In this document: in pieces, positions 1 to 64,000 of the stretch
Numbering within the stretch: position 1 is the first letter of the stretch
Layout of the letters: every line of letters begins with the position of its first letter
Origin: an uncultured bacterium
GTDB lineage: Bacteria > Chlamydiota > Chlamydiia > Chlamydiales > CAZBXE01
Assembly: GCA_964496125.1 (NCBI GenBank)
Contig: CAZBXE010000001.1
Location: 102,011 to 166,010, forward strand
Direction: 5' to 3'
DNA: 64,000 nt
Program-made: the position numbers and the translations under genes
Notes under the pieces: model-generated
Database searches by the model: none
What the model was told of the DNA's origin: nothing
The model's input: the letters and a program-made list of their open reading frames with translations, nothing else

Positions 1-9099: not shown

Positions 9100-9891
9100 T
9101 TATTTATTGAAAAAGCTTTCAAATTTTTCTTTTTCGCTTTCAAGGTGATCTTCATGGGTGAGATCATTGATGAAAATGGGAACCGCTGTGACAAAACCTT
9201 TTTTCAAAAGAGTAATATCGCTCTCATCGTGCTCATCGAAGTTTGCGGTTTGCATGCCAAGCCAATAATAATCATGACCTTCAGTGGGATGGGTTCTAGC
9301 TGATGGATTCTCCTTCCAATAGGCAAGTCCTTGCCTTGCTAGCTTAAATCCTTTTACATCGTTTTCGTGAATGCTTGCCGGAAAGTTAACATTTAGAAAG
9401 GTTCCTCGAGGGAGGGGGTGGTTGATGATGTACCTGACTACAGAAGGGATATATTTTTGAGCTACATCATATCCAGGTTCTTGGTAATTTTGACAAGAGA
9501 AAGCAGCCCCTGGGATGTGGTTAAGAACGCCTGTTACAACGCCGCCTACAGTGCCGCTATGTAAAAGATTTCGTCCGGCATTGCACCCTCTGTTGATGCC
9601 AGAGAAAACAAAATCTGGTGGGTCATCTTGCAGCAGCAAACTCACAGCTAGTTTCACGCAATCGGAAGGGGTGCCGGACACTGAATATGCGTTTGTGCCT
9701 TCAAAGGTAAGAACTTTCTGAACGTGAAGAGGCACGCGACATGTAATGGACAAAGCGACTCCTGACTGCTCTGTTTCAGGGGCAATGATGGTAATTTTGG
9801 CCATGTCCTTTAAGGCTTTCCAAAGGTGGAAGATGCCAGGAGCATTGATGCCATCGTCGTTAGTTATCAGGACGTGAGGTCTTCTTTCCAT
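9100..9891 (-). CDS. surE: 5'/3'-nucleotidase SurE
   Basis: HVLITNDDGINAPGI ... IIAPETEQSGVALSIT signature; 263 aa. Confidence 0.9.
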   Translation of the reverse strand: MERRPHVLITNDDGINAPGIFHLWKALKDMAKITIIAPETEQSGVALSITCRVPLHVQKVLTFEGTNAYSVSGTPSDCVKLAVSLLLQDDPPDFVFSGINRGCNAGRNLLHSGTVGGVVTGVLNHIPGAAFSCQNYQEPGYDVAQKYIPSVVRYIINHPLPRGTFLNVNFPASIHENDVKGFKLARQGLAYWKENPSARTHPTEGHDYYWLGMQTANFDEHDESDITLLKKGFVTAVPIFINDLTHEDHLESEKEKFESFFNK

Positions 9892-9936
9892 ATTTGCTCA
9901 TTATATCTGAAGCGTGATTTATTCTGAATAGGCTAC

Positions 9937-11727
9937 TTAGATATAGTCCTCTGCGATTTCCCTTTTGTCTTTTCCGTCTAAGACATGGAAAGTCTGTAGT
10001 CTTTGCAGACGCAGAGGCGAGAGTTGCCCTTGGGGAAGATAAGCAATTTTCTTGCCTTGCCGTGCGGCGTACCTTTTGAGATAAAGCGGGGGGGCAGTTA
10101 AGGAAACAAAGACAATTACAGGCTCTTCTGCATAGTCAATGGCTGCCATCAGGAGCACTTCTTGCTTGTCTTTGCATCCTCTGTAGTCGGGGTCTGTCCA
10201 GATGTTACCCAGCCTCAGTGGTGGGTAAGATAACATGAAACCACCGTAGCGGCAGCGGCAAATTCCAGGTCCGACTAGGTCAACTCCAAAGGCAGAGGCA
10301 TAGAATGCCATGTCTGACTCTTGAGAGTGTTCTCCAAGCCAACTGACTTTCCAGGGGTATTTCTCTTGAAAGGGCTGTCCTTCTTTTGGGGTATCAGGGT
10401 CGAAGATCACCACCACGGACCCAACCGCGCCCGAGGGTTTTCCGTGGATTTTTACATAGAGTTTTTTTTGAGGCCAGTGTCTGATCGTTTCCCGTACATC
10501 CAGTCCATCTTCTAGACTTGTCGAAAAGGCTGTTGTAGAAGCCCCTTCTTCTAAGAGAATTTGCTTTCCTTTTTTTTGCAAAAAGTTTCCAAAACTTTCA
10601 ACAACAATATCTTCTGGTGGATAAGAGCAAATTCCATAAAATGGGGAAAGGCGAAATCTGAAGCTGGAGCGGTCCTTATCTCTCTTTTGGATTTGTCTGC
10701 CTTTATTTTTTTTCTCTTTGAGGTGAAAGATGATTTTTTTGTGTTTCCCCCAAAGGTCTTCAAGGGATAGGTCTATCACGTCTATGCTGTCGATGTTTTT
10801 ATGGTGGGGGTAATCAGTAGCAAGCTCCCAAACTTCATAGGCATAGTTATGATTTACGCACCCTTTTGCAACTGTTAGCATCTGGTAGAAATCGGGGAGC
10901 AAGCCGCCTGTAATATAGGCGTAGTTTCTTCCAAAACGCATCATGTTGCGGAAGTGGTAATTTGGGAACTCTTCTTCTTGTGTAAGCGTGTAGTTTTTTG
11001 CCGCTTCCTTATAGAGATTGTAAAGCAGTTTCTGCCTATCTAAAGGAGGACCTCGTCGATTTTCTTCATAGTGTTTTGAAACATAACCACATTCAGACAG
11101 GACTTCTCTGCAGGAAGGTTCTGTCAAGGTGTAGACTCCTATATGGCTTCTTGCTGCATGTTCGTAGATAGGGAAGGAATTTTGATCCATCAAATCAAGC
11201 ACTGCCGCTACATGGAACATTCCGCCTATAAAAAGGATCCTTTCATAAGAAAGGGAGAGTTCTTTTAATTTTCTTGCCATATGAAGCTCTCGCTTGATAT
11301 CAAGAGAATATTTTTGTTGAGGAGCTTTTATGTAGGCCGCATAGTAGTGCTGTAGGCCTATTTTGTAGATCGAATAAGGATCGGGGAGGTAGTCTTTGCG
11401 ATCGGGATACTTATCAACGTCTAAATCAATGCAAAAGGCAGGGCGATTGTGTTCTAAGGCACATCTTAAAGCCTCAAAGCACCCATCGCAGGGCTCCACC
11501 AAGGTGTAGAGATGTCTTCCCTGCTCGCTTTCAGCTCCAATGACGCTAATGTCGGGAAGTCTTCCTGTTGCTTGCAGGAAAGCGCTTTGCATGTTTTCTG
11601 GGAACTCAACTGCTACGCAATCAGGTTGAATTTTTTCAAAAGAGGCCCTGACAGCTTCTGCTGTTTCCATGTTGTAATGGAGGATGGGAACGGCAAAAAC
11701 AGAGTCTTTTTGGATCTCAAAGGACAT
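9937..11727 (-). CDS. Hypothetical 596-aa protein with a TraB/Tiki-like N-terminal module; partner of the upstream AAA+ ATPase
   Basis: VFAVPILHYNMETAEAVRASFEKIQPDCVAVEFPE resembles the TraB-family GTxH...PDxVxVEL block. Its start overlaps the AAA+ gene stop by 11 nt. Confidence 0.45.
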   Translation of the reverse strand: MSFEIQKDSVFAVPILHYNMETAEAVRASFEKIQPDCVAVEFPENMQSAFLQATGRLPDISVIGAESEQGRHLYTLVEPCDGCFEALRCALEHNRPAFCIDLDVDKYPDRKDYLPDPYSIYKIGLQHYYAAYIKAPQQKYSLDIKRELHMARKLKELSLSYERILFIGGMFHVAAVLDLMDQNSFPIYEHAARSHIGVYTLTEPSCREVLSECGYVSKHYEENRRGPPLDRQKLLYNLYKEAAKNYTLTQEEEFPNYHFRNMMRFGRNYAYITGGLLPDFYQMLTVAKGCVNHNYAYEVWELATDYPHHKNIDSIDVIDLSLEDLWGKHKKIIFHLKEKKNKGRQIQKRDKDRSSFRFRLSPFYGICSYPPEDIVVESFGNFLQKKGKQILLEEGASTTAFSTSLEDGLDVRETIRHWPQKKLYVKIHGKPSGAVGSVVVIFDPDTPKEGQPFQEKYPWKVSWLGEHSQESDMAFYASAFGVDLVGPGICRCRYGGFMLSYPPLRLGNIWTDPDYRGCKDKQEVLLMAAIDYAEEPVIVFVSLTAPPLYLKRYAARQGKKIAYLPQGQLSPLRLQRLQTFHVLDGKDKREIAEDYI

Positions 11728-12568
11728 GGATCAAGGCTTCATCGCCTAAAGTTTTTACGATCGCTTCTCTTAAAAGCCCTTCAAAGTTGCCCTTGGGGCC
11801 AAGAAATTGAATTCTTTTTGCTGCATAGCGAGCTATATTGATCCCATCACGGATCGAGTAGTTCGCATGCCGCGCGTGTGCTCTTTGGAGAAAGTCAACA
11901 ACGTAGTCTAAGATTTCTTCATCGATAAAGGGGAGATTTTCATGCAGAATTCTCCTTTCTTCTTCGGCTTCTGGAAAATCAAGATAGATTTGGGGTTGCA
12001 CTCGGCTGTCAATGTATTCAGGAATTTCAAAGGTAGAGGCGTCATCGTTCATCGTAACGCAGATTCTAAAACTGGGGTCTGCAGTGATTTTAAGGCCCGC
12101 TACGATCGAGTCAATATAACGTCTTGTATCGAGTAGGGGTGCAAGAGAGGCCCAGGATTTTTCACTCATGCGGTTCGCTTCATCCAAAATGCAGACACCA
12201 CCTCGAATCATGGCTGTAACAAGAGGAGAGGCGACATAACGGATGCCCCCTGTTTTATCCACTACGGGGGTAATAAGCAAATCCTCTGGCCTTGTGTCCA
12301 TGGTGCACTGGTAGATGTAGACATCGCGTTTAATGGCTTTAGCAGCAGCATACGCAAGGGTTGTCTTTCCTACACCTGGTTTGCCGATCAGTCTCGGGTT
12401 TAAGGGAATATCCTTTTTATCGATCACCGTCCAGCTTGCAAGAAGCTGGTCCATAACATCTTGTTGCCCAATCCACTTAAAGGGAAACTCGTCAGGAAAA
12501 CTGAGGGCAATTTCGATCCCTTGGATTGTGATACGGCTTTCATGCTCGCTTGGCTGGGTATAGCTCAT
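11717..12568 (-). CDS. Compact AAA+ ATPase of the MoxR / CbbQ-NorQ class
   Basis: Walker A GKPGVGKTT, Walker B VCILDEANR, sensor-1 ICVTMN; 283 aa. Confidence 0.75.
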   Translation of the reverse strand: MSYTQPSEHESRITIQGIEIALSFPDEFPFKWIGQQDVMDQLLASWTVIDKKDIPLNPRLIGKPGVGKTTLAYAAAKAIKRDVYIYQCTMDTRPEDLLITPVVDKTGGIRYVASPLVTAMIRGGVCILDEANRMSEKSWASLAPLLDTRRYIDSIVAGLKITADPSFRICVTMNDDASTFEIPEYIDSRVQPQIYLDFPEAEEERRILHENLPFIDEEILDYVVDFLQRAHARHANYSIRDGINIARYAAKRIQFLGPKGNFEGLLREAIVKTLGDEALIHVL

Positions 12569-12577
12569 ACCTCCAAA

Positions 12578-13315
12578 TTATAGGGTAAGGGCTTTATCTG
12601 ATCCATACAAAAGCGCTGATTGTGCCAAATTTTCCCTTGCATGAGGGAAGTGTTCTGTGATTTCGGAGAGCCAAGTGTCCACTTTTTTGCGCATGGAATT
12701 TTGCCCTACGGGACAGCGGCACATGACCCTCGAGAGTCCATAGTGCTTTGCAAAGTTGCGGATGTCTTCTTCTGCGACTAAAATCATGGGACGAATGATG
12801 GTAACCCCGTAGCGGTGCATTGGCACTTTAGGCAAGTTTGCGGCAAATTCACCTTTTTGCAATAGATTCATCAGAAGAGTTTGCACGCTATCGTCACGGT
12901 GGTGTCCAAAGGCAATGTGGCTAATTCCCTGTTCTTTGGCCGCATCAAAGAGAAGCTTTCTTCTTTCCCGGGAGCAGCTATAACATTCGAGGGTTTCTCT
13001 TTTTTGGGTAGATTCCCGGATGATGAGGGGAATACCGATATCTTCACACATTTTTTTCAAAAATGAAGTTTGCACTCCGGCGCCACAGGAAAATTCTCCC
13101 GTAATGTGAAGAGCTGTAATTGCAGCGTCAGGAAAACCTCTTCCAACAATCGCTTTTAACAAAAAGAGGAGGGTAAGGCTGTCTTTTCCTCCGCTGAGGG
13201 CAACGCCGAGCTTTTCGACTCCGTTTAGGAGTTCAAACTTATGCAGGGCTTTTCGGACCTGGCTTTCTAGCTTTTTGCCAAGGGCGGTCCAGGGAGGTGA
13301 GGGGAATTTGTCCAT
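12578..13315 (-). CDS. ttcA: PP-loop ATPase, tRNA 2-thiocytidine synthase TtcA-like
   Basis: PP-loop LSGGKDSLTLLFLL, plus CxxC clusters CYSCSRERR and CRCPVG. Confidence 0.75.
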   Translation of the reverse strand: MDKFPSPPWTALGKKLESQVRKALHKFELLNGVEKLGVALSGGKDSLTLLFLLKAIVGRGFPDAAITALHITGEFSCGAGVQTSFLKKMCEDIGIPLIIRESTQKRETLECYSCSRERRKLLFDAAKEQGISHIAFGHHRDDSVQTLLMNLLQKGEFAANLPKVPMHRYGVTIIRPMILVAEEDIRNFAKHYGLSRVMCRCPVGQNSMRKKVDTWLSEITEHFPHARENLAQSALLYGSDKALTL

Positions 13316-13390
13316 AAGTTCTTAAAAAGGTTCCAGAAAAAGCTGCCGGTAGTATATACTACCCATTCATTATAACCAAATGCAAATGAG

Positions 13391-13636
13391 ATGACAAGTA
13401 AAGCTGGAAGAAACGATCCTTGTCCCTGTGGGTCTGGTAAAAAGTACAAACAATGTTGCTGGAACAAAAGTATACCTGGCAAAAAAAAGTTTAAGGCTAC
13501 GTTGATTAGCGGTGGCGGCCCGAACCTGATCGATCGTACTTTTAGCAAGTCATTTCCAGCTGAGAGTAGCGCTCCTCCACCGCCAATAAAGGAGTTACCC
13601 CCAGAGCAGATTCCCGAGCGCAAACCGGGAGGATAG
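13391..13636 (+). CDS. Small SEC-C motif protein
   Basis: N-terminal [18 protein letters not shown] is a SEC-C zinc-binding motif. The tail is Pro-rich. Confidence 0.6.
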
Positions 13637-13642
13637 AGTTTT

Positions 13643-13718
<76 letters not shown>

Positions 13719-13729
13719 TTTTCCTTTCA

Positions 13730-13812
13730 GGGGGTGTCGCATAGCGGCCAATTGCTTCGGACTGTAAATCCGACGACTCCGGTCTACGCTGGTTCGAATC
13801 CAGCCGCCCCCA
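13730..13812 (+). tRNA. tRNA-Tyr (anticodon GTA), copy 1, long variable arm
   Basis: Acceptor GGGGGTG/CGCCCCC, anticodon stem TCGGA/TCCGA, loop CTGTAAA, T-arm CTGG-TTCGAAT-CCAG. Confidence 0.9.
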
Positions 13813-13970
13813 TTTCTTTGGACGATTCTTAAAACCCAACATCGTTAAGAAGGGTTCTCTCACTGAAAATGAGAGACTTCCGTCTTTCAATTGCAAGTTC
13901 TGAAACAAAAAATTGTAATGACCAAGATATCATCGGACAGTTGTGTAGAAATCTCGTTTTCAAATACAAT

Positions 13971-15148
13971 TTATATGTAGTTTCCGCCCATCTGTTTTAA
14001 CCAAGAAAGTGCTGAGTAAGCAGAGCCTGTTCGGATCATCACATTTTCAATAAAATCAATAATTGGTTGTATCGTTGGATCTGCAAATCTTTGATGGATT
14101 TTGAAAGTATTTTCCTGGACTGATATTTGACCAATCCTTTTATGATCTTGAGATATCGCGAGAGAATCAATGTGGAAACCACGGACCGTCCCCCCTCTAA
14201 AACTTTTAACATCTCTTCCTTCAGTAGCAGATTCTACAAATGAACTAGTATGCAAAGCTCCAATTTTGTGGTTATTTAATAAGGCTCGGATTTGTGCTGC
14301 ATCGTATCTAAATGAATATGATTCCGCTGGGGCAAACCTTACATTCTCCAACTTCTCTTTTACAAAAGCTTCCCATACTTCTCTTGAAGGAGCCAGGATA
14401 ACCGAGCTTCCAACATGGAATATACCATCGTGATCATAATAAGAACTCATGCTGTCTTCATGCTGAACATATCTGGTAGTAAAATCCTTAAAAGATTCAG
14501 ACGCTCTTGGGTATTTGACAGGAATACCACATGATTGATGCATCCAATACATGCCTTCATAATATAATTCAGAGCCAATCTGAGACCCATTTTTCAGAGC
14601 TTGACCAAATTGATAATCTAATTGTCTATCACCTTTTCCAACAAAAGGTTGTAATTGAACTGCAAAACCATAACTGTTTGTATGCCATTTCCACTCTTTG
14701 TATTTGAGTTCTAGAAATGCAGGCAGGTAACCCCTGCTGGCAGCTTCTTGGAAAGTTTCCTGCCTCGGGAATCGCGTGTTTTCCAATCAGATTTTTCTCC
14801 CATTGCTTGATCATACGCTGAATTGAAAAGAGCAAAGTCTCTACAACAGTAAGAAAACGTCTCTAAATCTCTAGCGCTTAAAGAAGGAAAATCTTTTTCG
14901 TCATCTTTACCCCATTTGATTCCAAAAAGAGCATGGGAAAGTTGAATTTGTGAGAGAACATCACCTTCTTTTACAGCTTGCTTGAATAGAGTATTGCACG
15001 TTTCTACACTTCCTTTAAGTAACATCCTAATTTCATTGATATCACCTCTAGCATGCCTAATTGCTTCAAGGTTCATTGCTGTCGTGCCAATAGCTTGCTG
15101 AAATGCCACTGAGTGTGATTTGGTGGCATGCAAAATGGGACTTGTCAT
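13971..15148 (-). pseudogene. Hypothetical protein gene split by a frameshift (ORF 15148-14711 and ORF 14786-13971)
   Basis: The upstream ORF has a strong SD (AGGAGGAAAGTTATG). The downstream ORF starts only at a TTG directly after an in-frame TGA, and the two overlap by 76 nt in -1 register near A-runs. The region is visibly AT-richer than its neighbours. Confidence 0.45.
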
Positions 15149-15310
15149 AACTTTCCTCCTTACGCCTTTCTTGTGGCAAGGGTTATCAGTCTTCGGGACT
15201 TTAGGGCCGAAAACAGTATAAGAAGGAAGGCAATCAACGAATCTGCGATCGCATAAGAGGAAGATTCTACTGAATTTTTTAACTGTTTAAGAGATCTGTT
15301 GTTCGTAGGG

Positions 15311-15595
15311 TTACTGTGGGATAGCGGTGTGAAAGCGGAGTGTAAATTGCATGGGGCCCGGCATACGATTTTGCTTCGGAGCAATGTCTACTTGTAAGGT
15401 GTGTTTATTGGTTGTGATCAAATACCCTTTTTCGTTCTGTTCGATCTTAAGGATAAGGTCAGCTGAGTCTAACGCTTTACTGAGCTCCTCGCTTTTCAAG
15501 ATCGCCTCGATTTCTTTTTTGCTTTGGTAAAAGGGGGGAAGCGCAGCAAAGGCTGCTTGTGCAAGTAAAAGGTGCAAGAGTAATATTTTTTTCAT
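15311..15595 (-). CDS. Small secreted hypothetical protein
   Basis: 94 aa with signal peptide MKKILLLHLLLAQAAFA. Confidence 0.5.
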   Translation of the reverse strand: MKKILLLHLLLAQAAFAALPPFYQSKKEIEAILKSEELSKALDSADLILKIEQNEKGYLITTNKHTLQVDIAPKQNRMPGPMQFTLRFHTAIPQ

Positions 15596-15610
15596 ATATA
15601 CCGACTTGTT

Positions 15611-16579
15611 TCAAAAGGGGGAATGCATCGCCTGGAGTAGTGACCGGATGGCTCCCACGTTCATTTTATTAAATAGCAGAAATGAGGGTTCTCGAGAAGG
15701 GTCAAACTTTTCCCAGAATTTTGCTTGTCCATTCAAGCTGAAAACCTTTTTTAACCCTTGGAAGATAAGGCGCACAATGTAAGAGGTGGTTTTAGAAAGA
15801 CCGGAAATTTCCGTAAGGTCTTCTGTAACAATCGGGCCGATTACTGCTCCTTTACTTCCTTCTTCTTTAAGAAGAGTAAGGGCCCGGATCACAAGCGACT
15901 CTGAAGTCCCATTCGGGGCCTCTTTTGCTGTGATGAGGTTGTTAAGAAGCCAGGTGCCCTTGTTTCCTATTTGATTGAGCTGGAGGAGGCCAACCGTTTC
16001 ATTGCCTTTTTTAGCAACAAGCCATCGCTTACCTGCGGGGTCATCAAAGATTTTAAGGGGCGCAAGGTAGATTTGAGGTCCCTTTCGACCCGACTGCCAA
16101 GCTCTCCCCATGACGGTGATCTCGCTTTCGAGGGCAGGGTTGCCTCCCTGATACTCTTGTATATCAACTCCTTCTTTCAGCGCATGCTTAATTTTTTTTC
16201 GAAGGAGAACTCCGTGAGGCCCCCGCTTGGCAAGTTGATCTACCCCCGGGTCTATTGTCAAATTGTAGGCAAATTGCATTCGAATAGGACAGATTTCTTT
16301 TTGACAAAGAATAGCAAACTGTTTGCCAGTCATTGTATAGACAAAGTCTAAACTATTCTCCTGGCAAAAAAGGAGAAAAGCTTCCGCAAGGAGGAGTTTG
16401 TCTTCGTCGGCAGAAGCGGGTTCTCCGAAGACGATGGCACTCCTGCCAATAACTCTGTAACCAATAAAGCCATCTATTCCATTGTATGTAAAAGTACTGC
16501 ACTCAGGGTCAAGTAGGGCGTCGCTATTTACCCTGGCAAATTTCCTCACATTTTTAACGAATTTTACTCTATCTGCCAT
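15611..16579 (-). CDS. Stand-alone DUF2156 protein (catalytic domain of aminoacyl-phosphatidylglycerol synthases such as MprF/LysX)
   Basis: Blocks IGYRVIGRSAIVFGEPAS, LRKKIKHALKEGV and KFWEKFDPSREPSFLLF match my recollection of the MprF C-terminal domain. There is no membrane (flippase) domain. I prefer start MADRVKF (ATG 16579) to the track's 16681. Confidence 0.55.
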   Translation of the reverse strand: MADRVKFVKNVRKFARVNSDALLDPECSTFTYNGIDGFIGYRVIGRSAIVFGEPASADEDKLLLAEAFLLFCQENSLDFVYTMTGKQFAILCQKEICPIRMQFAYNLTIDPGVDQLAKRGPHGVLLRKKIKHALKEGVDIQEYQGGNPALESEITVMGRAWQSGRKGPQIYLAPLKIFDDPAGKRWLVAKKGNETVGLLQLNQIGNKGTWLLNNLITAKEAPNGTSESLVIRALTLLKEEGSKGAVIGPIVTEDLTEISGLSKTTSYIVRLIFQGLKKVFSLNGQAKFWEKFDPSREPSFLLFNKMNVGAIRSLLQAMHSPF

Positions 16580-16697
16580 ACTTTCGGAGTGTAAGGAAGG
16601 AGGGAAAACAGTCAAGCAACAAAATGGCAAAGAAACTTGCGTGTTCCCTAGGTGTGTGCTATGATGAGGGCAAGAACTCAAACAACAGGAGGTCTAT

Positions 16698-16814
16698 ATG
16701 TCTAAAGAACTTAAACATAAACGAGACGAGAAGAAGAAGCCTGCTTTATCCCCAAAAGAGAAAAAGGCAAAAAAAGCTGAAAAAAAGATGGCTAAGGGTG
16801 GATCCGCTAGTTAA
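16698..16814 (+). CDS. 38-aa lysine-rich small protein (below the ORF-track cutoff)
   Basis: MSKELKHKRDEKKKPALSPKEKKAKKAEKKMAKGGSAS. AGGAGG lies 5 nt upstream of the ATG, and a hairpin terminator follows. Confidence 0.45.
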   Translation: MSKELKHKRDEKKKPALSPKEKKAKKAEKKMAKGGSAS

Positions 16815-16858
16815 CCGTTTAATATTCAGCTGTTTTTGTTTGAGTATGTTTCATGTTT

Positions 16859-16894
16859 TGCCGGCAGCTTGTTAGTTTGCCGGCATTTATTTTT
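16859..16894 (+). terminator. Rho-independent terminator
   Basis: TGCCGGCA-11 nt-TGCCGGCA stem-loop followed by TTTATTTTT. Confidence 0.6.
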
Positions 16895-16904
16895 ACAGTG
16901 GTTT

Positions 16905-17074
16905 ATACTTAAATAAACTGAAAAGGCTGTTTCTGCCTGCTCTCTTCAGGCTTTCATTTTTTTGCCCGCCTGCATTGTTAAGATTTTTACCCAGAGCTGT
17001 TTTCGCGCCGCTACACTTGCAAAAATTGAAAGCGCCTCCATGGCATATTCCCGACTTTTCAATTCACGTGGGTA
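16905..17074. mobile_element. MITE copy A (IS630-type, TA-flanked, degenerate TIRs)
   Basis: Roughly three-quarters of positions match copy B (60650-60817) in my by-eye alignment. Shared blocks: GTTTCTGCCTGC, TTTTTGCCCG-CTGCAT, CTTGCAAAAATTGA--GCGCCTCC-TGGCATATT. TA dinucleotides sit at 16903-04 and 17075-76. Confidence 0.65.
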
Positions 17075-17159
17075 TAGGTTTGAAGTTTTACACTGATTAA
17101 TTTAATTTGCAATTAATTATCTATTGTATTACAATGAAATGATTTATTTAGGAGTAAAA

Positions 17160-25885: not shown

Positions 25886-25896
25886 TTTTCCTTTCA

Positions 25897-25979
25897 GGGG
25901 GTGTCGCATAGCGGCCAATTGCTTCGGACTGTAAATCCGACGACTCCGGTCTACGCTGGTTCGAATCCAGCCGCCCCCA
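25897..25979 (+). tRNA. tRNA-Tyr (anticodon GTA), copy 2
   Basis: Identical in sequence to 13730-13812, including the 11-nt spacer. Confidence 0.9.
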
Positions 25980-25990
25980 GTTTTTTTGGA

Positions 25991-26683
25991 GTGAGATTGT
26001 TCGAAACGGCTCCGTTTCTTGTTCTTATCCTTCTAGTAGCGATACATCTTTTTGCTTGTAAAGCCGAACTCTTTGGTTGGCTCTGGCATGGAAGGTTTCT
26101 TTCGTTTGCCTCGGGGATCTCATTTGCTTATGTCTTTGTAGATCTATTGCCTGCTTTAGAAAAAAGGCAGCCCGTCCTTAAAGAAGCCTTCCATGGCGTA
26201 ATCCCTTATCTCGATTTACATGCGTATGTCATGGCTCTTTTTGGGGTTCTTTTTTATTACGGGCTGCATACGCAAACACCTTCCCTTAGAAATTTTTGGC
26301 TCTCCCTATCAGGTTATCTTCTTTTTAACTTTTTAGTAGGCGCAAGCTTGTCAGATGGGACAAGTCCTGATATTCAACCCCTCTACCTTTTTGCGATCGC
26401 CATGGGGATGCACTACTTTATTCATGACCATATGGCAAGTCTCAGTTACCCAAACCTCTATCAAGCAAAAGTGCGCTTTTATTTGATTGGAGCGCTTTTT
26501 GCTGGATACTTCATAGGGGGAGTGATCCATATCCCGGAAACTGTGGAAGCTATTTTAGTTTCGTTTGTTGCCGGAGGCATGATTTTAAATGCTCTTGGCT
26601 ACGAACTACCCAAACGAGAACAAATTGGTTACGCCTTTTTTGTTCTTGGTTCCCTTTCTTACACAGCTCTTCTTCTCAGATAA
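25991..26683 (+). CDS. Polytopic membrane protein, tentatively ZIP-like metal permease
   Basis: The track ORF begins inside tRNA-Tyr, so I moved the start to the in-frame GTG 25991. It has about 7 hydrophobic segments and His-rich HYFIHDH and IHIPETVEA motifs (weakly like HNxPEG). Confidence 0.4.
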   Translation: MRLFETAPFLVLILLVAIHLFACKAELFGWLWHGRFLSFASGISFAYVFVDLLPALEKRQPVLKEAFHGVIPYLDLHAYVMALFGVLFYYGLHTQTPSLRNFWLSLSGYLLFNFLVGASLSDGTSPDIQPLYLFAIAMGMHYFIHDHMASLSYPNLYQAKVRFYLIGALFAGYFIGGVIHIPETVEAILVSFVAGGMILNALGYELPKREQIGYAFFVLGSLSYTALLLR

Positions 26684-26860
26684 TGTTGGGAGTATGCCAA
26701 GGAGGCGTTCTCAGTAGATAGGTTTTTGCCATCTAACGGAGGCAATAGGTTGACCTTTCGACAGAGCTTCCACGGAAAAAATTAAGGCAATGCTCGGCAT
26801 CAGTGAATGATATTTCGCAAGGTGGCTTTCTAAAGCAGGAAATAAGTCTTCTTTTCTTAA

Positions 26861-27044
26861 TTGGAGCGCTTTTTGCTGGATATTTCTCATAGGGCGAGTG
26901 ATCCATGTCCCGGAAACTGTGGAAGCTATTTTAGTATCGTTTGTTGCCGGAGGCATGATTTTACATGCTCTTGGCAACGAACTACCCAAACGAGAACAAA
27001 TTGGTTACGCCTTTTTCGTTCTAGGTTCCCTTTCTTACACAGCT
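26861..27044 (+). pseudogene. Duplicated, frameshifted copy of the 3' end of the 25991-26683 gene
   Basis: Nearly identical by eye to 26487-26668, with a few substitutions and small indels (ATACTTCATAGGGGGAG vs ATATTTCTCATAGGGCGAG). Confidence 0.75.
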
Positions 27045-27046
27045 TG

Positions 27047-28129
27047 CTAGCGAAGAGATTTTGTAACATCAACGGGTCTGCTCGGAGTTGCCATAGCCAC
27101 TGGTTTAAACTTCGCTCCCTTTGAAAAGTTGAGCTGTTTTAGGTCAACTAGTCGCAAAGCTTGGTTGTCATAAGTTCTAAAATAGAGCTTTTTATTTGTA
27201 AGGTCTTTAATCACAAGCCATTGTGTGAAGTCTGCGTCATCGGGCTTATCTCCTAGCACAGGGCCGATAGGAATATCTACAGTGTTAAAAAGGTGCTCCG
27301 CTACATTCACAGCTTCGATAGCTGTTTTAGGGGTTTTTGCGCATTGTCTTATGTAAGCTAAACGTACAAAGCGCGAAGCGGGCATCCAATCTCCTGGCAA
27401 ACCAAGAAGGCCATTGCCATGGCCGTAGAACTGGAGCGTTTCTCCTTGAAAATCCACAGGCGCTCCGTTTGTAGACGGAACCAGTTTTGTGTAATTGCGA
27501 AGGTTGTCTCTATGCCAGGCAAAAGGAGGATAATTGGTTAACACTGCAATTGGGTTATCATAGACCTTCTGCTCTCCGTTAAGAAATTCAACGACAAGGC
27601 TTTTGCCTGTGACATCATGCATAGCAAAGTGAAGAGGAGGGACCATTCCCATTTGGGGCACACTTTTTGCCCACACAATAACCTGGGGTAGCGCTGCCTT
27701 CACTTCCTCTATTGTGGCAAAATTCCCAAGCACCCAGGCGCCAAAGAGCTCTAAGCTTAAGGCTTTATCTTCTTGTTCACTTGTCACTTGTTGATATTCA
27801 GTTGTGGGGAGCCAGAGCCCTCCAATAGATAGCCCTTTTTCATTCATTCCATCAGAGGGAGCGTTTATGCCCAAACAGTCTATCCCTACATAACCATACT
27901 TAGAAGTCCAACTAAGACCCTTTCGCCCGCCAGGTGCTTCGCTTTGGATCATTTCACCTCTTCCAGAGCCAAGGAGGGTAGAAAAGAGCGGTTTTGCAAA
28001 TTCCATTGATCTTGCATTGATCATACTTTTATCTAGAGCTTGGATCAACACGTCCCCACATCCAAAGAGGGCGGCAACAGGGGCGCACAGGGCTAATGTG
28101 GCTAAGACATACATACATCGAGACTGCAT
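27047..28129 (-). CDS. Ntn-hydrolase of the choloylglycine hydrolase / penicillin V acylase family, secreted
   Basis: A signal peptide ends at ...ALFG/C. The Cys is followed by GDVLIQALDKSMINARSMEF, like the family's N-terminal nucleophile block Cxxxxxxx(D/G)xxxxGRNMD(F/W). Confidence 0.6.
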   Translation of the reverse strand: MQSRCMYVLATLALCAPVAALFGCGDVLIQALDKSMINARSMEFAKPLFSTLLGSGRGEMIQSEAPGGRKGLSWTSKYGYVGIDCLGINAPSDGMNEKGLSIGGLWLPTTEYQQVTSEQEDKALSLELFGAWVLGNFATIEEVKAALPQVIVWAKSVPQMGMVPPLHFAMHDVTGKSLVVEFLNGEQKVYDNPIAVLTNYPPFAWHRDNLRNYTKLVPSTNGAPVDFQGETLQFYGHGNGLLGLPGDWMPASRFVRLAYIRQCAKTPKTAIEAVNVAEHLFNTVDIPIGPVLGDKPDDADFTQWLVIKDLTNKKLYFRTYDNQALRLVDLKQLNFSKGAKFKPVAMATPSRPVDVTKSLR

Positions 28130-28249
28130 AGGGTTACCTCACTTTTAGCATGATTGTCAAAAGAGAATCAATTATTTGCAAGGATCTTTTGTAGTTACAG
28201 AGTCAAAATTTTACTTGAATTTTTAAACTACGAGGCCTAGACTTATATT

Positions 28250-28945
28250 ATGACTGAGCTGTTTGTGATCTTATTTCCGATCCTAATAGCCGACATCATC
28301 AACCCTATTTTGTTTGCTGGGGTGGTGTATTGTTTGGGCTCTGAACGTCCCAATACGCACACGCTCCTTCTATTACTTGGATCTTTTGTCGTATACCTAA
28401 CAGTGGGGGTGATGCTCGGTTTAGGGTTTGAGTTTTTCCTAGATTGGTTCCGCATACCTCGGGCGTATGAATATGGAATTGAGTTTGTGGTAGTTCTCTT
28501 ACTGCTCTACGCGGCCTATCATCAATATCAGTCGAAAGGCACTGAACACGAGGAGGTTGTTAAGAAGGGTACCAAAATGACTAAATGGAGCTCTTTTGTT
28601 TTGGGGATCAAGCTAGACTTGATTGCTTTGCCTTTAGCAGCTCCCTATCTTGTCTGGATTGATCAACTGCTTAGAGCTGACATTAGCTATTTTACCATTT
28701 TTCTTTTTCTCTTGCTTTACAATATTTTATACCTTCTGCCCTTTGCAGCAATGATTCTGGTACGCCTTATTTATAAAGAGGAAAGCCGGAAGATGTTGCA
28801 GAACATAAACCGTTGGCTTTATGTGACAAGCGAAAAATACCTTCCTCTTTTGTATCTTATTTTGGCACTGATTCTTTTTGAGGATATCTTTAGCTATTTT
28901 GTTGGTTATCGTCCTTACTCGTACCTCTCCCTCATGCACCCTTAG
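28250..28945 (+). CDS. Polytopic membrane protein, unknown function
   Basis: 231 aa with about 6 hydrophobic helices. I recognise no diagnostic motif. Confidence 0.5.
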   Translation: MTELFVILFPILIADIINPILFAGVVYCLGSERPNTHTLLLLLGSFVVYLTVGVMLGLGFEFFLDWFRIPRAYEYGIEFVVVLLLLYAAYHQYQSKGTEHEEVVKKGTKMTKWSSFVLGIKLDLIALPLAAPYLVWIDQLLRADISYFTIFLFLLLYNILYLLPFAAMILVRLIYKEESRKMLQNINRWLYVTSEKYLPLLYLILALILFEDIFSYFVGYRPYSYLSLMHP

Positions 28946-28974
28946 CCTTGGGGTAGAGGGAAATCGATAGTCTG

Positions 28975-31095
28975 ATGTATAAGACAGGTATGGTCTTCAT
29001 TAGGTTTTTGCTTGCTAGTCTCTTGTTTTGGGCCCCCGGATTTGTGGGGGCCGCTGCTGCCCCACCTCCTAAAGTAGCAGAAGCTCCTGATCCGCTTAAG
29101 CTTAAAAGGGATTGGTGGGGTTATTTCGATGTTCCAATTGAGGAGCTGGCAGCAAGAAGCGAAAAGGCAACAAGAGCGCTCAAAAAACTAGCAGCAGGGC
29201 ATACGGAAACAGAGCATGCAGAGCTCGTGCAGCTAGTCGATCTTTTTTCTTTAAATATGAGACGCTTGCTCGAAGAGAAAAAAAATGAAGGAAACTTTCC
29301 TGATACGAAGCTGCAGCTTTTAAGCGAGTATTCTCCCGCAGAGCTTCTAAAAGTAAATCGAAACTACTTTAAAACCGACAGTGACCTGAAGGACCTAAAG
29401 AAAGAGATAGAAAGAGGGCTTTCTGCAAAAGCGCAGGTGCAAAGTAAGCAGGACCAACTTTTGATCGCGTATCCGAGTGTGCCTGAAGCAACTCTTGAAA
29501 AGCTCATTGCTGGTCTTAAGATCATGGTAAACCAAGCGGATATGCAGGCCCAAACTCTTCATCTTTCTTTTCTGCAAAAAAAACAGGAATTTCTTGAACA
29601 GGAGAGGTTGAGATTAAAGCAGGAGTTAACAATCGCAGAGGAAAGGCTGTCCGTACATGACGTCTCCCTTGCTACGCTTAGCCAGAAGATAAAGGAGCTA
29701 GAACAAAAGAAGGTAGATGCCACCGAAACGCTTGCTAAATTCCAAAAGCAAGTGACAGGAAAGAATGTAACCCAGCAGGAAAGCTTCTCTAACCAGGTCA
29801 AAGAAACCTCTCTCTTGATCGCAAGAGAACAAGCAAATGTGAATTTGCTTCTTGCCCAGGTTGAATGGCAGTTTGTAAACATAAAACAGGGAAGCGATAG
29901 GGGAGATATATTCTCTGCGCAAGACGCGCTTGCGGCAGCTAAAAGGCAGCTGACTGTTTCACAAGAAAGCGCTCTAAATTTGAGCATTTCTTTAGAGGAA
30001 CTACAGAATAAAATTCGTGCCGAGATTGTTCAGAAACTTGACGAAAACATGCCTGAGAAAGAGCAAGTTGTTCGTAGGCTCGGCTCGGAGATCGACCTAT
30101 CGGTGGCTAAGCTGTACGAGTTGAAGCTCAGCTTGCTCGATGCAGCTTTGTATGTCGATGTTCTAGAAGGCGCTTTGCTAAGGCAAAAGAAAGCCCCCGA
30201 GATGGCGCTTCTTCTACTCACTTCTTACTTGCAAAAGGTCGTAACCTTTTTTCAAGAGTTTGGTAATACAACGCTTTTTCGCATGCAAAATATGCCTGTG
30301 ACGGTTTGGAATCTGTTGAAAGGTGTTTTTATTTTAGCTTTGGCTTTTGCTCTTGCCAAAGCATGTAGCTACCTTCTCCGAGGGCGGTTGAAAGAGTCGG
30401 GTGCGCTTGCAAAAACGACAGAGTATATCCTCGATCGTTCCCTCTATTACACAATATTATCTCTCGGTCTTCTCTTTGCCCTTGCCACGATTGGGTTTGA
30501 CTTTACAAGCCTTGCTATTATTGCCGGTGCGTTAGGCGTCGGGATTGGCTTTGGTTTGCAATCGATTGTCAACAATATCTTTTCTGGTTTTGTCATCCTG
30601 ACGCAACGAAACATTAAAATTGGAGATATTGTGGAAGTAGAACCAGGTGTGGCTGGGCATGTCCATGAAATCAACTTGCAAAATACAACAGTGCGCACCT
30701 TTGATGGGATCTATCTCACTGTGCCAAACTCTAAGATTACAAGTCAGGGGATTAAAAACTGGACAAGGCGGGAGTGGATCAGGCGTTTTCGCATTCCTTT
30801 TGCCATTGCCTTAGAAGAAGACAAGGATCGGGTCCGTGGGCTTGTCATCGAAGCGGTTAAAAAACTTCCCTGCACGGTGAGTGGGCATGCCAAATTCCGG
30901 GATCCGCAAGTGTGGATGGTAGGCTTTGGAGAGAGCACTCTCAACTTAGAGCTTGTTGTGTGGACAGATCTTTCCGTTTCTTTGAAGGAAGGGACAGCAT
31001 CTTCTTCGTATTTTTGGGAAATAGAGCGAGTTCTTAAAGAGAACAAGATCAAGACAGTAACCTCTTGGCGTGGAAACCTAGAACTCAAAAGTTAG
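28975..31095 (+). CDS. Mechanosensitive ion channel (MscS family, MscK-like long form)
   Basis: Signal peptide, about 400 aa of coiled coil, TM helices, then the MscS core GVGIGFGLQSIVNNIFSGFVILTQRNIKIGDIVEV...LTVPNSKI. Confidence 0.8.
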   Translation: MYKTGMVFIRFLLASLLFWAPGFVGAAAAPPPKVAEAPDPLKLKRDWWGYFDVPIEELAARSEKATRALKKLAAGHTETEHAELVQLVDLFSLNMRRLLEEKKNEGNFPDTKLQLLSEYSPAELLKVNRNYFKTDSDLKDLKKEIERGLSAKAQVQSKQDQLLIAYPSVPEATLEKLIAGLKIMVNQADMQAQTLHLSFLQKKQEFLEQERLRLKQELTIAEERLSVHDVSLATLSQKIKELEQKKVDATETLAKFQKQVTGKNVTQQESFSNQVKETSLLIAREQANVNLLLAQVEWQFVNIKQGSDRGDIFSAQDALAAAKRQLTVSQESALNLSISLEELQNKIRAEIVQKLDENMPEKEQVVRRLGSEIDLSVAKLYELKLSLLDAALYVDVLEGALLRQKKAPEMALLLLTSYLQKVVTFFQEFGNTTLFRMQNMPVTVWNLLKGVFILALAFALAKACSYLLRGRLKESGALAKTTEYILDRSLYYTILSLGLLFALATIGFDFTSLAIIAGALGVGIGFGLQSIVNNIFSGFVILTQRNIKIGDIVEVEPGVAGHVHEINLQNTTVRTFDGIYLTVPNSKITSQGIKNWTRREWIRRFRIPFAIALEEDKDRVRGLVIEAVKKLPCTVSGHAKFRDPQVWMVGFGESTLNLELVVWTDLSVSLKEGTASSSYFWEIERVLKENKIKTVTSWRGNLELKS

Positions 31096-32097
31096 GCCGG
31101 TATGCAATCCGTGGAAACCAAACGATTGATCGTTTGCTGAAGTTGCCAAAGCAAAGGCTGCTCCCTCTACAGGGAATCTACGGATAGAGGGCATGTTGTG
31201 CCACTGCAGAAACTCATAACCAAGCGATGCAAGGAAGGTAAGATCGCAAATGCACACCTTAGCTTTAAAGCCCACATCTAAGTAGAGTCCCGGGGTGATG
31301 AAGTTTTGCCGGGCTGACAAAGTGAAGTTGGATTCTTGGGCTGATCCGAAATCAGAGATCTGTTGGTTACTTTCTGAGCTTTCTCCAAAGAGTAGGGAGA
31401 CGGATGCTTTAGAGTAGATCTGCAGAGAGCCGCAGAGATAAGAGGAAGCCTCGCTTCCGATCTTGAGTCCGATTCCTTTAAATTCTGAATGCCATTTTAG
31501 ACTCGAAGTAAGATTGCTTACAACATCGGAGGTAATCTCATCGTGGTGATTTTGCGTAAGCCTCATCCCTTCGACACCAAAGAAGGGACGGAAGGTGTTC
31601 CAATCGGTTGGTCTAAAGTCGTAGCGGAATAGGGCATCAAAGGATTCGTAGATATAACTTTGGTTAGATTGAATCGTATCCGCCGCGAAACTTAGCCCTC
31701 CGTGAAAGAGTGTGGGTAGGAGTGCATCATCAAGGAGAGAGGAAAGTGTGTTTCCTCTTTGGCCTGCGATGTAGGTAAAGCTTCCCAGGAAATCGGTTTT
31801 GAACCATACGCGATCAATGCCAAAGCCTGCTCTGATGCCAGGTTCGTAGTTATATCCAAGATACTGGTATCTACCCGTTCCGGTGACATTGTCTGTGATA
31901 AAGTTGGAATCGAAAAGGGCTGCGTAGTCGAGCTCTTTGCCACAAGGCATCCAATAGAGAAACTCTGCGGTGATGTTGTAGCCCCCATACCAGTCGCATT
32001 TAGTACCACAGTCACGTTCATAGCAGATCGCGTGACAGAGACTGGAGATGGCTAGTGAACTTGCAAGAATAAAACAGGTTAGGTGTGCACATTTCAT
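31078..32097 (-). CDS. Outer-membrane beta-barrel porin, MOMP-like / Legionella-OMP-like, Cys-rich N-terminus
   Basis: Signal peptide, 5 Cys in the first ~30 mature residues, AEFLYW block, alternating beta-strand pattern, C-terminal ...GLHTGLTFEF. Confidence 0.55.
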   Translation of the reverse strand: MKCAHLTCFILASSLAISSLCHAICYERDCGTKCDWYGGYNITAEFLYWMPCGKELDYAALFDSNFITDNVTGTGRYQYLGYNYEPGIRAGFGIDRVWFKTDFLGSFTYIAGQRGNTLSSLLDDALLPTLFHGGLSFAADTIQSNQSYIYESFDALFRYDFRPTDWNTFRPFFGVEGMRLTQNHHDEITSDVVSNLTSSLKWHSEFKGIGLKIGSEASSYLCGSLQIYSKASVSLLFGESSESNQQISDFGSAQESNFTLSARQNFITPGLYLDVGFKAKVCICDLTFLASLGYEFLQWHNMPSIRRFPVEGAAFALATSANDQSFGFHGLHTGLTFEF

Positions 32098-32124
32098 AAA
32101 AGCGAGCTATAGCACAGATGGAAA

Positions 32125-32550
32125 TTATTTGAGTATAGAAATTATTTGATCTCGAGGAATAACGGGCGCATCCTCGTTGATTCCCTCGCAACTGGCTGCA
32201 GTGTTTTGCCACGTTTGTTCCGATTCAAGATTTTGCGGCCAAAAGGGAAAGGTGCGGCATTGTTTGGGACGAATGGGATAGACAGAACACTTTTTTCCGT
32301 CTAAAAAAACGCAATCAAATAGAGGTCCTGGTTTTTCACGCAGAGAAAAGCGATCTTCGACTTGTCGGATATAAGATTTGACAAAATCTTCTAAAGAAAG
32401 ATTAAGGAAGTTTGCCATTTCGACAATTTCTTCTTCGGAGAGAAACACATATCCAGGGGCACCGGTGCAACACTTACCGCACCCTGTACATTTAAATTTA
32501 AGTCCCTCTTTAATCCAGTTCAAATTCCTCATCGATCTATATTGGCACAA
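32125..32550 (-). CDS. YkgJ-family cysteine-cluster protein (UPF0153)
   Basis: CTGCGKCCTG (CxxCxxCC) near the N-terminus plus downstream Cys residues; 141 aa. Confidence 0.65.
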   Translation of the reverse strand: MCQYRSMRNLNWIKEGLKFKCTGCGKCCTGAPGYVFLSEEEIVEMANFLNLSLEDFVKSYIRQVEDRFSLREKPGPLFDCVFLDGKKCSVYPIRPKQCRTFPFWPQNLESEQTWQNTAASCEGINEDAPVIPRDQIISILK

Positions 32551-32568
32551 TGTGGTAATGTTTGCAAC

Positions 32569-33066
32569 ATGAAGCAGCTTCTTATGTTGTTAACTTGTTT
32601 TTTTCTTTTCTGTTCTTCTCTCTTTGCTGAACAGGAAGCGCAAGCACCTGATTACTTTCGTCCTTTGACCCCTGAGGACAAGGAGAATATCAACTATATT
32701 GTTGATACTCTCTCTGATAAATCGGCAATCACTCTCCTGATTTATCAAAAAAATCTTGAAGAAACAGGGGGGAAAACAAGACCAATCCACCCCTTAAAGT
32801 TTCTATACTACGTCTTTACTGATCCGACTCTTCGAGCGGCCTCCCATAAGATTCGCCCTGTAGTTTGGCGTCGTTTCGTTCAAGGATTTGAACCTAGCTT
32901 TGAAGAAGAGGACAAGAGAAACAATTTAAAAATGGCAGCAATAGAAGATTTTTCGTCTGGGGTTCGCGTCAAAAAGGAAAAGATTCTTTCTTTGCTCAGA
33001 GCAAAGAAGTGGTCCGAATTTATGAATCTTGTCTTGGAAGAAACGAAGGAGGAAAGCTCCCCTTAG
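32569..33066 (+). CDS. Secreted hypothetical protein, paralog of 49475-49981
   Basis: Signal peptide MKQLLMLLTCFFLFCSSLFA. Shares the IHPLKFLYYVFTDPTL / VHPLRFLEAIFTDLST blocks and a similar length with the 49.5-kb gene. Confidence 0.55.
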   Translation: MKQLLMLLTCFFLFCSSLFAEQEAQAPDYFRPLTPEDKENINYIVDTLSDKSAITLLIYQKNLEETGGKTRPIHPLKFLYYVFTDPTLRAASHKIRPVVWRRFVQGFEPSFEEEDKRNNLKMAAIEDFSSGVRVKKEKILSLLRAKKWSEFMNLVLEETKEESSP

Positions 33067-33091
33067 AGAGAAGCCTTCCTCTTCTACTGGA

Positions 33092-33937
33092 CTACATGCG
33101 CCAGACAACGCCGATGTTCAAGATGTTGGCAGCAACATTTTTTGCTTGAGCTGTTACTTCATGATCTTGGTATCTAGGATTGCCAAGGCCTCTGTAACGG
33201 TATTCTGCAAAAATGCTCCAAGTTTTGCACCATGAGTAAGCAATACCCGCAATCCCTTGATAAGCAAATACTACTTTTTGGTCGCTGAATCTTGTTGACG
33301 AATGCTTGTTCATCCAAACAGTTGCACCACCAACACCGCCGCCTACATAGGGGGTAATGTTGCAGAATGCATTGTTCCAACCCCAGTAGCCGTTCACCAT
33401 ATAATGGAATATGTTTAGGCCACCGTCGTCTTTAAAATTGATCTCAAGATCATCGTCTCTAAAGTTTTTGAAGCTGTTTCTGTACCAAGCAAAATCAACT
33501 TCTGCTGCAAAGCCACCGCACCATTCATAACCAATCGAACCACCAGCGCCACCGCCTACATTATAGTCCAGTTTACCTGAACCGAAGGTAGGTAGGGAGC
33601 TGTTTGTTGGATCTTCTGATCCATTTGTTGTAATGGTTGTGTTTCTCATCCAGCTAAAGCCGCCGTAGGCAGACACATAGTAGTTGCCGCTTGGTGGGCA
33701 GCATGGAACGCAGCAAGGCGTGCAAGGATTGCAAGGCATAGCGCACGGTGCACATGGTGGTGGGCAGCATGGTTTTGCACATGGCTTAGGACATGGATTG
33801 CAAGGTGCACATGGGGCGCATGGCTTGCATGGGTCACACGGATTACAGGGGTTACAACCATTGTTGTATCCCGCTATAAGTGATGGGGAGGCAGCCAGTA
33901 AGCTCATTACGGCTGCTAAACGAAGTAGATTCTTCAT
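33092..33937 (-). CDS. Outer-membrane protein: (C-x-P)n cysteine/proline repeat region fused to a small OMP beta-barrel
   Basis: A signal peptide is followed by [53 protein letters not shown] (19 Cys, nt 33692-33856). Then comes a Gly/aromatic beta-strand domain ([26 protein letters not shown]). Confidence 0.65.
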
Positions 33938-34060
33938 TGAATACCCTCCTCAGGATTTACTACTTATAATTAAAAAAAGTCCTTAACTTTTTTTCTATAA
34001 GGCTTTCTCTCATTTTTCTGTAAGCATTATTTTTTTGAGGGGAGGGGTGTTTGATTCTAC

Positions 34061-35098
34061 CTATTTAATATTCAAAGACCTAAGACTAGAAAGTAGGCGG
34101 TTCTTATTTAGTTTTGCGATGTAGATGCTCTCGTCATTGCATCCATAAGCTAGATAAATGTAGGGAGGGTCTACAACGAATCCACCGGGGAATGTAACCA
34201 CTTTACCTGCTCTGTAAGAGGGTTTTTTATAAAAGCCTTTTCCTCCGAAGGGGTGTGGACTGACCGCTGTTAAGCGAAAAGGGGGTTGTGCTTCGAAGGT
34301 ATAGGCGCCGGTGAAGTAGTGGGGTACGGAGTGCATTTGTAGGTTAGAGATGCCGTAGCACATGGAATGAAAGAAGGCTAAATACTGGCCATCAACAAGA
34401 AGAGCTGTCGTTCCTCCTCTTAAGGGGAAAGGAGCGGTTTTGGAGTATAAATCCCATCTAATAGGGGCAGTTGTCTCAGCAATTTTGGGAGATAGGCCAT
34501 GATCAAGGGGTATTTGCAAAACTTTGTGAGGATTGATGCTATAGCTCATAAGAAGCTGGTTATGATAATCAAAGGGCACCCAGTTTTTTTCCTCTCTGTG
34601 CTCCCTGTGAGTTTCTAGATCGCGGAGCTGAAGGGGTTGACCTGCTTCCATTTGGCCATCTTTTTCGGTCAGTTTAGAGATGAAGATTTTTCGTCTGTAA
34701 TACTTTCCTTCAGCTCCTTGTTCTTTGCCTAAGTCATTAAAGACAATGTAGATTTCACCATTGACTTGCACAAGCCTTGGGTCTTCTGGGTTGTTTATAG
34801 GCGTATCTATAGAAGGGGGGATGTTAAGGTGGTGCCCTTCTCCTATTCGTTCAAAATTGCTACTCAGGAAAACAGTGCCTAACGTACTCACATACCGAGG
34901 GCCTTGGTTCCGATAGGCGAGTAAGTAACCCTCTTTGTAGGGCACAATGCTAGGATTGATGGCGTTCGCTCCTGGAATGGTGATCTTTTTTAACTCAAGA
35001 ACAAGTGGTTCGAAGTTTTGTATATTAATTCTTGATACTTTAGCTTCAAGGGACGCTAGGAAAATGATCCAGATAAAAAGATGAGCTACAAATCTCAT
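34061..35098 (-). CDS. Secreted hypothetical protein, possibly a beta-propeller glycosidase/phosphorylase-like fold
   Basis: Signal peptide. NPEDPRLV..NGEIYIVFND, EKNWVPF, RGGTTALLVDGQYLAFFH and GAYTFEAQPPF blocks recall GH130/DUF377-type proteins. The assignment is uncertain. Confidence 0.3.
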   Translation of the reverse strand: MRFVAHLFIWIIFLASLEAKVSRINIQNFEPLVLELKKITIPGANAINPSIVPYKEGYLLAYRNQGPRYVSTLGTVFLSSNFERIGEGHHLNIPPSIDTPINNPEDPRLVQVNGEIYIVFNDLGKEQGAEGKYYRRKIFISKLTEKDGQMEAGQPLQLRDLETHREHREEKNWVPFDYHNQLLMSYSINPHKVLQIPLDHGLSPKIAETTAPIRWDLYSKTAPFPLRGGTTALLVDGQYLAFFHSMCYGISNLQMHSVPHYFTGAYTFEAQPPFRLTAVSPHPFGGKGFYKKPSYRAGKVVTFPGGFVVDPPYIYLAYGCNDESIYIAKLNKNRLLSSLRSLNIK

Positions 35099-44667: not shown

Positions 44668-45192
44668 TTAAATGCAATTTCTAGTTTTTTGGCACAAAAA
44701 ACGGTTCAGGGCAAAGGTGGTGGGGACAAGAAAGGTCCACACGATGGCGATAAGAACAAATGTTGACGAGGCAGGGATAGTCACAACCCCGACGCGCTGC
44801 CCGGCCCAATAGGTAAGGGGGCCGCCGACTCCTCCGAACAAGGCGGAAGTGAAGGGGCGGTTTTGCATCCATTGCATAGAGTGATTAAAAGTGGTTGCAA
44901 AAAAGGCATAAAGGCAAAGGACCCAAAGAGGGGCAATCCTCTCATCGAAGTGGTTTGGACTTCTATAGTCGATGAGAGACTGAGAGACAAAAAAAGTGTC
45001 CAGGCAAAAGCCGATGGTCACAACAAAGCAGAGAAGGAGAAACTCCTTAAGTTTGTCTTGAATGATGAGGAAGTGAAGGGAGCATGAGACAACAGTAAAG
45101 ACAAGAGCATAGACAATCTTTCCGTTTAAAGCTGTAGCAATACAGACAAACCACAGTGCATAAAAGAGGATCACATTGAAAACGCGGAGCAT
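44668..45192 (-). CDS. Small polytopic membrane protein (DUF2878-like)
   Basis: MLRVFNVILFYALWFVCI start and 4-5 TM helices. Family assignment is from memory only. Confidence 0.4.
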   Translation of the reverse strand: MLRVFNVILFYALWFVCIATALNGKIVYALVFTVVSCSLHFLIIQDKLKEFLLLCFVVTIGFCLDTFFVSQSLIDYRSPNHFDERIAPLWVLCLYAFFATTFNHSMQWMQNRPFTSALFGGVGGPLTYWAGQRVGVVTIPASSTFVLIAIVWTFLVPTTFALNRFLCQKTRNCI

Positions 45193-45297
45193 CAGGTTAA
45201 ATAGATAAGTGATGCTTGTTTTAAACGCCAGAAAAAAGGGGCGGTTTTCAGAGAAACCGTTGCTTTTAATGAAGAGTCGCGCTATTTTTCATGGTTT

Positions 45298-46047
45298 ATG
45301 AAAGGGAGTTATAGCATTGCCAAGACGCTTGAGAATGCGTCTAGTTACCAGTTGCAATTTTGGGAGCTTGCCCAGGATGTCCAGCATGTGCGAAGGGGCA
45401 TGGATTTAAGCGATCTTTTTTTTATCCGTTCTGTGATTGCTGAAGAACGTCCGTCGCAGATCATTGAGTCAGGACGCGCACTTGGCCAAAGTACGCTTCT
45501 TCTAGCAAAGTGTTTTCCCGATATCCCAGTGATCAGCATCGAACATGATCGAGACCATCCTGACGCATCTATTGCACTTTTGCGCTTGAAGGATTGCAAA
45601 AATGTCACCTGCCTTTTTGGAGACGCAAGAGATTTGCTGCCAGAGCTTGTTCGCCCGGGCGATGTGGTTGTGATTGATGGTCCGAAAGACTTTCGTGCCT
45701 TAAAGCTTGCTTACCAAGTGATTCGTAAGAAGAAGCCTGCTTTTGTTTTTATACACGATTGCAATCACGGAAAAGGGATCCGCTCTTTTTTGCAGAAGAA
45801 TGTTCCCCATGCCTTTTTTAGCGATGATCCAGAAATTGTCACAAGATACTGTTCGCTAGACCATTACAAAAGCCGAGAGGAATTAAAGTATTGGCAGAAA
45901 AGAGAAGACTTTCCTGTGGGAGTAAGTTATGCAGGCGCTGTTGCCTGCATTCCGTACCAGCCTCGGTTTCCAAGCTTCTGGCAAGTTTGTAAGTTGCGTG
46001 TAGCGCGACTTTTGGATAATTTGTTTAGGCAAAGGAGTGCCACTTGA
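45298..46047 (+). CDS. Class I SAM-dependent methyltransferase-like protein
   Basis: IIESGRALGQSTLLLAK (motif I-like) and VVVIDGPKDF (post-motif) resemble Methyltransf_24 / O-MT family 3. Confidence 0.5.
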   Translation: MKGSYSIAKTLENASSYQLQFWELAQDVQHVRRGMDLSDLFFIRSVIAEERPSQIIESGRALGQSTLLLAKCFPDIPVISIEHDRDHPDASIALLRLKDCKNVTCLFGDARDLLPELVRPGDVVVIDGPKDFRALKLAYQVIRKKKPAFVFIHDCNHGKGIRSFLQKNVPHAFFSDDPEIVTRYCSLDHYKSREELKYWQKREDFPVGVSYAGAVACIPYQPRFPSFWQVCKLRVARLLDNLFRQRSAT

Positions 46048-47207
46048 AAAAGGTGTTGCACGAGCTAAATCTAGATGTTGTTGGCGGCGTGGAATATCTT
46101 TTAAAGAACTTTCTTGAAAAAACCCATACCAAGTATCATCACTTACTTGTTACAAATAAAACGATTCATCCCCATCTAGCAGATTCTGTAAAGACACACT
46201 CTGCCTCGATACATTATTTAAAATACTGGGGACCACTTAAACTGCCAGGGCTTTTTAGGCCTTGGAGGGCAAGAGCAATTTTTAATAGGGTGCAGCCTGA
46301 TGTGGTGGTTTCTTGGAACAGATTTGCAACTAGACATTCGTGGCGCGTTCCTTTTGTGTATTACGATCATGGTGCTTCGTGGTTTCAGGAAGTAACCAGA
46401 GAAAGCCGAGAATTTGTGCAAAACGCAACTTCGATGCTCGCCTGTTCCCACGCAAGTCGGCGAATGCTGGAGCTTAAGTTCAATGTCACCCAGCCAATTC
46501 AAGTTATACGCAACCCGGTCCGACCTGACATCTACTCAGAGTTTCATCCCATAAAAAAAGTGCCGAAAGATCGACCCATTCGTTTTGGTGTAGCGGGTAG
46601 AATGATTCCTGTGAAGGGAATACCGCTTACGTTTCACGCCCTTCACGCCCTGCGTAAACAGGGTGTAGATGTGGAGCTCTATCTAGCAGGAGATGGCGAA
46701 GATCGAGACTCGCTTTTCAATCTTTCTAAAAAGTTGGGTTTGGAAAAAGAGATCCGCTTTCTTGGGGTTGTAAAAAATATAGGGGAATTTTATCGGAAAA
46801 TTGATATATCCCTTTGCCCATCCTTGCGAGATCCACTTCCCCTTGTGGCTCTAGAATCCCTTGCGTGTGGCTGTCCCGTTGTGGCGGCGCAGGTAGATGG
46901 TTTTCCAGAAGTTGTGAATGAAGGATTGACTGGTTTTTGCATGCCTCCTAAGCTGCCTGTTGGGGATTACCCGGGTTTTGGAGGAAGTCTTACAAAGCTT
47001 CCTCGGTATGTCTATGATCCAAAGGCAGATACCATCAGGGCCCCAGCTCTCGTGTCACCAGACGATATTGCTGAGGCTTGCCTAAAAGTGTTGGACCGGC
47101 TTCCAGAAATGAGCCAGGAGGCCAAAAATAGAGCAGGGGAGATGTTTCAGTTTTCATGCTATCTACGCGCGCTTGAGAAGGGAATCTATGGAGCTGTTAT
47201 ACACTAA
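46044..47207 (+). CDS. Glycosyltransferase, GT4 family
   Basis: C-terminal LCPSLRDPLPLVALESLACGCPVVAAQVDGFPEVV (E-x7-E region). TTG start overlaps the previous stop. Confidence 0.7.
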   Translation: MKKVLHELNLDVVGGVEYLLKNFLEKTHTKYHHLLVTNKTIHPHLADSVKTHSASIHYLKYWGPLKLPGLFRPWRARAIFNRVQPDVVVSWNRFATRHSWRVPFVYYDHGASWFQEVTRESREFVQNATSMLACSHASRRMLELKFNVTQPIQVIRNPVRPDIYSEFHPIKKVPKDRPIRFGVAGRMIPVKGIPLTFHALHALRKQGVDVELYLAGDGEDRDSLFNLSKKLGLEKEIRFLGVVKNIGEFYRKIDISLCPSLRDPLPLVALESLACGCPVVAAQVDGFPEVVNEGLTGFCMPPKLPVGDYPGFGGSLTKLPRYVYDPKADTIRAPALVSPDDIAEACLKVLDRLPEMSQEAKNRAGEMFQFSCYLRALEKGIYGAVIH

Positions 47208-47218
47208 AGGATGTTTGT

Positions 47219-48175
47219 ATGATGAGAATTTATATCTTTATTATTTGCTGTCTTTTTGGGTTTTCGGATTTTGTTTTTGCAGACTCGTTTGGCTATATTA
47301 CGGCAACCACATATAACATTGGAGATGACATTCAAGGACTTGCAGCTGAGGCACTGTTGCCAAAAGGGAGCATACCGATTAATCGTGATTTAGTAAGCCT
47401 GTTTTCCCATGAGACAAAAGTTTCCACCATCCTTAATGGGTGGTATATGTGTACGAAAACAATCTCTTGGACAAGAAAAGACATTAAAGCTCCAGAAAAA
47501 AGTTGGCCTCCTGCCGCTGCGATCGATCCTCTGCTTATCTCTATATTCTTTACGCCTAAGTTTCAGTCGACAGCGTTTAATGAAGAAGGGATTGCATACT
47601 TAAAAGCCAATGGTCCGGTAGGTGCAAGAGATCACTTTACCTTGAAAGAGCTTGAGAAACGCGGTATTCCCTGCTACTTCTCTGGCTGTTTGACCCTCAC
47701 GATGGACAATCCCTATACCGAAAGGGAAGATGTCATTTATGCAGTTGATATTGATGATACGTCCTTAGCGTATCTCAAGGCGCATACGAAAGCAAAAGTG
47801 CTTGCCATCACACATAGAGTGCCCAAAGAAATCGTTCTGAACGAAAAGCAGCGCAAGGCCTACGCAGAGGGTCTTTTGAATCAATATCGAAAAGCAAAAG
47901 CTGTTGTGACAACAAGGTTACACGCAGCGCTACCCTGCCTTGCGTTTGAAACACCTGTTCTTCTTTTACAAATTGATGACAAGGATCATCGCTTTGATGG
48001 GTTAAAAGAACTTGTGCGCAGCACAACAAAAGAAGACTTTGTGCAAGGAAAAACTGACTTTGATTTTGATAATCCTTCTGAAAATCCCAAGGGATATCTT
48101 GCCATACGCTCTGATCTTAAGAAGAGAGTAGCAGATTGGGTTGCCAAGAAGACTAAAGTTTCAGCTTCTTCATAA
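47219..48175 (+). CDS. Polysaccharide pyruvyl transferase-like protein
   Basis: Signal/anchor N-terminus. ARDHFT...and VVTTRLHAALPCLAFETPVLLL blocks are typical of PS_pyruv_trans. Confidence 0.5.
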   Translation: MMRIYIFIICCLFGFSDFVFADSFGYITATTYNIGDDIQGLAAEALLPKGSIPINRDLVSLFSHETKVSTILNGWYMCTKTISWTRKDIKAPEKSWPPAAAIDPLLISIFFTPKFQSTAFNEEGIAYLKANGPVGARDHFTLKELEKRGIPCYFSGCLTLTMDNPYTEREDVIYAVDIDDTSLAYLKAHTKAKVLAITHRVPKEIVLNEKQRKAYAEGLLNQYRKAKAVVTTRLHAALPCLAFETPVLLLQIDDKDHRFDGLKELVRSTTKEDFVQGKTDFDFDNPSENPKGYLAIRSDLKKRVADWVAKKTKVSASS

Positions 48176-49316
48176 GAGGGGCTCCGATATAGGTTAAGAT
48201 GGCGTGAAAAAAACGCCAAAAGAGCCTTCTCTTTTTAGAGAGATGGGAGGTATAGATCGCGTTGTACTCAATCACAAGGTCTGCCCTGCGTAGAGTTTTA
48301 AAAGAGGAGGCGCCAGAACTCTGGTTGAGGAGCATGCCGTTTTCTTTCGCCTTTTCCATCATATGGAACGAGAGCAGGCGATAGAGCCCTGTTTCTTCCG
48401 GCTTGTCTAGGTCGTAGCCAAAGATGGGGCAGGTGAGAACCCCTTCTCTCCAGTAATACCCCTGCACAGCATCAATGCCCGCTTGTCCGCGTAACACGTT
48501 GAGAGAGATCGGTTTGTTTTGAACAAGATGTGTAAAGTACTTTTCGTTAAATTGTAGGTTTAAAGAGGAGTGTTTTTTTATGTAGAGTTCACGGTAGAGT
48601 GCTGTGATCCGAGGGATATCCTCCATCTGGACGGTTTCAGTTCCTCCTCTTGCATACTCTTGCTTTTCGTAGAGCTTTTGATCTTTCTTATAGCAGCGAG
48701 AAGTGTAGTACTTTTTCTCTGCCCCATGGATAAAATAGACAGGTCGACTAGGAATCAGCTTGTAGTTTTGCTTTTTTAACTGCTCGCAAAGCATAGGGCT
48801 TGCGAGGGGGTCGACAGTGCGAAAGAAAATCGCATGATCTGGATAGTGATTCTTTAGAAAGCGGGTAACCTCATGAACCTGATCATCTTTTAAAGGGGGG
48901 TAGAGACTAGTTGTAAGGAGCCAGTTATTGACGAGGACGACTTTGTTGATTTGGCCTAGTTTTAGCGATTTTTGCAAAAGCAAGACGAGGCTAGTTGCTG
49001 CTTTTTTTAGCGCCTTACTTTGGATATGTTGCGCTTTTTCCATCGCAAAGCCTGCATACTGTGCGTAGGGGGAGCAGACAAACCCGTTTTCATATTCCTC
49101 TTTATTGATAGTAAGGGGCATAACGATGTCATCGACTAAGAGTATTTTTAGGTCAGTTTTGACGTTATCGATAAAGGTGTGAACACCTTCTTTCACAAGG
49201 GGAACTAAGTAGCTTTTTGGATCAATCCCTTCCTTTTTTTCTGGCCAAGGCAAGGTGTCGATATTTGTAGAGTCGTAGATGCGTACGCGATCAGATTGCA
49301 TTGCTTTAGGAAACAA
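48153..49316 (-). CDS. Hypothetical protein, possibly GNAT/Fem-like acyltransferase fold
   Basis: 387-aa ORF. The C-terminal YRLLSFHMMEKAKENGMLLNQSSGASSFKTLRRA recalls Acetyltransf_6/CelD-like proteins. The call is weak. Confidence 0.3.
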   Translation of the reverse strand: MFPKAMQSDRVRIYDSTNIDTLPWPEKKEGIDPKSYLVPLVKEGVHTFIDNVKTDLKILLVDDIVMPLTINKEEYENGFVCSPYAQYAGFAMEKAQHIQSKALKKAATSLVLLLQKSLKLGQINKVVLVNNWLLTTSLYPPLKDDQVHEVTRFLKNHYPDHAIFFRTVDPLASPMLCEQLKKQNYKLIPSRPVYFIHGAEKKYYTSRCYKKDQKLYEKQEYARGGTETVQMEDIPRITALYRELYIKKHSSLNLQFNEKYFTHLVQNKPISLNVLRGQAGIDAVQGYYWREGVLTCPIFGYDLDKPEETGLYRLLSFHMMEKAKENGMLLNQSSGASSFKTLRRADLVIEYNAIYTSHLSKKRRLFWRFFHAILTYIGAPLMKKLKL

Positions 49317-49474
49317 AAAGATCTAATATTTGGCAACCAAAACTTCGAACCCGAGACCTTAAGGACTCTTAAGTCAATCTGAGCATCCTCAAAGTGTTAT
49401 CCAAGGTCTTTTAGTTCTTGTTTAAAGCCTAAAAAAAACTTGATATTCTTCAGGCTAGCAGGTAGCATGAGCCC

Positions 49475-49981
49475 ATGATACGATTCTCCTTTTTCATTTT
49501 TTTTCTGCTGTTTGTCCCTCTTCTAGGAGAAGAGGCTCTCTTAGAGCGGGTTCTTATAAAAAGAACGCGCCGCAATTATGAAAAGCCTTTAAGTCGTGAA
49601 GAAAGAGCACAAATTCAAGGGCTTGTAAAAACTTTAGCTCATGATTCCTATGCGAAGCTAATTTGGAATAAGACTGCGATCACAAAGACAGGGGATAGGG
49701 TGAATCACGTACATCCCCTCCGCTTCCTTGAAGCCATTTTTACAGACCTATCCACAACCAGGTCCCTGCATAAGTTGCAAGCACGCGGCTGGGTGTGGAG
49801 CGAGTTTGTGCAAGGGCTCAACCAAAGCTTAAAGGAAGAGTCAGAGAAAAAAAATATAACAGAGACGTTTGTTGTTGATTTTGCCTCAAATGTTAGAGGG
49901 AATCCAGAGGTTCTTTTTGCAATCATCCAGAAAAAGGATTGGAACCATCTTGTGAGCACACTTCTCCATGAACATTACTAA
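49475..49981 (+). CDS. Secreted hypothetical protein, paralog of 32569-33066
   Basis: Signal peptide MIRFSFFIFFLLFVPLLG, with collinear similarity to the 32.6-kb protein along its full length. Confidence 0.55.
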   Translation: MIRFSFFIFFLLFVPLLGEEALLERVLIKRTRRNYEKPLSREERAQIQGLVKTLAHDSYAKLIWNKTAITKTGDRVNHVHPLRFLEAIFTDLSTTRSLHKLQARGWVWSEFVQGLNQSLKEESEKKNITETFVVDFASNVRGNPEVLFAIIQKKDWNHLVSTLLHEHY

Positions 49982-50966
49982 TGTCTGTTTTTTCTCTCTC
50001 TTTCTTCTGATGAGTGTAATGCAAGCAGAAGAGGCCCAGTACCTTCTGAATGCCTCCTTTGATCCAACACGCGAGTTTTATGAGAAAATTAATAAGAGTT
50101 TTGAGGCGTGGTGGAAGGAAAAGAAGGGCAGGATTATAGTGGTTAGGCAGTCTCATGCAGGCTCCGGTAGCCAGGCTAGGGCTGTCATCCAGGGATTGCA
50201 GGCTGATGTGGTGACTTTGGCGCTTGCTTTTGATATTGATATGATTAGTAAAGGAACGAATTGGCTTCCCGCTGATTGGGCAAAGAGGCTTCCCAATCAA
50301 AGTGTTCCCTTCACTTCCACCATCGTATTTCTTGTGCGCAAAGGCAACCCTAAGAATGTTAAGGACTGGGATGATCTCGCCCGGGATGGAATAGTCGTCA
50401 TTACCCCCGATCCTAAGACTTCGGGCGGTGCAAGATGGAATTACTTAGCAGCTTATGGTTATGCTCTGAATCATTTTGAGAGAGATGAGGCAAAAGCAAA
50501 AGAGTATATGAAGAAGTTGTTTAAGAATGTGCCCGTTTTGGAAACGGGAGCCCGCTCTGCGACAACAACCTTTGCAGAAAGAGGTATAGGCGATGTTCTC
50601 GTTACTTGGGAGAACGAAGCTCATCTTGTTTTAAAGGAGTTTGGAAAGGATAAATTCGACATCCTTATGCCCTCTCTTAGCATAAATGCAAAGATGCCTG
50701 TTGCTTGGATAGACAAGGTCGTAAATCATAAAGGGACAAGAACAGTTGCGAAGGAGTATCTTCGCTATCTCTATACAGAAAATGCCCAAGAGATAGCGGC
50801 TGAGAGCGATTTTAGGCCATCTGATGAAAAGGTGCAGGCACGCTATGCTGAACGCTTTCCTTCAATCCCCATGTTAGATATTGACAAAGATTTTGGAGGA
50901 TGGGAAAACGTGCAGAAGAAGCACTTTGCAGATGGAGCCCTTTTTGACCAAATCTATCAACCCTAA
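49968..50966 (+). CDS. cysP: Sulfate/thiosulfate ABC transporter substrate-binding protein
   Basis: SHAGSGSQARAVIQGLQADVVTLALAFDID matches the Sbp/CysP block. A signal peptide is present. Confidence 0.85.
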   Translation: MNITNVCFFSLFLLMSVMQAEEAQYLLNASFDPTREFYEKINKSFEAWWKEKKGRIIVVRQSHAGSGSQARAVIQGLQADVVTLALAFDIDMISKGTNWLPADWAKRLPNQSVPFTSTIVFLVRKGNPKNVKDWDDLARDGIVVITPDPKTSGGARWNYLAAYGYALNHFERDEAKAKEYMKKLFKNVPVLETGARSATTTFAERGIGDVLVTWENEAHLVLKEFGKDKFDILMPSLSINAKMPVAWIDKVVNHKGTRTVAKEYLRYLYTENAQEIAAESDFRPSDEKVQARYAERFPSIPMLDIDKDFGGWENVQKKHFADGALFDQIYQP

Positions 50967-51786
50967 GACGGTAATCCCTGGTTTTATTCCCACTTTCTCT
51001 CTTACCGTTTTTTATTTAAGTCTGATCGTGCTGATCCCACTGGGTGCTCTTCTGCTGCAGACGCAAGGGGTAGGATTTGCCATTTTCTGGAGCACTATTT
51101 CTTCGCCGAGGGTTGCTGCTGCCTTTCGACTAAGCTTTGGTGTTTCTTTTTTGGCAGGACTTTTTAGTGCTTTTTTTGGAACGATCATTGCATGGGTGCT
51201 CGTAAAATATCGATTTTCAGGAAGGCGACTATTTGACGCGGTGATCGACTTGCCCTTTGCTATACCTACAGCCGTTTCTGGGATTACGCTTGCATCTTTA
51301 TACTCTAGCCGTGGACTACTCGGCGCCTTTTTAGTGAAATTTGGTGTGCAGGTGGCTTATACTCCTCTTGGGATTTTCGTAGCTCTTGTGTTTATTGGCT
51401 TTCCCTTTATTGTACGTACAGTGCAGCCAGCACTTGAAGAGCTCGACCAAGAGATGGAGGAAGCGGCATCTTCTCTCGGAGCAACCCGTAGGCAAGTATT
51501 TACAAAGATCATTTTCCCTCAGATTGTACCAGCACTTTTGACCGGATTTGCTTTGTCTCTTGCGCGCGCACTCGGAGAGTATGGGTCAGTGATCTTTATT
51601 GCGGGAAATATTCCTTACTTTTCTGAAATCGTTCCTTTATTGATTGTCAAAGAGCTAGAGCAATTCGATTACCAGGGGGCTAGCTGTCTTGCAGCGGCGA
51701 TGCTTCTTGCTTCCTTCGGTTTACTTTTGTTTATCAATGTGATCCAGAAGGTCATGCGAAAAAAATTTGGAAAGGGCGTATCTTGA
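50932..51786 (+). CDS. cysT: Sulfate ABC transporter permease CysT
   Basis: VIPGFIPTFSLTVFYLSLIVLIPL N-terminus as in CysT, plus EAA-loop EEAASSLGATRRQVF. Start ATG 50932 is chosen within the track ORF. Confidence 0.8.
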   Translation: MEPFLTKSINPKTVIPGFIPTFSLTVFYLSLIVLIPLGALLLQTQGVGFAIFWSTISSPRVAAAFRLSFGVSFLAGLFSAFFGTIIAWVLVKYRFSGRRLFDAVIDLPFAIPTAVSGITLASLYSSRGLLGAFLVKFGVQVAYTPLGIFVALVFIGFPFIVRTVQPALEELDQEMEEAASSLGATRRQVFTKIIFPQIVPALLTGFALSLARALGEYGSVIFIAGNIPYFSEIVPLLIVKELEQFDYQGASCLAAAMLLASFGLLLFINVIQKVMRKKFGKGVS

Positions 51787-52613
51787 ATTCTCTCTTACGC
51801 GAACCTCTTTGGGTGAAAACTGTTTTGCTTGGAATTTCGGGTCTTTTCCTTCTTCTTTTTGTGTTTCTCCCTGTGCTTACGATTTTCCAAAATGCCTTTA
51901 CGAATGGCGGGGACGCTTATTTGTACGCTCTGTCTCATGAGGAGACACTTGATGCTATCAGACTCACTCTTGTTGTCGCAGCGATTGTTGTACCTTTAAA
52001 TACATTGTTTGGTCTTGTAGCAAGCTGGGCGTGTGCTAAATTTTCATTCCCAGGAAAGCAAGTTCTTATTTCCCTCATTGAGCTTCCTCTTTCTGTCTCG
52101 CCTGTGATAGCAGGGCTTCTTTTTGTTCTGATCTTTAATATCCATACAAGTTTGGGGGAGTGGCTTTTTGCCTATGACATTCAGGTTCTTTTTGCAATGC
52201 CAGCTATTGTCTTGGCCACGCTTTTTGTTACCTTTCCGTATGTAGCAAGAGAGCTTATCCCTCTCATGCAACAGCTTGGAAGTGAAGAAGAGGAAGCTGC
52301 ACGGCTACTTGGAGCTTCGGGGCTTAGCACATATTTTCGTATTACCCTTCCTAATATCAAATGGGGAGTTCTTTATGGAGTTCTTCTTTGCTCTGCTCGG
52401 TCTCTGGGGGAGTTTGGTGCTGTTTCCGTAGTGTCGGGGCACATCCAGGGGCAAACGGTGACGCTACCTTTGCATATAGGGATCTTATATAATGAATACC
52501 AATTTGCCGCAGCTTTTGCAGCTTCTTCGGTTTTAACGTTTATGGCTTTTATCACACTTGTGGCAAAAAGAGCGCTCGAAGGGTCTAGTGCGGAAGGAGA
52601 AAAGCGCTCATGA
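51783..52613 (+). CDS. cysW: Sulfate ABC transporter permease CysW
   Basis: EAA-loop [16 protein letters not shown]; 6 TM helices. Start and stop overlaps with its neighbours. Confidence 0.8.
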
Positions 52614-53761
52614 GTATTAAGATTTCAAAAGTTTACAAGAAGTTTAAGTCTTTTATTGCTCTTGATAACATTACAATTGATGTCAAGACAGGGGAATTTT
52701 TAGCCCTCCTTGGCCCCTCAGGATCAGGTAAGACAACGCTTCTTCGTATCATTGCGGGTTTAGAGCAGGCTGATTATGGTATTGTGGTTGTAGAAGGAGA
52801 GACAGCAGGGCTAAAACCTTTTTCAGAGAGAAGAGTTGGGTTTGTCTTTCAACACTATGCTCTTTTTCGCCACATGACCATTTTTGAAAATGTGGCGTTT
52901 GGTTTAAGAATTCGTCCGAGGGAAACAAGACCATCAAATACTGAAATTGAAAAGAGAGTGAAAGAACTCCTTCGCCTTGTTCACCTAGAAGGTCTGCAGG
53001 GGCAGTACCCCTATCAGCTCTCAGGTGGACAAAGGCAAAGGGTGGCGCTTGCCCGTGTTCTGGCTGTTGAGCCAAATGTCATGCTTCTCGACGAACCTTT
53101 TGGAGCGCTCGATGCAAAAGTTAGAAAGGAAATCCGGCGCCTTTTGAGAAACCTGCACGAAGAGATGGGAATTACGACAATCTTTGTTACGCATGACCAA
53201 GAAGAGGCGATGGAAATTGCGGACCGAGTGGCTGTGATGGATCGTGGTCGCATTGTGCAAGTGGGGACACCGGACGAAATTTGGAACCACCCGATCAATA
53301 GCTTTGTATATGACTTTCTTGGCAATTACAACCAGTTTCTTGCTATCCGTGATCCGGCAGGCGAGATTTATTTGCTCGACGAACTTCCTGCCCCTCGAGA
53401 CGAAAAAAATGAGACAGTTTGTACAAAAAGGCAGACCATTTGGGAAAAAATTAGACAGTCGTTTGTTTCTTCTTCGACGAGGGGTCCCGAGTTAAGTCAT
53501 GCTCTTGAATCGGAGGGGCTTAAACTCTTCAGTCGGCCATTTGAGCTTGCATTGAGTGATGCAAGTCCTTCCTCTAAGGTGAGCATGCAGGCAAGGGTAG
53601 TTCATATAAATCCTGCAGGCTCTCTTGTGAAGGTGGATTTAGAGAGGAAAAGTGGACAGCTTATTCAGGCTGAGGTGTCAAAAGAAGTAATCGAAGAACT
53701 TGGCTGCAAGCGGGGAGATACCCTTTGGGTTAGTCTTAAGAATTACAAGATTTTCGAATAG
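52610..53761 (+). CDS. cysA: Sulfate ABC transporter ATP-binding protein CysA
   Basis: Walker [10 protein letters not shown], signature [13 protein letters not shown], Walker B MLLDEP, and a C-terminal TOBE-like extension. Confidence 0.85.
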
Positions 53762-53779
53762 TTTGGCGCTGTGTGTAAA

Positions 53780-54433
53780 TCATCCAAGTCTTTTTAAAAT
53801 GAGCTTCGATTCCTCTTCATCGATCAACACAAATTTTTTTTGCGGTGGCTCATAACAATAAACGTTAGCCTGGGCAATATCAAACCACCACCCGTGGATG
53901 CGAAGCATTCCTTTTTCTAGCCTCTCTTGTACAAAAGGGTAACTTTGGATGTGCTCCATTTGTTGCAGGACATTAACCTGAGAAATTTGGTTTGTGATTG
54001 ATAGGGTAGATTCGTTGATATAGCCTTGCTGTACTTTTTGTAAAGAGGGCTTAGCGTGGGAAAGCCAAGAGACGAGGTGGGGGCACTTATTTTTATCGAC
54101 ATCTTGGATGAGAGCATTCATAGCTCCGCATTCAGAATGTCCGCACACAATGATGTCAGCTATATTTAGGGAGAAGAGAGAAAACTCGAGGGCAGCAGCA
54201 GAGCAAGCTTCGCTTCTTGTCGATGCCGGAGGAATGAGGTTCCCTACATTCCGTAAAACGAAGAGGTCGCCTGGGTTTGTAGAGGCAAAGAGGTTAGGCA
54301 CAACTCTGCTGTCCGAGCAAGCAATGAAGAGCGCATCTGGCTTTTGTCCAAGAGCAAGTTTTGCAAAAAGCGCACGATTCTCTTCTGTAAGCTTTTTTCT
54401 AAAATCAACGATTCCTTCAATGAGTTTCTTCAC
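53780..54433 (-). CDS. Beta-class carbonic anhydrase
   Basis: CSDSRV and VCGHSECGAM zinc-ligand motifs. Confidence 0.85.
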   Translation of the reverse strand: MKKLIEGIVDFRKKLTEENRALFAKLALGQKPDALFIACSDSRVVPNLFASTNPGDLFVLRNVGNLIPPASTRSEACSAAALEFSLFSLNIADIIVCGHSECGAMNALIQDVDKNKCPHLVSWLSHAKPSLQKVQQGYINESTLSITNQISQVNVLQQMEHIQSYPFVQERLEKGMLRIHGWWFDIAQANVYCYEPPQKKFVLIDEEESKLILKRLG

Positions 54434-54489
54434 AGGGCAGATTTTGCCCTAAATTCCTGTTTTAGGAAACCGTTTTTTAACAAGGGTCT

Positions 54490-64000: not shown

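Follow-up and report, generated by a model that had tools for sequence, protein, structure and literature searches.

A chlamydial outer-membrane barrel protein with a cysteine- and proline-rich tail as a candidate periplasmic disulfide staple

What would a small outer-membrane barrel do with 19 cysteines packed into a single N-terminal segment, and on which side of the membrane would they act? The question is raised by a gene on the reverse strand of a 64,000-nucleotide stretch of chlamydial DNA, the whole of which is referred to here as the window. Chlamydiae are the textbook example of an envelope reinforced by disulfide-linked proteins. Disulfide-linked Cys-rich outer-membrane proteins (OMPs) give chlamydial envelopes their stability, and OmcA, OmcB, and further Cys-rich proteins are present in environmental chlamydiae except Simkania (PMC2878342, PMC6490308, PMC2811131). 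The tie between the outer membrane and the periplasmic Cys-rich layer is poorly defined, notably in those environmental chlamydiae that have no MOMP.

The gene, its product, and its host

The open reading frame (ORF) at window positions 33092..33937 (reverse strand) is intact and encodes a precursor composed of a signal peptide, a Cys-Pro tail, and a beta-barrel. The features of the locus are as follows.

33092..33937, reverse strand: complete gene for the 281-aa precursor of the Cys-Pro-tailed outer-membrane barrel, taken from the ORF list and the sequence (stop codon, 33092-33094)
33945..33951, reverse strand: Shine-Dalgarno-like GAGGAGG, 7 nt 5' of the ATG, read from the sequence as a strong ribosome-binding site
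33872..33937, reverse strand: predicted signal peptide, aa 1 to 22 (next residue, G), of the signal peptidase I type and without a lipobox (basic n-region, hydrophobic core, small residue at -1)
33692..33856, reverse strand: Cys-Pro tail, aa 28 to 82, with 19 Cys and 20 Pro; (C-x-P)7 and then an irregular CxxxC/CC/CxPC part
33095..33685, reverse strand: eight-stranded beta-barrel domain, aa 85 to 281 (197 aa); PF13505 and PF01617 above their cut-offs, confident AF2 strands
33049..33081, reverse strand: terminator-like hairpin of 15 pairs just 3' of the stop codon, found by a consensus scan (match to the consensus only)
34061..35098, reverse strand: upstream neighbour, a secreted GH130-like protein (Pfam PF04041), in synteny with the barrel gene also at the orthologous locus described below
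31078..32097, reverse strand: nearby second OMP, Legionella_OMP/MOMP-like, 339 aa, 10 Cys (Pfam PF05150; E, 4e-17)

The signal peptide forms a helix at aa 2 to 15 in the AF2 model and would be cleaved after aa 22, at a type I site following LIA that was predicted by eye. The encoded OMP is roughly 28 kDa in size. An antisense ORF on the forward strand (33684-33986), which reads as a 'GHG' repeat, is simply the complement of the Cys-Pro array.

The barrel passed the gathering scores of two Pfam families, i.e., OMP_b-brl (PF13505; 34.3 bits versus a cut-off of 28.7) and Surface_Ag_2 (PF01617; 32.9 versus 22). AF2 modeled eight long strands across aa 85 to 280, mostly with pLDDT values of 85 to 97 (pTM, 0.66). 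A Foldseek comparison with the PDB returned small barrels (E, 7e-10 to 1e-6), the best of which was the Legionella Dot/Icm porin III (9nh2_A; E, 7e-10), with further matches to the OmpA transmembrane domain, NspA, OmpW, Ail, and OmpX. By sequence, the PDB contained no chain matching the whole protein or the tail alone. The protein stops at the last barrel strand, and the Pfam scan detected no OmpA_C peptidoglycan-binding domain (PF00691), for which reason we rejected its assignment to OmpA proper (OOP family). A first-pass annotation of this DNA had described a secreted outer-membrane barrel with a 19-Cys array at 33692-33856; the ORF, the signal peptide, the 19 Cys and 20 Pro, and the Pfam and AF2 evidence for a 197-aa barrel bear out that description.

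Judged from protein similarity, the host is an environmental chlamydia, because the AccC encoded in the window (2400-3776) is 75 to 78% identical to its best matches, which include proteins of Parachlamydiaceae metagenome-assembled genomes (MAGs), Protochlamydia amoebophila, P. naegleriophila, and 'Chlamydiales bacterium 38-26'. The chlamydial context that had been assumed for the gene was thus corroborated. The window, with a GC content of 44.3%, also encodes an F-box/WD40 protein and tandem eukaryote-type tyrosine phosphatases. Proteins of these kinds are typical for amoeba-associated chlamydiae (compare PMC4209131). An identical copy of the barrel protein (P0131) is recorded in an NCBI contig of 282,643 bp, which carries the window AccC (P0009) as well. 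In the second OMP (31078-32097), the signal peptide is followed immediately by a Cys cluster, ICYERDCGTKC, a design like that of the barrel protein.

The Cys-Pro tail and its distribution

About one-third of the 55 tail residues (nt 33856-33692) are Cys (34%) and about one-third are Pro. Given a window-wide Cys frequency of ~2%, the probability of at least 19 Cys in 55 residues is ~7e-19, and the array is therefore not there by chance. The whole protein has 22 Cys; the three outside the tail (C140, C192, and C237) all lie in the barrel. The first eight tail Cys are exactly 3 residues apart and form a perfect (C-x-P)7; over the remaining intervals, the spacing is 4, 4, 1, 4, 3, 4, 3, 3, 1, 3, and 1. 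Only the first 22 tail residues are thus in phase. The array had been characterized as essentially a Cys-X-Pro tripeptide repeat, which is accurate for this initial block but not for the irregular Cys/Pro remainder. Overall, the tail contains 15 CxP, 11 overlapping CxPC (i.e., CxxC-type), 7 CxxxC, and 3 CC motifs, and its x positions, which are free of aromatic residues, are occupied by N, D, K, A, T, V, and M.

The imperfect 9-bp DNA periodicity noted earlier is real but weak: the autocorrelation was 0.47 at lag 9 against a background of ~0.25, and TRF reported only fragments of 2.4 to 2.8 copies (81 to 82% match). Because the codons are diversified (TGC, 12; TGT, 7; CCA, 12; CCT, 5; CCG, 2; CCC, 1), no slip-prone DNA repeat is present, and the same diversity suggests that the array is old and maintained. 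A Logan contig (SRR11845633), the only other sample with the gene, was 100% identical to window positions 32825-33922 over 1098 nt and hence exhibited no repeat-length variation. On the basis of the low TRF copy numbers, the mixed codons, and this identity, we rejected a slipped-strand (contingency) repeat locus. The suggestion that the repeat may vary in length is accordingly not supported at the strain level but does hold between distant orthologues, which have 19 versus 12 to 13 Cys.

The architecture is very rare. A word-indexed protein search over 5.8 billion clusters matched seven proteins. When 1.84 billion representatives were searched exhaustively with HMMER, 1,517 barrel relatives were recovered, of which only two had E values of <1e-30, namely, the protein itself, whose gene call in the Logan run SRR11845633 is truncated, and P0002 from the JGI metagenome 3300023223. 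P0002 had been called from an internal Met; reading its contig (L001) further in the 5' direction revealed, ahead of the barrel, a signal peptide and a Cys-Pro tail that is shorter than that of the window protein. The two barrels are 41 to 50% identical. The tails differ in array length and register, that of L001 having 12 Cys and, at a position expected to encode a further Cys, an in-frame TGA. The block PCNPCPKPC is identical in both tails, yet 4 of its 9 codons differ synonymously and none of the 9 nonsynonymously, an indication that the array is under purifying selection. Upstream, an L001 ORF matches window positions 34082-34411 (38% identity; E, 1e-18).

Since L001 keeps the signal peptide, the tail, the barrel, the upstream gene, and the identical PCNPCPKPC block, the Cys-Pro-tailed barrel appears to have been inherited and maintained by selection in two lineages. 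The L001 copy would be a pseudogene if its in-frame TGA is real rather than a sequencing error; selenocysteine at this codon is unlikely, as no stable downstream hairpin was found (z, -0.5). Profile scans of genome contigs and metagenome contigs with the two-sequence alignment (A1) identified no further relatives, in two collections that evidently contained neither the window genome nor the L001 contig. Among everything searched, the fusion of a CxP array to a barrel is limited to the window lineage and L001.

CxP arrays as such also occur elsewhere. A DNA scan for (TGY NNN CCN)x4 TGY over 185,579 species genomes gave at least 120 matches. Among the matches listed, nearly all were perfect noncoding 9-bp tandem repeats or were off-frame in GC-rich genomes, and the scan is therefore no census of CxP proteins. 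Two of those listed look like real secreted proteins, i.e., L070, a 52-aa ORF from a Candidatus Rhabdochlamydia MAG with a lipobox-like signal peptide and the array VFAAACQPSQKPSSDASCQPCSPCNPCNPCSPCQPSN, and L108, a lipoprotein-like CxP protein from the Planctomycetaceae (TMED10). A metagenome scan for a 10-residue CxP stretch yielded 17 loci, which included the lipoprotein-type L131 and large Cys/Pro-rich proteins; at none of these 17 loci was a barrel beside the array or fused to it. In a word-indexed protein search with the tail only, the sole match (E, 1.8) was P0008 of a Kiloniellales MAG, a secreted CxP peptide that is encoded beside a sensor kinase and has a 10-residue stretch in common with the window tail. 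Going by P0008, L070, L108, and L131, the CxP module seems to recur outside the window lineage, mostly in uncharacterized proteins; a literature search found no paper describing such CxP repeats in bacteria. With respect to other CxP-repeat OMPs, one orthologue was thus identified (P0002/L001), but the CxP arrays found elsewhere, including those of the PVC members Rhabdochlamydia and Planctomycetaceae, come without a barrel.

Placement of cysteines in the barrel and its relatives

We inspected the best 150 of the 1,517 barrel relatives for N-terminal Cys. A subset of these 150 proteins have short Cys clusters directly before strand 1, e.g., STCDECYC in P0132, QDCCFDEEPDCC in P0137, GCGGCCEC in P0155, YGCCE in P0152, and CCDDATCDAPCDTCDQTCDSCDGDC in P0192. 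P0132 (MCB1134860.1; annotated by NCBI as 'porin family protein [Chlamydiia bacterium]') was the best match after the two family members (E, 2e-20). The QueG on its contig is 62% identical to the window QueG; as the gene upstream of P0132 differs, we rejected this protein as a positional orthologue. Another relative, P0188, sits among Ank/SET genes, which would fit Legionellales too.

We then aligned 10 sequences under the AF2 secondary structure, namely, those of eight Cys-bearing barrel relatives, the L001 orthologue, and the window protein itself. The three barrel Cys of the window protein fall in short turns.

33518..33520, reverse strand: Cys140 codon, turn T1 (strands 2/3), putatively periplasmic; placed by DSSP of the AF2 model and the alignment, Cys common to 6 of 10 sequences including the window protein
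33362..33364, reverse strand: Cys192 codon, turn T2 (strands 4/5), putatively periplasmic; Cys conserved in 8 of the 10 sequences, that of L001 among them
33227..33229, reverse strand: Cys237 codon, turn T3 (strands 6/7), putatively periplasmic; at least one Cys in T3 of most aligned relatives

Across the 10 sequences, Cys columns were confined to the segment before strand 1, to turns T1, T2, and T3, and to C-terminal tails. The long loops contained just two isolated single-sequence Cys, one in P0155 and one in the L001 orthologue. To our knowledge, all solved eight-stranded barrels have both termini and their short turns on the periplasmic side (the OmpA/OmpX/NspA topology). By this small-barrel topology, all 22 Cys of the window protein would face the periplasm. 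The window protein and its Cys-bearing barrel relatives thus appear to place their cysteines on one face only, presumably the periplasmic one, which is a new observation for these proteins. Because the Cys of the protein and of its relatives are found only on this side, the tail would be a periplasmic anchor or hub and not a rod on the cell surface, and it most likely lies in the periplasm, against the inner face of the outer membrane. The cross-linking role proposed in the first-pass annotation is consistent with this family-wide placement.

Proposed role, alternatives, and known systems

We consider that the chances are about even (probability, ~0.5) that the protein is a barrel-anchored periplasmic disulfide staple, redox-switchable, in the cross-linked chlamydial envelope. 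An eight-stranded barrel of the OmpA/OmpX type would sit in the outer membrane, with the tail (~60 residues) and the three barrel Cys on its periplasmic face. The tail would be a proline-stiffened, extended segment. Pro at every third position favors a polyproline-II helix, and since such a helix has 3 residues per turn and the Cys period is 3, the thiols of (C-x-P)7 would be aligned along one edge of this in-phase part. An extended tail of this conformation could reach up to ~18 nm (about 60 residues x 0.31 nm). The rigid polyproline-like rod that had been expected was not recovered by structure prediction: AF2 gave no confident rod, the signal peptide and tail having pLDDT values of <50, so that we infer this conformation from the residue pattern.

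After export, the 11 overlapping CxPC pairs may first close as local intramolecular disulfides. CxPC has the CxxC spacing, as does the CGPC of thioredoxin, which makes such local disulfides plausible as a resting state. Thiol-disulfide exchange could subsequently produce intermolecular links to other copies of the protein, to neighboring Cys-bearing OMPs, and to a periplasmic Cys-rich layer of the OmcB/OmcA type.

If the protein is such a staple, its value lies in the poorly defined tie named at the outset: a small barrel with all of its Cys on the putatively periplasmic side, of which the 19-Cys tail is the extreme, is a testable candidate for it. Similar anchors can be sought in other genomes by a simple sequence rule, i.e., Cys ahead of strand 1, in turns T1 to T3, and at the C terminus. 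The secreted CxP peptides of Rhabdochlamydia, planctomycetes, and the Kiloniellales MAG suggest that the module may be used more widely.

A bolder version, which we regard as doubtful, is that the tail forms a periplasm-spanning, redox-switchable covalent tether, i.e., a polyproline-II rod of up to ~18 nm that is reshuffled from local CxPC disulfides into a zipper with the Cys-rich layer at the infectious-stage transition. Were this true, the protein would do with disulfides and protein alone what Braun's lipoprotein or the OmpA-peptidoglycan link does elsewhere, and it would both set and lock the envelope spacing. The CxP module would in that case represent, also in its lipid-anchored form from Rhabdochlamydia and planctomycetes, an unrecognized envelope cross-linking element of the PVC superphylum.

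The density of thiols that suggests a staple could also suggest a metal buffer, in which the barrel holds a periplasmic Cys array that chelates Zn, Cu(I), or Cd in the manner of a metallothionein or of a string of CxxC motifs. CxxC is a classic metal-ligand motif, and the tail, which is 34% Cys, has 11 CxPC, 7 CxxxC, and 3 CC. Secreted CxP peptides outside the chlamydiae, such as P0008 beside its sensor kinase and the lipoprotein-type L108 and L131, agree with such a function. Nevertheless, the tail alone matched no Pfam family at E <=10, including metallothionein and other metal-binding families, and no metal-resistance genes adjoin the barrel gene among the window neighbors classified by Pfam or annotation. 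The conserved turn Cys, and the relatives with just 2 to 4 N-terminal Cys, suit cross-linking better than chelation. The proline richness of the tail is also less consistent with metal binding, as we know of no metallothionein that is rich in proline. Taken together, metal binding seems unlikely.

Little weight can likewise be given to self-association alone, in which the tails pair in register through a disulfide ladder and make covalent barrel oligomers that have no other partner in the envelope. A Cys period of 3 in a Pro-rich segment does agree with polyproline-II geometry, and Hydra minicollagens, as described for their Cys-rich ends, make disulfide networks from polyproline-II stretches (PMC2289959). 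Pairing in register is nevertheless hard to extend beyond the first 22 tail residues, after which the Cys are irregularly spaced, and both array length and register differ in the L001 orthologue.

The inferred topology bears most directly on the possibility that the Cys-Pro tail is displayed outside the cell as an adhesin that binds host molecules, a role proposed for other chlamydial Cys-rich OMPs. The N termini of eight-stranded barrels are established as periplasmic, the barrel is too narrow for the passage of a 55-residue tail, and the short turns that hold the other conserved Cys are on the tail's side of the barrel. These points make surface display improbable, although in NCBIfam the protein weakly resembles the rickettsial adhesin Adr (E, 1.4e-6; well under the cut-off) and the Cys-rich OmpA-family proteins of Waddlia have been discussed as possible adhesins (PMC2878342).

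It is very improbable that the tail is a substrate of enzymatic Cys modification (FGE-like or RiPP-like) instead of a disulfide former. CxP is, according to the literature, the core of the FGE motif CxPxR, and on three contigs the gene for an FGE-sulfatase-domain protein belongs to the same conserved operon as that for the unrelated P0008. Against this, no tail unit has Arg at +4 (i.e., no CxPxR), the 64-kb window encodes no FGE homologue, and the tail stays fused to a membrane barrel; we therefore rejected the tail as an FGE substrate. A nonfunctional low-complexity expansion or a decaying gene, to which the restriction of the architecture to two lineages and the in-frame TGA of L001 might point, is hardly credible for an intact ORF with a ribosome-binding site and a terminator, an array conserved in protein sequence, the codon changes in the shared block being synonymous without exception, and codon diversity of the kind expected of an old, maintained array.

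The barrel-anchored staple can finally be compared with known systems. The closest are the PF13505/PF01617 barrels, especially P0132 from a Chlamydiia MAG, whose barrel is homologous (E, 2e-20) and which has Cys before strand 1, in T2, and in T3 in common with the window protein. The T1 Cys of the window protein is absent from P0132 but common to five other relatives. These relatives have 2 to 8 Cys before strand 1, whereas the long Cys-Pro array is found in the window protein and L001 only.

Among chlamydial envelope proteins, OmcA, OmcB, and MOMP are Cys-rich like the window protein, and all fall within the concept of disulfide cross-links that replace a thick peptidoglycan (PMC2878342, PMC2811131, PMC6490308). 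The distinctness of the architecture from these three, as previously claimed, was upheld by Pfam: no match to Chlam_OMP3, Chlam_OMP6, or Chlam_OMP was obtained with the whole protein at E <=1 or with the tail alone at E <=10. OmcA, a 9-kDa Cys-rich lipoprotein, is anchored by lipid, and the window tail would likewise be a small Cys-rich peptide at the inner face of the outer membrane, but with a barrel as the anchor instead of a lipid. Membership in OmcA/Chlam_OMP3 was rejected because of the lack of a profile match and of a lipobox (Y-N-N-G precedes the first Cys). Membership in MOMP/PorB (Chlam_OMP) was rejected given the lack of a Pfam match and the size of the barrel (197 aa and eight strands versus a porin of ~40 kDa). 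The Waddlia/Estrella 'OmpA family' proteins (13 to 19 Cys; Bertelli 2010, PMC2878342) are also predicted chlamydial barrels with CxC, CxxC, and CC clusters and a similar Cys count. Compared by description, their Cys clusters are spread along MOMP-related proteins, whereas 19 of the 22 Cys of the window protein are in one N-terminal tail ahead of an eight-stranded barrel.

P0008, L070, L108, and L131 resemble the window protein in having a signal peptide followed by (C-x-P)n with diversified codons, but they are short (52 to 110 aa), some have a lipobox, and none is beside or fused to a barrel. Farther afield, and by analogy only, the hinge of IgG3 is extended and stiffened by proline, and its closely spaced Cys form an intermolecular disulfide ladder. 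The ends of hydra minicollagens, in the features described for them, similarly combine proline stiffening, closely spaced Cys, and intermolecular disulfide networks (PMC2289959). Both are eukaryotic proteins that are unrelated to the window tail in sequence, with no membrane barrel and no PDB sequence match to the tail. We conclude that the protein is a chlamydial Cys-rich envelope protein built on a common small-barrel scaffold.

Proteins with CxP runs outside the window

Several loci met in the searches encode proteins with CxP runs.

L070 101-259 (-), Candidatus Rhabdochlamydia sp. JASHWM010000133.1: ORF of 52 aa combining a CxP array and a signal peptide of lipobox-like type (VFAAAC)
L108, Planctomycetaceae bacterium TMED10: lipoprotein-like, Cys-Pro-rich protein with CxP runs
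L131: lipoprotein-like, Cys-Pro-rich protein with CxP runs
L132, L141, and L136/L143: large Cys/Pro proteins with CxP runs
L145: 983-aa Cys-Pro-rich protein with CxP runs, on a contig with a GC content of 35%
L123 867-1076, also L124 and L125: P0008, a 69-aa secreted CxP peptide from a Kiloniellales MAG

The proteins of L108, L131, L132, L141, L136/L143, and L145 are uncharacterised, and no barrel gene adjoins any of these loci. The Rhabdochlamydia ORF, whose array reads CQPCSPCNPCNPCSPC, may encode a small, OmcA-like Cys-rich lipoprotein that annotation has missed; neither OmcA nor OmcB was reported in a published genome analysis of R. helvetica (PMC6490308).

The gene row around P0008 is conserved in L123, L124, and L125. 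A HisKA kinase precedes the CxP peptide, after which come three unknown genes and a protein with a formylglycine-generating enzyme (FGE)-sulfatase domain; L124 and L125 add a weak DUF3105 match. Given that CxPxR is the recognition motif of FGE, the FGE-sulfatase-domain protein encoded in the same row could have this peptide as a substrate.

Reading of the Cys-Pro tail region

The orthologue of the Cys-Pro-tailed barrel on metagenomic contig L001 (JGI 3300023223, contig Ga0255802_10154069) contains an in-frame TGA within its tail (approximately positions 571 to 573), because of which the gene caller placed the start at an internal Met. The TGA occupies exactly the expected position of a Cys codon (CCPQP*GPGPKPC). 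Downstream of this codon, no SECIS-like hairpin was found (z −0.5), and the stop is probably a sequencing error or the mark of a pseudogene.

On the opposite strand of the array in the window lies one further ORF.

33684-33986 (+): antisense ORF of 100 aa with Gly-His-Gly-type repeats

We rejected this ORF as a gene, as its repeats are merely the complement of the Cys-Pro array.

Other features of the window

13640-13819 and 25807-25986: tRNA-Thr(tgt) and tRNA-Tyr(gta) pair, two copies in direct repeat
19505-21094 and 21104-22726: two tandem paralogues of a eukaryote-type tyrosine phosphatase
23761-25722: M4 thermolysin-like peptidase
26511-26668 and 26887-27044: second direct repeat (158 nt; 96% identity), copies 376 nt apart
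31078-32097 (-): Legionella_OMP/MOMP-like outer-membrane protein (339 aa; 10 Cys)
36334-37443 (-): F-box and WD40 beta-propeller protein
54490-56749 (-) and 58009-60342 (-): RtcB RNA ligase adjoining a 2',3'-cyclic phosphodiesterase-like gene, followed by two tandem paralogues of the BrnQ branched-chain amino-acid carrier

The tRNA repeat (180 nt; 99% identity between copies) has a spacing of 12.2 kb, and the stretch that it flanks, with the phosphatases and the M4 peptidase, may be an island. The 158-nt repeat lies immediately downstream of the second tRNA pair. The F-box/WD40 protein is a putative eukaryote-like effector.

In the Legionella_OMP/MOMP-like protein, 4 of the 10 Cys are clustered (ICYERDCGTKC) straight after the signal peptide. 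Its design is the one seen in the Cys-Pro-tailed barrel, a Cys cluster following the signal peptide in both.
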